In this document: positions 1-64,000 of the stretch, piece by piece | Position numbering within the stretch: the first letter of the stretch is position 1 | How the letters are laid out: the number at the start of each line of letters is the position of its first letter | Notes under the pieces: generated by a model | The model's input: only the letters and a program-made list of their open reading frames with translations | Databases searched by the model: none | Told to the model about the DNA's origin: nothing | Translations under genes and position numbers: made by a program | Assembly (NCBI GenBank): GCA_963697875.1 | Contig: OY969099.1 | Span: 88,419-152,418 of the forward strand | Length of the DNA stretch: 64,000 bases | Origin: an uncultured Actinomycetes bacterium | Lineage (GTDB): Bacteria > Actinomycetota > UBA4738 > HRBIN12 | Direction of reading: 5' to 3'

Positions 1-801
1 GAAGAAGCCCCCGTACGCGGCGTCGACGTGCATCCACAGCCCTTCCTGGGCGGCGACCTCGGCGACGGCGTCGAGTGGGTCGATGGCGCCGGTGTTCGTG
101 GTCCCGGCGGCCGGCACCACGAGGAACGGGCGGAGACCCGCCGCTCGATCCGCCCGCACCTGCTCGCGAAGCGCCTCTGGGTCCATCCGGAGCTCGAGGT
201 CGGTCGGGATGATGCGGACGTTCCGGCGCGAGAAGCCCGCGAGGGCCGCGGCCTTGGTCACCGACGCGTGGGTCTGCGCGCTCACGTAGTAGACGCCGTC
301 CAGGAAGTCTTCGCCGAGCCGGTCGTGGCGCGCCGTCACGACGGCCGAGAAGTTGGCCATCGAGCCGCCCGAGGTGAGGATCCCGCGCGCGTCCTGCGGA
401 TACCCGAAGAGATCGCACAGCCAGCGAACGACGTTCTGCTCGATCTGCACGACGCCCGGCGCGGGCACCCACAGGTTCACGAACCGGTTCGTCCCGAGCG
501 TCAGCAGGTCGGCGATCGCCGACGCGAAGAGCCCTCCGCCGGGGATGTAGGCGAGGTAGCCGGGCCCCGCGAACTCGTACGTGTGCCCCCAGGCCTGGCG
601 GAACTCCTCGAGCGCCTCGTCGAACGAGCCGCCCACCTCCGGCGGCGCCGCGCGGAGCCGCTCGGCGATCGCGAGGCCGCCCTCGCTCTTGTCGGCGGGC
701 GCGGTCTCGAGGCCCTCCATGAAGGACACGACGTGGTCGAGGGCCGCCTCCCCCATCGCGCGCATGTCGTCGGGTTTGGGGTCGAGGGGGAACCCGCTCA
801 C
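1..801 (-). CDS. PLP-dependent (group II) amino acid decarboxylase, runs off the left edge
   Basis: Hand translation from GTG 801: MSGFPLDP...YLAYIPGGG...GILTSGGSMANF...AGTTNTGAIDPL...WMHVDAAYGGFF. GTGA overlap with upstream ORF. Confidence 0.9.
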   Translation of the reverse strand, partial: MSGFPLDPKPDDMRAMGEAALDHVVSFMEGLETAPADKSEGGLAIAERLRAAPPEVGGSFDEALEEFRQAWGHTYEFAGPGYLAYIPGGGLFASAIADLLTLGTNRFVNLWVPAPGVVQIEQNVVRWLCDLFGYPQDARGILTSGGSMANFSAVVTARHDRLGEDFLDGVYYVSAQTHASVTKAAALAGFSRRNVRIIPTDLELRMDPEALREQVRADRAAGLRPFLVVPAAGTTNTGAIDPLDAVAEVAAQEGLWMHVDAAYGGFF

Positions 802-1004
802 GCGGTCCTCCGCGTGACGGCGTCGAGGAGCCTGCGAGAGGTCTCCGCGACGTCGTCCACGGCTGCGTCGAACGCCTCCTTGTTTCGGTTGGACGGTTCT
901 CGGAAGCCGCTCACCTTGCGGACGAACTGCAGGGCCGCCTCGCGGATCTCGTCCTCGGTCGCCACGCCCTCGGGGCCGCGCAGCCGCTTGATGCTCCGGC
1001 ACAT
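798..1004 (-). CDS. DUF2277 family small protein (68 aa)
   Basis: MCRSIKRLR...EIREAALQFVRKVSGF..PS..N.EAF signature. Confidence 0.85.
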   Translation of the reverse strand: MCRSIKRLRGPEGVATEDEIREAALQFVRKVSGFREPSNRNKEAFDAAVDDVAETSRRLLDAVTRRTA

Positions 1005-1030
1005 GGGCGGAACCCTACCGCGCGTCGTGC

Positions 1031-3193
1031 CTAACGTCCGACCAGGGCACACGCGCGGGCCGACGCCGCGCGCGCTCGTTCCACGTCCTCGGCCGAAGGG
1101 CGTTGGTGCGGCCGCGCGAATCGCTGTCGCTCGAAGATGCGGACCACGGTCTCGGCGAGCGAGCGGACCTCGGGGACGACGTCGTCGGAGTCCAGGCCGG
1201 CGATCAGCTCGCTCGGGGTCTCGGACGGATGCCGGTGGTGACCCGAGTCCGCCAGCGCGGCGACGAGCTCCTCGAAGGCGGCACCGATCGCGTCGAGGGG
1301 CTGGCGCCGTTCGCGGCGCCGGCGCCGAGCGAGGATCCCGAGTGCGAGCGCCGAGACCGCCGCGATCCACACCAAGACGCGTCCCGCCGTCACGGCGGCC
1401 ACCATGCGTCCCGTCGCCGCCACGACGGCCTTCACCGGCCGCGGCACGGCGTGCGCGATCGATCGGCCAATCATCGCCAGGAGCTGGGGTGCGACGAACC
1501 ACGAGCCCCACGACTGCTGCGCGGCGGGCACACCGAACGTCGGGTCGTACGGCAGCCAGCCCGCGCCGGGGTAGTAGACCTCGACCCAGGCATGCGCGTC
1601 GGACTGCCGTACCTCGAAGTAGCCGGTGAGCGGGTTGCGTTCGCCGGGCCCGTAGCCGGTCACCACGCGTGTCGGGATGCTCGATGCTCGCAGCAGAACG
1701 GCCATCGCGCTCGCGATGTGCTCGCAGAACCCCCGGCGCGTGTCGAACAGGAAATGGTCCACCGCGTCGACGCCGTCGGGCTCACGAGGGACCGTCAGGT
1801 CGTAGGTCGTGTGCTGCTGCAGCCACGACTGCACCGCCATGGTCGCGTCGAACTCGGATCGAGCGCCGGCAACGATCGACCGCGCCAGCTCGACGTCGCG
1901 TGCAGGAAGGTCCGCCGGGAGCTGCAGGTACGGACGGAGCGCCCGCGCGTCTGTGCGCGGCGCCGGCAGGCGCCGTAGCAGGTCGGGCTCGATCGACGGG
2001 ATCTCGGACTCGACCGAGTACACGAGGCCCTGGTCCAAGAGGATCGGGGAACGGATCGAACCGTCCTCGCTCACACGCAGACCCCCGGCCGGGAAGTACA
2101 CGGTGTCCACCCGCGCCGCGCCGAACAGCACGTTCGGCTGTGGCGTGTCGATGTAGAAGGTCTGGACCAACCGCGTCGCGTACGTCGGAGCGAGGCTGAC
2201 GTCGAGCCGGCCCGGAGGCACCGAGAGGCCGTCGACCAGGTCCCAGGCGGACACCGGCCGCAACCGATCGCTCGAGGCCGTCCACACCCGGCCGTCGAAG
2301 GTGTCGAACGCCTCCGCTCGCCAGAGTGCAGGCCGGCTCGCGCGCACGCGGAACGCGATCTGGTCCGAGAGCTGGCCTCTGGCCCGGAGGTCCATCGCGT
2401 CGCTGAATCCCGGGTAGCCGTCCGGAGCGAAGTCCACGACCCCGTCGGACCCGGCGGGCGGGAGCCCGGGATTGCCGATCGCGTCATCTGGCGCGGCCGA
2501 CGGAGCGCGGTCGCCGAGCGAGAACGGGGGTGTGCGCACGAGCGAGGCCGGTACGTGCGGCATGACCATGAACACCGCCGCCCCCGCCGCCAGTGCCGCG
2601 ACCCATGCGAGGGAGCCGGAGCGGACGCCCGCGAGGCGTTGGCGGCGCCGGGTTCGCACGTGTCGGATCGAGAGCGGTTCGGCGACCTGGTCTGGACGAG
2701 GCCGCGCCGAGAGCCGCAGCCAGGTCCCGGCGAGCGCCGCCCACGCGAGCAGGTACCAAACGAAGCCGGTGGTGAGCGCGAGCACGCCGGCCGCCGCGAT
2801 CAGCGTGGTGCTCGACACCATGGAGAACGCCAGGTCGCGCCGACGCGGGACGTCGAACGCGTGGAGCACCTGGACCCACAGGAACAGCGTCGCGAGGGGC
2901 ACGCGCGCCTCGTCGACGGTGCGCACGACCCGCGCGTGATCGAGGAACTGCCCAAGCGCGACGAACAGCCCGGCCGCCAGCAGGAGCTTCACGACGACGC
3001 CGGATCGCCGGCGACGCACGTAGGAGAACGCGTAGGCGGCCGGGGCGAGCACCGCAGACACGATGCCGACCGCCGGGTCGACGGCCCCGCGGGACACGAC
3101 GGCGAGGATCCCGACCTCCACCGCGAACGCGACCACCACCCGCATCGCGAGCGAGTCCTCGGGCGGACCGGAAGCGTGCGCGCGCAGCTTCAC
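1031..3193 (-). CDS. TgpA-like membrane transglutaminase-domain protein (DUF3488 + transglutaminase)
   Basis: N-terminal TM helices; GFCEHIASAMAVLLR and DAHAWVEVY...W..YDPT catalytic motifs; follows DUF58/MoxR. Confidence 0.9.
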   Translation of the reverse strand: MKLRAHASGPPEDSLAMRVVVAFAVEVGILAVVSRGAVDPAVGIVSAVLAPAAYAFSYVRRRRSGVVVKLLLAAGLFVALGQFLDHARVVRTVDEARVPLATLFLWVQVLHAFDVPRRRDLAFSMVSSTTLIAAAGVLALTTGFVWYLLAWAALAGTWLRLSARPRPDQVAEPLSIRHVRTRRRQRLAGVRSGSLAWVAALAAGAAVFMVMPHVPASLVRTPPFSLGDRAPSAAPDDAIGNPGLPPAGSDGVVDFAPDGYPGFSDAMDLRARGQLSDQIAFRVRASRPALWRAEAFDTFDGRVWTASSDRLRPVSAWDLVDGLSVPPGRLDVSLAPTYATRLVQTFYIDTPQPNVLFGAARVDTVYFPAGGLRVSEDGSIRSPILLDQGLVYSVESEIPSIEPDLLRRLPAPRTDARALRPYLQLPADLPARDVELARSIVAGARSEFDATMAVQSWLQQHTTYDLTVPREPDGVDAVDHFLFDTRRGFCEHIASAMAVLLRASSIPTRVVTGYGPGERNPLTGYFEVRQSDAHAWVEVYYPGAGWLPYDPTFGVPAAQQSWGSWFVAPQLLAMIGRSIAHAVPRPVKAVVAATGRMVAAVTAGRVLVWIAAVSALALGILARRRRRERRQPLDAIGAAFEELVAALADSGHHRHPSETPSELIAGLDSDDVVPEVRSLAETVVRIFERQRFARPHQRPSAEDVERARAASARACALVGR

Positions 3194-4320
3194 GCCCGCA
3201 CCTCGTTCGCCAGGTCAAGCATCGCGGCCGCGTCCCGGTCGTCGTCGGGACCGATCGGAACCGGGACCACCACGACGCGCGCGACGAGACCGGTCAGCCG
3301 ACGGACCGCGGCTTCCGACCGCACGACGTCTCGATCCGGCCACGAGGGGACGACGACGAGCGCCGTCTCCACCCCGCGAAGCTCGGCGTGCCCCAGGCCG
3401 TCGAGGACGTCGTCGAGCGGCCGCGCCGACGCCTCGAGCCGGGCGAGCCACCGGAGACCCTCCTCGCCACACGCGCCGAAGAGCACGTCCACCGCACCGG
3501 TCCGGCGCGCCGCGATCAAGCGGACCCCGTGCCCGTGCGCGAGCGCCGCGTCCATCACGGACGCCGCGACGCTGCACCCGCGATCGAGCGGCGTCCACGA
3601 GGTTCCCGCGTCGCGCTCGGTGTCGACGACGACCGCGAGACGCCGCGTCTGTTCCTCTTCGAACTCCCGCACCATGACCTGGCCGTGACGCGCCGTCAGC
3701 GGCCAGTGGACGTGGCGCAGGGAGTCGCCCGATCGATACTCGCGGACGCTCAGGTACTCGGGGCCGCGGCCCGGGCGAGGCGAGGTGTGGATCGCCGCCT
3801 CGGTCGTGCTGACGGGGACGACGTACCGTGGCGGACTCATCGGGACGACCCGTGGGAGCACGAGCGTCGCGGCGTCGACCGGCAACCGTCGGCTGCGCTC
3901 GGCGACACCGAACGGCGCGCTCGAGCGAACCGTCACGGACGTCGTCCGGACGTCCCCGCGTCGCAGCGGGCGGCGGAAGGTCGTGAGGTCCACGCGCTCC
4001 CCCGGCCCGACGGAGGCGACGTAGACCTCCGTCGGCCAGAGGTGGGCGTCGGCCACAACGACCGCCCAGCGGGTGCCCAGCCCCCGGTTCGTGAGGCGGA
4101 GATCGACGAACGAATCCTCGCCCTGCATCGCCTCGCGCGGCGACACGAGCTCGACGTGAAGACCGCGGAGCGCCGCGAACGGCAGCACCAGCCCGGCCAC
4201 CAGGGCGCCCAGCAGGAGTGCCGCCAATACGTAGAGCCAGCCTGCCTGGACGTTCGTGCCGATCACGAACAGGATGGCGGCGCCGCCGAGGAGCGATGCG
4301 GCCCGCTTGCGCAGCCGCAT
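3190..4320 (-). CDS. DUF58 domain protein
   Basis: EYLSVREYRSGDSLRHVHWPLTAR..VMVREFE motif. Confidence 0.9.
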   Translation of the reverse strand: MRLRKRAASLLGGAAILFVIGTNVQAGWLYVLAALLLGALVAGLVLPFAALRGLHVELVSPREAMQGEDSFVDLRLTNRGLGTRWAVVVADAHLWPTEVYVASVGPGERVDLTTFRRPLRRGDVRTTSVTVRSSAPFGVAERSRRLPVDAATLVLPRVVPMSPPRYVVPVSTTEAAIHTSPRPGRGPEYLSVREYRSGDSLRHVHWPLTARHGQVMVREFEEEQTRRLAVVVDTERDAGTSWTPLDRGCSVAASVMDAALAHGHGVRLIAARRTGAVDVLFGACGEEGLRWLARLEASARPLDDVLDGLGHAELRGVETALVVVPSWPDRDVVRSEAAVRRLTGLVARVVVVPVPIGPDDDRDAAAMLDLANEVRA

Positions 4321-4325
4321 CGAGA

Positions 4326-5297
4326 TCAGCCCTGGCGAGCGACGTGCAACGGGATCGGAACCTCGTCGAGGAGCCGGCGCACCACACCACGGCACGTCTG
4401 GCCGCCACCCCGGCTCTCGTTGGGAACCAGACGGTGCGCGAGCGCAGCGACGGCCAGCGCCTTGACGTCGTCGGGCAACGTGTAGTCACGGCCCAGCGAC
4501 AGCGCGCGTGCCTGCGCCGTCCGGACGAGCCACACGCTCGCCCGCGGCGAGGCTCCGAGCGCGATCTCCTGCGCCTCCCGCGTCGCCTGCGTCAGCGCGA
4601 CCGCGTACTGGAGCACCGCCTCGTCGACGAACACCTCACGGACGGCAGACTGCGCCGCGAGCACGTCGCCGGGCGTCAGCACCGGCCGGAGGTCGCGGAG
4701 CGGGTGCCGTTCGAGCTGGCGCCGCACCAGGCCGGTGGATCCGTCGGCGTCCGGATACCCGACGCCGACCGCCAGCGCGAACCGGTCGAGCTGTCCCTCG
4801 GGCAACGGGTACGTGCCGTGCTGCTCCACCGGATTCTCGGTGGCGATCACGAGGTACGGCTCGGGCAGCCGGTGGGTGACTCCCTCGACGGTGACCTGGC
4901 GCTCCTCCATCGGTTCCAGCAACGCCGACTGGGTGCGCGGCGTCGTCCGGTTCACCTCGTCGACGAGCACGACGTTGGCGAACACCGGCCCGGGGACGAA
5001 GCGGAACGCTCCATGAGCCTGGTCGTAGACGCTGATGCCGGTCAGGTCGCTCGGCAGCAGGTCCGGCGTGGCCTGGATCCGGCTGAAGTCCCCGCCGATC
5101 GACACCGCGAGCGACCGCGCCAGCGTCGTCTTCCCGACCCCGGGGACGCCCTCCAGCAGGAGGTTGCCGTCCGCGAACAGGCAGATCGCCGACGTCTGCA
5201 CGGCGAGGTCGTTCCCGGCGATGACCTCGCGGACGTTCTCGACCAGCCGCCGGAACGCCGCGGTCGCCTCGCCGAACGCAGGCTGCGGCTCGAGCAC
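4326..5297 (-). CDS. moxR: MoxR family AAA+ ATPase
   Basis: LLEGVPGVGKT, RIQATPDLLPSD, DEVNR, ATENPVEQHGTYPLPEGQLDRF. Confidence 0.95.
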   Translation of the reverse strand: MLEPQPAFGEATAAFRRLVENVREVIAGNDLAVQTSAICLFADGNLLLEGVPGVGKTTLARSLAVSIGGDFSRIQATPDLLPSDLTGISVYDQAHGAFRFVPGPVFANVVLVDEVNRTTPRTQSALLEPMEERQVTVEGVTHRLPEPYLVIATENPVEQHGTYPLPEGQLDRFALAVGVGYPDADGSTGLVRRQLERHPLRDLRPVLTPGDVLAAQSAVREVFVDEAVLQYAVALTQATREAQEIALGASPRASVWLVRTAQARALSLGRDYTLPDDVKALAVAALAHRLVPNESRGGGQTCRGVVRRLLDEVPIPLHVARQG

Positions 5298-5336
5298 GCT
5301 TCAGGCTTCGACCCCGCGCGGCCCGCCCTTGAGGGG

Positions 5337-6179
5337 TCAGCCGTCCCTGCGCGCGCGGAGCGTCCACATCAACGGGATCGTTCCCTGCTGGTCCGGCGGG
5401 AACCCCCATCGGTCCTCGCCGAGGGGGACCAGCCAGGGCAGCTCCCATTCGAGCCACGGCTTCTCGTCGAGCAGCTCGATGCGGAGGCCGTGGCGGGCCA
5501 GGCCCGTGACGATCCTGCCGAGCGGGTGGTTCCAGCCGTGCTCGACCTCGGCCTCGACCTCGGCGTCGCGGTCCGCGTAGGTCCCCTGCACGGGGAAGCT
5601 CAGGGTCCGACCGCCCCAGTAGTCGAAGGCGAGGGTGAGCGGGTTGGGCACCGTCTGCTCCTCGGCGATCGTCTGCACGACCGGATGGATCTCGTGCAGG
5701 TAGAACAGGCCGCCGGGCGCGACGCACCCGGCGACGACGTCCGCCCAGCGGTCGATGTCGGGCAGCCATCCGAGCACCCCACGCGACGTGTAGACGACGT
5801 CGAAGGTCTCTCCCGCGAGGGCCTCGGGCATCGAGGACACGTCGGACTCGACGAACCGCGCCGTCCCTCCCAGGCCGACCTCCTCGGCCAGCCGTCGCGC
5901 GAAAGCGATGGCCGAGGGCGAGAAGTCGACCCCGGTGACCTGCGCGCCCAGGCGCGCCCACGACAGGGTGTCGAGCCCGAAGTGACACTGCACGTGCAGC
6001 AGCGTCTTCCCCGTGACGTCGCCGACGTCGTCGCGCTCGAACGGCCGGATCCTGATGTCGGCCGGATCGGTCCGGAACCGTTCGACGTCGTAGAAGGACC
6101 CCGTCGTGTGGATCGCGGTCCACGCCTCCCAGAGTCGCTTGTTGTCGGCGAGCTCTCCCGCGTGCGGATCCTCGTTCAC
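5337..6179 (-). CDS. Class I SAM-dependent methyltransferase
   Basis: LHVQCHFGLDTLSWARLGAQVTGVDFS, FDVVYTSRGVLGWLPD; GTG start inferred at 6179. Confidence 0.9.
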   Translation of the reverse strand: MNEDPHAGELADNKRLWEAWTAIHTTGSFYDVERFRTDPADIRIRPFERDDVGDVTGKTLLHVQCHFGLDTLSWARLGAQVTGVDFSPSAIAFARRLAEEVGLGGTARFVESDVSSMPEALAGETFDVVYTSRGVLGWLPDIDRWADVVAGCVAPGGLFYLHEIHPVVQTIAEEQTVPNPLTLAFDYWGGRTLSFPVQGTYADRDAEVEAEVEHGWNHPLGRIVTGLARHGLRIELLDEKPWLEWELPWLVPLGEDRWGFPPDQQGTIPLMWTLRARRDG

Positions 6180-7204
6180 GACGTCCGCTTCGCCGCCAGA
6201 GCGCCGACCGCCTCGAGCACGCACCGGTGCGCCAGCGCCGCCGTCACCTCCGCGTGGTCGTACGGCGGCGACACCTCGACCACATCCATCCCCACCAGGT
6301 CGACGGCGCCGACGATCTGGCGGATCGCGCGAAGCAGCTCGCGCGGCAGCATGCCGCCCGGCTCGGGCGTGCCGGTCCCCGGCGCGTTCCCCGGGTCCAC
6401 GACGTCGATGTCGACGGAGAGGTAGATGCACTCGGGCCCGTCGAGTGCCTCGCCGATCGCGTCGGCGATCACCGCCTCGCTCCCCCGCTCCTCCATCTCG
6501 GTCATGCGATGCCACCGCATACCCTGCTCGTCCATCCAGTCGAACGTCTCCTTCTCGGGCCAGTAGCCGCGAAGCCCGAGCTGCACGAAGTTCCGCCCGG
6601 CGACCCAGCCTTCCTCGATCAGCTTCCGCATCGGCGTGCCGTGGCTGAGGAGCGACCCCCAGACCTCGAGGCCCGTGTCGGCGTGCGCGTCGAAGTGGAT
6701 CAGACCGACCGTCCGGGGATGCACGGCGCGAACGACCGCGGCACAGGAGGGATACGTGATCGCGTGGTCGCCGCCGAGCACGATCGGGACGGCGCCCGTC
6801 CGCGCCACTCGGAGGACCTTCTCGTGCACGACGCGCAGGGCGCGCTCGAGCCGTGACGCGACCACCGGCGCGTCGCCCGCGTCGGCGCACCGCACCTTGT
6901 CGAACAGCGACGTCTGCAGCTGGATCGACCACAGGTCGCCCGAGTGGTAGGTGGCGGCGCGGATCGCGCGCGGCCCGAACCGCGCGCCTGGACGGTTGGA
7001 CGCCCCCTCGTCGACCGGCGCGCCGACGATCGCGACCTCCGGCGCATAGGCCGCCAGCGCCTCGTCGTCGGGGATCCAGGGAAGCTTCTGGAACGACGTG
7101 GAGCCGACGTAGCTCGGGAGTTCCGCGTCGGAGAACTCGTCGTACTCGGAGGCTCCCTCCAGGAGCTCGGAGCGTTCGATCCGGAACTCGGGGGCGTCGG
7201 CCAT
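6176..7204 (-). CDS. speB: Agmatinase / ureohydrolase family
   Basis: GARFGPRAIR, LGGDHAI, HFDAHADT, SHGTP, SVDIDVVDP...PGTGTPEPGG. Confidence 0.85.
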   Translation of the reverse strand: MADAPEFRIERSELLEGASEYDEFSDAELPSYVGSTSFQKLPWIPDDEALAAYAPEVAIVGAPVDEGASNRPGARFGPRAIRAATYHSGDLWSIQLQTSLFDKVRCADAGDAPVVASRLERALRVVHEKVLRVARTGAVPIVLGGDHAITYPSCAAVVRAVHPRTVGLIHFDAHADTGLEVWGSLLSHGTPMRKLIEEGWVAGRNFVQLGLRGYWPEKETFDWMDEQGMRWHRMTEMEERGSEAVIADAIGEALDGPECIYLSVDIDVVDPGNAPGTGTPEPGGMLPRELLRAIRQIVGAVDLVGMDVVEVSPPYDHAEVTAALAHRCVLEAVGALAAKRTS

Positions 7205-7209
7205 CGGGG

Positions 7210-8784
7210 CTAACGCTTGTCCTTCAGCAGCTGCTTCGCCGCGTTGGCACCGGGGCCGCCGGTGACGCCGCCGCCCGGGTGCGCCCCCGAGCCCGCAAGG
7301 TACAGGCCGTCGAGCGCGAACGCGTACCGGGCGTGCCCCAGGAGCGGGCGCCACGCGAAGAACTGGTCCAAACCCGGCTCCGCATGCTGGACGTGCCCAC
7401 CCGCCAGTCCGTGAGCGGTCTCCATGTCCTCGGGGGTGATCACCTGCCGGGCCTCGATCAGCTCGCCGAGTCCGGGCGCGTACCGTTCCAGCGTCTTGAC
7501 GACGATGTCGCCGACGCGGTCGCGCTCGGTCGCCCAGTCGCCGTCGCGCAGGTGCCTCGGCGCCGCCTGGAACACGACGCTCATGACGTGCTTGCCCGCG
7601 GGCGCCAACGAGGGGTCGACGAGCGTCGGGATCGTCGCCTCGAGGAGCGGTTCCTCGGCCACCCGGCCGTACTTGTGCGCGTCCATCGCAAGCTCGACGT
7701 CGTCGATCGACGGGGCGATCACGATCCGGCCCCGCAGGCGCTCGGCCCCGTCGGCGCCGTTGAACACCGGCAGCGACGAGAGCGCGAGGTTCACCCGGGC
7801 GGTCGCCCCGGGCTGACGGATGTTCTCCCCGCGCCACACCAGAGCCGGGCCGAGGTCTGCCGGGTCGCAGAGCCGGAGAGTCGTCTTCGGATCGGCCGCG
7901 GAGACCAGGACCCTGGCGTCCAGCTCGGTGCCGTCGGTGAGGGTGACCCCCGACACACGGCCGTCTTTGCTGCGGATCTCCGCCACCGTCGCCGCCGTCC
8001 TGATCTCCGCGCCGGCGGTGGCCGCGGCGCTCGCAAGCGCCGCGGCCAGGGCACCGGTGCCGCCACGCGCGAAGACCGCCGTTCCCGCGGCGCCGCCGTC
8101 GTTGCCGGCGGAGTCGTTCAGGAGCACGAACGCAGTCCCGGTCGCCCAGGCCCCCATCGAGGTGAACAGCACGCCGCGGCTGGCGAGCGGGCCGCGCACG
8201 GCCTCCTCCTCGAAGACCTCCTGGACGAGGTCCGCGACCGCCATCGGCGCCGCCCGGATCGCCTCGCGCCCAGGCTTGGGCCCGAGGTCGCGGAACCGCT
8301 TGCCGAGCTTCAGCCCGAGCATCGCGTCGGCGATCGAGGGCGACTTCGGGTCAGGCGGCGTCGCGACGTTCACGTAGGCGAGGAAGCTCGCGATCGACCG
8401 GATCTTCTGATCGAACGCGCCGAACCGATCGGCGTCGTGCGTGCTCCGAGAGCGAAGCTCGTCGACCGTCCTCGCGGGCTCGGTCCAGAAGGTCACCGCC
8501 GACCCGTCGGGCTGGGGAGCGAACATCCGGACATCGGGGGCGATCGGGTCGAACCCGTGCCGGGCCAACCGAAGGTCCTTCACGATCGACGCGCGGAGGC
8601 GTCCGACCGTGTGCACGAGCCCGGGCGCCGTGAAGCCCGGCGCGATCTGGCTCGGTCGCAGGATCCCGCCGACCGCGTCGGACCGTTCGAGCACGGTGAC
8701 CTTCCGGCCTGCCTTCGCCAGGTAGGCGGCTGCGACCAGGCCGTTGTGACCGGCGCCGATCACGACCACGTCGGTCCGCGCCAT
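7210..8784 (-). CDS. Phytoene-dehydrogenase-like FAD oxidoreductase (second paralog)
   Basis: VVVIGAGHNGLVAAAYLA, LYLAGSGAHPGGGVTG.PG; start at MARTDVV. Confidence 0.9.
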   Translation of the reverse strand: MARTDVVVIGAGHNGLVAAAYLAKAGRKVTVLERSDAVGGILRPSQIAPGFTAPGLVHTVGRLRASIVKDLRLARHGFDPIAPDVRMFAPQPDGSAVTFWTEPARTVDELRSRSTHDADRFGAFDQKIRSIASFLAYVNVATPPDPKSPSIADAMLGLKLGKRFRDLGPKPGREAIRAAPMAVADLVQEVFEEEAVRGPLASRGVLFTSMGAWATGTAFVLLNDSAGNDGGAAGTAVFARGGTGALAAALASAAATAGAEIRTAATVAEIRSKDGRVSGVTLTDGTELDARVLVSAADPKTTLRLCDPADLGPALVWRGENIRQPGATARVNLALSSLPVFNGADGAERLRGRIVIAPSIDDVELAMDAHKYGRVAEEPLLEATIPTLVDPSLAPAGKHVMSVVFQAAPRHLRDGDWATERDRVGDIVVKTLERYAPGLGELIEARQVITPEDMETAHGLAGGHVQHAEPGLDQFFAWRPLLGHARYAFALDGLYLAGSGAHPGGGVTGGPGANAAKQLLKDKR

Positions 8785-10385
8785 CAGGCGACCCTCCGCC
8801 CGCGCCGCTTCTCCTTCAGGTACTCGAGCGCCGCGATCCGCCCCGGCGCGCCCATGATGCCGCCGCCCGGATGCGTCGCCGACCCGCACATCCACAGGTC
8901 GCGCACCGGCGTGCGGTAGCGCGCCCACCCGGGTACCGGCCGGTTGAAGAACAGCTGCTCCAGAGACAGCTCGCCCTGGAAGATGTTGCCCTCCGTGAGC
9001 CCCGTGATGTCCTCGATGTCCTTCGGCGTCACGAATTGAGCTCCGACGATGTGCTTCCGGATGTCGGGGAACCGCTCCTCGATCGTGTCGATCACGTTCT
9101 GACCGAAGGCCTCGCGCCTCGCGTCGTCCCACACGTCGCCGTCGGCCAGGTGGTACGGCGCGTACTGTACGAAGCAGCTCATCACGTGCTTGCCCGGAGG
9201 CGCCATCGTCGGATCCACGAGCGTCGGGATGATCATGTCGACGTACGGGCGCTTCGAGAATCGGCCGTACTTCGCGTCGTCGTACGCGCGTTCCATGTAG
9301 TCCAGCGACGGAGAGAACGAGATCGCACCGCGGAGCCATTCGCCCGTCCCCGGCTTGCAGGCGAGCTCCGGGAGCCCGTCGAGCGCCAGGTTCACCTTCC
9401 CGGAGGAGCCCCGGTACTTGTAGCGCAGGACCTCCTCGCGGAACCCGGGCTCCAGGTCGTGCTCCTCCAGCAGCTTGATGAACGTCCAGCGCGAGTCGAG
9501 CGAGGACATCACGACGCCGGCATCGATCTCTTCGCCGGACTCGAGCACGACCCCAGTGGCCCTGCCGCCCTGCGTTCGCACGCGAACGACCGGGCACTCG
9601 GTCCGGATCTCGACGCCCTCGGCGAGCGCAGCGTTGGCGATCGCGTAGGCGATCGCGCCGGTGCCGCCGCGGGGCACGCCCCAGGCCCGGAACGCGCCGT
9701 CGATCTCGCCCATGTAGTGGTGCAGCAGCACGTACGCCGTGCCGGGCGACCGAGGCCCCTGGAACGTGCCGATGATGCCCGACGCGCTCATCGTGGCCTT
9801 TAGGGGCTCGGTCTCGAACCACTGGTCCAGGAAGTCGGCCGCGCTCATCGTCATGAGCTGGATGAACGTGGTCTGCAGCCGTCGTGGCAGGTCCATGTAC
9901 CTGCGCGCGAGCGGCGTCAGCGGCAACCACTCCATCGGCGCGATCTTCCCCGGATCGGGGGGCGGCACGGACAGGATCGGCTTGATGAACCGGCCCATCT
10001 CCGCCATCAGCGGGCCGTACTCCTCGTAGGCCTCGGCGTCGTTGAGCGACCAGCGGCGGAGCTCGCGCACGGTCGTGCCGTGATCGTTCACGCGCCAGAG
10101 GTAGTCGTCCTCGAGCGGCGTGATCGTGCCGTCGAGCGGCAGGATCTCCAGCCCGTGCTTCGGCAGCTGCAATTCGCGGATGATCTCCGGGCGGAGCAGC
10201 GACACCACATAGGAGAAGACCGAGAACTTGAACCCCGGCACGATCTCCTCGGTGAGCGTCGCCCCGCCGAGGATGGGGCGTCGCTCGAGCACGAGCACCT
10301 TGAGCCCGGCCTTCGCGAGGTACGCGGCGTTCACGAGGCCGTTGTGCCCGCCCCCGATCACGACCGCGTCGTATCGCTTGGCCAT
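8784..10385 (-). CDS. Phytoene-dehydrogenase-like FAD oxidoreductase (PYROXD2-like)
   Basis: VIGGGHNGLV.AAYLA, GNIFQGEL, CGSATHPGGGIMGAPG. Confidence 0.9.
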   Translation of the reverse strand: MAKRYDAVVIGGGHNGLVNAAYLAKAGLKVLVLERRPILGGATLTEEIVPGFKFSVFSYVVSLLRPEIIRELQLPKHGLEILPLDGTITPLEDDYLWRVNDHGTTVRELRRWSLNDAEAYEEYGPLMAEMGRFIKPILSVPPPDPGKIAPMEWLPLTPLARRYMDLPRRLQTTFIQLMTMSAADFLDQWFETEPLKATMSASGIIGTFQGPRSPGTAYVLLHHYMGEIDGAFRAWGVPRGGTGAIAYAIANAALAEGVEIRTECPVVRVRTQGGRATGVVLESGEEIDAGVVMSSLDSRWTFIKLLEEHDLEPGFREEVLRYKYRGSSGKVNLALDGLPELACKPGTGEWLRGAISFSPSLDYMERAYDDAKYGRFSKRPYVDMIIPTLVDPTMAPPGKHVMSCFVQYAPYHLADGDVWDDARREAFGQNVIDTIEERFPDIRKHIVGAQFVTPKDIEDITGLTEGNIFQGELSLEQLFFNRPVPGWARYRTPVRDLWMCGSATHPGGGIMGAPGRIAALEYLKEKRRGRRVA

Positions 10386-10492
10386 CCGAGCCGGATGCTA
10401 GCCGCGGCCTTTCCCCTCAGCCAAACGCCCGTTGACCTGAGGTCAGCGCGCTCGTGCAGGGGGGACGGTCCCTCGCGGGTACGCTACGGCAC

Positions 10493-11686
10493 GTGAGCGT
10501 CGGAACCGCGTTCTGGGCGCGTGAGCGCGACCTCAACAAGAAGGAAGCCTGGGGCGAATGGTCGGGCTACTTCGCCGCCGCGGTCTATGCCGACTTCCAT
10601 GACATCGAGTACAGCGCGATCCGCGAAGCGGCCGCCGTGATCGACGTCTCGCCCCTGTACAAGTACGAGGTAACCGGGAAGGACGCCGCCGTCCTCCTCG
10701 ACCGCGTGACGACGCGCGACATCGCGAGGATGCAGATCGACCAGGTCTTCTACGCGGCCTGGTGCGACGAGGACGGCAAGGTCCTGGACGACGGCACGAT
10801 CACCCGCACCGGCGAGCAGGCGTTCCGTATCACCGCCGCCGACCCTTGTTACCGCTGGTTCGTCCTGAACGCCACGAACCTCGACGTTGAGATCCGCGAC
10901 GTCTCCGAGACCACGGTGGGGCTCGCCCTGCAGGGCCGGTTGTCGCGCGAGGTGCTCGGGGCCGCCACGGGTCAGGACTGGCCCGATCTGCGCTACTTCC
11001 GCCGGCGGCCGGCCACGATCGCGGGCATCGACGTCGACGTCACCAGAACGGGCTACACCGGCGACCGCGGCTACGAGCTCTGGATCCCCTCAGAGGGAGC
11101 CCTCGCGGTCTGGGATGCGGTGTTCGAGGCCGGGGTGCCGTTCGGCATCCACGCCGCCGGCATCCGGGCCATGGACGTCGCGCGCGTCGAGGCGGGGTTC
11201 ATCCTCATCGAGACCGAGTACACCAGCGCGCGCACCTCGACCTCGCCCGAGCTCACCTACTCCCCCTTCGAGCTGGGCCTCGGCCGCCTCGTCGCGTTCG
11301 ACAAGGCGGCCACCTTCAACGGCCGCAGGGCGCTCCTCGCCGAACGAGAGGCCGGCGGGCCGCAACGCCGTCTGGTCGGCCTCGAGCTGGAGTGGGCCGG
11401 GATCGAGGCCATGCACGCGAAGCACGGTCTGGCGCCGGCGATCTCACCCTTCGTGCACCGGGACCCAGTCCCCATCTACCGGGAGGGCAAGCAGATCGGT
11501 CGTGCAACCTCGATGACCTGGGGGCCGACGATCAAGAAGATGGTCGCGTTCGGGTCGGTCGACCGGCAGTTCGAGCGGATCGGCACGCGGCTGTCGGTCG
11601 AATACTCGGTCGAGGGCGAACGCGGAAAGGTCGCGGCGTCGGTGGTCGCGCTCCCGTTCCTGGATCTCGAGCGCAAGCGCTCCTAA
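10493..11686 (+). CDS. GcvT-like aminomethyltransferase family protein
   Basis: EYSAIRE.AAVIDVSPL, DDGTI, TRTGYTGDRGYELW, ARVEAG. Confidence 0.9.
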   Translation: MSVGTAFWARERDLNKKEAWGEWSGYFAAAVYADFHDIEYSAIREAAAVIDVSPLYKYEVTGKDAAVLLDRVTTRDIARMQIDQVFYAAWCDEDGKVLDDGTITRTGEQAFRITAADPCYRWFVLNATNLDVEIRDVSETTVGLALQGRLSREVLGAATGQDWPDLRYFRRRPATIAGIDVDVTRTGYTGDRGYELWIPSEGALAVWDAVFEAGVPFGIHAAGIRAMDVARVEAGFILIETEYTSARTSTSPELTYSPFELGLGRLVAFDKAATFNGRRALLAEREAGGPQRRLVGLELEWAGIEAMHAKHGLAPAISPFVHRDPVPIYREGKQIGRATSMTWGPTIKKMVAFGSVDRQFERIGTRLSVEYSVEGERGKVAASVVALPFLDLERKRS

Positions 11687-11746
11687 CGCGGCTGCCTCGC
11701 AAGGATTCACGGTACCCCGCGATGCGCTGATCGCGTCTTCTACGAT

Positions 11747-13648
11747 GTGGTCGTGCAGCGAGCTCCTCGCGCGTTGATCCTCCTCGGCCTCGCGGGCGGC
11801 GCGGTCGCGCTTGCGATCACCTTGATGGGAAGCATCTCGATGGGCGTGGGCGCGGGCCTGGTCGTGTTGCTCTGCGGCCTGGGCGCCGGATGGTGGTGGG
11901 CACGACAGGTCGGCGGGGCGGCCGATCCGGGACGCCGGCGGTTCCTGGCGTGGGCGGGCCTCGGGGGTGCCGCATGGGTCGTCGGCGGAACCGTCGTCGG
12001 GCGGGTGGCCGCGAAGCTGGCCAGACCCGACGCGGGCGCCGTTCAGGACCGGGCCGCGGCGGGCCTCGGCGCCGAGTACATGGAGCTCGTGCACCGCGCG
12101 TACCGGCCCGGGCGAGCAGGTGAGGTCCAGCTTCTGCTCGCGCCCTTCAACAGCGCGAACTACGCGCCCGAGTCGCTCAACCTGGTCCCCAACGATCCGC
12201 GGACGAGCCACGCGTCGGTGTGGATGTACCTCGAGCGCGTCCCGCTGCTCGTCTACGCGCCGGGGATCGTCGAGCCGTCCGACTCCGAGGAACGGGTCAG
12301 CCTGGCCGATCTCGCGCCGACCACCGCGCAGCTGATCGGCATGGAGGACTGGCCACGCGATCGCGACGGACGAGTGCTGCCGGGCCTGCGAACGACCGGC
12401 GTCACGCCGAAGGTGGTCGTGACGTTCGTAATCGACGGCGGCGGGTGGAATGTCCTGGACCACTGGCGCGACGACTGGCCGAACCTCAAGCGGCTGATGC
12501 ACCAGGGGGCGAACTACCGCAACGCGCTGACGGGCTCCTTCCCCGCCGTCACCGCCTGCGCCCACGCGACGATCGGGACCGGAGCCTTCCCCGCCACGCA
12601 CGGCATCACCGGACACAACATCCGCGACGACCGGGGGACCGTGCGCAAGGCCTACGGCGAGCCCGGCGCCGCGATGCCGAGCGACATCCTGGTGCCCACG
12701 CTCGCCGACCTCTGGAGCGACCGGACGGCCAACCGGGCGTGGGTCGGCGAGATCGGGTACCAGGTCTGGCATCTCGGCATGCTCGGCCATGGCGGCCGGA
12801 ACCGCACGCCCGACCAGAAGCCGGTCGCCGTCTTCTGGGACGAGTTCGGCACGCGCGAGTGGCAGCCGAACAACCCCGATCTCTACCGGATGCCGGCCGG
12901 CTACCCGGGACTCGACGTCTACGAGGCGCACTTGGCCGGCTTCGTCGCTCCGGACTGGGACGCCGAGTTCACGCCGAAGGGCCGCCAGGCGCCCTGCTGC
13001 AGTCCGCCGATCGTGGACTACCAGGGCGACCTGATCGAGGCCACGTTCGACACCGAGCCGGTAGGCCGAACCGGCACGACCGACCTCCTGTACATCAACT
13101 ACAAGTCCCCCGACTACACCGGGCACATCTACAACATGCTGTCGAAGTGGGAGGCGCTGATCCTTCGCGCGGTCGACGCCCAGCTGCAGCGTCTGGTCGA
13201 CATGCTCGATGAGCGGTTCCCCGGCGAGTACGTGCTGTTGGTGACCGCCGACCACGGACAGTGTCCGACACCCGATGCGGTCGACGGCGTCCGCCTGGAC
13301 CCGATCCAGCTGCAGCGCGTGATCGAGAACGCCTTCGGCCCGGGCCTCACGAGCGTGGTGCAGCAGGTGTACCCCGCCGAGATCTTCCTCGATACCGGCG
13401 CGCTCTGGGACGCCGGCGCCAGCGTCGAGGACGTGGCGGCCCACCTGCAGGACCTGACCTACCGCGGCAACCTCGGCCCGTACGTGCCCCGCAACGCCGT
13501 CGAACAGAACATGCTCGACGCGAAGGAGTTCGCCGGGGTGTTCGCAGGACCCTGGCTCGAACACCTGGATCCTTCGCGATACGGCACGACGGGCTACACG
13601 GGCGACCACGTGGATCCGGGCGTGCCGCCGCTTTCGCTCCTGGAGTAG
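11747..13648 (+). CDS. Membrane-anchored alkaline phosphatase/NPP (PafA-like) family enzyme, apparently circularly permuted
   Basis: VIDG, T(nucleophile)ACAHATIGTG, KSPDYTGH, VTADHG motifs; normally C-terminal motifs lie upstream of them. Confidence 0.8.
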   Translation: MVVQRAPRALILLGLAGGAVALAITLMGSISMGVGAGLVVLLCGLGAGWWWARQVGGAADPGRRRFLAWAGLGGAAWVVGGTVVGRVAAKLARPDAGAVQDRAAAGLGAEYMELVHRAYRPGRAGEVQLLLAPFNSANYAPESLNLVPNDPRTSHASVWMYLERVPLLVYAPGIVEPSDSEERVSLADLAPTTAQLIGMEDWPRDRDGRVLPGLRTTGVTPKVVVTFVIDGGGWNVLDHWRDDWPNLKRLMHQGANYRNALTGSFPAVTACAHATIGTGAFPATHGITGHNIRDDRGTVRKAYGEPGAAMPSDILVPTLADLWSDRTANRAWVGEIGYQVWHLGMLGHGGRNRTPDQKPVAVFWDEFGTREWQPNNPDLYRMPAGYPGLDVYEAHLAGFVAPDWDAEFTPKGRQAPCCSPPIVDYQGDLIEATFDTEPVGRTGTTDLLYINYKSPDYTGHIYNMLSKWEALILRAVDAQLQRLVDMLDERFPGEYVLLVTADHGQCPTPDAVDGVRLDPIQLQRVIENAFGPGLTSVVQQVYPAEIFLDTGALWDAGASVEDVAAHLQDLTYRGNLGPYVPRNAVEQNMLDAKEFAGVFAGPWLEHLDPSRYGTTGYTGDHVDPGVPPLSLLE

Positions 13649-14818
13649 CTACCGCCAGACGGGCGGCAGCTTCGGCAGGTCGACTTCGTCGGCGCCGAGC
13701 CACCTCGCGAGCTCGTCGATCGCCCGGCTCGCCGCCGGCCACGCGTTGGCAGGCGCGCCATCCTCGGCGTGAACCGCATGCACGCGGAGCACCCTCGCCT
13801 TCCGATCGAACGCCGGGTCGATCCGCCCGACGAGCCGGTCGCCGTGGAGGATCGGCAGCACGAAGTACCCGTGCTCGCGCTTGGCCCTGGGGACGTAGAT
13901 CTCCAACCGGAACCGGAAGTCGAACAACCGCTGGGTCCGGTCGCGGTCGGAGATCAGGTCGTCGAACGGCGACAGGACGGTCGTCCTGCCGCGGAACGGC
14001 GCGTCGAGCAGGTCACGGTGCGCGAAGTGCTCGCCCGGCAGGCCCTCGACCTCGACCGGCACGACGACCCCCTCGCGGATCAGGGAGGCGAGCGCCCGCT
14101 CCCATCCGGGCGGGCGCCCCTCGAAGGCCCATCCGAACCCGTGAACCCGGTCGACGCCGCGGGCACGAAGCTGCCGATCGATCAGACGACGCGCGACCTC
14201 CGCCCGGGGAAGCCGCGGGGTCTCCTTCATCGGTAGGGAGCGTTCGGCCAGATCCCAGATCCGCTGCTGGCCGTCGCGCCCGACGATCATCACCTTCCCC
14301 TGCGACCAGAGGAGGTCGAGCATCATGCCGACGTGGCGGGATCGTTCGTCGTTCCATCCGCCCGTCCTCCATCGCACGACGACGCGGTCCTCCAGGTCGC
14401 GTGCCCGCAGCGGCCCGCGCCGGCGGAGCTCGCGAAGGATGTAGCGGGCAAAGCTCTCGTTCAGCTCCATCCAGGTCCGGGCGTATCGCCGGCGCGCGTT
14501 GTCGCCCCGCAGGTACCGCCTCATCGACTCCCGATGGACCGCGAGATCGGACGTCGGAACGATGTGAACCCAGTACTCGAAGAGCTCGCGGTCGGTCCAG
14601 AGCAGCCTCTCGAGCTCGTCGACCCCGAACCGCCTGCCGAGGCGGCTCCACAGGACGAGGTGCTCGGTCCGCGCCACCACCGACGTCGGATCCAGCTGGA
14701 CCATGCCCAGGTCGTGCACGGTCTCGAGGATCGACGACGGTCGTGGAAACGACAGACGCTGGCCGATGATCGCCAGCCGGCGGGCGCGGCGTCGGGAGAG
14801 GTGGACGGCGTCCGGCAC
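13649..14818 (-). CDS. YcaQ/AlkZ (HTH_42) crosslink-repair DNA glycosylase family
   Basis: VQLDPTSVVAR.EHLVLWSR, LFEYW, LSPFD.LI.DR.R...LFDF.FRLEIYVP. Confidence 0.9.
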   Translation of the reverse strand: MPDAVHLSRRRARRLAIIGQRLSFPRPSSILETVHDLGMVQLDPTSVVARTEHLVLWSRLGRRFGVDELERLLWTDRELFEYWVHIVPTSDLAVHRESMRRYLRGDNARRRYARTWMELNESFARYILRELRRRGPLRARDLEDRVVVRWRTGGWNDERSRHVGMMLDLLWSQGKVMIVGRDGQQRIWDLAERSLPMKETPRLPRAEVARRLIDRQLRARGVDRVHGFGWAFEGRPPGWERALASLIREGVVVPVEVEGLPGEHFAHRDLLDAPFRGRTTVLSPFDDLISDRDRTQRLFDFRFRLEIYVPRAKREHGYFVLPILHGDRLVGRIDPAFDRKARVLRVHAVHAEDGAPANAWPAASRAIDELARWLGADEVDLPKLPPVWR

Positions 14819-14851
14819 CCGCAGAGGGTACCGACGCGCGCCGACGTAGGC

Positions 14852-14995
14852 TCAGTCCTCGGGACCCACCAGGATCCGATGGAGCTCTTCGCGGTCCGCG
14901 ATCCAGACCACGCCGCAGCAGTCGCAGGTCACGAGCTCGACGTGCTCGGGCAGCTCTCCCACGTCGACCATGCACCCGCACACCGGGCAATCCAT
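14852..14995 (-). CDS. 47-aa Zn-ribbon protein (CPxCG...CxCC)
   Basis: MDCPVCGCMVDVGELPEHVELVTCDCCGVVWIADREELHRILVGPED; AAGGAGG RBS just upstream; below ORF-track size cutoff. Confidence 0.7.
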   Translation of the reverse strand: MDCPVCGCMVDVGELPEHVELVTCDCCGVVWIADREELHRILVGPED

Positions 14996-15087
14996 CGCGC
15001 CCTCCTTCGTCTGCGCAAGCATCGGCCTGGCGCGGTGGCGCTACCTAGGGTCGGAGGACCCGGTTGCGGCGGTCCCCTCGGAGGGGC

Positions 15088-15116
15088 TTGACATCCGAAC
15101 GTACGTTCGATATGCT
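15088..15116 (+). promoter_or_regulatory. Housekeeping-sigma promoter with LexA (SOS) box in the spacer
   Basis: TTGACA(15088-93)-17 nt-TATGCT(15111-16); CGAAC-GTAC-GTTCG at 15096-15109. Confidence 0.85.
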
Positions 15117-15133
15117 TTCAAGTCTCCTCCCCC

Positions 15134-16306
15134 GTGACCGGAAGGTCCGGGTTGCCCCTGAACGCGCAGCGGTACGAAGAACGCAGCGATGACGAGCTGC
15201 TCGAGGCTATCGACGCATCGCATCGGGAGGTCTCGCGTGCCCACCGAGCGCTCCTCGCCGACGTCGCGGAGGTCGACCGGCGCGCGCTCTGGCGTGGGTC
15301 CGGCGCACGCGACATGGCCCACTGGCTGTCGATGCGACAAGGCATCTCGCAGTGGAAGGCGCGGCGCTGGATCGCGGCCGCACACGCGCTCGAGCACCTG
15401 ACGGACCTGGCTCGAGCTCTCTCGTCGGGCGACCTGGGCATCGACAAGGTGGTCGAGCTGGCCCGGTTCGCCGACTTCGAGACCGAGGCGGGTCTGATCA
15501 CGTGGGCGAAGTATGTTTCCGCCGCCGCGGTGCGGCGGAAGGCGGACCTCGAGGTCCGCCGCGCCATCGACGACGTGCGCCAGGCCGAGCGTGCGCGTTA
15601 CCTCAACTGGTGGTACCTGGACGACGGGAACCGATTCGGGATGGAGGCCGAGCTCCCTGCGGCGCAGGGTGCCGTGGTGGCCAGGGCGCTGCAACGGGTG
15701 ACCGACACGCTGCCGTCGATGCCCGGGGAGGAGGACCCGAGCTTCGCCGATGCTCGGCGAGCCGACGCGCTCGTCGCCCTCTGTTCGGCGCGCATCGCGG
15801 TCGACGCGGACCCCGATCGCGCAACGGTCGTCGTCCACGCCCGGCTCGGCGACCTCGTGGGCACCGACGGCGCGGCCGAGATCGAAGGGGGCGGACGCCT
15901 GCACCCCGAGACCGCGCGTCGCCTGCTCTGCGATGCGCGGGTCCAGACCGTCCTCGAGGACGAGCGTGGCGAGCCGCTCCGGCTCGGTCGGCTCACCCGC
16001 GAGCCGTCCGCCGCGATGATGCGGCAGCTGCGCTACCGCGACGTCGAGTGCCGGTTCCCCGGGTGCGGGGCTCGTCGGTTCACTCAGGCCCATCACGTCG
16101 TGTGGTGGGGTGACGGCGGCCAGACCGACCTCGACAACCTGGTGCTCGTCTGCTTCTTCCACCATCGGCTGGTGCACGAACACGGTTGGCGCGTGCAGCG
16201 CGACGCGGGCGGAAGGCTGCGTTGGCTGAGGCCCAACGGCGCGATCCACGCCCTCGCGCAGCCCGCGAACGTCTCCGCCCGCGCCGCTGCCGCACGCGAC
16301 CCGTGA
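15134..16306 (+). CDS. DUF222 (13E12-type) protein with C-terminal HNH endonuclease
   Basis: RRADALVALC, TARRLLCDA, RDVECRFPGC...AHHVVWW..GG.TDLDNLVLVC..HHRLVH. Confidence 0.9.
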   Translation: MTGRSGLPLNAQRYEERSDDELLEAIDASHREVSRAHRALLADVAEVDRRALWRGSGARDMAHWLSMRQGISQWKARRWIAAAHALEHLTDLARALSSGDLGIDKVVELARFADFETEAGLITWAKYVSAAAVRRKADLEVRRAIDDVRQAERARYLNWWYLDDGNRFGMEAELPAAQGAVVARALQRVTDTLPSMPGEEDPSFADARRADALVALCSARIAVDADPDRATVVVHARLGDLVGTDGAAEIEGGGRLHPETARRLLCDARVQTVLEDERGEPLRLGRLTREPSAAMMRQLRYRDVECRFPGCGARRFTQAHHVVWWGDGGQTDLDNLVLVCFFHHRLVHEHGWRVQRDAGGRLRWLRPNGAIHALAQPANVSARAAAARDP

Positions 16307-16321
16307 TCAACGCCGGACGAG

Positions 16322-16705
16322 TCACGTGCCGACCGAGCGGATGAAGTGGTACGCGATCGAATGCCCGCCGTAGGTGAGCGGGATCATGTCGGTCTCGGCC
16401 TCGAAGCTCGATCCGTCCTTGCGCACGCCCCGGAAGCGGAAGGTCGCGGGAAACTCCAGCCCGCCGACGCGGTTCTGGTAGTTCCAGACGTACAGCCCGC
16501 GATCGCGATCCGCGACGAACGTGTGGGCGAAGTCCTCGACCGCTTCCCACTCCTCGACGGTGTACCCGAACATGGTGGCCAGCTTCGCATTGCAGCGCTT
16601 GTTCCCCTCGTCCAGCCAGATGTAGACGCCGTCCGAGCTCTGCTCGAACACGGGTCGCAGGTGCTCCCCCAGCTCGGCGATCGCCTGCTCGTGCGACATG
16701 GTCAT
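16322..16705 (-). CDS. Stand-alone PAS domain protein
   Basis: FEQSSDGVYI, CNAKLATMFGYTVEE, RKDGSSFEAE. Confidence 0.8.
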   Translation of the reverse strand: MTMSHEQAIAELGEHLRPVFEQSSDGVYIWLDEGNKRCNAKLATMFGYTVEEWEAVEDFAHTFVADRDRGLYVWNYQNRVGGLEFPATFRFRGVRKDGSSFEAETDMIPLTYGGHSIAYHFIRSVGT

Positions 16706-16941
16706 GGACCTCCTCCTTCCCTCTTCGCGTGGGGCTTCGGATCTCCCCTCACGGTCGTGGTGCGGAGGGCGTGGGCGGCCCGGTCGAAGTCCCCCAGGAC
16801 ACGCCCGAGTCCGGCGCTGCGCTCGGACGATCCCTCTTCGAGCGCCGCGAGAGCGAGGCGCCCGCCGGCCACCAATGCCGCCAGCTCCTCGATCCGCACC
16901 GTCATCCGGACGACGCCGGTCCGGTCCCACGCCAGCCGCAT
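16702..16941 (-). CDS. Hypothetical protein (~79 aa)
   Basis: Tightly packed between CMD and PAS genes with ATGA-type overlap. Confidence 0.55.
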   Translation of the reverse strand: MRLAWDRTGVVRMTVRIEELAALVAGGRLALAALEEGSSERSAGLGRVLGDFDRAAHALRTTTVRGDPKPHAKREGGGP

Positions 16942-16942
16942 C

Positions 16943-17329
16943 TCAGTGAGCACCCGCTTTCACGAACTCGACGACGCGGTTGACCTCGTCCTCGAACTCC
17001 TCGTAGTCGAACGCGAGCCCGTTGAGGTAGATGCTCCACCCCTGCACGAGCTTCGTGTAGTGGAGCGCCTCTTCGATCTCCGCCTGCGTGGCGCCGAACA
17101 GCTTCGCCGCTTCGGTATGGAACAGCACGCAGTACCGGCACCGCGTCACCGCCGAGGCCGACAGCCCGATCAGCTCCTTGTACTTGTTCGGGATCAGCGT
17201 CCCCCCGAACTGGACGCGCTTGATGAGATCCCACTCCGAGTCGATGTACTCGTCCGGGATCCGGTCCACGAAGGAGATGACGGTGCCGAACATCTCCTTC
17301 ATCTCCCGATGGACGTCCTCTCTCGCCAT
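16943..17329 (-). CDS. Carboxymuconolactone decarboxylase/AhpD-like protein
   Basis: IPNKYKELIGL...CRYCVLFH..AAK..GAT..EI.EA. Confidence 0.9.
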   Translation of the reverse strand: MAREDVHREMKEMFGTVISFVDRIPDEYIDSEWDLIKRVQFGGTLIPNKYKELIGLSASAVTRCRYCVLFHTEAAKLFGATQAEIEEALHYTKLVQGWSIYLNGLAFDYEEFEDEVNRVVEFVKAGAH

Positions 17330-17427
17330 GGCGCCTCCCCGTGCCGAGGGCTCCCCGTGAGCCCGTTCGGGTGCACGGTAGGGAGGAGACCTTGCAGATT
17401 CCCTGCAGACAAGGGGAGACTCGTCCG

Positions 17428-19254
17428 ATGGGGGTCGTCGAGATCCGCCTGTTGGGGCGCTTCGCGGTCCGGATCGACGGCGCGGATGTCCCGTACCAGC
17501 GATTCGGTGGCAGGTTGACCCGGACGCTCGTCGCCCTGCTGGCGGTACGGAGGGGAACCCTCCTGTCGCGGGATGTGCTGGTCGAAGCGCTATGGGGCGA
17601 CCGTCCGCCGAGCGACCCGCCCGGGAACCTGGACGTGCTCGCGAGCCGCGCCCGCCGCGCGCTGGGTGCCCACTCCCTGGTCGAGGCGGTGTCGGGCGGG
17701 CTGCTGCTGGCGGGCGACGATCGCATCGAGGTCGACGTGGAGCGCTTCGCCTCCGCGGTCGCCCGCGGCCGCACCTACCTGGCAGCCGAGCGACCGGCGT
17801 CGGCGCTGCGGGCGTTCGACGAGGCGCTCACCGCGTGGGGTGACCCACTGCCCGAGCACGCCTACAGCGACTGGGCCGAGCCGTTCCGGCACGAGTTCGC
17901 CGATCTCCGGCTCGAGGCGCTGGAGGGAGGCGCGCGATCGGCGATCGCGCTGGGGAACGTCCCCGCAGCGACCCGGCTGGCCGAGGCGGCGGTCGAACAC
18001 AACCCGTTGCGTGAGCTCGGCAACCTGCTACTCGTGAGCGCGCTCGCCCAGGGCGGAGACCAGGTGGGCGCGCTCGAGGCTTTCGACGCGTTCCGCCGGC
18101 GGCTGCGAGACGAACTCGGGCTCGACCCGTCGGCGGAGGCGTACGAGGTGCAGAGCAAGGTCCTTCGAGGCGTCAGGCAGTCCGCGGTCGGCGTCCTCGC
18201 CGAGATGCTCCCGGAAGCCCGAGCGGTCGATCCCCGAGCCGCGTTGGGCGGCCAAGGCAGCGGTCCGATGCGGGCCCGGACGCTGGCGAGCCTCGCGATG
18301 TTCGCGGCAGGGTCCGATGACTACGAGCGCGCAGCCGGGCTCGTCGACCTGGCGCTGACCGACGCCGGTCGGGATGCCCGTGCGAAGGCGGAGGCGCTGT
18401 ACGTGGGGTCGATCGTGGACATGAACCTCGGAGACCTAGGGCGAGCCGACCGGCGCGCAGACGAAGCCCTCTGCCTGTTCGAGGAGCTCGAAGACGCCGA
18501 CGGAGTCGCCAACATCCTCGACGGGCGTGCGATGGCCCTGTTCATGAGTGGGCACGTCTCCGATGCGGTGGCGGCGTTCGACCGGGTAGCCAACCTGTTC
18601 GCCGAGGCGGGCGAGCTCGCGCGGGTCGTCACCCCACGCTCCACCCGCGGCCACGGTCTCGTCTTCATGGCAGAGCCCGCCGGCGGGCTCGCCGAGGCGG
18701 AGCGCGCCCTCGACCTGGCCGTCTCGTTGGGGGAACGGGAGGGAGAAGGGTACGCGCTGTGGCACCGGAGCGAGGCGCTCGCCGCGCTCGGCCGCAGCGA
18801 CGACGCGGTGCGCGGCGCCCGGGCGTCCCTGGCCATCGCCGAAGAGCTGCAGCATCGAGAATGGACCGCCGCGGCCTTGCGCGCCCTCGCTCTGGCGAGC
18901 CGGGCGGCGGGCGACCTGTCCGCGGCCGAGGAGGCGTATCGCCACGGGCTGACCGTCTCGGCGGGGATCCCCCTGTTCCAGACGTGGCACGCCGCCGGCC
19001 TCGCGTCCGTGCTCCTCACCGCGGGTCGCGTCGAAGAGGCGCGCCACTGGGTCGAGGTGGCGACCGGCGGGAACCCGCCCCTCGGTCTGTTCGAGGCTCG
19101 GCTCGCAGCCGTCCGGCTCGCGGTCGCCACGGGCAGCCCATCCGCCGACTCGCTGGCGGAGGATCTGCGCCGCCACGCGAGCGCCGTGGGCTACGAGGCG
19201 ATCGTCGGTCAGCTGCCGTTGCCGGGAGCGGAGCGCGCCGGCGTCGGGCTGTAA
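17428..19254 (+). CDS. SARP/BTAD transcriptional regulator with TPR repeats
   Basis: IRLLGRFAV, L.EALWG..PP, VDVERF, PLRE...LL..AL...G....AL..F..FRRRLRDELGLDPS. Confidence 0.9.
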   Translation: MGVVEIRLLGRFAVRIDGADVPYQRFGGRLTRTLVALLAVRRGTLLSRDVLVEALWGDRPPSDPPGNLDVLASRARRALGAHSLVEAVSGGLLLAGDDRIEVDVERFASAVARGRTYLAAERPASALRAFDEALTAWGDPLPEHAYSDWAEPFRHEFADLRLEALEGGARSAIALGNVPAATRLAEAAVEHNPLRELGNLLLVSALAQGGDQVGALEAFDAFRRRLRDELGLDPSAEAYEVQSKVLRGVRQSAVGVLAEMLPEARAVDPRAALGGQGSGPMRARTLASLAMFAAGSDDYERAAGLVDLALTDAGRDARAKAEALYVGSIVDMNLGDLGRADRRADEALCLFEELEDADGVANILDGRAMALFMSGHVSDAVAAFDRVANLFAEAGELARVVTPRSTRGHGLVFMAEPAGGLAEAERALDLAVSLGEREGEGYALWHRSEALAALGRSDDAVRGARASLAIAEELQHREWTAAALRALALASRAAGDLSAAEEAYRHGLTVSAGIPLFQTWHAAGLASVLLTAGRVEEARHWVEVATGGNPPLGLFEARLAAVRLAVATGSPSADSLAEDLRRHASAVGYEAIVGQLPLPGAERAGVGL

Positions 19255-19379
19255 GACGGCATCACACGAAGTGGACCTGACGGGACGCGATTCGAACTCG
19301 TGGGAGACGCTTCTCGCGCGGCTCAACGATCTCAGGGCTATCTCGAATGCAGGAGCGTGAGCTGGCCCACCACAACCGA

Positions 19380-19510
19380 TGAGTGCCAAGGATCGCCGCG
19401 TTGCCAGCCGCACAACGCGAAGGTCTTCCACGGTGGCGACGGCGGAGGCGTCCGCGATGCCGAGGGGGGAAGGTCTCGGTAGCCGCTACGAGTTCGGCGA
19501 TCCGGATCCC
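19380..19510 (-). pseudogene. PIN/VapC toxin C-terminal remnant
   Basis: Reads IRIAELVAATETFPLGIADASAVATVEDLRVVRLAT, resembling VapC 'RIAELV..Y.DLPLG.ADASVVA'; no 5' part. Confidence 0.45.
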
Positions 19511-19539
19511 GCCGGTTTCGTCATCAGGTTCCCAGCCGC

Positions 19540-20206
19540 TGAACCGATCCTGTTCCTTGGACACTTTCCTGACTTCCTCTGAGCGAGCGTAGAAGGGTTC
19601 GCCGGCGTCCTGCGACCGGCCGAACTCGCGCCGCTTGGCCAACCGGCTCGGAACGTGCCCTTGAGAGCCCCCGTAGAGACCGTTCGCGATCCGGTCGGGT
19701 GGAAGGCCTGGCGATCATGTCGCCTCCCTCGTCTTGAGCCACGCCTCGTAGCCTTCCCGAAGCGTCCAACGCCCGTGGCGTTCGATGAGCCACTCGTTGT
19801 TGTAGAGGTCGATGTAATCAATGGACGGCCGCTTGAAGCTCCTCGATCGTCGTCCAACGCTTTGTCCAGATCGTCTCGGCGCTTACCTCGGCCGCTTCCC
19901 GGGCGGGATCCGCCTGCCAGTCCTCGAGCTCCATCGTGCGGAGCCTGCGGTCGGTCGGGTCCTGGGCGAGGAGAAATGGGGGCTGCTCAAGCGGCCAGAC
20001 GATGAGCCTCGATGCGCAACTCGCGAGCCACCGTGTCGAGGTCCTCGTCCCGGAGCAGGCGCATCACGGCATCGCCCTTCCGCCCGACCGACCACCGGAC
20101 CTCCTAACCGGAGCGCTTCTTCCCAGCCACCACCGTCACTTTGGACCACCTCTCGCGCCATCATGAGGGCGCTTGTCGGGTGTCCAAAGGAACCGGGTGC
20201 GGTGGA
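19540..20206 (-). mobile_element. Internally deleted IS3-like insertion sequence remnant
   Basis: Imperfect terminal IRs (19540-64 and 20180-206); OrfA fragment RWSVGRKGDAVMRLLRDEDLDTVARELRIEAHRLAA*; OrfB tail DYIDLYNNEWLIERHG. Confidence 0.7.
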
Positions 20207-20393
20207 CCGCCAGGTCACCAAGGAAGCGGACTCTGCTTTCCCGGCGAGCCGGTAGGCGACCTCAGCCACCGCGAGATACGGGACGGTACCAAAGCCCAGG
20301 GGCTCCAGTCGCGAGATCGTGGCACGCACTCAAACTGGCACTCCTTGCCAGGATCGTCTCTGCTCTCACAATCGCGCGAAGACCCTAGAGGAG

Positions 20394-21692
20394 TCAAGGC
20401 GCGCAGAGTATCGCTTGGGGTTGATCTCCGACTTTAGCGAGTACTCCGATATCGACTCTGTGCTCCAAGTCGATCATCCCAAGCATTCCCGACTCGCGAT
20501 CTACTGTAAAGACCCAAGGGCCGTCGCTTGCCGCTGAGAGCGCCCAGAAAGGGGACGTGGCAACGCTCACGACGTTGCTCCAGTCTGACGTGTCGACCGC
20601 CAGAATCTCGTCCGCTCGCACGTCTGAGCTCTCTCCAGGCGACAGGCCAAGGATAAGTTGATCTCCCCTGTAAGAGATACCGACCTGCGAGACACCGATG
20701 AGACGATCGGGCGGCATGTCCAACTTTGCGGTCAAGGACACGGTTTGCGCTTCTACATCAACGACCGTAACGCGACCATCACGCGATACGACGTAGAGCA
20801 ACGTCCCGTCCGGAGAAAGAACCGCTCCGCTCACAAAACTCGCATCAATGACGTTCCCATTCCCGTCGGTCGTCGTCGACGCACTCCTAGAGAGGGATAG
20901 GGTCGCCTCATTGACCGCGCTGCCTTCCTCTGAAATTTTGAGGAATCGCACGTCGTTGGAGGTTGGGCAAACGGCAATAACCTCACCACCTAGTCGCGGA
21001 ATGATCAAAGGTGCACCGCAGCCTTGAAGGCCCGCCGTTTGCGGGAGCACCTGCCCACGGCCGGCATCGTAGGTCGCAAGTGACTGATGCTGACCAGAAC
21101 CGCCGCTGTCAGATCCCACAAGAATGTAGGCATCCGCTCCGTCTGGCGACGCCGCAATCTTACTTGTCAGATGGAAGCCAGTGGTTCCTTGCCATTGGAA
21201 GGGAAGCACAAGCTTCGTCTGGCTGCCAGTCTGGGTACTTACCACAGTGAGTGTGTCTTCTATCTCGTTGTCACTCACGAAGGTCCTCGACACACCGAAT
21301 AGGCGTGCCCCGTCAGCCGAGATAGCCACGTCAGCGTCGAGCCCCAACGTGTAGCTCTTGACCTCGGTTGCACGGCCGTCGGATATCTCCACCGCAGTTA
21401 CCGACGCATGGATGTTGTCGCCTTCTGGGGCGGAATCGAGAACATAGACGAGACTTGGCTCGAGCGGTCCTATCGCGGGATGGCTGTTCGTTGGAGCTCG
21501 GCCCCCGATCCCCGGAACCACAATGACGGTAGCAACGAGGAGCGCAAGTACCGCGCCGGACAGGCTGAATGCGAGGAGCGATTGCCGGAACCGAATCCGA
21601 CGCGTTCGCTCGTAAGTTAGACCTCGAAACCGTCCAGCGTCCACAATTGATTGGTCCATTGCTTCTCGCAGTCGCCGTTCCAGCTCCTTCAT
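20394..21692 (-). CDS. Putative anti-sigma factor with extracytoplasmic amine-dehydrogenase heavy-chain (MauB)-like beta-propeller
   Basis: Basic cytoplasmic N-term MKELERRLREAM..RTRRIRFR + single TM; ATGA-coupled to ECF sigma; propeller motifs VYVLD, AISADG.RLF, SPDG, C-term VGDQPQAI. Confidence 0.7.
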   Translation of the reverse strand: MKELERRLREAMDQSIVDAGRFRGLTYERTRRIRFRQSLLAFSLSGAVLALLVATVIVVPGIGGRAPTNSHPAIGPLEPSLVYVLDSAPEGDNIHASVTAVEISDGRATEVKSYTLGLDADVAISADGARLFGVSRTFVSDNEIEDTLTVVSTQTGSQTKLVLPFQWQGTTGFHLTSKIAASPDGADAYILVGSDSGGSGQHQSLATYDAGRGQVLPQTAGLQGCGAPLIIPRLGGEVIAVCPTSNDVRFLKISEEGSAVNEATLSLSRSASTTTDGNGNVIDASFVSGAVLSPDGTLLYVVSRDGRVTVVDVEAQTVSLTAKLDMPPDRLIGVSQVGISYRGDQLILGLSPGESSDVRADEILAVDTSDWSNVVSVATSPFWALSAASDGPWVFTVDRESGMLGMIDLEHRVDIGVLAKVGDQPQAILCAP

Positions 21693-22213
21693 TCCTCTTC
21701 ACCACCCTCGATCCGCCTTAGCGTCCCTAGACCCCTCGACACGAGAGAATTCACGGCTCGTAGCGACACTCCCATGACGTCGGCTGTCTGGTGCTCGGAA
21801 AGGTCCTCGTAGAAGCGGAGAACCAATGCCGTCCTCTGTCTGATGGGCAGCTGCTGAAGCAGCTGCCACAGGCTGTTCCGGATTTCGATGTCCGGTATTT
21901 CCTGGGCACTCGATCTTCCGGGCTGCTTCGCCAGATAGCGCGCCTCGGCAGATCGCCTGCGGAAGTGACTCCTCGCCAGGTTCACGACCGTTCGCCGGAG
22001 GTAATACTCGAAACGATCGCGTTTGCGAAGGTGGCCAAATCTTGCGACAATCCTAACGAACGCCTCTTGAGCCAGGTCGTCGGCAAGATCTCGATCGCCG
22101 GTCAGGAGATAAGCCAGCTGGTAGGCATCAGCCGCGTAGGCGTCGTAGAGGGCCGCGAGTCTAGTCGCGTCCTCTCCTTGGTCGCCCTCAGCGCTGCTCA
22201 TGACCCACGCCAC
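21689..22213 (-). CDS. SigE-family ECF RNA polymerase sigma factor
   Basis: AYLLTGD...ADDLAQEAF, YLRRTVVN, LP.RQRTALVLRFYEDLSE.QTA. Confidence 0.92.
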   Translation of the reverse strand: MAWVMSSAEGDQGEDATRLAALYDAYAADAYQLAYLLTGDRDLADDLAQEAFVRIVARFGHLRKRDRFEYYLRRTVVNLARSHFRRRSAEARYLAKQPGRSSAQEIPDIEIRNSLWQLLQQLPIRQRTALVLRFYEDLSEHQTADVMGVSLRAVNSLVSRGLGTLRRIEGGEEE

Positions 22214-22346
22214 TCGCTTGGTCCTCCTTCTACTAATAAGACGCTGATGAACGCTCTCTCGCTTCGCTCATGGACGGACCGAGAGTCTCCAGGGCGCGCT
22301 TTCGCGCCGAACGGTCGCCAAGTGCGTTGGGCCACAACAGGACACC

Positions 22347-23180
22347 TCACCGAGACGAACTGATCAGCGAAACGATGAAGAAGACTCCGACCGAGCTGAG
22401 CAGGATGCCGTTCAATAGCTTGACGACGGGCTCGAAGCCCTGGATACGATCAATGAGCGACTCGAGACGATCGGTATTCGCAGCTCGCGGAACCCCAATG
22501 AGTAAGAGAGGTAAGTAACGCCCGAAGCCGAATGTCGCAACTACCAGCATGGCAGGGAGCGGATTCTCGATGAAGAAGGCCCATGCAAGGACTAGGTAGA
22601 AGGTTGAAACAGGGATGAACGTCCACAAACCGGCCCCCAGCGTCGCTCCATAGAGAAGTCCAGTCACTGATGGACGGTAATGTTTGTACCACCCTGAAGG
22701 AACTTGCCGATGTACCTGAGGTCTCGGGATCTTGAGCAGCGACGCGTCTGCCAGCCCGAAGGAGATTCCGAGAACTCCTAACGCGAGACCCGCCGCAAAG
22801 TCGCGCGTAGCAGGAGCAGTTGAGGCAAGCGCAAGACGACCGAGCGTGGAAACAGAAACTCCCAGCGCTGCCGCGCCAAACAGGCTTCCTATTCCGAACG
22901 TGATCAACGACGTTGCGAGTCTGCTGTTAACCCTTTCCCCATACCCGATGGGGAGCATGGTTCCAACCATGCTGGATCCTCAGGGTGACCATAAGGTGGA
23001 AAGGCCCGCGATCAACGCCGTAACGGTAAGCACAGGCACGCTGGAGCCTGTACCAATGCGTCCAGGCCATTCAATGGCGACTGCCGAGGACACCGCCGCC
23101 AGAATAACGACGAGGGCGAGACGGCGAGCGGAGCTAGGAACCTCGTACCTGCCATGCGTCGCAGGTTGAATGGATTCCAT
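22347..23180 (-). CDS. mauF: MauF-like/CcdA-like membrane protein with in-frame TGA (candidate selenocysteine) at 22980-22982
   Basis: Two track ORFs are in frame across STLWSP-TGA-GSSMVGTM; downstream RQVP..W, G.LYG..LGAG..T motifs; GGAGG RBS before ATG 23180. Confidence 0.7.
22954..22973 (-). promoter_or_regulatory. Candidate bacterial SECIS hairpin
   Basis: AGCATGGT-TGGA-ACCATGCT perfect 8-bp stem beginning 7 nt after the TGA; G at 2nd loop position. Confidence 0.55.
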
Positions 23181-23188
23181 GAACCCTC

Positions 23189-23739
23189 CTAGCAGGCCCC
23201 AATCTCGATGATTCGTGTACACATGTAGGCGCCTCCGCAACCGCCTTGCCCGTAGTAGGGACCTGTCCCCGGATAACCGGGAAGGCAGCAACCCTGCAGC
23301 CGAGGCAGTTGTTAATCTTGGTCGTGCCGCACGGCCCGTTCACCGAATCTCCGTGGGACCAGCAGTCCCGATAGCGATACTTGATTCTCTCGCCCCCGGG
23401 GAAGTTGCAGCAAGACTCCCACCAGCCACCCGTGCAAGCGCACGTCGGACACCTGCTCGAGTCTCCACTGCAATCCGAGCAGCCACATTGATGTCCGCAA
23501 AAGCCGCATAGGCCGTACGAGTCGCATGGCAGAGTGGCAGCTCGTGCAGCATCGCGGCCGGTAGGCAGGATCTCAGTGACAACGGCAATCCCCAATCCCG
23601 CAAACGCGACTCGACCGATCTTGGCAAGGAGGCCCCTCCTCGACGTGCCTTGAGACAATGCTTCAGACCCACGCTGCGCCCATGCGTCCACGGGGTGAAG
23701 ATCCACGGATGATTGCTCGTCATTCTCGTGGCTATCCAT
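23189..23739 (-). CDS. Tat-exported Cys-rich amine-dehydrogenase light-chain (MauA)-like protein; 1-nt frameshift at ~23292-94
   Basis: SRRGLL Tat motif + AxA; GWWESCC, YRYRDC; adding one G restores ...GCCLPG...YMCTRIIEIGAC* ending next to the RBS of the next gene. Confidence 0.7.
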
Positions 23740-24373
23740 CGATTCCAACTCCTTCTGATGAGCCCGAGATGGGCGCACCTTCCAGAGCACGCAGTTCCAT
23801 TAGAGATTCCACGCTGTCGAGACCAGCTTCTCCTGCATGGATCAAGCTCTCCAGATGTTCAAGACTGTTCACAATCCCTTTCGCCCTCACGGACCCGAAC
23901 TCGTCAACGAAGATGCCGTAGGGCGTGCCATGTACTTCGTACTCTTCTTGTAGCTGTTTCGAGACAACCGTCCGAAGGTGCCCTAGCCCATTTTGGAGAA
24001 TGAACTCTCTTACGCCCTCTGAAGTACCCGAGCTGATCAGTATCGTGTCTGTAGTTGCTCGTTCACTTCTTGCTACCGACCTCAAGGCCGGTGCGATGTC
24101 CCGGCATGAACTGCACGTCTCCGAGACGAAGACCAGAAATGTCTTCCTACCTCCAATGCTGCCGAGCGTTGCTGGTCGTCCGTTCAGGTCAAGCAGGTCG
24201 AAACTTGGTGCACTTTCACCGATTTCCGGACCTAGCCTTGCGATTCGCGCGCCGAACGGCTGAATTCGTCGATGGAGCAGCCCGATTTGCCGCACCATGG
24301 CCAGACTGAGCACAGTTACGAGCAAGACAACAAACCACAGAAGGAGATAAGACACTAAGAGTGGCGTGCTCAT
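23732..24373 (-). CDS. mauD: Methylamine dehydrogenase accessory protein MauD (thioredoxin-like)
   Basis: RQIGLLH.RI.P.GA, GP.IGE.AP, FVS.TCSSC, PY...VDE.G.VRAKGIVNSLEHLESL. Confidence 0.9.
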   Translation of the reverse strand: MSTPLLVSYLLLWFVVLLVTVLSLAMVRQIGLLHRRIQPFGARIARLGPEIGESAPSFDLLDLNGRPATLGSIGGRKTFLVFVSETCSSCRDIAPALRSVARSERATTDTILISSGTSEGVREFILQNGLGHLRTVVSKQLQEEYEVHGTPYGIFVDEFGSVRAKGIVNSLEHLESLIHAGEAGLDSVESLMELRALEGAPISGSSEGVGIDG

Positions 24374-24388
24374 CCAAGGGCCCTCCCG

Positions 24389-25036
24389 TTAGCTGGCTCG
24401 AGCTCTAGTAACTGCGTTGAGATCTAGGTCGTGATGATGTTGAGCGGGCCGGACCGACTCACGAGCAGATTGGCCGGTCACCAAGACACCGCACATGCGC
24501 GAAAGAGAGACGATTGCCCTGATGAGGACCACGGAACTCAAAACCCCGATTGCCAAGAAGGCTCCCCCTATCGCATCTCGCGATTCGACGGATCCAGGGC
24601 CGGTGGGGTCCCAGGAGACCTGGAACCAGGGATCGTGGAGAACAGAGACGACGAGAGCTACCGCCAGTGCGAGAAGAAGGACATTGCGCACCACGGTCGC
24701 CCACGAGATGTTCTTCGCGTGTGAGATCCCAAAGCAGCCACAATCCATCGGGCGGCCACGCTGAAGGTTGATCGCGACGGCGCCGGCGAAGACGAGCAGG
24801 AGCCCGCTCAGAACAAGGGACACCCATCCAAGGAGCACGCCCAGGACCAAGAGGAGGCCACATGCGATCTCCACCAGAGGAATCCAAGTGGCCACTAGGC
24901 GCGACGACCGGGGACCCAGCAACCGATAGTTCCTGACCGTCTCCGCGAAGTCGTCCCGATGAGCAACCTTCGCGATGCCCGCAACCACGAACACCGCGCC
25001 TAGGAAGAGACGGATCGCCAGCAGCCAGTACCCCAT
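24389..25036 (-). CDS. mauE: MauE/DoxX family membrane protein
   Basis: F..AG.AK....F...VRNYRLL, INLQRGR..DCGCFG, VVRN. Confidence 0.9.
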   Translation of the reverse strand: MGYWLLAIRLFLGAVFVVAGIAKVAHRDDFAETVRNYRLLGPRSSRLVATWIPLVEIACGLLLVLGVLLGWVSLVLSGLLLVFAGAVAINLQRGRPMDCGCFGISHAKNISWATVVRNVLLLALAVALVVSVLHDPWFQVSWDPTGPGSVESRDAIGGAFLAIGVLSSVVLIRAIVSLSRMCGVLVTGQSARESVRPAQHHHDLDLNAVTRARAS

Positions 25037-25974
25037 CTCAGCCGCCTCCAGGGTTGCTCACCTACGAAGCTAGTCCTTCCACGGATCGGCGGTCAAATCC
25101 GCCGAGAACACGTTGAAAGACCAGCCGATTGGTGGAGCAGTACCGACTGATGCTATGCCCTCTGATGCAATGCGTTCGATTCCGACCTCGGCTACCCACC
25201 GGCATCCTTTGCCCGACCGATGCCGGTTTCATCATCCGGCGTCCTCCCCCGCCGTTGTGCCTGCCCGTGCCAGGGCGAGTCGCCCAGTGACCTCCTCCCC
25301 GCGAATCACGCCCTGCCCGGATCACGCCGGCTGCATCTGGACTGGTGGCTTGCGTGGTCGTGTCGATCTCGGGGGTCCGCGCGTTCGGTGAGGCTGTCCA
25401 AGACGATCCGCGCCAACCGCGACCGGGCCTTTGCGGCGCTCCACCACCCCCCGTTCGTGACCTGGGCAGTTTCTGATGGCCGCCATCACCCGCGCCTGGA
25501 CGCGCTTGTCAACCCGACCGGTCCACGGGGGCCAGATCATGCTCCCGGAAAACGTCACTCACGGACGGAGTCCCGACCTGCCCCTTCGCAAACTCCCCAA
25601 TTTCTCGCCGGCTGCTGGCGGCACGGTTCGACCCGCGTCCCCGCCTTTGTACGGATGGAGATGATCACACCCAAGACCTGCTCGCCGACGAGGCTCCGCC
25701 GGCCGGAGGCGAACGCCCCACCGCCATCGCTGGATACCACGCAGCGTGCCGAGGAGAACCCGGAGCGCTTCCGGCCGGGTCCCGTCGGGATCGACCAAGC
25801 CCTAGCGTCGATCGCGCCGCGTAAGGCTCTCTTCGAGGACGCGAACACAGGGGCAGGCCGCGATCCGGGCGCCGGGCCCCTGGCCGGTCCGCCCGCCAGC
25901 CCCATCGCCGGATCATCATCTGGCGGGTCCTCCCCCGTCGACCGGCCTGCTCGTGCGGCATGCGAGGTGGCCGG

Positions 25975-26823
25975 ATGAGTGCCCGGGATCACGTTTCACT
26001 TCGTTCACGTTCTTCTTTTCGATCTGCTTCTTTGATCACGAGCTACTCCCACCGATTGACCAGACGAGACTTCGAAATCCTGATCGAGCTTTACGAGCAC
26101 AGAGTTCTGACCACTCCGCAAGTCTTCGAGCTTCACTTCGAGACCCACACCCGAGCTTCCAAGCGGATGCTCCAGCTCTACCGCCTCGGATTGGTGGAAC
26201 GCTTCCGGCCCCACACCCCGACCGGCTCCGCGCCCTGGCACTACACGCTGGATGAGCCGGGAGCTCGGCTGGTCGCCGCTCGCCAAGAGATCGACTTCAA
26301 GGACTTCACCTTCAAGAAGGCCCGGATCTTCGACATGGTCGGAAGCCCCAGGCTCCGGCACCGCGTCGAGTGCAACGGCGTCTTCGCCCGGCTCACCCTT
26401 GCCTGCCGACGGCGCGGCTGGGAGCTCGAGTGGATCGGGGAGCGTCGGGCGACGGCTTCGTGGGACTCGAAGATCACCCCTGACGGGATCGGGCGCATCC
26501 GGGCGGGAGATCGCGAGATCTCGTTCTTCCTCGAGTACGACCGGGGAACAGAATCGCACGAGCAGCTGGCGATCAAGACCTACCGCTACCGACTGGTCGG
26601 CCGCACCGTTCGCTCCGAGGACGCGCTGCTGTTCGTCTTCCCAAGCGCCGCCCGGGAGCGCTATGCGCGAAGCGCGCTGATCGGCTCCTCCGTTCCGGTC
26701 GCTACGGTGGTACGGGCCGAGGTGCTCCGCCACCCACTCGGAACGGTGTGGCTGCCGTTTGGCGAGGACCGACGCCGGATGATCCTGGAGCTGCCCAGAG
26801 CGCCCCGTGACCAGCCTTGGTGA
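25975..26823 (+). CDS. Replication-relaxation (Replic_Relax) family protein
   Basis: RLT.RD.EIL..LYEHRVLTT.Q, HYTLD..GA, L.H....N..F, PDG.G, FFLEYDRGTE. Confidence 0.88.
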   Translation: MSARDHVSLRSRSSFRSASLITSYSHRLTRRDFEILIELYEHRVLTTPQVFELHFETHTRASKRMLQLYRLGLVERFRPHTPTGSAPWHYTLDEPGARLVAARQEIDFKDFTFKKARIFDMVGSPRLRHRVECNGVFARLTLACRRRGWELEWIGERRATASWDSKITPDGIGRIRAGDREISFFLEYDRGTESHEQLAIKTYRYRLVGRTVRSEDALLFVFPSAARERYARSALIGSSVPVATVVRAEVLRHPLGTVWLPFGEDRRRMILELPRAPRDQPW

Positions 26824-27020
26824 GTTTGCGCAGAAGGGCCCGCCCCGCGGGACCTGAGGCTCCGAGCGCGACAGCGACCCGGGGTAGGCTCGTGCGGTCG
26901 GGATCGGGCGGGCTCGAGCCACCGGAACCGGGCGCCTTGCGGCCTTTGGCCCGGGCGCTCGTTGACCTCGCGCTGACGCTCGCGCACGAGCACGAGGAGG
27001 ACGAGCGATGGACGCGGTGA
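26817..27020 (+). CDS. Small hypothetical protein preceding the integrase
   Basis: Overlaps both relaxase stop and integrase start; helical tail LRPLARALVDLALTL. Confidence 0.4.
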   Translation: MVSLRRRARPAGPEAPSATATRGRLVRSGSGGLEPPEPGALRPLARALVDLALTLAHEHEEDERWTR

Positions 27021-28643
27021 TCTACCTCAGGGTGTCCACGAAGGAGCAGGCCGCAAAGGACGATTCGGGCGAGGGCTACTCCAACCCCCGCTCAGCGTGA
27101 GGCGTGCCTGCGGCTCGTTGCCGAGCGCGGATGGAACCTCGCCGGCGAGTTCACGGACGCTGGCGAGTCCGCGCGCACCGCCGACCGCCCGATGCTGAAG
27201 GCTCTCCTTCGCCGAGTGGCAGACGGCGGGATCGGCGCCGTCATCGTCCACAAGATCGACCGTCTTGCCCGCTCGATGGAGGACCATGTGGCCATCAGGG
27301 CGGCTCTTCGTCGCGGGGGCGTCCAGCTGGTGTCGGTGACCGAGAACATCGAGGAGACGGCCTCAGGACGGCTTGTGGAGGGCATCCACGCGCTGATGGC
27401 GGAGTTCTACTCGGCGAACCTGGCAGGTGAGATCCGAAAGGGCATGAGCCAGAAGGCGAAGATGGGCGGCTGGCCGACGAAGGCCCCGGTCGGTTACCTG
27501 AACGTTCGGGAGAAGATCTCGGGCAAGGATATCGCCAAGGTCGTCCTCGATCCCGAGCGGGCGCTGCTCGTGCGGGAGCTGTTCCGACTGTACGCGACTG
27601 GGGAGTACTCGCTTGCCGAGCTGCAGGCGACCATGCACGCGAAGGGGTTGACCTCGCCCTTCGCGAGAAGACCCGGCGCGCCGGTTTCGGTCTCCAAGCT
27701 CGCCGAGATGCTCGCGAACCCGTTCTATGTCGGAGTGGTGCAGTGGGACGGTGTGCGCTACCCCGGCCAGCACAAGCCGCTCGTTCCGCAGTCCTTGTTC
27801 GACCGGGTGCAGCAGACGCTTCGCTCCCGCGACGTCGCCGGGGTCCGCCAGCGTCGACACGAGCACTACCTGAAGGGGCTCCTTCACTGCGGAGAGTGCG
27901 GAAGGCGGCTGTCGCTCACGCTCGCCAAGGGCACGTACCTGTACTTCTACTGCCTGGGACAGCGAGGCACCGCCCGCACCGGGTGCCGCCAGCCGTATGT
28001 CCTCGCCGCCGACGCCGAGGCGCTCCTGGAAGAGCTGTACCGGCGGATCGAGCTGCCGAGGTCCTGGGTCGACCGGCTGACCGAGGAGCTGGAAGCGGAG
28101 ATCGTTGAGCGGCAGGCCGAGGCCTCAGAGCGGCGCGTCGTCCTCACGAGAACGCTCGCCAGGCTCGCCGAGGAGCGCGGCAAGCTGCTGCAAGCCTTCT
28201 ACGCGAACGCGATCCCGCTCGAGCTCCTGAAGGCCGAGCAGGACCGGATCGGCCTCGCCGAACAGGCGGCAAAGGCCGAGCTCGCGGCCGCGGAGGGCGA
28301 CCTCGACGGCTGGCAGGACGTCCTTCGCACCGCGATCCGACTCGCCGGCAACTGCTACGCCGCGTATATGAAGGGGCGCCAGTCGGTGCGGCGACGCTTC
28401 AACGACGCGGTCCTCGAGGCTGTGTACATCAAGAACCGACGGATCGGCCGGGCGGAGTTTTCCGACGTCTTTGCGCCGCTTTTCTCTCGCCCGAGTTCGA
28501 ATAAGAGCCTGAAAGTGGAGGTGGGGGGAATCGAACCCCCGTGTCCGGGCGACCGACTGGGGCTTCTCCGGGCGCATCCGGCGGGTGATGTCTCGCCTCG
28601 AGGCTCCCACCGGCGGAGGACCTCTCGGCCAGCCCGGGTGTGA
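27008..28643 (+). CDS. Large serine recombinase (integrase), +1 frameshift at ~27083-89; C-terminus runs antisense into tmRNA
   Basis: MDAVIYLRVSTKEQ (catalytic Ser) then stop at 27098; one base fewer gives PAQREAC...DAGESAR..DRP...VHKIDRLAR, recombinase domain and CxxC Zn ribbon. Confidence 0.88.
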
Positions 28644-28865
28644 TGTCCCTTACCGGCCCCCGGACGGAGCCGATCAGGTGAGCCTGCTCAGTGACGCCCG
28701 GCCCCCGACCGCAGGCACACGGGGCGGGCGGCTACCTAATTAATTAGGCAGCGAGCGCGTATTCAGTGTTGGCGCTTGTGTTTGTCCGGCGTTTAACGAG
28801 ACATCCGGGATCTCGGCCCGCTTCCCCCAGACGGAAACCGTCCGGATCGAAGCCAGTACACCCCC
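28516..28865 (-). ncRNA. ssrA: tmRNA; tag peptide ANTEYALAA
   Basis: 5' GGGGGTG pairs with 3' CACCTCC-A; T-arm GGGTTCGATTCCC; tag ORF 28773-28744; TATACT -10 upstream; smpB nearby. Confidence 0.95.
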
Positions 28866-28916
28866 GATTCAGTTGTGATCCAAGTATACGGACGCCGAGG
28901 CCCGGGGCTGAAGCCG

Positions 28917-30344
28917 TCAGGCGAGCTCGGGGGCGAGCTTCCCCGCAAGCTCCTGCACGACCTCGGCGATCAGCTCGACATCCTGGGGACGGTTGCGCCA
29001 GTTCACCGGCGCCGGCCGGAAGGCGACCTTCCCGTCGTAGACGGTGGAACCGAAGAACACGCGCCCGTCCTCGATCACCCCCGCGGCGACCCGGCCGTTC
29101 AGATCGTCGAGCTTGTCCTCGGGGAACCCAGGCGGTCTCGCACGGAAGCAGACGATGTTGAGCGGGACGTCGGCCAGTCGCTCCAGGTCCGGCGCCTCGT
29201 CGACCCGCGCGGCGAGGTGCTGCGCCAGATCGAGGCTGTTCTCGACCACCGCGCGGTGACCGCTCCGGCCGTAGGCCCGCAAGGTTGCCCACACGGCGAA
29301 CGCCCGACAGCGCCTCGACATCTCGGGGCCCAGGTAGCCCCAGTTCGGCTTGGGATCGTCCAGCGCGGGCAGGTAGGCGGCGCCCTCGCCGAACACGCTC
29401 GGCTGCAGCGACCGGTCGCGGACGAACGCGAACCCGCAGTCGTAGGGAACGTTCAGCCACTTGTGCCCGTCGGCGATCACGGAGTGGGCACGCTCGACGC
29501 CCTCCACCAGGTGGCGCGTTCGGTCCGACAGCGAGGCGAACAGCCCGAACGCACCGTCGACGTGCAGCCAGGCGCCGTGGCGATCGGCGAGATCGGCCAT
29601 TGCCGAGATCGGATCGAAGTCGCCCGCGTTCACCTCGCCGGCGCTGCCGATCACGATCGCGGGCGCGCCGTCGAGCCCGCCGAGGGCTTCCTCGAGCGCC
29701 TCCAGGTCGAGCCGGCCGACGGGGTCGCGCGCGAGCTTGTGAACCTGCGCGCGACCGATCCCGAGCATCCCGAGCGCCTTCGCATCGCTCGGGTGCACGT
29801 AGCCGCTGCCGAAGACGTGCACGGGCGGGAGACCTGCGAGCCCGACCTCGTCGACGTCGACCTCTCGCTGCAACCCGCACCAGCGCCGGGCGCACGCGAG
29901 CGCCACGAAGTTCGCCATGGTCGCCCCGCTCGTGAGCACGCCTCCCCACTCGCGAGGCAGGCCGAACAGGTCGCGCAGCCACTCGAGCGCGATCCACTCG
30001 AGATGTCCGCCGAGCGGCGAGGAGACCCACGCACCCGTGTTCTGGTCGAGCGTCGACGCGATCCAGTCCGCACCGAGGGCGGCCGGCGTGCTCCCTCCGT
30101 TGACGAAGTGGAAGAACTTCGGTCCCGCCGAGTGGACGGCGCCGTCGATGCCGCCGACGAGCTCCTCGAGGGCCCGGACGGCGCCGACGCCGTCTTCGGG
30201 AAGCGCTGCTTCGAACGACGACGCGACCTCCTCGGCGCGCGGGTCGCGCACCGCGCGTTCGGCGATGCCCTCCAGGTAGCGGGCCGCCTCGCGCGACGCG
30301 AGGTCGATCACGTCGGAAAGCTCGTCTGGTCGAGGGGCAGCCAT
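28917..30344 (-). CDS. PLP-dependent (group II) decarboxylase family protein
   Basis: LTSGATMANF, AGEVNAG.FDP, WLHVDGAFG, DGHKWLNVPYDCG. Confidence 0.92.
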   Translation of the reverse strand: MAAPRPDELSDVIDLASREAARYLEGIAERAVRDPRAEEVASSFEAALPEDGVGAVRALEELVGGIDGAVHSAGPKFFHFVNGGSTPAALGADWIASTLDQNTGAWVSSPLGGHLEWIALEWLRDLFGLPREWGGVLTSGATMANFVALACARRWCGLQREVDVDEVGLAGLPPVHVFGSGYVHPSDAKALGMLGIGRAQVHKLARDPVGRLDLEALEEALGGLDGAPAIVIGSAGEVNAGDFDPISAMADLADRHGAWLHVDGAFGLFASLSDRTRHLVEGVERAHSVIADGHKWLNVPYDCGFAFVRDRSLQPSVFGEGAAYLPALDDPKPNWGYLGPEMSRRCRAFAVWATLRAYGRSGHRAVVENSLDLAQHLAARVDEAPDLERLADVPLNIVCFRARPPGFPEDKLDDLNGRVAAGVIEDGRVFFGSTVYDGKVAFRPAPVNWRNRPQDVELIAEVVQELAGKLAPELA

Positions 30345-30370
30345 GGAGCACGAATCCTACCCGCGACGGC

Positions 30371-30841
30371 TCACCGTCGCCGCCCTGCGGCGCGGAGCAT
30401 CTCGCGCTCGGCCTCACGCTTGGCGATCGCCTGCCGCTTCTCGTACCTGCGGCGCCCACGCGCCAGCGCCAGCTCGACCTTCGCCAGGCCGTGCGTGAAG
30501 TAGACGCGGAGAGGTACGAGCGACAGTCCCCTCTCCTGCGTCACTGCATCGAGGCGCTCGATCTCGCGTCGGTGCATGAGCAGCTTCCGGGGCCGCGTGG
30601 GCTGGTGCGCTCGCGTGTCGCCCTGCTCGTAAGGCGGCACGTGCATCCCCTCCAGCCACATCTCACCGTCGCGGATCCGGGCGAAGCAGTCCACCAGCGA
30701 CGCACGACCCGCACGCAGCGACTTCACCTCGTCGCCGGTCAGGCGGATCCCCGTCTCGAACCGTTCCAGCACGTCGTAGTCGTGGCGCGCCTTGCGGTTG
30801 GAGGCGACGGTCTTCTCGCCCTCCTCGCGCCTGCCGGCCAT
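30371..30841 (-). CDS. smpB: SsrA-binding protein
   Basis: NRKARHDY, E.GI.L.G.EVKSLRAG, R.RKLL.HRREI, KVELALARG. Confidence 0.97.
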   Translation of the reverse strand: MAGRREEGEKTVASNRKARHDYDVLERFETGIRLTGDEVKSLRAGRASLVDCFARIRDGEMWLEGMHVPPYEQGDTRAHQPTRPRKLLMHRREIERLDAVTQERGLSLVPLRVYFTHGLAKVELALARGRRRYEKRQAIAKREAEREMLRAAGRRR

Positions 30842-30845
30842 CGGC

Positions 30846-31754
30846 TCACACGTCGAGGAAGCGACGCATGCCGATCCACCCGGCGACGACGGAGACCCCG
30901 GCGGCCGCCAGGACGATCCACGGAACGATCGCGAGGACGTCAGTGTTGCGGATCAACGGCACGTAGGAGATCTCGCCCCGCAGCCGGTCGATGAACACGA
31001 CCTTCAGGATGAGCAGCGCGAGGATGGCGGCGAACGCGCCCAGCAGCGCCTCGACGAGGCCCTCGATCAAGAAGGGCGTTCGGATCCGCCAGTTCGTCGC
31101 GCCGACGAGGCGCATGATGCCGATCTCCTTGCGGCGGGCGAACATCCCCATCCGCAGCGTGTTCGCGATCAGGAACAACGCCGACACGAGCATGATCAGT
31201 GCGATCGCGATGACCCCGAACTTCAGGACGTTGGTGATCACGGTCAACCGCTCGAGGACGGCGTGGAAGTCCGCCACCTGAGTCACACCCGGCGCCTTGC
31301 ACGCCACCTGGCCGTCCAGCACCTCGCATCCGAGCGCCGCGGTGATCTCGTTGAACCGGGACGGGTCCGAGAGGTGCACCCGGAGCGAGGTCGGGATGAC
31401 CTTGTTGCAGTCGACGTTCTCGATGAACACCGGTTGGTTGGCGAAGAGCGCGTTGAACCGATCGCAAGCCGCCTGCTTGTCCTCATACGTCACGCTGGCC
31501 ACCGCCGGCAGGCGTTGGAGCGTGTCCGTCAGGCTCGCAACCACGTCGGGCTTCGCCGGATCTTCGAGGTAGACGGCAACCTCGACGTTGCCGGTCCAGG
31601 CGTCCTTGATCAGCGCGAACTCGCGCGCGATCAGCAGCGCGAACCCGAGCAGGAACAACGCGATGAACGCGGTCGACATCGCGGCGAACGCCACCACCCC
31701 GTTTCGGCGAAGCGCCGCCGCGGTCTCGCGGAAGTAGTACTCGATGCGACGCAC
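30846..31754 (-). CDS. ftsX: Cell division permease FtsX
   Basis: IANTLR....ARRKEIGIMRLVGATNW.IR.PFLIEG; downstream of ftsE. Confidence 0.95.
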   Translation of the reverse strand: MRRIEYYFRETAAALRRNGVVAFAAMSTAFIALFLLGFALLIAREFALIKDAWTGNVEVAVYLEDPAKPDVVASLTDTLQRLPAVASVTYEDKQAACDRFNALFANQPVFIENVDCNKVIPTSLRVHLSDPSRFNEITAALGCEVLDGQVACKAPGVTQVADFHAVLERLTVITNVLKFGVIAIALIMLVSALFLIANTLRMGMFARRKEIGIMRLVGATNWRIRTPFLIEGLVEALLGAFAAILALLILKVVFIDRLRGEISYVPLIRNTDVLAIVPWIVLAAAGVSVVAGWIGMRRFLDV

Positions 31755-32435
31755 CTAGGAGTACACCCCACGTGACTGGTCGCGCACGACCTTTCCCCGC
31801 TCGAGCTCGATCACGCGTTTGCGCATCGCGTCGACGATGGCTTGGTCGTGCGTGGCCATCACCACGGTCGTGCCGATCTTGTTCACCTTGTCCAGCAGCC
31901 GCATGATGTCCACGCTGGTGTTCGGGTCCAGGTTGCCGGTGGGCTCGTCGGCCAGCAGGACGAGCGGCCGGTTGACGCAGGCTCGAGCGATCGACACGCG
32001 CTGCTGCTCGCCGCCCGAGAGCTCGTCGGGATAGCTGTTGAGCTTCTCGCCCAGCCCCACGTACTCGAGGATCTCGGGCACGCGCTGGTCGATCACGTGC
32101 TTCGGCTTCCCGATCACCTCCAGGGCGAATCCGACGTTCTCGAACACGGTCTTGTCCTGCAGCAGCTTGAAGTCCTGGAAGACGCAGCCCATGTTCCGGC
32201 GGAGCTTCGGCACGCCGCTCCACGAGGACAGCCGGGACAGGTTCTTGCCGGCGACGTAGACCTCCCCGTCGGTCGGGTCCTCTTCACGCAGCAACAGACG
32301 AAGGGTCGTCGACTTCCCGGAACCCGACGGGCCGACGACGAAGACGAACTCGCCCTTCTCGACCTCGATGGACACGTCCTCGAGGGCCGTCACGCCGTTC
32401 CGGTACTGCTTGGAGACGTGCTGGAGACTGATCAT
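31755..32435 (-). CDS. ftsE: Cell division ATP-binding protein FtsE
   Basis: [37 protein letters not shown]. Confidence 0.97.
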
Positions 32436-32519
32436 CGTTCGTGGGGAAGCGGAAAAGTCGGTTCACCCTATCAGAGCCCTTCGCACGGACCTTGGAGGCG
32501 GCCCCGATACCCTGTTGCG

Positions 32520-34907
32520 ATGTCGTTGCGCCGGATCGCCGCTGCGTGCGCCGGCCCACTCCTCATCGTGGCGTTCGTCGCGTTCGCCCTGCGCGGCTTC
32601 GTCTTCCACGACGCGCTGACCGACACCCACCCCGACCTGCTGGCGTTCTGGCTCCCGCGCTGGAGCTTCCTCGGACGTTCGATCGCGGCGGGTCACGTCC
32701 CGATCTGGAACCCGTACGAGATGACGGGCTATCGGTTCGCGGCCGATCCGCAGAGCGGCTGGCTCTACGTCCCCGCGATGCTTCTGTTCTCCCGACTGTC
32801 GCCCGGCGCGGCGATGCGCGCGATGGTGGTGCTGAACCCCCTGCTTGCCGGCATAGGGGTCTACGCCTTCCTCCGCGTCGAGGGGTTCGGACGCGTGGCG
32901 GCCACCGCGGCCGGGCTGTCACTCGCCGCCGCCATGTCCACGAGCGAGATCGCGTTCGCGATGCCGTTCGCGGGAACGCTCGCCTGGTCTGCGGTGACGT
33001 TGCTCGCGGCGGCGGGTGCCTTGCGATCCGGTCAGTGGTCGGGCCGGATCGCCTGGCTGGCGGCGGGAGCGTTCGGCTGGTCGCAGGTCGCGAGCGCGCA
33101 TCTGTCGCACGGGCTCGCGATCGCAAGCGCGTTCGTCGTCGCCTATCTCCTCGCCAAGACGGTGGGCGCGACTCTCCGTGGGGATGGAGGGGCGGCGCCG
33201 GCGATCGCCGTGACGCTCCTGTTCCTCGTAGCCGTTCCGCTCGCGTCGATCGCGGTCGTGTGGCCTCGCATCGCGTTCATCGACGCGTCGAGCCTCGGCC
33301 AGGGCTACGACCGGCTGGGTGCCGGTGTCGGCCTGGTGGCTCCGGCAGAGGAACAGCCGATCCGCACGGACGGCGTCTGGGCCGGGTGGCCGCTCGCATC
33401 CAGCGCAGCTCCGGGCGCCTATGCGGGCGCGGTCGTCCTCGTCGCCGTGCCGGCGGCGATCCGGGCCCGGCGACGCCGCGCGCTCGTCGCTGCGTTCGGG
33501 CTGGTGGCGGCGGGCGCGTACGTGGTGCTGCTGGAGGCCGTGATCGGCGCCGGGGCCGTCCGCGACCTGATCCTCCGGCTCCCGTACGGCGACGTGCTGT
33601 TGCACAACCCGGGTCGCATGCGATACGCCCTCGTCCTTGCGCTGCCCGTGCTCGGAGCCGCCGGGATCCAGGGGTTCGTCGACGATCCGCCACCCGTGCG
33701 GCGTGCACTGTCGTGGCTGGCGGTGGGCGCCGTCCTCTGGCTGGGGATCCCTGTCGCCGCCGGCGCGCAGCTCGTGCGATGGTCGGTGTTCGCGATCGCG
33801 TTGGTTCCCGCCGTGGCGACGCTGGTGCTGATGGCACGGCGGCCCTCGTGGAGGGTCGCACCGCTGGCGGTGCTCTGCATCGAGCTCCTCGCCGCCGGGG
33901 TGCTCGCCGGCCGATGGACGGGCGACGAGATGCGGATCGGGCTCGGAGACGACACGCCGCTCGCGTTCCAGCCCAGCCGCTCCGCCGACGTCGATCTGCC
34001 TGCCTTCCTGCACCCCACGGACCTGATCGGCCGCATCGGGACGGCTCGCTACCTCACGTGGGTGCCTCCGGACACCGCGTACGAGAAGGGGTACCTGTTC
34101 TCGCAGCAGCCCAGCGATTGGCCCGACCTGACCAACGAGCGGGGCTCGCTCTTCGGCGTGCGCGACGTCCTGGGCTACAACCCCGTGCAGCTGCCCCGGT
34201 ACTGGGCGTTCATCCGCACGGTCGACCAGCTCCCGATCTTCTACAACACGTCGGTCGTGCAGCGGCCGACCACCGGGATCGACGACCTCCTCGGTGTCCG
34301 ATTCCTGATCGTCCCGGAGGAAGTGGTCCCGCCGGTGCCGGGCAGCGTCGTTGCCACCGACCGCGGGTACGACCTGGTCCGCGTGCTGCATCCCGTCCCG
34401 CTCGTATCCGCCCCCACGACCGTCCATGTGGTTCCCGACGCCGCGGCCGGGCTGCGCGAATCGCTCCGCCCCCGATTCGACCCGTCGGAGAGCGTGGCGC
34501 TCGAGACCGATCCCGGGATCGCGACCGGTGGTCCTCCGGGCTCGCTCTCGTACGAAGGGACCGACGACGGCCGGCTTCGGATCGGCGCCGATCTGCGATC
34601 CGACGCGGTCGTGCTCGTGCGGACCGCCTACGACCCCGGATGGTCAGCCACCGTCGACGGACGCCCCGCACCCGTCCTTCCCGCCGACGGCTTCCTTCAA
34701 GGGATCCCCGTGCCGCGGGGCACGCACACCGTGCTGCTCTCCTATCGCGACGACGCGATCTTCGAGGCGCTGTGGTGGTCGGGCGCGGCCTGGAGCATCC
34801 TCCTGACTGCGCTCATGGTCGCGCTGGTGATCGAATGGCGTGGGGCCTCGCGCGCTGGCGAGCTCAGTTCGCCTCCGCCGCCCGCCGCCGAAGCTCCGCC
34901 TCGATGA
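32520..34907 (+). CDS. YfhO-family polytopic membrane protein (GT-C-like)
   Basis: G..PIWNPY...G..FAADPQ; C-term [11 protein letters not shown]......ADG...GIPVP.G.H.V. Confidence 0.8.
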
Positions 34908-35974
34908 AGCGGTCGAGGTCCCCGTCGAGCACACGCTGGGGGTCGCCGACTTCGACGTCGGTTCGATGGTCCTTCACCATCTGATAGGGAGCCAGGACGT
35001 AGCTGCGGATCTGCGACCCGAAGTCGACCGCCTTGCGCTCGCCGCGGATCTCGTTGAGCTCCTCCTCCCGGCGGCGGCGCTCGAGCTCGAACAGCCGCGC
35101 TTTGAGGATCCGCAGCGCCACCGCCTTGTTCTGCAGCTGCGACCGCTCGTTCTGGCACGCGACCACGATCCCGGAGGGAAGATGGGTGATCCGCACCGCG
35201 GAGTCGGTCGTGTTCACGCCCTGACCGCCGGGACCGGTGGAGCGGTAGACGTCGATCCGAAGGTCCTTTTCGTCGAGCTGCACGTCGTCCTCTTCCGACT
35301 CCTCGAGCAGCGGGATCACGTCGAGCGCCGCGAAGCTCGTCTGGCGGCGCTTCTGCGCGTCGAACGGTGAGATCCGGACCAGGCGGTGAACACCGTGCTC
35401 GGTCGACAGGAGACCGTATGCGTTCTCGCCGTGCACCGTGAAGGTGGCGGACTTGATGCCCGCCTCCTCTCCGGGATGGATCTCGTCGACCTCGAGGTCG
35501 AACCCCTCTTCCTCGGCCCAGCGCTCGTACATGCGCAGCAGCATCTGGGCCCAGTCCATGGACTCGGTGCCCCCGGCGCCGGCCTGCAGCGTGGCGATCG
35601 CGTCGTGCGTGTCGTACGGGCCGGAGAGCAGCGCCGCGAGCTCGAGCTTGTCCAGGTCGCGCTCGAGCGAGCCGAGCGACTGCTCAAGCTCGTCGGTCAA
35701 CCCGGGATCGGATGCGTCCGCGAGCAGCTCGTCCATCGCGGTTGCGTCATCGAGCCTGCGCTGCAAGGAATCGAGGCGATCGAGGTCGGCGGTCAGCCGT
35801 GCGAGCTTCGAGGTGATCCGCCGCGCCGCCTCGGGATCGTCCCACAGGGACGGGTCCGACGCCCGCTCCTGGAGGTCGGCCGTGGCCGCGCGCTTGCCGT
35901 CGACGTCAAAGGAACCCCCTGGCCGCGCGGACGCGGTCGGTCAAGCGCTCCAGGCGGTCGGTGTGCTCGCTCAT
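34864..35974 (-). CDS. prfB: Peptide chain release factor 2 with programmed +1 frameshift at 35906-35911
   Basis: [22 protein letters not shown] then AGGGGG-TTC-CTT-TGA-C; GGQ and SPF motifs in second frame. Confidence 0.95.
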
Positions 35975-36013
35975 CGCCGGAAGTGTATCGGCGGCCACCT
36001 TGCGTGGCCCCGT

Positions 36014-36493
36014 ATGCTCCGGGTCGTGGGTGACCTCGCACGGTTCGAAGCCGTGCTCGCGCAGGCGACGGATGCGGGCACGTCCCTCGTCGTCGAGGAC
36101 GCGCGACCGGTGGCGATCGCCTTCTTCGACGGGCCTGCGGTCGATGCCGAGACGGTGCAGGGGCACGGCGGCGACCCGGTCCACGTCGACGCGACATCGG
36201 TGCTCGCTCGATTCGACGAGCCGGCCCGGGTGCTCGAGGCATGGCTCGCACTGGCCGAGAGGGACGGCGGGGCGCGGGGCGGCGCGGCGCTCGGCCTGAT
36301 GCATCGCGAGGATCTGGCCCGCGTGACCGCGACCGAGGCCGCCGCGCTCGCGGATCACGCGGCCGGAGGCACCCTGTGGATCAGCTTCGACCTCGCGATG
36401 GCCGTTCCGCTCGGAGGCGGCAGGTACACGGTCGAGAAGGTCGATCAGGACTCTCTCGTCCAGTCGTGCTTCCGGCTGACGTTTCGCGCGTGA
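36014..36493 (+). CDS. Hypothetical protein, possibly degenerate class III nucleotidyl-cyclase fold
   Basis: GTGA-coupled to GNAT; pattern ..VLARF......AAALADHAAGGTLWIS. Confidence 0.5.
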   Translation: MLRVVGDLARFEAVLAQATDAGTSLVVEDARPVAIAFFDGPAVDAETVQGHGGDPVHVDATSVLARFDEPARVLEAWLALAERDGGARGGAALGLMHREDLARVTATEAAALADHAAGGTLWISFDLAMAVPLGGGRYTVEKVDQDSLVQSCFRLTFRA

Positions 36494-36942
36494 ATCTCCG
36501 CGCGCTCCGACCGGGCGATGCGGCGGTCTGCGACGCGGTCATCGCGGGGCTTCCGGCGTGGTTCGGGATGCAGGAGGGCATCGACGAGTGCGCCGTCGCG
36601 GTCCGCACGCAGGACGGCTTGGTCGTCACCGACGGGCCCGCCGTGATCGGGTTCCTGACGTGGCAGCCGCTCGACGGCCGCGGAGCGGAGATCACATGGA
36701 TGGCGATCCGCGCCGACCGGCGGCGGTCGGGAGCCGGGCGGATGCTGATCGAGGCGCTCGTCGATCTGTGCGGTCTCCATGGCGTCGAGGAGCTGCGGGT
36801 GAAGACGCTCTCCGAACGCATGACGTATGCGCCGTACGCCGAGACCCGTGCGTTCTATCGGGCGATGGGGTTCGACGCCGTCGAGGAGTTCGACGCGTGG
36901 GGACCCGAGAACCCGGGCGTCGTCATGGCTCGGCGGTTGTGA
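36490..36942 (+). CDS. GNAT family N-acetyltransferase
   Basis: LPAWFG, EITWMAI...RRRSGAGR.L, VKTL, YAETRAFY..MGF. Confidence 0.88.
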   Translation: MNLRALRPGDAAVCDAVIAGLPAWFGMQEGIDECAVAVRTQDGLVVTDGPAVIGFLTWQPLDGRGAEITWMAIRADRRRSGAGRMLIEALVDLCGLHGVEELRVKTLSERMTYAPYAETRAFYRAMGFDAVEEFDAWGPENPGVVMARRL

Positions 36943-36951
36943 CCGGCTTGC

Positions 36952-39699
<2,748 letters not shown>

Positions 39700-39783
39700 C
39701 GGGGGTCCTTTCGTCGATCTTCCCATCGATCCGACGTTGCGCTTCGATTGTAGCCGCGGGTCTGATTCACGCCGCGACGGGGC

Positions 39784-41433
39784 TCACATCGGCTCCAGCG
39801 AGCCCAGCCGCTCGACCAGCCGCGCGTTCTCCGAGTAGTCGACGGGGCAGGCGATCACGCTCACGGCATCGTCGTCCAGTGCAGAGCGGAGCGTCGGGAG
39901 CAGCTCGTCGGCAGAGGCGATCCGATAACCCTTCGCGCCGAAGCTCTCGGCGAACGTCACGAAGTCCGGGTTCGAGAACGAGACGGCGACGCGGCGATCG
40001 AACTCGATGTCCTGCTTCCACCCGATCAACCCGTACCCGCCATCCACCCAGACGAGGACCACGAAGTGAGCCCCCACTCGCACCGCAGTCTCGATCTCGG
40101 CGGCGCTCATCAAGAACGCGCCGTCGCCCATCGCCGCGAGGACCCTGCGGTCGGGGAGGACGAGCTTCGCGGCGATCGCGCCCGGGAGGGAGAAGGCCAT
40201 CGTCGCGAGGCCGTTCGAAACCAGGCATGTGTTCGGTCGGTACGTCGGATACAGGCGCGCCATCCACATCTTGACCGCGCCGGTGTCGGCGAGCACCACG
40301 TCGTCGCGACCCATCGCCTCGCGGATGTCATGGACGATCCGCTGGGGCTTGAGCGGAACGCTGTCCTCGGCCGCGCCGCGCCCGAGTTCCTCCTGCACCA
40401 GATTGCGCACCGGCGGCGACTCCCACCGGGCGCCGTGCGCTCCGGCCGCGTCGGCGATCGCATCCAGGGTCGAGCCGATGTCGCCCTGCACGCCCACCTC
40501 CAATTCGTAGGCTGCGTCGACCTCGGCCACCGTCCTGTGCACGTGGACGATCCGTTTGTCCCGGGCCGGGTTCCATCGCGACGGGGAGTACTCGACCAGG
40601 TCGTAGCCGGTCGCGACGACGACGTCGGCACGATCCAGCCCGAAGTTCGCGTAGTCCTTCACCATGAAGCCGATCGTCCCGAGCGCGTTGGGGTGGTCGT
40701 CGGGGAAGACACCCTTGCCTAGGAAGGTGGTCGCCACCGGTAGGTGCAACCGCTCGGAGAAGCGGACCAGGGCTTCGGTCGCGCGATCGCGAGCGACGCC
40801 CGGTCCCGCGAGCACGACCGGATGGTCGGCAGCCCGCAGCGTGTGTGCGGCCCGGTGCACCTGCGCCGCGGCCGGAGCGGGGTCGACGGGCACGTTCACC
40901 TTCAGGGGAGCGCCGTCGGTCTCGAGCGCGGCCACGTCCTCCGGAAGCACCACGAACGTTGCGCCCGGGCGCTCGGTCTCTGCCTGCTTGAAGGCCTTCC
41001 GCATCATCTCGGGCGCGGCGTCCCGCAGGGTCATCATGTCGCCCCACTTGGTGACGGGCCGGTAGACGTCGACCAGGTCGACGAACTGGTGGGACTCCTT
41101 GTAGATGCGGCCGAGACCGGCCTGGGCCATGATCGCGACCAGCGGATGTGAGTCGAGCTGCGCGTTCGCCACCCCGAGCATCAGGTTGAGCGCGCCCGGT
41201 CCAAGGGTTGCCAGGCACACGCCCGCCTTCCCGGTGAGCGCGCCGTAGGTATCGGCCATGAACGCGGCACCCCGCTCGTCGCGCGTGGTCACGAACCGGA
41301 TCGACGAGTCGGCGAGCGCGTCGATCACGTGCAGGTTCTCCTCACCTGGAAGGCCGAACACGTACTCGACGCCCTCGTTCTGCAGACACTCGACGAGCAA
41401 GCGCGCGACGGTGCGCTGCGATCCGGTAGCCAT
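39784..41433 (-). CDS. Acetolactate synthase large subunit-like ThDP enzyme
   Basis: VFGLPGEEN, TLGPGALN, NGLATMAFSLPGA, GDGAFLM. Confidence 0.9.
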   Translation of the reverse strand: MATGSQRTVARLLVECLQNEGVEYVFGLPGEENLHVIDALADSSIRFVTTRDERGAAFMADTYGALTGKAGVCLATLGPGALNLMLGVANAQLDSHPLVAIMAQAGLGRIYKESHQFVDLVDVYRPVTKWGDMMTLRDAAPEMMRKAFKQAETERPGATFVVLPEDVAALETDGAPLKVNVPVDPAPAAAQVHRAAHTLRAADHPVVLAGPGVARDRATEALVRFSERLHLPVATTFLGKGVFPDDHPNALGTIGFMVKDYANFGLDRADVVVATGYDLVEYSPSRWNPARDKRIVHVHRTVAEVDAAYELEVGVQGDIGSTLDAIADAAGAHGARWESPPVRNLVQEELGRGAAEDSVPLKPQRIVHDIREAMGRDDVVLADTGAVKMWMARLYPTYRPNTCLVSNGLATMAFSLPGAIAAKLVLPDRRVLAAMGDGAFLMSAAEIETAVRVGAHFVVLVWVDGGYGLIGWKQDIEFDRRVAVSFSNPDFVTFAESFGAKGYRIASADELLPTLRSALDDDAVSVIACPVDYSENARLVERLGSLEPM

Positions 41434-41584
41434 GAGAAAGAGCCTACCCAGCCGATGTCCGGAGTTCGTCTCCGCCTCCCGCCGGAGCACGGATCTCCGC
41501 GAGAACACCCTTTTCCTGGTGACGCTCGCCGGTGGGTTCGGGCTACGTCAGCGGTGGTCTGTATCCCGAACAGGTGCGGATCGG

Positions 41585-42064
41585 CTACAAGGCATGATCC
41601 AACGCCTGTCGCGTGAGCGACGCTTGACCCGCGTGCTCGCCGAGATGCTTGACGGCGTGCAGGAGCGCCCACCCGGCCGTGACCGTTCCGGTCGACTCGG
41701 CAACCCGCGCCCGTGGAGGCTCAGCCCGCGGGACGCTCGCGTCGAAGACGGCATCGGTCTCCAGGAGACGGCGACAGTCGGCCGACGACGAGTCGAGGAA
41801 CGCGAGCAAGGCATCGGTGTCCTCGGCGGTGACCAGGAACTCCGAGGGCCGGTCGCGAGGCGGGACGGGGAGATCCAGGGCGCACCCGAGCCACATCCGC
41901 GTGCTCAACATGGCGTGGGTGACGATGACCGCGATCGTGTTCGTGTCGTCGCCTGCGGGTCGCCGGTTGAGCGTCTCGGCGGACGCTCCTTCGATCGCAC
42001 CACGGAGCTGCCCGAGCGAGTCCTCGAAGGCGGCGCGCGCGGCCTCGATCGTGGGATCGGTCAC
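41585..42064 (-). CDS. DinB family protein
   Basis: NTIAVIVTH...W, RDRPSEF, LLHAVKHLGEHAGQ. Confidence 0.8.
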   Translation of the reverse strand: MTDPTIEAARAAFEDSLGQLRGAIEGASAETLNRRPAGDDTNTIAVIVTHAMLSTRMWLGCALDLPVPPRDRPSEFLVTAEDTDALLAFLDSSSADCRRLLETDAVFDASVPRAEPPRARVAESTGTVTAGWALLHAVKHLGEHAGQASLTRQALDHAL

Positions 42065-42067
42065 GCG

Positions 42068-42754
42068 TTAGGTGATCTCGATCATCTTCTCGCGCACGGC
42101 ATAGACGACGGCCTCCATGCGCGAGTGCAGATGCAACTTCTCCAAGATGTTACGGATGTGGTTCTTGACCGTGTTCTCGGAGATGAACAGCTGCTTGGCG
42201 ATGTCGCGATTGTTCAGGCCCTGCGCGACCAGCTTCAGGACCTCCATCTCGCGATCGGTCAGCTTGGGTGACGGCATCCGCGGCTGCTCGTCGGTCGCCT
42301 TCGACATCGCGGCGAACTCGGTCAGCAGCTTCGAGGCCATGCTCGGCGAGATGCGCGACTGGCCCGCCCAGACCGAGCGGATCGCGTCGGCGACCTCCTC
42401 GATCGGGATCTCCTTCAACAGGTAGCCGCTGGCGCCGGCCTTGATGGCGTCGTAGAGATCGGCTTCCTCGTCGCTGATGGTCAGCATGAGGATCTTCACG
42501 TGGGGCAGCAGGTCGCGGATCTGGGTGGTCGCCTCGATCCCCGAGCGCTTCGGCATGCGCACGTCCATCAGCACGACGTCGGGCATGACCTCCTGTGCCT
42601 TCTCGACGGCCTCCAGGCCGTCGGACGCCTCACCGACCAGCTCGATGTCGGGCTCGTTCGAGAGCACCATCTCGAGGCCGCGACGGAAGAGGGCGTGGTC
42701 GTCGACCACCATCACCCGCAGCCGCTCGCTCGAACCCCCGGCCTCCGTCGTCAT
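42068..42754 (-). CDS. NarL/LuxR family response regulator
   Basis: VVDDH, LMDVRMP, GYLLK, LTDREMEVL...G..N..IA..LFISENTVKNH. Confidence 0.95.
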   Translation of the reverse strand: MTTEAGGSSERLRVMVVDDHALFRRGLEMVLSNEPDIELVGEASDGLEAVEKAQEVMPDVVLMDVRMPKRSGIEATTQIRDLLPHVKILMLTISDEEADLYDAIKAGASGYLLKEIPIEEVADAIRSVWAGQSRISPSMASKLLTEFAAMSKATDEQPRMPSPKLTDREMEVLKLVAQGLNNRDIAKQLFISENTVKNHIRNILEKLHLHSRMEAVVYAVREKMIEIT

Positions 42755-43110
42755 CCCTGCTCCTCGATCGAGCCCGTCGCCTGCGCGGACTCTACACCAG
42801 GGTGCTTCTTCGGCACGCGCTTCTTGCCGTGATGGTCGCGGATCTGCCGCTCGAGCTTCTCCTTGATGCGGTCGATCGCGGTGGGCAGGTCCTCGGCCTC
42901 GGCCTCGGCTCGGAACGTCTTGCGTGGCATGCGGAGCGCGGCCTCGACCCGCTTGAGCCCGTCGGGCTTGGGGTGGTTCTCGCTGATGAGCTCGAGGTCG
43001 ATCGACACGGTCCGCGGCTCGAGCCGCTCGATCGGCGCGAGCTTTCGCTCGGCCAGCTCCCGCACGTCGTCGGTGACCGGGATTCCCCTGCCGGTGAAGG
43101 TGAGATCCAT
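42751..43110 (-). CDS. raiA: Ribosome hibernation factor HPF/RaiA (short form)
   Basis: GR...VTD.VRE.AERKL, AEAEAEDL..AID...EKLERQIR; comF-hpf-secA synteny. Confidence 0.88.
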   Translation of the reverse strand: MDLTFTGRGIPVTDDVRELAERKLAPIERLEPRTVSIDLELISENHPKPDGLKRVEAALRMPRKTFRAEAEAEDLPTAIDRIKEKLERQIRDHHGKKRVPKKHPGVESAQATGSIEEQG

Positions 43111-43142
43111 CGTCGCGGTGCCCTCCCTCGCGGCCTCGGTCG

Positions 43143-43370
43143 GGGCCCGTCCGGCTGACCTGGTCTTTGCCCCCACACCCGCCTGCCGGGACGTTCGCCC
43201 GGCGCCCGGAGACGCCGGACCCGCGCCCTCTCCCTTCCGGGGCAGGACTTACATCTAAACCGCGCCATGCTCCGCGACCAACGGTCGCGTTACGTGGGTC
43301 GTTTCGCCCGCGGCTGGCCTCGACTACCGGGAGAACGTCCCCCGGGCAACCACAGACCCGGACGGGGCCC
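43143..43370 (-). ncRNA. raiA motif RNA
   Basis: Conserved blocks GTCTGTGGTTG..AGTCGAGGCCAG..GGCGAAACGACCCACGTAA..GAGCATGG..TTAGATGTAAGTCCTGCC..GCAGGCGGGTGTGGGGGCAAAGACCAGGTCA; closing stem CCCGTCCGG/CCGGACGGG; TATCCT -10 upstream. Confidence 0.9.
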
Positions 43371-44084
43371 ATGTCGAGGATAGGCGGGGTGCCGATGGCC
43401 GGCAAACGCGGCGCCGGACAGGCGGACGGCGCGCGCCGCGGTGACCACGTGCACGGTTCGCGCGCCGGCACCGACCAAGGTCTCCGCGCACGCCGCGACC
43501 GTGGCTCCCGTCGTCAGGACGTCGTCCACGAGCAACACCCGCGGCGGGACGACCCGGCCGCGAGCCGCGAACGCGCCGCGCATGGCGACCCGCCGCTCCT
43601 CGGCCGTCCGGCGGGCCTGCGGGCCCGATGTCCCCCGCCGCAGGAGAAGGCCCGACACCGGGAGCTCGACCCGACGGCCGAGCGACACGGCCAGCGCGCG
43701 TGCCTGGTCGTAGCCCCGCTCCGCACGCCGACGCCTGGCCAACGGGACCCAGGTCAGGACGTCGACGGCGGGAAGCTCGTCACATGCGGCGATCGCGTCG
43801 GCAAGCGCTCCCGCGACGTCGCGCCAGCCGGTGAACTTCAGCCGGTGAACCGCCCGGCGTGCCGGGCCCGCGTACAGGAACGGGGCGCGGGCGCCGGCGA
43901 CCGAGGCCGGCGGGCAGTCCCGGCACGACGGGACGGGCGCCGGCGAAGGGCAGCCGCACCGTCGGCACCACGGAGGCGCCAGCGCGATCAGCTCGATGCG
44001 GCAGCGGTCGCAGAAGGGCCACGCGCCGGTGCCGCACCCGGCACACCGGCGTGGGAAGACGACGTCGAGCCCGCGGCCGAGCAT
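43290..44084 (-). CDS. comF: ComF family phosphoribosyltransferase with double Zn ribbon
   Basis: PRRCAGC...C..C, RRAERGYDQA, VLLVDDVLTTGAT. Confidence 0.92.
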   Translation of the reverse strand: MLGRGLDVVFPRRCAGCGTGAWPFCDRCRIELIALAPPWCRRCGCPSPAPVPSCRDCPPASVAGARAPFLYAGPARRAVHRLKFTGWRDVAGALADAIAACDELPAVDVLTWVPLARRRRAERGYDQARALAVSLGRRVELPVSGLLLRRGTSGPQARRTAEERRVAMRGAFAARGRVVPPRVLLVDDVLTTGATVAACAETLVGAGARTVHVVTAARAVRLSGAAFAGHRHPAYPRHGPRPGLWLPGGRSPGSRGQPRAKRPT

Positions 44085-44115
44085 CGCCGGACGCTATCGG
44101 CGCGGGCTGACACGC

Positions 44116-44726
44116 CTACGGCAGTGCGACCTCCACGGCCGGCCCTCCACGCGCCCGGATCACCAGGCGTTCCTGTCCGCGCAGCGCGGGATAGGCCACC
44201 ACGCGGCCGCGTTCAGCTCCCTCGTCGTGCTCGATGTCGAGCACGGTGTGCGGGGATCCATCGACCGAGAGCTTCAGATGCGGGGGCAGCGCGGCCCGGT
44301 ACGTCAGACGGATCGAGTCGCCTGCGCACTCGAGCTGCTCGAGCGTCACGTCGCCCGCGCGCCTCCCGATCTCGACCGTGCCCCGTCGTACCGCCGACCG
44401 CGACCACGGGATGGCGAACCGATCGCCGGGTCGCACGACGGCCGGCGACCCATCGATGACGACCCCACATTCCAGCTGGTACCAGCCGGCGCCCAGGTCG
44501 ACGGTCGGGAGCTCGAAGGGCACGAAGAGGTCGAGCGTCGGGGCCACCTCCAGGACGGAGGGCTCGACGCCGATCTCGTGACGGTCCCGGCCCGAGCATT
44601 CGGCCGCTTCGGCACGCTCGATCCGCACCTGATGTGGCAACCCGTCGGCGCCACGCAAGACGAAGGCGCCCTTGACGCTGGCGGGGAACCGTTCGTACGC
44701 GGCGCGGAACGACACCGGTCCCTGCA

Positions 44727-44727
<1 letters not shown>
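44116..44727 (-). CDS. Hypothetical protein
   Basis: GTG overlapping ahcY stop; GC-typical coding; no recognised motif. Confidence 0.6.
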
Positions 44728-46834
<2,107 letters not shown>

Positions 46835-46848
46835 CCCGTCGACCTCGC

Positions 46849-47907
46849 TCACCGCGACGCCAGGGCGCCCTTCAGCTGGTCGATCGCGGCGACCGGCGTC
46901 GGATCGATCCCGCGGCGCAGCCCGACGTAGCAGCTCGTGAGGTCGCCGACGAAGACGAGCGAGAAGAGGCGCGCCAGGGTGGATCCACCCAGGGCCCGGA
47001 CCTCGTCGTAGAGGACGCCGGCCCTGCGGGCGATGTCCGCCGACAGGTCGAAGCGCGCGGCGATCTCGGGATCCTCGCCTTCGTGGCGGACCCCGACGAC
47101 CACGAAGCGCTCGCCGTAGGGCGCCACCCAGCCCACAACCTCGTTGTGATCCAACTCGCTCATCGCGGCGTCGAACGACGGCACCTTGCCGTTCTCGTTC
47201 ATCTGGGTCTTCCATCGCATCGCGGCGAGGGCGCCGATCCCCTCGGCACCCCAGATCACGGGCACCCGGTCGCCGATCCAGGCCGCGAGGGCTTTCGCCC
47301 GGTTGTGATCCTTGGGGACGTCGAGGCGGAACTCCCCCGCCAGGGCGTCCAGGGTGTCGGCGGTCTCAGCGACGTCGTCGTGGAGCTGGGGCACCAGGCC
47401 CGCGGACTCGAGCGCGCCGAGCCCCGCGAAGGTGAGGTGTCCGAGCGCAGCCCGCGGCTGGAACCCGGGCGGCACGGGCACGACCGTGATCCCGCGAGCC
47501 CGGCACTGGTCGGCGAGGGTGCCGCCGCTCGTCACGGCCACGATGCGACACCCGCGGTCGGCCGCCTGCCCGAAGGCGGAGAGGGTCTCCGAGGTGTTGC
47601 CCGAGAACGAGGACGCCACCACGAGCGTGTGCGTACCGGCGTACGCCGGCAGGGCGGGCGACCGGTTCACGTCGACGGGAACGGCCAGACGGTCGCGGAA
47701 CGCCGTGCGCAGCACGTCGCCGGCCACGGCCGATCCCCCCATGCCGCAGAAGACGACGGACGTCACGCCCGCGAGGTCCGGGAGCGGCCCGGCGGCACGC
47801 CCGGCCGCGTACGCGCTCCGGCAGTGGGCACCCAGGGACGCTACCGCGTCGAGCATGCCGGCCGGGTCGCCGGCCCGCAGTGCCCGTACGTCGTCGAGGT
47901 CGATCAC
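46849..47907 (-). CDS. Bifunctional phosphoglucose/phosphomannose isomerase (SIS domain)
   Basis: GMGGSAVAGD, SSFSGNTSET, QPRAA, RWKTQMNENGK, ELDHNE. Confidence 0.92.
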   Translation of the reverse strand: MIDLDDVRALRAGDPAGMLDAVASLGAHCRSAYAAGRAAGPLPDLAGVTSVVFCGMGGSAVAGDVLRTAFRDRLAVPVDVNRSPALPAYAGTHTLVVASSFSGNTSETLSAFGQAADRGCRIVAVTSGGTLADQCRARGITVVPVPPGFQPRAALGHLTFAGLGALESAGLVPQLHDDVAETADTLDALAGEFRLDVPKDHNRAKALAAWIGDRVPVIWGAEGIGALAAMRWKTQMNENGKVPSFDAAMSELDHNEVVGWVAPYGERFVVVGVRHEGEDPEIAARFDLSADIARRAGVLYDEVRALGGSTLARLFSLVFVGDLTSCYVGLRRGIDPTPVAAIDQLKGALASR

Positions 47908-48086
47908 CGCGCGCTGGTTCCCGGCTTCTCCGCCTCCTCGATCAGCATCACAGGGATGCCGTCGCGGACCGGGTACCGGTATCCGCAGGTCTTGCACACG
48001 AGGACATCCTCGTCCTGCAGGTAGTCGAGGTCACCACGGTCGTTCGGGCACACGAGGATCTGCAGCAGCTCGGGGTCGAGCGTCAC
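47904..48086 (-). CDS. Trm112 family protein
   Basis: LDPELLQILVCP..RG.L...C..C..RYPVRDGIPVML. Confidence 0.92.
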   Translation of the reverse strand: MTLDPELLQILVCPNDRGDLDYLQDEDVLVCKTCGYRYPVRDGIPVMLIEEAEKPGTSAR

Positions 48087-49444
48087 GGCGCGTCCTTTCC
48101 TCGGATCAGATGCAGCAGGGCCTCCGTCTTGTCGGCGAGCAGCCCAGGGGTTGCGGCTTCGACGTTCAGGCGAAGGAGCGGCTCCGTGTTGGACGGCCGC
48201 ACGTTGCACCACCAGTCGTCGTATGCGACCGTCAGACCGTCGAGCCGGTCCTGCCGGCCGTCAGACAGCGCGGCGGCGATCTCGTCGATCTTCGCCTGCT
48301 GGTCCTCCACCCGCGAGTTTATCTCTCCCGAGTCGCAGTACTTCCGGAACGGGGCCAGGAGCTCGGAGAGCGGCATCTCCGCCGACGACAGCTCCCCGAG
48401 CACCATCACCGCAGCGATCAACCCGGAATCTGCCCGATAGTTCTCGCGGAAGTAGTAGTGCCCCGAATGCTCGCCGCCGAAGATCGCGCCCGTGTCGGCC
48501 ATGACCTGTTTGATGAAAGAATGACCGACGCGGGTGCGGATCGGTTCGCCTCCCTCCGCCCGGACCGTCTCGGGCACGATGCGCGAGCAGATCAGGTTGT
48601 GCACGATCTTGGCCCCCGGCTCGCGACGGAGCATGGCCCGGGCCACCAACGCGGTCAACAGCGACCCGCTCACGTCCTCGGCCTTCTCGTCGATCAGGAA
48701 GACCCGGTCGGCGTCGCCGTCGAAGGCCAGGCCGATGTCCGCCTCGCGGTCGAGCACCGCCGCCTTCAGCTCCTTCTGATTCTCCGGATCGATCGGGTCG
48801 GCGGGATGATTGGGAAACGTGCCGTCGAGCTCGGCGAACAGATGGTGCAGCGTCACCGGGAGCCGGGCGAGTACGGCGGGGACGACCAGACCACCCATTC
48901 CGTTCGCGGTGTCCGCGACGACCGTCAGCGGCCGCATCGCCCCCACGTCGACGAACGCCAACACGTGCTCCACGTAGGCGTCGAGCATGTCTCGCCGCCG
49001 GATCGTGCCACGAGAGGCGGCCGCCGTGGCTCGTTCACCGCGCTCGACGATGGCGCGGATGTCGGCGAGCCCGGTCTCCACACCGACTGGACGTGCGCCG
49101 GGGAGACAGAACTTCAGCCCGTTGTACTGCTTCGGGTTGTGGCTTGCCGTGATCATCACGCCGGGCAGATCGAGGGCCCCTGAGGCGAAGTAGAGCAGGT
49201 CGGTGGAAGCGAGCCCCAGATCGACGACGTCGGCGCCCCGCGACGCGGCTCCCTCGGCGATCGCCGCGGCGAGATCGGGGGAGGACAACCGGCAGTCGCG
49301 GCCGACGGCGATCTCGGGCAGACCCGTCCACTCCGCGAAGGCCGCCCCGATCCTACGCGCGAGGGCGGGGTCGAGCTCGTCGGGAACGACGCCCCGGACG
49401 TCGTAGGCCTTGAAGATGCGGTCGAGGTCCCGTTCGGGCGTCAC
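48083..49444 (-). CDS. manB: Phosphomannomutase/phosphoglucomutase
   Basis: FKAYDVRG, TASHNP, FDGDADR, GGEHSGH, RPSNTEPLLR. Confidence 0.95.
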   Translation of the reverse strand: MTPERDLDRIFKAYDVRGVVPDELDPALARRIGAAFAEWTGLPEIAVGRDCRLSSPDLAAAIAEGAASRGADVVDLGLASTDLLYFASGALDLPGVMITASHNPKQYNGLKFCLPGARPVGVETGLADIRAIVERGERATAAASRGTIRRRDMLDAYVEHVLAFVDVGAMRPLTVVADTANGMGGLVVPAVLARLPVTLHHLFAELDGTFPNHPADPIDPENQKELKAAVLDREADIGLAFDGDADRVFLIDEKAEDVSGSLLTALVARAMLRREPGAKIVHNLICSRIVPETVRAEGGEPIRTRVGHSFIKQVMADTGAIFGGEHSGHYYFRENYRADSGLIAAVMVLGELSSAEMPLSELLAPFRKYCDSGEINSRVEDQQAKIDEIAAALSDGRQDRLDGLTVAYDDWWCNVRPSNTEPLLRLNVEAATPGLLADKTEALLHLIRGKDAP

Positions 49445-49487
49445 AGACCCGCAATCCTACCGGAGCGGGTGCGGGCGCCTCCGCGGA

Positions 49488-49670
49488 CTAGGCGTTGACG
49501 ACCAGGTCGATGACCGACGTGAGCGGCACGAGCTCGCCCTCGCGGAACCACCACTTCGCTTCGCAGAGGTGGCACGTGGAGAAGGTGAGATCGCGGCCGG
49601 CGACGGCCATCGAGATCGTGATCATGTCGCCTTGGTGGCAGCTGGGGCAGGAACCGTTCGTCTCGTGCAT
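49488..49670 (-). CDS. 60-aa Zn-finger protein (CPSC...CHLC-KWW)
   Basis: MHETNGSCPSCHQGDMITISM...FSTCHLCEAKWWFREGE.VPL..VIDL. Confidence 0.7.
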   Translation of the reverse strand: MHETNGSCPSCHQGDMITISMAVAGRDLTFSTCHLCEAKWWFREGELVPLTSVIDLVVNA

Positions 49671-49813
49671 ACAGGTACTTTCGGCGCGGAGAACGGCTCG
49701 GGCCCATAGTCTCCTGCTGTCATTTCTCGGCTCTGCCGTGCGACCCCACAACCGCCCCCCGACCGGGTCGAGGAGCCCCCGTTCGGGGGACGCCGAACGG
49801 CAGTAGCCGTCAT

Positions 49814-50020
49814 TCAGACGGCGACCGGAGCGGCGCGCCGGTCCTGGATCTGCCAGCCCACGGGCGGTGTCATCCGGTCGGCGTGCTCGCGGCACAGGTC
49901 GAGGACGTTCGGGTCGCGATCCGGACGCAACGCCTCGACCACGACCGCGCGCTCCGCGTACCGGAGCGTCACCGTCACCACGGGCTCGTGTCCGCACCGC
50001 ATCTTCGCGCAGGCTCGCAT
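49814..50020 (-). CDS. DUF3499 family protein
   Basis: R.C.K..C......TL.Y....V......DLC.EHA.R.TPP.GW; actinobacterial synteny with manB. Confidence 0.85.
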   Translation of the reverse strand: MRACAKMRCGHEPVVTVTLRYAERAVVVEALRPDRDPNVLDLCREHADRMTPPVGWQIQDRRAAPVAV

Positions 50021-50065
50021 GCCGGCAGGGTAAATCACAGTGATGTGATTTCCAAGCAACCGCGG

Positions 50066-51187
50066 TCAACCGACCGTGGCGGGCGTGTCCCAGTAGGCCG
50101 CGTTGGCGGGTCGATGCCCGACGACGATGACGTGCTGTCCAACGTCGATCATGTCGAACAGCTGCTCCACGTCGGCGTCGTGCATCCGTATGCAGCCGTG
50201 CGACGCATAGCGGCCGATCGACGCCGGGTCGTTGGTGCCGTGGACCCGGATAAGCCCCGGCGCGTCGATGTAGATCGCGCGGGTGCCCAACGGGTTGCCG
50301 GGCCCGCCGGGGACGATCGCGGGTTCCCCGGCGCCCCAGCTGTCGAGCGCCGGGTTGTACCAGGTCGGGTCCATGCGCTTGTCCCAGATCGTCCAGACGC
50401 CGTCGGGCGTGACGTACCCGGGCTTGGCGGTCGCGACGTCCCACGACTTGATGGGCTTGAAGCCGTCGTACAGGTAGAGCGTGTTCTGATCGAGGCGCAC
50501 GACGATCGTGCGCCCCATCGTCGCCTCGGTCACCTCCGGCTGCACGGTCGTCATCGGCAACCGAGCCGTCGCCGCGTCGGCGTCGAGCGCGTCGCGGATC
50601 GCCGCGACCGCGCCCTCGGAGTCGAGCTTCCTCCCGGCCTTCGCCTTGGTGAACGTGAGGTCGGCCTGCGCGTCGTCCAGGCCGATCGCGGCGTTGCGGG
50701 GGAGGACGTGAACGTCCTTGGCGATCCTTGCCACGAGGTCCTCGATCCCCCCGCCCGCCGTGCGGTACTCGAGATCGATCGTGCGGTTCACCGGCTCGTC
50801 GCGGAACCGGTGCCAGAACCGTTCGAACGTGCTCATCGAAGCCCCGACCGCCATCGCCTGACGGACCGCCCTTCCGACGTCGGCTCGCCTGCCCAGGTCG
50901 GAGCGTTTGGCGATCCACCGATCGTCGCCGACGTATACGGCGAGCTCGGAGTCGAGCGTGTCGCCCGCCGCCACGCGGACCGCCCGCGCGGCTTCGGCGC
51001 GCGTCATGCCGCCGACATCGATACCGGCGATCGTCACACCGGGGAGGATCCGACCGGCCCGTCGCTGCTCGTACCGGTACCCGGCGTAGCTGATGCCGCC
51101 CGCGGTGAGCAGCATCGACCCGGCAACCACCGCCACGATGACGGTGACGCCGACGCGACGCTTCGGAACGTGCCGACCTTTGGCCAT
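50066..51187 (-). CDS. L,D-transpeptidase with PG-binding-4 domain
   Basis: GVTIAGIDVGGMT; PGGPGNPLG.RA, VHGT...SIG..ASHGCIRM. Confidence 0.92.
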   Translation of the reverse strand: MAKGRHVPKRRVGVTVIVAVVAGSMLLTAGGISYAGYRYEQRRAGRILPGVTIAGIDVGGMTRAEAARAVRVAAGDTLDSELAVYVGDDRWIAKRSDLGRRADVGRAVRQAMAVGASMSTFERFWHRFRDEPVNRTIDLEYRTAGGGIEDLVARIAKDVHVLPRNAAIGLDDAQADLTFTKAKAGRKLDSEGAVAAIRDALDADAATARLPMTTVQPEVTEATMGRTIVVRLDQNTLYLYDGFKPIKSWDVATAKPGYVTPDGVWTIWDKRMDPTWYNPALDSWGAGEPAIVPGGPGNPLGTRAIYIDAPGLIRVHGTNDPASIGRYASHGCIRMHDADVEQLFDMIDVGQHVIVVGHRPANAAYWDTPATVG

Positions 51188-51255
51188 GGGATCGGTTCGA
51201 CACCTCGACGGGTGTGCCGGGATGATACCCGGTCACGCGACCGGCGGGGAGCGTC

Positions 51256-52623
51256 TCAGGGCGCGGTCGGGTCGGCGATCCCGGCTGCGAGCGCGAACAG
51301 CAGGAGCGCCCGGGAGCCTCCCGACGTCGATGCGCCCGCCGCGACCACCCCGCCGTCCTGCGAGGTCACGAGGACCGACGCCCGCGGCGACGCTCGGAGG
51401 AAGTCCCGCGGCGCACCCGCGGCCGAATGGGCCGGGACCACGATTCCGCGATCCGCCACCACCTCCGCGCCCGGGGTGAGCAGTCGAAGCATCACGTGCA
51501 CGTCCTGGTCCCCGGGGTTCGCGACGACGAGGCCCGGGTCGGAGGGATCGCCCGCGACGGTCGGCGTCACGATCCAACGTGTTGCCGGGGCCGTGACGCC
51601 CGTGGTCGCCGCGTCGTCGTCGAGCTGGCCCGCGACACGGACGGCCGGCACGACCGAGCTCCCGTTCGTGGTGACGATCTCGATGGAGGACGCACCCGAC
51701 GTGACGAGCGCGTAGGGGCGCGCGGACGACGGATCCTGCTGCTGCGCGTTCAGGTCGCCGGCGGCCCGCTCCGGCGCGTTCGAGAGCACCGTCGCGTCGA
51801 AGACGACGTCGCCCTCGCCGCTGTTGAGGACCGAGAGGGCGGACTGCTCCGCACCTCCCTCGACGGGGATCGACCACGTGGGGGCGGCGGCGGGCACGGC
51901 CAGCACGCTTCGCACGCCCCCCGAGTCGGTCACGCTCAACGCCGCGGTCGCGACGCGCCCGATCTTGGTATCGACCTCCGCACCGACCGTCGCCTCGCCC
52001 TCGACCGCGTTCAACGGGAGCGCCACGCTGCGCTGGGGGGGCAGTACGAGATTGGTCAGGCGCTTGCTCCTGAGCGGAGGGCGGCCGGGCGAGAACAACG
52101 CCACATCGAACGTGGCGGGAGATCCGTACGGATTCATCACGACGAGGAACGACTTCTCCCCACGCTCCGTGCTCTGCCCGGTGACGAGCCATGTCGGACC
52201 CCCTTCGGGGGTGCACGGCTCGGCGCCGAGACCGCTCGCCGACGCCTGCGCCCGAAGCATCCACCCGGCCGCCGCCCATCCCCCGAACGTCTCGACGTAG
52301 GTCGAGCTCTCACGGGTACCGGCCGGAACGGCTTGCAGGATCTCGTGGCCCGGCGGCACCGTCACGCTCACGTGCGCAGGTGGACGACCCGCGGCGAGGG
52401 TCGTGAGCCGTGCTTGGACCGGCTGCTCGCCCGGGTTGGCGATCGCGATCGTGGCCGACCACCCGTGGCCCCCACCGTGCGGGCACAGCCAGGTTCCCGA
52501 GACGGCAGAGCCATCCGCGACGGCCGGGTGCTCGGCGACCCCTGCGCGTCCGGCCGCGATCACGCCCGCGACCGAGATCGCGGCGACGGCGATCGCCACC
52601 AAGCCGTTTCCGCCGCGTCTCAT
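51256..52623 (-). CDS. DUF5719 family secreted protein
   Basis: N-terminal TM, WLCPHG, repeated (A/M/L)NP motifs; synteny with glycosyltransferase/whiB. Confidence 0.7.
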   Translation of the reverse strand: MRRGGNGLVAIAVAAISVAGVIAAGRAGVAEHPAVADGSAVSGTWLCPHGGGHGWSATIAIANPGEQPVQARLTTLAAGRPPAHVSVTVPPGHEILQAVPAGTRESSTYVETFGGWAAAGWMLRAQASASGLGAEPCTPEGGPTWLVTGQSTERGEKSFLVVMNPYGSPATFDVALFSPGRPPLRSKRLTNLVLPPQRSVALPLNAVEGEATVGAEVDTKIGRVATAALSVTDSGGVRSVLAVPAAAPTWSIPVEGGAEQSALSVLNSGEGDVVFDATVLSNAPERAAGDLNAQQQDPSSARPYALVTSGASSIEIVTTNGSSVVPAVRVAGQLDDDAATTGVTAPATRWIVTPTVAGDPSDPGLVVANPGDQDVHVMLRLLTPGAEVVADRGIVVPAHSAAGAPRDFLRASPRASVLVTSQDGGVVAAGASTSGGSRALLLFALAAGIADPTAP

Positions 52624-55600
52624 CGACGGACCGGCTTCCTCGTGAACCAGAGGGCGGCCGCCCACAACCCAACGAGCAGCCACGTCTCGATCGTGCGCGG
52701 CAGCTGAGCTCCGTAGCGGATGTCCACCGACCCGTCCACCGGGAAGGACACGGCCCACCCGAACGCGGTTCCGGGAGCCGTCTCCTCGTGGCCCAGGAGC
52801 GTCCAGGCCTGGTCCGCCTCGGTCGAGACAACGGCGAGGTCGCCGTCGTTGGCCGCTCCCGTCCATCCGCCTTCGACCGGCGCGAGCTGGCCGGTCACAT
52901 GCGGATCGAGACGCTGGGTATCGACCGGGGACGCGGAGCCGACCGTGCGTGCCGTCTCCTCGTCGGCCGCGACCACGGCAGCGGGAGGAAGCCTCACGGC
53001 GTCGCGCAGGATGACCAACCCGGTCACCGGTTCCAGGTCGAGGTCCACCTGACGCCTGAACGCCGCGTCCGCGCCGGCGGGCAACTCCCCCTCGCGCGCC
53101 ACGACGTACCGCACGCCGAACTGGGCCAGGAGGGCGCCGCCGTGCACGGTCGCTCCCGAGAGGATCTCGCCGAGCGACACGCCGAGGGCATCGGCACCCG
53201 GACCGGCGAGGGAGCGTCCGGTGTCGACCGCGGCCGCGCCCGACCGGGCCGTCAGCGCGTACCGCAACGAGGCCTCGCCCGCCTCAACCATCCCCAGGGC
53301 GTCCCCGCCGGGAGCGGGGAACGGCCGGCCGTCATCGGCCGCACCGATCCAGAGCACGCGGAACCGTCCGCTCGCGTCACCGTCCACCACCGCCCAGGCG
53401 GCCGGGATGCGATCCGGTCCGCCGATCCCCCACCCGCCCGCGAGGACCGCGACCGACTGCAGCAGCAGACCCAGGCCCAGCACCGCCGCCAGACCGACGA
53501 TGCCGATCTGCCGGAAGCCGAACGCGTGGCTGGCGAGACCGCCCACGGCCGATGCGATCCCGAATGCGACGAGGAACGACATGCCCACCCCCGCGAGCGC
53601 CGCATAGTCCGGGGCGTTGGACAGGGCATGTGGAAGGTAGCCCGCGGCGGAAAGCCACGCGAGCGCGAGGGCCGCGAGCGACCAGGCGGCCGTGCGGCCC
53701 GCTCGGCCGCGATGCTCGGCGCTCGACAGGGCCAGACCGAGCAACGCCGCGATGGGAAGGAACGCGGCGATCTCCCACGACCCCGGGGCGTTCCCGAGCG
53801 AGAGGCGCGCGATCCGAAGCGGATCCGTCACGCCGACGAACGACGTCAAGGCGATGCCGCGCCCCGCGACCAGCGTAGGCACGAACGGGAAGACCAGGAT
53901 CGCGGCACCCAACAGGGCGCCGACCGACAGCTGGATGCCCCGAGACCGGGCGCGTCCAGCGACGATCTGCACGACGGCCACCACGGCCACCGCGAGCACG
54001 ATCCCCGGCTCGAACGAGATCGCGACGGCAAGCGCCACGCCGACCCCGGCGAGGAATCGCCACTGGCCGTCGGCCGGTTCGTCCCGACCGAACGCCGCCT
54101 CGAGGCGTTCGGCGAGCGACGGAAGGACGGCGATCGTCACAAGCAACGAGATCCGGCCCTCGGAGAACGCCCACAGGGTCAGCGCGGACAAGCCGTAGGC
54201 CGCCGCGGCGAGCACGGACGCGCCAGGGCGCCCCGTGAGCCGCACGGCCGCCCGATAGCACAGGACCATGCCGAGCGCCGGCAATCCGATCAGAAGGACC
54301 TTCTGTGCAAGATCGGTGCTCCCGAACAGGAGGGCGGAGAGCGCCCCCATACCCCCCAGCGCGGGACTGGCAGCGAGCGTGCCGCCCAGACCCGTCGTTC
54401 GATACGCAGAGACGAGTTCGCTGAAGAACCCGGCCGGCGTACCGGGGAGCGACGGGAGCACCCCTCCCCAAAGTTGCGGCGGCTGCAGGATGTGCCGGGC
54501 GGCGACCGCGCCCACCACGATGCCCAGGATCGAGGCCACCATGACCGGGTGCGTCGACACCAGCGACGCCGTCCTGTGACGGAGCCGAAGCTGCACCGGC
54601 TCCCCGAGGTCGCCCTCGTCGAGCTCGCGCTGCTCCTCGAGGATCTGCTCCGCCTTCTGGAACCACCGCGGGATCCGGAGCCCCGCGGACTCGGTGAACC
54701 GGTGCAGCTCCCGGTCGCGAACCGCGCGCGCGCGCTGCACCTTCCTTCGCCGTGAGAGCGTTCCGGGGACGTGCGCGATGTTCCAGCCGATCGCCGCGAG
54801 GAGCTCGTACGCCTCCTCGAACCGTCGTGAGAGCAGGAGGAAGAGCGCTCGCACGACCGAGAGGAGGAGGGCGAGGGGCACGATCCACAGGAGCGACGCG
54901 AACGAGTAGTTCTTGAGAACCGTGGCGAACGCCGCTCGGTCTTCGAGATAGCGTCGCGAACGCCCCGTGATGGGCCGTTCCTCTCCCTGGGAGGCCGCTC
55001 GATGCCGCACGCGCGCGCGCGGCGTCATCAGCACCCGCCATCCCGCGACGCGCGCGCGCCAACAGAAGTCGAGGGCGGCGTGGTCGTCCCCGAGCCGGTC
55101 GTCGAACAGACCGACCCGTTGCCACGTGTCCCGCGAGACGAGCATCGCGCACGGGTCGACGGACAGGACCTCGAGGACGCGATCGAACTGCCCCTGGTCG
55201 ATCTCGTCGGGCTGCAGCGACGTGTACGGATGTCCAAAGCGGTCTGCGGATCTGCCGACGTCGCGCAATCGGCGTGGCATCTCCCAATCCACGACCTTCG
55301 CGCCGACGACGCCGACCCGTTCGACGCCCTTCATCCGCGTGGCCTCCACCAAGCGCGCAACCGCCTCCGGATCGGGCGCGGAGTCGTCGTGCATCAACAA
55401 GAGGAAGTCGGCCTCCGCGGACACAGGCAGCCGGAGCGCGGCGTCGAACGAACGGGCCAGACCCACGGACGACGCCTGGCGGACGACGCGGCGCTCACCG
55501 AGGGCCTGCACGAGAAGCTCGTAGGACCCGTCGGCGGAGCCGTCGTCGACCGCCAACACCGCCAGACGCGGATAGGTCTGTGCCGCGAGCGCCGCGAGGC

Positions 55601-55703
55601 ACTCGCGGAGCCACTCGACCGCGTCTCGGACAACGAGGACGACGAGCACGACCGGCGCGCGGTCGGTGGCGGCGATCGGCGAGACGGGGGCGGCAGTGGT
55701 CAT
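52620..55703 (-). CDS. GT2 glycosyltransferase fused to a large membrane domain
   Basis: VDDGSADGS, LLLMHDD, VGAKVVDW, DFCWRAR.AG.RV. Confidence 0.9.
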   Translation of the reverse strand: MTTAAPVSPIAATDRAPVVLVVLVVRDAVEWLRECLAALAAQTYPRLAVLAVDDGSADGSYELLVQALGERRVVRQASSVGLARSFDAALRLPVSAEADFLLLMHDDSAPDPEAVARLVEATRMKGVERVGVVGAKVVDWEMPRRLRDVGRSADRFGHPYTSLQPDEIDQGQFDRVLEVLSVDPCAMLVSRDTWQRVGLFDDRLGDDHAALDFCWRARVAGWRVLMTPRARVRHRAASQGEERPITGRSRRYLEDRAAFATVLKNYSFASLLWIVPLALLLSVVRALFLLLSRRFEEAYELLAAIGWNIAHVPGTLSRRRKVQRARAVRDRELHRFTESAGLRIPRWFQKAEQILEEQRELDEGDLGEPVQLRLRHRTASLVSTHPVMVASILGIVVGAVAARHILQPPQLWGGVLPSLPGTPAGFFSELVSAYRTTGLGGTLAASPALGGMGALSALLFGSTDLAQKVLLIGLPALGMVLCYRAAVRLTGRPGASVLAAAAYGLSALTLWAFSEGRISLLVTIAVLPSLAERLEAAFGRDEPADGQWRFLAGVGVALAVAISFEPGIVLAVAVVAVVQIVAGRARSRGIQLSVGALLGAAILVFPFVPTLVAGRGIALTSFVGVTDPLRIARLSLGNAPGSWEIAAFLPIAALLGLALSSAEHRGRAGRTAAWSLAALALAWLSAAGYLPHALSNAPDYAALAGVGMSFLVAFGIASAVGGLASHAFGFRQIGIVGLAAVLGLGLLLQSVAVLAGGWGIGGPDRIPAAWAVVDGDASGRFRVLWIGAADDGRPFPAPGGDALGMVEAGEASLRYALTARSGAAAVDTGRSLAGPGADALGVSLGEILSGATVHGGALLAQFGVRYVVAREGELPAGADAAFRRQVDLDLEPVTGLVILRDAVRLPPAAVVAADEETARTVGSASPVDTQRLDPHVTGQLAPVEGGWTGAANDGDLAVVSTEADQAWTLLGHEETAPGTAFGWAVSFPVDGSVDIRYGAQLPRTIETWLLVGLWAAALWFTRKPVRR

Positions 55704-55759
55704 TGCGTCGCGCGTGCCGCGCGGCGGCGAGCCTAGCACGGGCCGGCACCGCGAAACGC

Positions 55760-55784
55760 AAAGGGGGCCCGAAGGGCCCCCTTT
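55760..55784. terminator. Intrinsic terminator-like hairpin downstream of the histone-like gene
   Basis: AAAGGGGGCCC-GAA-GGGCCCCCTTT perfect 11-bp inverted repeat. Confidence 0.75.
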
Positions 55785-55803
55785 CCGACGCTGCGTGAGA
55801 AGC

Positions 55804-56151
55804 TCAGCGCTTCTTCGCGGCGCTCTTCCTGCGGGCGGTCTTGCGCGCCGCAGTCTTCTTCCGCGCGGCCGGCTTGCGCCGTGCCGTCGTCTTCTTGGCG
55901 GCGGTCTTCTTGCGTGCCGTCGTCTTCTTCCGCGCGGCCGGCTTGCGCCGTGCCGTCGTCTTCTTCCTGGCGGCGGGCTTCTTGCGCGCCGTCGTCTTCT
56001 TCCGCGCGGCCGGCTTGCGCCGTGCCGTCGTCTTCTTCCTGGCGGCGGGCTTGCGCGCCGTCGTCTTCTTCCGCGCCGTGGTCTTCTTGGCGGCGGACTT
56101 CTTCCGGGCGGCCGGCTTGCGCCGTGCCGTCGTCTTCTTGGCCATTGCCAT
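55804..56151 (-). CDS. Histone H1-like Lys/Ala/Arg/Thr-repeat nucleoid protein
   Basis: Tandem KKTTARRKPAAR / KKTTAR units; GGGAGG RBS; downstream hairpin. Confidence 0.85.
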   Translation of the reverse strand: MAMAKKTTARRKPAARKKSAAKKTTARKKTTARKPAARKKTTARRKPAARKKTTARKKPAARKKTTARRKPAARKKTTARKKTAAKKTTARRKPAARKKTAARKTARRKSAAKKR

Positions 56152-56196
56152 GCTGCCTCCCTTCCTACGTTCTTCCAGGATCTTCGCGGTGACGCT

Positions 56197-56424
56197 CTAG
56201 GACGCCATGCGCTTGAGGCGTCGTCGCTCGCGTTCGCTCATGCCGCCCCACACGCCGTAGCGCTCGTCGCGACGCAGCGCGTAGTTGAGGCACTCGATCC
56301 GAACCGGGCACTCGCTGCAGATCCTCTTCGCCTCCCTCGATGAGCCTCCCTTCTCGGGGAAGAAGATCTCCGGGTCGTGATCACGACACCGCGCGCGTTC
56401 CTGCCAAGGGATGTAATGGTGCAC
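56197..56424 (-). CDS. whiB: WhiB family Fe-S transcription factor (WhiB/WhiB2 type)
   Basis: WQERARC...DPEIFFPEKGGS.REAKRIC..CPVR.ECL.YAL...ERYGVWGG.SERERR. Confidence 0.95.
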   Translation of the reverse strand: MHHYIPWQERARCRDHDPEIFFPEKGGSSREAKRICSECPVRIECLNYALRRDERYGVWGGMSERERRRLKRMAS

Positions 56425-56634
56425 CCTCGTCTCCCTCCGAAATCACATCCGTGTGATTCTGAGGGAAGAACCACCCCGATGACAAGAGGTACACCGAAGA
56501 AGTTCTCTGCCTCATCCCTCATGGCTTTCGTGAATCGTGTCGCGCACGGGAGCCGTATGCAAGCGATTCTGGAGGGAAATGCGATGGTCAAGCAGGTTGA
56601 CGGGAACGGTCAATCTGCTTGACCGTTCGGCCCT

Positions 56635-59112
56635 TCACGACGTGGATCGGATCTCCACCCGCCCATAGGTCGTCGTGCGGACGGCCGGAACGCGCCCGAT
56701 CGCTCGGATCGAATCGTTGAACATCGCCGGCGTCATCTCGATCCCCCATTCGGCTCCGGCCATGCGGCTGATCGTCTCCTCCATCAGCGTGCCGCCGAAG
56801 TCGTTGGCACCGGACCGGAGGATCCGTTGACACGATTCCACACCGAGTTTCACCCACGAGACCTGCACGTTGTGGATAACTCCGTCGAGCAGGACGCGGG
56901 CCACCGCATGCATCCGAAGCGTGTCCTCGAACGTGGGGCCCGGACGCGCGTGCCCGGCCAGATAGATCGGTGCGTTCCGATGGACGAACGGGAGCGGCAC
57001 GAATTCGGTGAAGCCGCCCGTGTCCGACTGGATGGCCGCGAGCCTCCGGAGGTGCGCAACCCAGTGCGGCGGGGCGTCCACATGGCCGTACATGATGGTG
57101 CTCGAGCTGCGGATCCCGAGCCCGTGCGCCGTCCGGACGATCTCCTCCCAGGTGTCCGCGGGGAGCTTGCCCTTGGTCAGCATCCATCGGACGTCGTCGT
57201 CGAGGATCTCGGCCGCCGTGCCCGGGATCGTTCCCAGGCCACGGGCCTTCGCCTCGGTCAGGAACTCGCGGAAAGAGATGCCGAGCTTGGTGGCGCCGTT
57301 GAGCACCTCCATGGGGCTGAACGCGTGCAGGTGCATCTGCGGCACTCGTGCCTTCACTGCATCGATCAGATCGAGATAGAACGAGCCCGGGAGATCGGGA
57401 TGGATGCCGCCTTGCATACAGACCTCGGTGGCCCCGGCGAGCCAGGCCTCCTCGGCCTTGTCGGCGACCTCGGTCAGGGTCAGCGTGTAGGACTCCGGGT
57501 CGACCTCACGTTGTGCGAACGCGCAGAACCGGCACCCCACGTAGCAGACGTTCGTGAAGTTGATGTTGCGGTTGATCACGTACGTGACCTCGGGGCCGAC
57601 CGCCTCGGCGCGGAGGTCGTCGGCCACGCGGCAGAGCGCGTCGAGCGCCGGCCCCTCCGCCTGGAACAGCGCGAGCGCTTGCTCGTCAGAGATCGGATGC
57701 CCGTCGGCGGCACGCGCCAGCGCCGACCGGATGTCCGCGTCCAGCCGGGGCTGGGCCGGCCGGCCGGCCCAGGCCCGCGTGACGTCGTTCTCGAGCCGCT
57801 CGAGCTCGCCGTAGACACCCTCGGCGTCCGCGCGCAGACCGGCGCCTGCCGCCTTGGCGAACGTCAGCGCGATCTGACGCGGCTTCCACGCGACGTCCGG
57901 ATCCTGCCATGAGATCGGTTCGGGCCTGCCGTCGACCGCGAGACCGTCGTCCACCGTCAGGGAGTCGACCGGCGCGCGCATCTTGGCAGCGATCCAGGGG
58001 TCGGGCTCGGCCGCGTAGCGCGGATAGATCGCGAGGCGCTCCCGAAGGGTCTTGCCTCCGGACGCGGTGGAGGCCGCGAGGGCGTCGATGTTCGGCCACG
58101 GTCGCTCGGGGTTCACGTGGTCCGGCGTCACCGGCGAGACACCGCCCCAATCGTTGATCCCCGCGGCCAGCAGACGCTCGCGCTGCCCGGCCTCGGAGAG
58201 GTTCGGCGGCGCCTGGACCGACACGTGCGGCCCGAGCACGACGCGTGCCGTCGCGACGGCGGCGAGGAACTCCTCGTCCCCCGGTTCGGCGGAAGCAGCC
58301 ATCGCGGTGCCCGGCTTCGCGCGGAAGTTCTGCACGATCACCTCCTGCACGTGGTGGTACCGGCGATGGAGATCACGGATCGCGAACAACGACTCTGCGC
58401 GCTCACGCTCGGTCTCGCCGATGCCCACGAGGATCCCGGTCGTGAACGGGATCGCGAGACGTCCCGCATCCTCGATCGTGCGGCGCCGGACGGCCGGGTC
58501 CTTGTCGGGCGACCCGAAGTGCGGGCCACCCCGCTGCGAGAGCCGGGTGCTCGACGTCTCGAGCATGATTCCCATCGAGGCGCTCACGTGCTTCAGCCGT
58601 GCGAGGTCCTCGTACGACATCACGCCGGGGTTCAGGTGCGGGAGCAATCCCGTCCGCTCGATCACGAGGATCGCCATCGCGCGGACGTAGTCCAACGTCG
58701 AGCGGTAGCCGCGCTCGGTGAGCCATGCTCGCGCGACCTCATACCGCTCCTCGGGCCGGTCCCCGAGCGTGAACAACGCCTCCTTGCACCCCCGGGCGCG
58801 ACCCGACTCCGCGATCGCCAGCACCTCGCCGGGGGTGAGATACGGACGATCGAGCTTCGACGGGGTCTTCGCGAACGTGCAGTAGTGGCAGTGGTCTCGG
58901 CAGAGCATGGTGAGCGGTACGAAGACCTTGCGCGAGTACGTGACGGTGTCGCCCCACCCGAGATCCCGCAGCCGCGACGCGACGGCGCTCAGGCGAACGA
59001 GGTCGTCTGCGCGACACGAGAGCAATGCGGCCGCTTCGTCGACCGAGAGCGCCTTGCCCTGCTCGGCGCGCGAGAGTGCCCGGCGGATCGCGGGCGCCGT
59101 CCACCCGGACAT
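56635..59112 (-). CDS. fbiC: Bifunctional FO synthase (CofG/CofH)
   Basis: Two radical-SAM motifs CRDHCHYC and CYVGCRFC; TYSRKVFVPLT, GANDFGGTLMEETISRMAG. Confidence 0.96.
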   Translation of the reverse strand: MSGWTAPAIRRALSRAEQGKALSVDEAAALLSCRADDLVRLSAVASRLRDLGWGDTVTYSRKVFVPLTMLCRDHCHYCTFAKTPSKLDRPYLTPGEVLAIAESGRARGCKEALFTLGDRPEERYEVARAWLTERGYRSTLDYVRAMAILVIERTGLLPHLNPGVMSYEDLARLKHVSASMGIMLETSSTRLSQRGGPHFGSPDKDPAVRRRTIEDAGRLAIPFTTGILVGIGETERERAESLFAIRDLHRRYHHVQEVIVQNFRAKPGTAMAASAEPGDEEFLAAVATARVVLGPHVSVQAPPNLSEAGQRERLLAAGINDWGGVSPVTPDHVNPERPWPNIDALAASTASGGKTLRERLAIYPRYAAEPDPWIAAKMRAPVDSLTVDDGLAVDGRPEPISWQDPDVAWKPRQIALTFAKAAGAGLRADAEGVYGELERLENDVTRAWAGRPAQPRLDADIRSALARAADGHPISDEQALALFQAEGPALDALCRVADDLRAEAVGPEVTYVINRNINFTNVCYVGCRFCAFAQREVDPESYTLTLTEVADKAEEAWLAGATEVCMQGGIHPDLPGSFYLDLIDAVKARVPQMHLHAFSPMEVLNGATKLGISFREFLTEAKARGLGTIPGTAAEILDDDVRWMLTKGKLPADTWEEIVRTAHGLGIRSSSTIMYGHVDAPPHWVAHLRRLAAIQSDTGGFTEFVPLPFVHRNAPIYLAGHARPGPTFEDTLRMHAVARVLLDGVIHNVQVSWVKLGVESCQRILRSGANDFGGTLMEETISRMAGAEWGIEMTPAMFNDSIRAIGRVPAVRTTTYGRVEIRSTS

Positions 59113-59141
59113 GGCGGCGAGCCTACTACGCTGTGTCGATC

Positions 59142-60089
59142 GTGAAGGTGGCCGCGCTCGCCGGCGGGATCGGTGCGGGGAAGTTCCTCCGCGGGCTCGC
59201 ACGCGTCGTGCCGGGGCCCGACCTCACGGCGATCGTCAACGTCGCCGACGACGTGACGATCCATGGACTGCACGTCTCGCCCGACCCCGATTCGGTCACC
59301 TACTGGCTGGGCGACGTCTTCGATCGCGATCGGGGATGGGGACGGCGCGACGAGACGTTCCGCGCGACGGAGGAGCTCCGGTCGTTCGGTGCCGATGACG
59401 CGTGGTTCGGTCTGGGGGACCTCGACCTCGCCACCCATGTGTTCCGCACCCGGCTGCTGGCCGACGGCGCGCCGCTGTCCGAGGTCACCGCACGCGTCTG
59501 CGCCAGGTTCGGCGTGTCGACACGGGTCCTGCCCGTCACCGACGACCCGGTCCAAACACGGATCGACTGCGTGGATCGTGTCACTGGCGAGCGGATGGAT
59601 CTCCACTTCCAGGACTACTGGGTTCGCCGCAAGGCGCAGGACGAGGTGAAGGGCGTTGCCTACGAAGGCGCTCGGGACGCACGGCCGGCGCCGGGGGTGC
59701 TCGAGTCGGTCGCGCAGGCCGACGTCGTCGTCGTGTGCCCGTCCAACCCCGTCGTGTCGATCGGTCCGATCCTGGCGATCCCCGGCGTGCGCGACGCCGT
59801 CACGCGGCGGCGAGCGCGGACGGTTGGTGTGAGCGGCATCGTCGGGAGCGGCCCGGTCAGCGGGATGGCCGATCGTCTGATGCCGGCGGTGGGGATCGAG
59901 GTGTCGGCTGCGGGCGTCGCCACTCATTACGCGTCGTTGCTCTCCGCCTGGCTACTCGATCAAACGGATCGAGGGCTGGTCGAGCGCGTCGGGCGGCTCG
60001 GCCTGCGGTGTGCGGCGACCGACACGATCATGACCGACGACGATCGGGCGGAAGCCGTCGCCCGCGCCGCGCTGGCCCTGGTGCGGTGA
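59142..60089 (+). CDS. cofD: 2-phospho-L-lactate transferase
   Basis: LAGGIGAGKFL, GLHVSPD.DSV.Y, WFGLGDLD.ATH, HFQDYWV, PSNPVVSIGPIL. Confidence 0.95.
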   Translation: MKVAALAGGIGAGKFLRGLARVVPGPDLTAIVNVADDVTIHGLHVSPDPDSVTYWLGDVFDRDRGWGRRDETFRATEELRSFGADDAWFGLGDLDLATHVFRTRLLADGAPLSEVTARVCARFGVSTRVLPVTDDPVQTRIDCVDRVTGERMDLHFQDYWVRRKAQDEVKGVAYEGARDARPAPGVLESVAQADVVVVCPSNPVVSIGPILAIPGVRDAVTRRRARTVGVSGIVGSGPVSGMADRLMPAVGIEVSAAGVATHYASLLSAWLLDQTDRGLVERVGRLGLRCAATDTIMTDDDRAEAVARAALALVR

Positions 60090-61378
60090 CGGTCGAGGTC
60101 CTGCCCCTCGAGGGCCTCCCCGAGGTCCGACCGGGGACCGATCTCGTGTCGCTGCTCGCCGACCCACTCGGGGCGCTCGGCGTGCGTGACGGCGACGTCG
60201 TGGTCGTCACGCAGAAGGTGGTGTCCAAGGCCGAGAGACGGATCGTGTCCGGCGACGACCGGGCGACGTGGGTCGAGCGCGAGACGGCACGGGTCGTCGC
60301 GCGACGGGGCGACCTGGTGATCGCGCAGACGCGGCACGGGTTCGTGTGCGCCAACGCCGGCGTCGACGCATCCAACGTCGAGCCGGGCACGCTCGCCCTG
60401 CTGCCCGAGGACCCCGATGCGTCGGCCGAGGCCCTCCGATCCGGGCTCGCGGCCACCCTCGGCGCCTCGATCGCGGTGGTGATCACCGACACCTTCGGCC
60501 GGCCGTGGCGTGAGGGGGTCGTCAACGTCGCCCTGGGGGTGGCCGGGCTCCCGGCGCTCGTCGACCTTCGCGGCACGCGCGACCACGCTGGGCGCGAGCT
60601 GGAGGCCACCGTCGTGGCCCTGGCCGATGAGGTCGCGGCGGCGAGCGGCCTGGTCACCGCGAAGGCGGCGAGGATCCCCGTCACCGTCGTTCGCGGCGTC
60701 GCCGCCGGAGATGCTCCGGCCGGACGCGGCCTCGACCTGGTGCGGCAGCCCGCCGACGACCTGTTCCGCGAGTCGCCGATGCAGGCGTTGCACGCCCGGC
60801 GGACGATCCGCTCCTTCGGACCTGGTCCCGTGGAACGCGCGCCGATCGAAGAGGCGGTTCGGGCCGCCTGCACCGCCCCGGCACCCCACCACACGCGCCC
60901 GTGGCGGTTCACCGTGCTCACGAGCGAGGTGGCCAAGCGCACCCTGCTCGCGGCGATGGCCGACGCGTGGCGGACGGATCTGCGGGGCGACGGGATCGCC
61001 GAGGACGTCATCGCGAGGCGGATCGCGAAGAGCGACGCCCTGCTGGGGCTCGCGCCCGTGTTGATCGTCCCCTGGATCTCGTTCGACGGTTCGCATCGCT
61101 ACGACGACCGGGAGCGGGCACATGCCGAGCAGGAGATGTTCCTGCTCGCCGGCGGGGCCGCGATCCAGAACCTGCTGCTCGCGCTTCATGCACAGGGGCT
61201 CGCGTCGTGCTGGGTCAGCTCGGCGCTGTTCTGCCAAGAGGAGACCAGGGCGGTCCTCGGCATGGACGAGCGGTGGTTCGCGCTCGGCACGGTGGCATGC
61301 GGTCCGATGCGGGAGGGCGGGACCGTCCTGCCCCGCCCTCCTCTCGATCTCGACGAGGTGATGCGCTTCGTGGACTAG
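60086..61378 (+). CDS. fbiB: Coenzyme F420-0:L-glutamate ligase with nitroreductase domain (FbiB)
   Basis: VTQKVVSKAE, ANAGVDASN, TDTFGRPWREG; C-term RRTIRSF, APAPHHTRPWRF. Confidence 0.95.
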   Translation: MTVEVLPLEGLPEVRPGTDLVSLLADPLGALGVRDGDVVVVTQKVVSKAERRIVSGDDRATWVERETARVVARRGDLVIAQTRHGFVCANAGVDASNVEPGTLALLPEDPDASAEALRSGLAATLGASIAVVITDTFGRPWREGVVNVALGVAGLPALVDLRGTRDHAGRELEATVVALADEVAAASGLVTAKAARIPVTVVRGVAAGDAPAGRGLDLVRQPADDLFRESPMQALHARRTIRSFGPGPVERAPIEEAVRAACTAPAPHHTRPWRFTVLTSEVAKRTLLAAMADAWRTDLRGDGIAEDVIARRIAKSDALLGLAPVLIVPWISFDGSHRYDDRERAHAEQEMFLLAGGAAIQNLLLALHAQGLASCWVSSALFCQEETRAVLGMDERWFALGTVACGPMREGGTVLPRPPLDLDEVMRFVD

Positions 61379-62345
61379 CCGACCGCGCCGTGCACGAAGT
61401 ACCAGACGAAGATCACGGACACGACGTAGAGCAGCGGGTGCACGTCGCGCGCCTTCCCGCGCAGCACCGCGATGACCGTGTAGGACACGAAACCGGCCCC
61501 AACGCCGTTCGTGATCGAGTAGGTGAACGGCATCAGGCCGATGGTCAGCAGCGCGGGGATGCCGATGCCCGGGTCGCTCCAGTCGATGTCCTTGACGAGC
61601 GTCATCATGAAGTAGCCGACGATCACCAGGATCGGCGCCGTCGCCACGGACGGCACGATCCCCGCGATCGGCGACAGGAAGAGCGCGACCAGGAACAGCA
61701 CGCCCACGACGACCGCGGTGAGACCGGTGCGGCCCCCCTCCGATACGCCGGAGGCGCTCTCGATGAACGTGGTGTTCGACGACGCCGACGCCGCCCCGCC
61801 CCCGACGGCCGCGAGGGAGTCGATCAGCAGGACCCGCTTGACGCCGCGCAACCGGCCGCGGGGCGGGACGATCGCGAGGATCGGGGGCTGGGGCCCGGCG
61901 ACCACGACGCCGGCGTTCGCAAGCCCGATCAAGGCGATGAACAGCCCGATCCGGATGCCGATCGACCGCTTCAGGTCCATGGGGATGGCGTTCATGATGA
62001 ACTCGCGCAGGCCGGTGAGGACGAAGACCGTGATCAGCACGCCTTCGGCGACGATCACGCCCATCGCCTGCGGCCACGTGAGGCCGTTCGTTGCCACCAG
62101 CCCGAACGTCACGGTCACGTTGAGCCCCAGACCCGCCGCCAGGGCGAACGGGTAGTTCGCGAACAGCCCCATCGCGATCGTGGCCACACCCGCGACGAGG
62201 GCGGTCACGGACAGTACCTCGGTGAACCCGAGCTGCGTTCCCGCTCGGTCGGCCACCTGGCCGAGGATCCGCGGGTTCACGAACAGGATGTAGGCCATCG
62301 TGAGCCACGTGGTGATCCCGGCCAGGATCTCGATGAGGACGGTCG
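61375..62345 (-). pseudogene. NCS2/AzgA-type purine permease with large internal in-frame deletion and no clear start
   Basis: AG.TT.LTMAYILFVNP, ALA.GLGLN, ESASGV.EGGRTGLT, MPFTYSITNG present; central helices incl. FD..GT absent (junction ~61860). Confidence 0.7.
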
Positions 62346-62443
62346 ATACTAGGAACCGATCCGACGCCGCGCAACACGGTCTATGGCGGGCTCGCCGCCG
62401 CCCGGTAAGCTGGGTGGATCCCGACGTCAGGAGACATCCGCAC

Positions 62444-63250
62444 GTGGTGAACCAGGGCCGGGGCCCCGGGCAGAGAACGGACCCAGGCCGGCGCCCCACG
62501 AAAGCCGAGCGCAAGGAAGAGGCTCGCGCGGAACGCGAGCGGATCCAGCGCACGATCGCGGCCCGTCGGCGCAACAGGCGGCTCGGCCTGCTGTTCACGG
62601 CAACGGCCGTGGTGATCGTCGTCGCCGTGGTGTTCGTCGTGCAGTCGGGCGCCGCCGGCCTGCCCACCCCAGATTCCCTGCTGGCGAACGCCTCGGCCGA
62701 GTCGGCCGCCGCCGGATGCGACGCGGTCCAGCAGACGCCCAACTACCAGAACGCTTCGGGGAAGGACCCGGACATCGACCACGCGCACATCGGGGCGAGC
62801 ACCGTGTCGAGCCCTCCCCCGCTGTCGTCGTACGCCACCAGCCCGCCTGCGTCCGGTCCGCACAACCCGAACCCGCTGTCCGCCGGGATCTACTCCAGCG
62901 CCCCGGACGTCTATCGGGCGATCCATGCCCTCGAGCACGCGGGCGTGATCATCTGGTACGCCCCCTCGGCCGAGAACTCCGACGCCGTCCGGCAGGTCAA
63001 GGACTTCTACGCGCAGACGAACGACGTCGGCCAGTCGAAGATCATCGTGGCGCCGTACGACTATCCGAGCCAGGGGGTGGCGGGTGTCCTGCCGAACGGG
63101 ATCCAGATGGCGCTCGTGGCCTGGCATCGACTCCAGACGTGCGCACAAGCCAACCTCGCGGCCGCGTACAGCTTCAGCTCGCAGTTCGACATCGCCACGC
63201 CGGGCGGACACTACGTCGGCGAGGCGCGCGAGCCCGGCGGAACGATGTAG
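62444..63250 (+). CDS. DUF3105 domain membrane-anchored protein
   Basis: Y..SPPASGPH, IHALEHAGVIIWY, ALVAW...C. Confidence 0.88.
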   Translation: MVNQGRGPGQRTDPGRRPTKAERKEEARAERERIQRTIAARRRNRRLGLLFTATAVVIVVAVVFVVQSGAAGLPTPDSLLANASAESAAAGCDAVQQTPNYQNASGKDPDIDHAHIGASTVSSPPPLSSYATSPPASGPHNPNPLSAGIYSSAPDVYRAIHALEHAGVIIWYAPSAENSDAVRQVKDFYAQTNDVGQSKIIVAPYDYPSQGVAGVLPNGIQMALVAWHRLQTCAQANLAAAYSFSSQFDIATPGGHYVGEAREPGGTM

Positions 63251-63255
63251 CAGGG

Positions 63256-64000
63256 ATGGCGAAGAAACGACGACCGCGCCGTCCGCCCTCGAAGCGTCCG
63301 CAGCCCACCGGTGCAGAGCAGGGCTCGTCGCCGGCGCCACGGGGCGGGGCGAACCAGGCGCGGCGGGAGCGGAAGGAGCAAGCGCGGAGGTTCCGAGAGC
63401 TTCAGCGCAAGCGCGCTGCGCGACGAGCCTCGATGCTTCGCGCGTCGATCTTCTTCACGATCGGACTCGTGGTGATCGGCGCGTACCTATACCTGAACCG
63501 TGCGCCCGGCGTGACCCCGCTGGCCGGCGAGGTGCGCGCAACCGCCGACGCGGCCGGGTGCGGCTCGATCACGGTCCCCGAGGGAGCGGCTCCGTCTCGC
63601 GATCACATCCCATCCAACTCCTCCTACGACTATCCGCAGCACCCAGCCACGGCAGGGCCGCACGACCCGTCGCCGCTTCCGATCCCTCCACACACCTCGA
63701 CCACGCCCATCCAGGAGACGCGCGCGGTGCACAACCTGGAACACGGGTCGGTGATCGCCTACTACCGCGCCGACGGCGACGGAGCGCTTCCCGCCAGGGC
63801 GGTGTCGGCGCTGGACGACGTCGCGGACGCCTCGAAGGCCTCGATCGCCGCCCCGTACCCCCAGCTTCCCGACGGCACGCAGGTCGCCTTCGCGGCGTGG
63901 AACAAGCTGATGACCTGCGACGGCCCGATGTCGGCGTCGCAGGCGACGACGGTCTTCCGGGGGTTCATCGACAGCTACGAGTGCACCGACAACGCGCCGG
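63256..64000 (+). CDS. Second DUF3105 domain protein, runs off the right edge
   Basis: Hand translation MAKKRRP...TM...HPATAGPH...VHNLEHGSVIAYY...FAAWNKLMTC. Confidence 0.85.
   Translation, partial: MAKKRRPRRPPSKRPQPTGAEQGSSPAPRGGANQARRERKEQARRFRELQRKRAARRASMLRASIFFTIGLVVIGAYLYLNRAPGVTPLAGEVRATADAAGCGSITVPEGAAPSRDHIPSNSSYDYPQHPATAGPHDPSPLPIPPHTSTTPIQETRAVHNLEHGSVIAYYRADGDGALPARAVSALDDVADASKASIAAPYPQLPDGTQVAFAAWNKLMTCDGPMSASQATTVFRGFIDSYECTDNAP

Follow-up and report, generated by a model that had tools for sequence, protein, structure and literature searches.

CcdA and DsbD each depend on two essential cysteines, located in TM1 and TM4 and both carried by one polypeptide. MauF, encoded in the mau clusters of Paracoccus and Methylobacterium, presents a Cys in the motif STWSPCG and is linked to mauE, mauD and a gene for a small Cys-rich protein with a TAT signal; to our knowledge, its role in these clusters was never established. 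In selenoprotein families, a position that alternates between selenocysteine (Sec) and Cys is by established reasoning a catalytic redox residue, and such alternation at one column is the signature of Sec. The bSECISearch rules describe the bacterial recoding signal as a stem-loop just 3' of the UGA with a G at the start of the apical loop, within approximately 16-37 nt.

A recent inventory (PMC13188914, May 2026) holds 119 prokaryotic selenoprotein families in its Table 1, and among these table entries none is of the MauF, CcdA or DsbD_2 type. The nearest is TsoB (NF045694), a selenoprotein described there as rhodanese/DsbD fusion-like, which the same table description sets apart from the protein studied here by a UxxxxU motif with two Sec and a rhodanese fusion; an NCBIfam scan of five members of the present family at E <= 0.01 gave no match to the TsoB model. 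DsbD, MauE and methylamine go without mention in the accessible parts of deep-Sep (PMC12013277), the GOS survey (PMC2398784) and Peng et al. 2016 (PMC5029168), as does MauF in those of deep-Sep. A search for literature linking selenoproteins with CcdA, MauE, MauF or methylamine utilization returned nothing relevant, and an earlier description is possible.

In the window, by which we mean the whole 64,000-nucleotide stretch of DNA that was analysed, we found a gene for a MauF-like protein, here called Sec-MauF, with a TGA inside its reading frame. Judged from its sequences, Sec-MauF is a large, so far unannotated Sec/Cys family and a new selenoprotein family among the bacterial Sec/Cys redox proteins. 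The gene comprises the following features:

22350-23180, minus strand: coding sequence of Sec-MauF, 277 codons (translation, Pfam DsbD_2, MauF homology, AlphaFold2 model)
22347-22349, minus strand: terminal stop codon TGA of Sec-MauF (translation)
23180-23178, minus strand: start codon ATG of Sec-MauF (sequence)
23184-23189, minus strand: Shine-Dalgarno-like GGAGGG upstream of the ATG (read from the sequence)
22980-22982, minus strand: in-frame UGA, codon 67, putative selenocysteine codon within W-S-P-U-G-S-S-M (TGA or Cys in the same column of homologues)

A sequence-only reading of this DNA had quoted the codons TGG TCA CCC TGA GGA TCC AGC ATG within a 277-aa read-through frame, and both are present as quoted on the minus strand. 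Read-through of the TGA at codon 67 gives 277 residues with the motif S-T-L-W-S-P-U-G-S-S-M, and the translated protein contains no Cys at any other position.

The label 'MauF-like', given at that stage, was borne out. When the window protein was compared by tblastn with 72,556 plasmids, the sole matches were 14 genes, all annotated MauF (13 in Paracoccus and one in Methylobacterium; best E 1e-13), and identity to an annotated Paracoccus MauF amounts to 33% over approximately 220 residues (blastp 2e-21). In Paracoccus ferrooxidans, where MauF is encoded in a textbook mauFBEDA-amicyanin-JG cluster, the stretch L-S-T-W-S-P-C-G-Y-S-S aligns with the motif of the window protein such that the canonical Cys falls on U, and the TGA therefore stands in for the conserved Cys of MauF. 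Both proteins share this motif (STWSPCG compared to STLWSPUG) and an extra N-terminal helix, the difference being Cys in the mau-cluster protein and, as predicted, Sec in the window protein. No model in Pfam or NCBIfam matches canonical MauF, and neither database holds a MauF HMM.

Kinship of Sec-MauF to CcdA/DsbD (Pfam PF02683, PF13386) is weak. The window protein passes the DsbD_2 model (34 bits, cut-off 24.9), whereas four other family members and canonical MauF gave no match to Pfam DsbD or DsbD_2. A confident AlphaFold2 model computed with 46 family sequences is an all-helical membrane protein (pLDDT 85.4, pTM 0.82) in which residue 67 lies where helix 47-64 ends and helix 66-75 begins; the presumed reactive residue follows a Pro at a transmembrane-helix break, as it does in CcdA/DsbD. 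CcdA (5VKV) was the top match in Foldseek, albeit a weak one (E 0.043, probability 0.95, TM-score 0.30-0.35), the top rows of a wide VIA-align search were RnfE/NqrE-type subunits at Z 5.4-5.9, which is below the meaningful level for helical bundles, and the family profile found no relevant match among PDB sequences. In contrast to the two transmembrane Cys of CcdA/DsbD, the Sec-MauF family conserves position 67 only: P66, U/C67, G68, M71 and P77 are invariant in the protein alignment (A3), and a second conserved Cys is absent. The two-cysteine electron relay of the CcdA type is not applicable as such, because the window protein has a single predicted Sec without any other Cys and the family lacks a second conserved one.

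The TGA recurs at the same place in homologues. When 101 related genomes were searched in all six frames, the protein turned up in 68, and 73 of the 75 matched places contain exactly one in-frame TGA, the other two stopping short of residue 67. All of the first 30 loci fetched have TGA at the identical column, and the protein is conserved to either side of it. In a sample of 401 genomes of the phylum, 85 had a match to the protein; at the 24 new loci that this sample yielded, the column reads TGA in 20 and TGC in 4. The motif was located in 29 of 32 further regions (19 TGA, 10 Cys), the loci L093, L094 and L101 being excluded from the TGA/Cys counts since the pattern used detected no P-[UC]-G motif in them. 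Altogether, 84 homologous loci with a located motif comprise 70 with TGA, spread over many genera, and 14 with Cys; nine of the 70 belong to genomes flagged unpublished (L037, L044, L056, L058, L059, L061, L064, L066, L076). Canonical MauF has Cys here too, and the TGA/Cys alternation that the sequence-only reading had proposed to look for is present at this column. The closest public relative, L083, a MAG of an Actinomycetota bacterium whose protein is 46% identical, has TGA at the column and both hairpins described below.

A profile search of 1.84 billion protein cluster representatives gave 5418 matches at E <= 0.001, 659 of them at E <= 1e-30. Among the best 150 of the 5418, 84 start at the Met four residues past Sec, which indicates that their gene calls were cut at the TGA; a further 63 are contiguous with Cys, two are unclear and one cluster has W at the Sec column, pointing to a TGA called as Trp. 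The eight proteins that a word index matched to the window protein all have this Met as their first residue, too. Of the ten members looked up, each bears the name 'hypothetical protein' or 'MFS family permease' and no other, and NCBIfam release 20.0 returned, for five family members, nothing beyond one 22.7-bit match to ArsG.

The host genome, a single contig of 3.13 Mb with 69% G+C, encodes SelA (487 bits), SelB (315 bits), a Cys-type SelD (386 bits) and a tRNA-Sec (72.9 bits, ARAGORN anticodon TCA), all over curated cut-offs, so that every part of the Sec machinery named beforehand as worth looking for (selA, selB, selD and tRNA-Sec) was found. It also encodes a formate-dehydrogenase-like molybdopterin enzyme with the motif N-R-T-U-H-A-P, whose gene has its own hairpin with a GGUCU loop. 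In the phylum sample, SelA (E <= 1e-30) occurs in 266 of 401 genomes. Split by gene form, SelA was found in 63 of the 68 genomes with TGA compared to 5 of the 14 with Cys, a co-occurrence the strength of which is overstated by the Fisher p of 1e-5 because relatives are not independent. Three of the five TGA-form genomes without SelA have a tRNA-Sec of >77 bits near contig ends, and one has a C-terminal fragment of SelA. These SelA tallies include genomes flagged unpublished (G101, G117, G145, G213, G264, G313, G324, G348, G459, G477). Since Sec-MauF is common in a phylum where SelA is carried this widely, it may be one reason why the Sec trait is kept there.

Directly past the UGA, two hairpins can be drawn within the coding sequence:

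22954-22973, minus strand: hairpin 1, AGCAUGGU-UGGA-ACCAUGCU, a perfect 8-bp hairpin that begins 6 nt past the UGA (sequence, family conservation)
22937-22953, minus strand: hairpin 2, CCCCAU-CGGGU-AUGGGG, with a loop that begins 34 nt past the UGA (sequence, family conservation)

Hairpin 1, in DNA letters AGCATGGT-TGGA-ACCATGCT at 22973-22954, had been noticed earlier and is indeed a perfect 8-bp hairpin. The G in its loop, 16 nt past the A of the UGA and then taken as the SECIS-like feature, is there in the window but does not hold family-wide: hairpin-1 loops vary, with CGCC, CUCG and UUCC among them, and the invariant loop G belongs to hairpin 2, whose loop opens with a G in every one of the 70 TGA loci, the next base being G or U. 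Hairpin 2 adjoins hairpin 1 directly and had escaped the earlier account. Its loop starts with GGUC in 18 of the 70 TGA loci, 16 of which read GGUCU or GGUCC.

Folding of the 65 nt from the UGA onward gave -23.1 kcal/mol (z = -2.2), an energy that 5 of 200 shuffles match; by itself, the fold stability of this part of the window is only modestly unusual, and the RNA argument draws its weight from conservation across homologues and not from single-sequence fold energy. The family core of hairpin 1 is GAUGSU-NNNN-ASCAUC. In 50 TGA sequences, whose post-codon region aligns gap-free, 93.3% of cells are paired in the two-helix structure, compared to 35-61% when the partners are slid by 1-3 columns. 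Changes on both sides occur at 7 of the 14 pairs (two in helix 1 and five in helix 2), and the covariation score exceeds those of all 500 shuffles. This score reflects few independent events (the three subfamilies plus the divergent TGA loci L112 and L113), and amino-acid constraint contributes to the pattern, the hairpin sequences being all coding. At pair 25/32 of helix 1, G-C is exchanged for C-G in 17 of the 50 sequences, together with a change of M-V..T-I to M-L..S-I, while at pair 21/36, in the window type, the same exchange occurs via a switch of Ser codon family (TCG to AGC) plus a change of Ile to Met. These paired changes are instructive because amino-acid changes are their price. 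Helix 2 occurs in the variants CCCCGC/GCGGGG, CCCCCG/CGGGGG and CCCCAU/AUGGGG, and in L112 and L113 (motif SPUGLSVTETV) a hairpin of unrelated sequence is kept at the first position.

Helix 1, with at least five of its six core pairs formed, is found in 67 of 70 TGA forms compared to 2 of 14 Cys forms, and helix 2, with at least seven of eight pairs, in 52 of 70 compared to 1 of 14. Hairpin conservation, which the sequence-only reading had left to be checked, is accordingly seen with compensatory changes in the TGA forms and is largely lost in the Cys forms. The element resembles the classical bacterial SECIS of the E. coli fdhF type in its stem-loop structure, which follows the UGA at once within the coding sequence and has a G at the start of an apical loop within approximately 16-37 nt, but it has two adjacent conserved hairpins instead of one. 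Some hairpin-2 loops (GGUCU/GGUCC) are like that of the host formate dehydrogenase hairpin, whereas the proximal hairpin of Sec-MauF starts nearer to the UGA (6-8 nt past it, compared to 12 nt in the formate dehydrogenase gene) and has a variable loop sequence. In an Rfam scan of positions 22700-23200, the sole match was a chance one to an miRNA (E 8.6). We treat the hairpin pair as the putative recoding signal, with either hairpin a candidate SelB site.

The in-frame TGA of the window MauF gene is almost certainly a selenocysteine codon, a conclusion drawn from comparison of sequences that has to be set against other ways of explaining the same codon. A nonsense change of TGY to TGA in a decaying island gene, which would make this gene a pseudogene, had been raised as a caveat, and the apparent frameshift of the adjoining Cys-rich gene and the mobile-element genes (relaxase, recombinase) nearby would fit such decay. 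A one-off mutation is however excluded by the occurrence of the identical TGA in 70 of 84 homologous loci from many genera, with purifying conservation on both flanks, and L083, at 46% identity, shares the TGA, both hairpins and the operon, which leaves the pseudogene explanation a vanishingly small chance. We consider it very improbable, too, that the UGA is a true stop, separating a 66-residue one-helix peptide that ends in W-S-P from a 207-residue protein starting at Met-71, with the hairpins serving termination-reinitiation coupling. Every member does have an ATG four codons past the TGA, and gene callers predict exactly that product, but Met-71 is as conserved in the contiguous Cys forms, which identifies it as a protein residue of the motif. 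Moreover, what the TGA replaces is precisely the invariant Cys, TGA forms follow the presence of SelA, and the hairpins are largely gone where Cys is encoded.

Another possibility is that the UGA is read through without specifying Sec, either because a near-cognate tRNA (for Trp or Cys) decodes it or because the code is locally changed. In one database protein (P0043), the position was called as W, which is a gene caller's choice of code and not biological evidence. TGA is the ordinary stop in these genomes, terminating this very gene as well as most family members, the Sec machinery is complete and accompanied by a classical Sec formate dehydrogenase, and alternation with Cys is what is expected of Sec; we give such decoding only a slim chance. 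Sec insertion is retained as the preferred reading in what follows.

Sec-MauF lies in an operon on the minus strand in the order MauE, MauD-like protein, Cys-rich TAT protein, Sec-MauF, ECF sigma factor and a 432-aa protein, of which the members other than Sec-MauF are:

24389-25036, minus strand: MauE membrane protein with a DCGCF motif (PF07291, 5.9e-31)
23732-24373, minus strand: MauD-like membrane-anchored thioredoxin-fold protein with CSSC (TIGR02661 MauD at 156 bits, under the cut-off of 188.6; AhpC-TSA)
23189-23739, minus strand: Cys-rich protein with the twin-arginine signal SRRGLLAK, weakly MADH-light-chain-like (translation, PDB matches)
21689-22213, minus strand: ECF sigma factor directly downstream of Sec-MauF (Pfam/NCBIfam; order shared with L083)
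20394-21692, minus strand: 432-aa protein overlapping the end of the sigma factor gene (weak propeller matches only)

The DCGCF motif is common to the window MauE and Paracoccus MauE, and the CSSC motif mentioned earlier for MauD is indeed in the sequence. Like MauF of the mau clusters, Sec-MauF is thus linked to mauE, mauD and a gene for a small Cys-rich protein with a TAT signal. The window cluster differs in lacking the MADH heavy chain, amicyanin, MauG and MauJ and in having an ECF sigma factor attached instead; the MADH subunit models PF06433 and PF02975 gave no match in the host genome, the control genomes being silent too. For the Cys-rich protein of the window, the top 7 PDB matches are MADH light chains (E 0.008-0.29). 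Pfam gave no match for any of the 4 Cys-rich neighbours scanned, including that of the window, a B-type Cys-rich neighbour has no PDB relative, and a profile of 17 Cys-rich neighbours did not match a MADH light chain. 'MauA-like' is kept as a weak label for the Cys-rich protein of the window, on the strength of its PDB matches. The 432-aa protein is possibly an anti-sigma or beta-propeller protein.

Linkage and fusion extend beyond this operon. Within flanks of approximately 1.5 kb, a MauD-like gene lies just upstream in 50 of 54 loci. Another Sec-MauF gene of the host, the second after that of the window, lies at C1:999641 and belongs to a different group within the family (a subfamily of approximately 225 aa); it occurs in the order MauE, Cys-rich TAT protein, MauD-like protein (CLTC) and Sec-MauF, with a thioredoxin-like gene downstream, and the only MauE Pfam matches above cut-off in the host are those beside the two Sec-MauF genes. 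In a third subfamily, approximately 400 aa long, Sec-MauF is naturally fused at its C-terminal end to a MauE domain with CxC (2.6e-19 in L024, 9.3e-17 in L036), and the genes that precede this fusion again encode a MauD-like protein and a Cys-rich protein with a TAT signal.

Taken as a whole, the best explanation, which we regard as highly probable, is that the gene encodes a full-length 277-residue membrane selenoprotein, recoded by SelB by means of two hairpins and acting in a relay with MauE and MauD. Homology, Sec/Cys alternation, conservation of the RNA structure, Sec machinery, gene linkage and the fusion are its observed parts; that selenium is inserted, that the protein acts in redox chemistry, which way electrons flow and what the substrate is are inferred. 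In this scheme, selenocysteine would replace the one conserved Cys of the family, in W-S-P-C-G at the kink of a transmembrane helix, and SelB with Sec-tRNA would recode UGA-67 under direction of the two-hairpin element in the 50 nt past the UGA. The partners of Sec-MauF would be MauE, a membrane protein with CGC, and the membrane-anchored thioredoxin-fold MauD with CxxC, together forming a membrane thiol/selenol exchange relay for maturation of the co-encoded Cys-rich, disulfide-rich, TAT-exported protein. MauF would provide a single intramembrane nucleophile (Cys or Sec), the exchange partner of which would reside in another subunit, most plausibly in the CGC of MauE, whereas CcdA/DsbD have both cysteines in one polypeptide.

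A joint reading goes further, and we put it forward tentatively, at slightly less than an even chance. Sec-MauF would then be an undescribed and very widespread selenoprotein family in genomes of the Actinomycetota type that is truncated by every gene caller; it would form the selenium-dependent core of a MauE-MauF-MauD relay, with a single intramembrane selenol that has no resolving Cys of its own and exchanges with the CGC of MauE; the relay would mature Cys-rich TAT-exported proteins unrelated to methylamine growth; and the recoding element would be a two-hairpin variant of SECIS. The Sec/Cys alternation marks the WSPCG cysteine as the working redox residue of MauF, a role open to direct test by mutating it in Paracoccus or Methylobacterium. 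If the joint reading is true, the alternation also assigns a function to the active residue of MauF for the first time. Sec-MauF is in addition a predicted integral membrane selenoprotein with its Sec inside a transmembrane helix. As to annotation, the error is systematic: thousands of database proteins are N-terminally cut at the TGA and lose with it the transmembrane helix that bears the active residue.

The Cys-rich gene upstream of Sec-MauF has an apparent 1-nt frameshift near 23285-23300, past which the L083 homologue continues in the other frame. The '20-Cys substrate' of the sequence-only reading is obtained only by reading through this frameshift, the in-frame reading having fewer Cys. 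Because of the frameshift, the operon copy in the window may be in decay, although an error in the assembly is just as likely. L083 keeps the operon order of the window, with an IS element inserted after MauF and a 419-aa ORF where the window has the 432-aa protein. Among the sequencing runs listed for this DNA there is none of RNA, and the one DNA run, from a soil metagenome (share 0.13), covers positions 23887-24190 of the window only.

Besides the MauF homologue in whose gene an in-frame TGA is very probably read as selenocysteine (Sec-MauF), the host genome (G000) holds a second Sec-MauF and a further selenocysteine-containing gene:

G000:C1:999641 (about 5570-6250 of locus L081), plus strand, second Sec-MauF, of a different subfamily and about 225 aa long
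G000:C1:2694887, minus strand, formate-dehydrogenase-like gene with Sec in the motif N-R-T-U-H-A-P

The former has a MauE of its own beside it, along with a Cys-rich protein carrying a TAT signal and a pair of thioredoxin-like genes, and the latter has a hairpin (GUGGUC-GGUCU-GGCCAC) starting 12 nt 3' of the UGA. SelD of the host is of the Cys type.

In related genomes, Sec-MauF also occurs in fusion proteins of about 400 aa each, in which its reading frame continues into a MauE domain at the C-terminus:

L024:1486-2688, MauF-MauE fusion
L036:1471-2718, MauF-MauE fusion

The loci L112 (genome G410) and L113 (G254) represent a divergent Sec subfamily with the motif SPUGLSVTETVTP, in which a hairpin 3' of the UGA is kept with an unrelated sequence (GUCAC...GUGAC). 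Another family member, L102 (G420:C97), contains two in-frame TGAs and a weakened first hairpin (4/6 pairs of the family core), and may be a decaying copy. An ENA metagenome protein of 481 aa (P0043) has W at the alignment position of the selenocysteine (FGPWGLSMVETI), presumably due to the gene caller taking TGA as Trp.

Upstream of Sec-MauF in the window lies the following gene:

23189-23739, minus strand, Cys-rich gene with an apparent 1-nt frameshift at 23285-23300

Translated in frame it reads ...NNCLGCRVAAF... up to a stop at 23134. The alternative frame gives a Cys-rich tail that ends at a TAG (23191-23189) overlapping the MauF ribosome-binding site; this tail matches the C-terminal part of the L083 homologue, L083 being the closest public relative. 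The frameshift could be a true lesion or a homopolymer error of long-read assembly.

The operon is located in a mobile-element setting, with two genes near it in the window:

25960-26823, plus strand, Replic_Relax relaxase-like gene, adjoining the operon
27192-28643, plus strand, serine recombinase, beside the relaxase-like gene

Since its Resolvase-domain match begins at profile position 52, the recombinase may be N-terminally truncated. Mobile-element genes are present in L083 as well:

L083:2339-3490, rve-type integrase, upstream
L083:6788-7861, DDE_3 transposase (IS element), an insertion separating Sec-MauF from the ECF sigma factor gene
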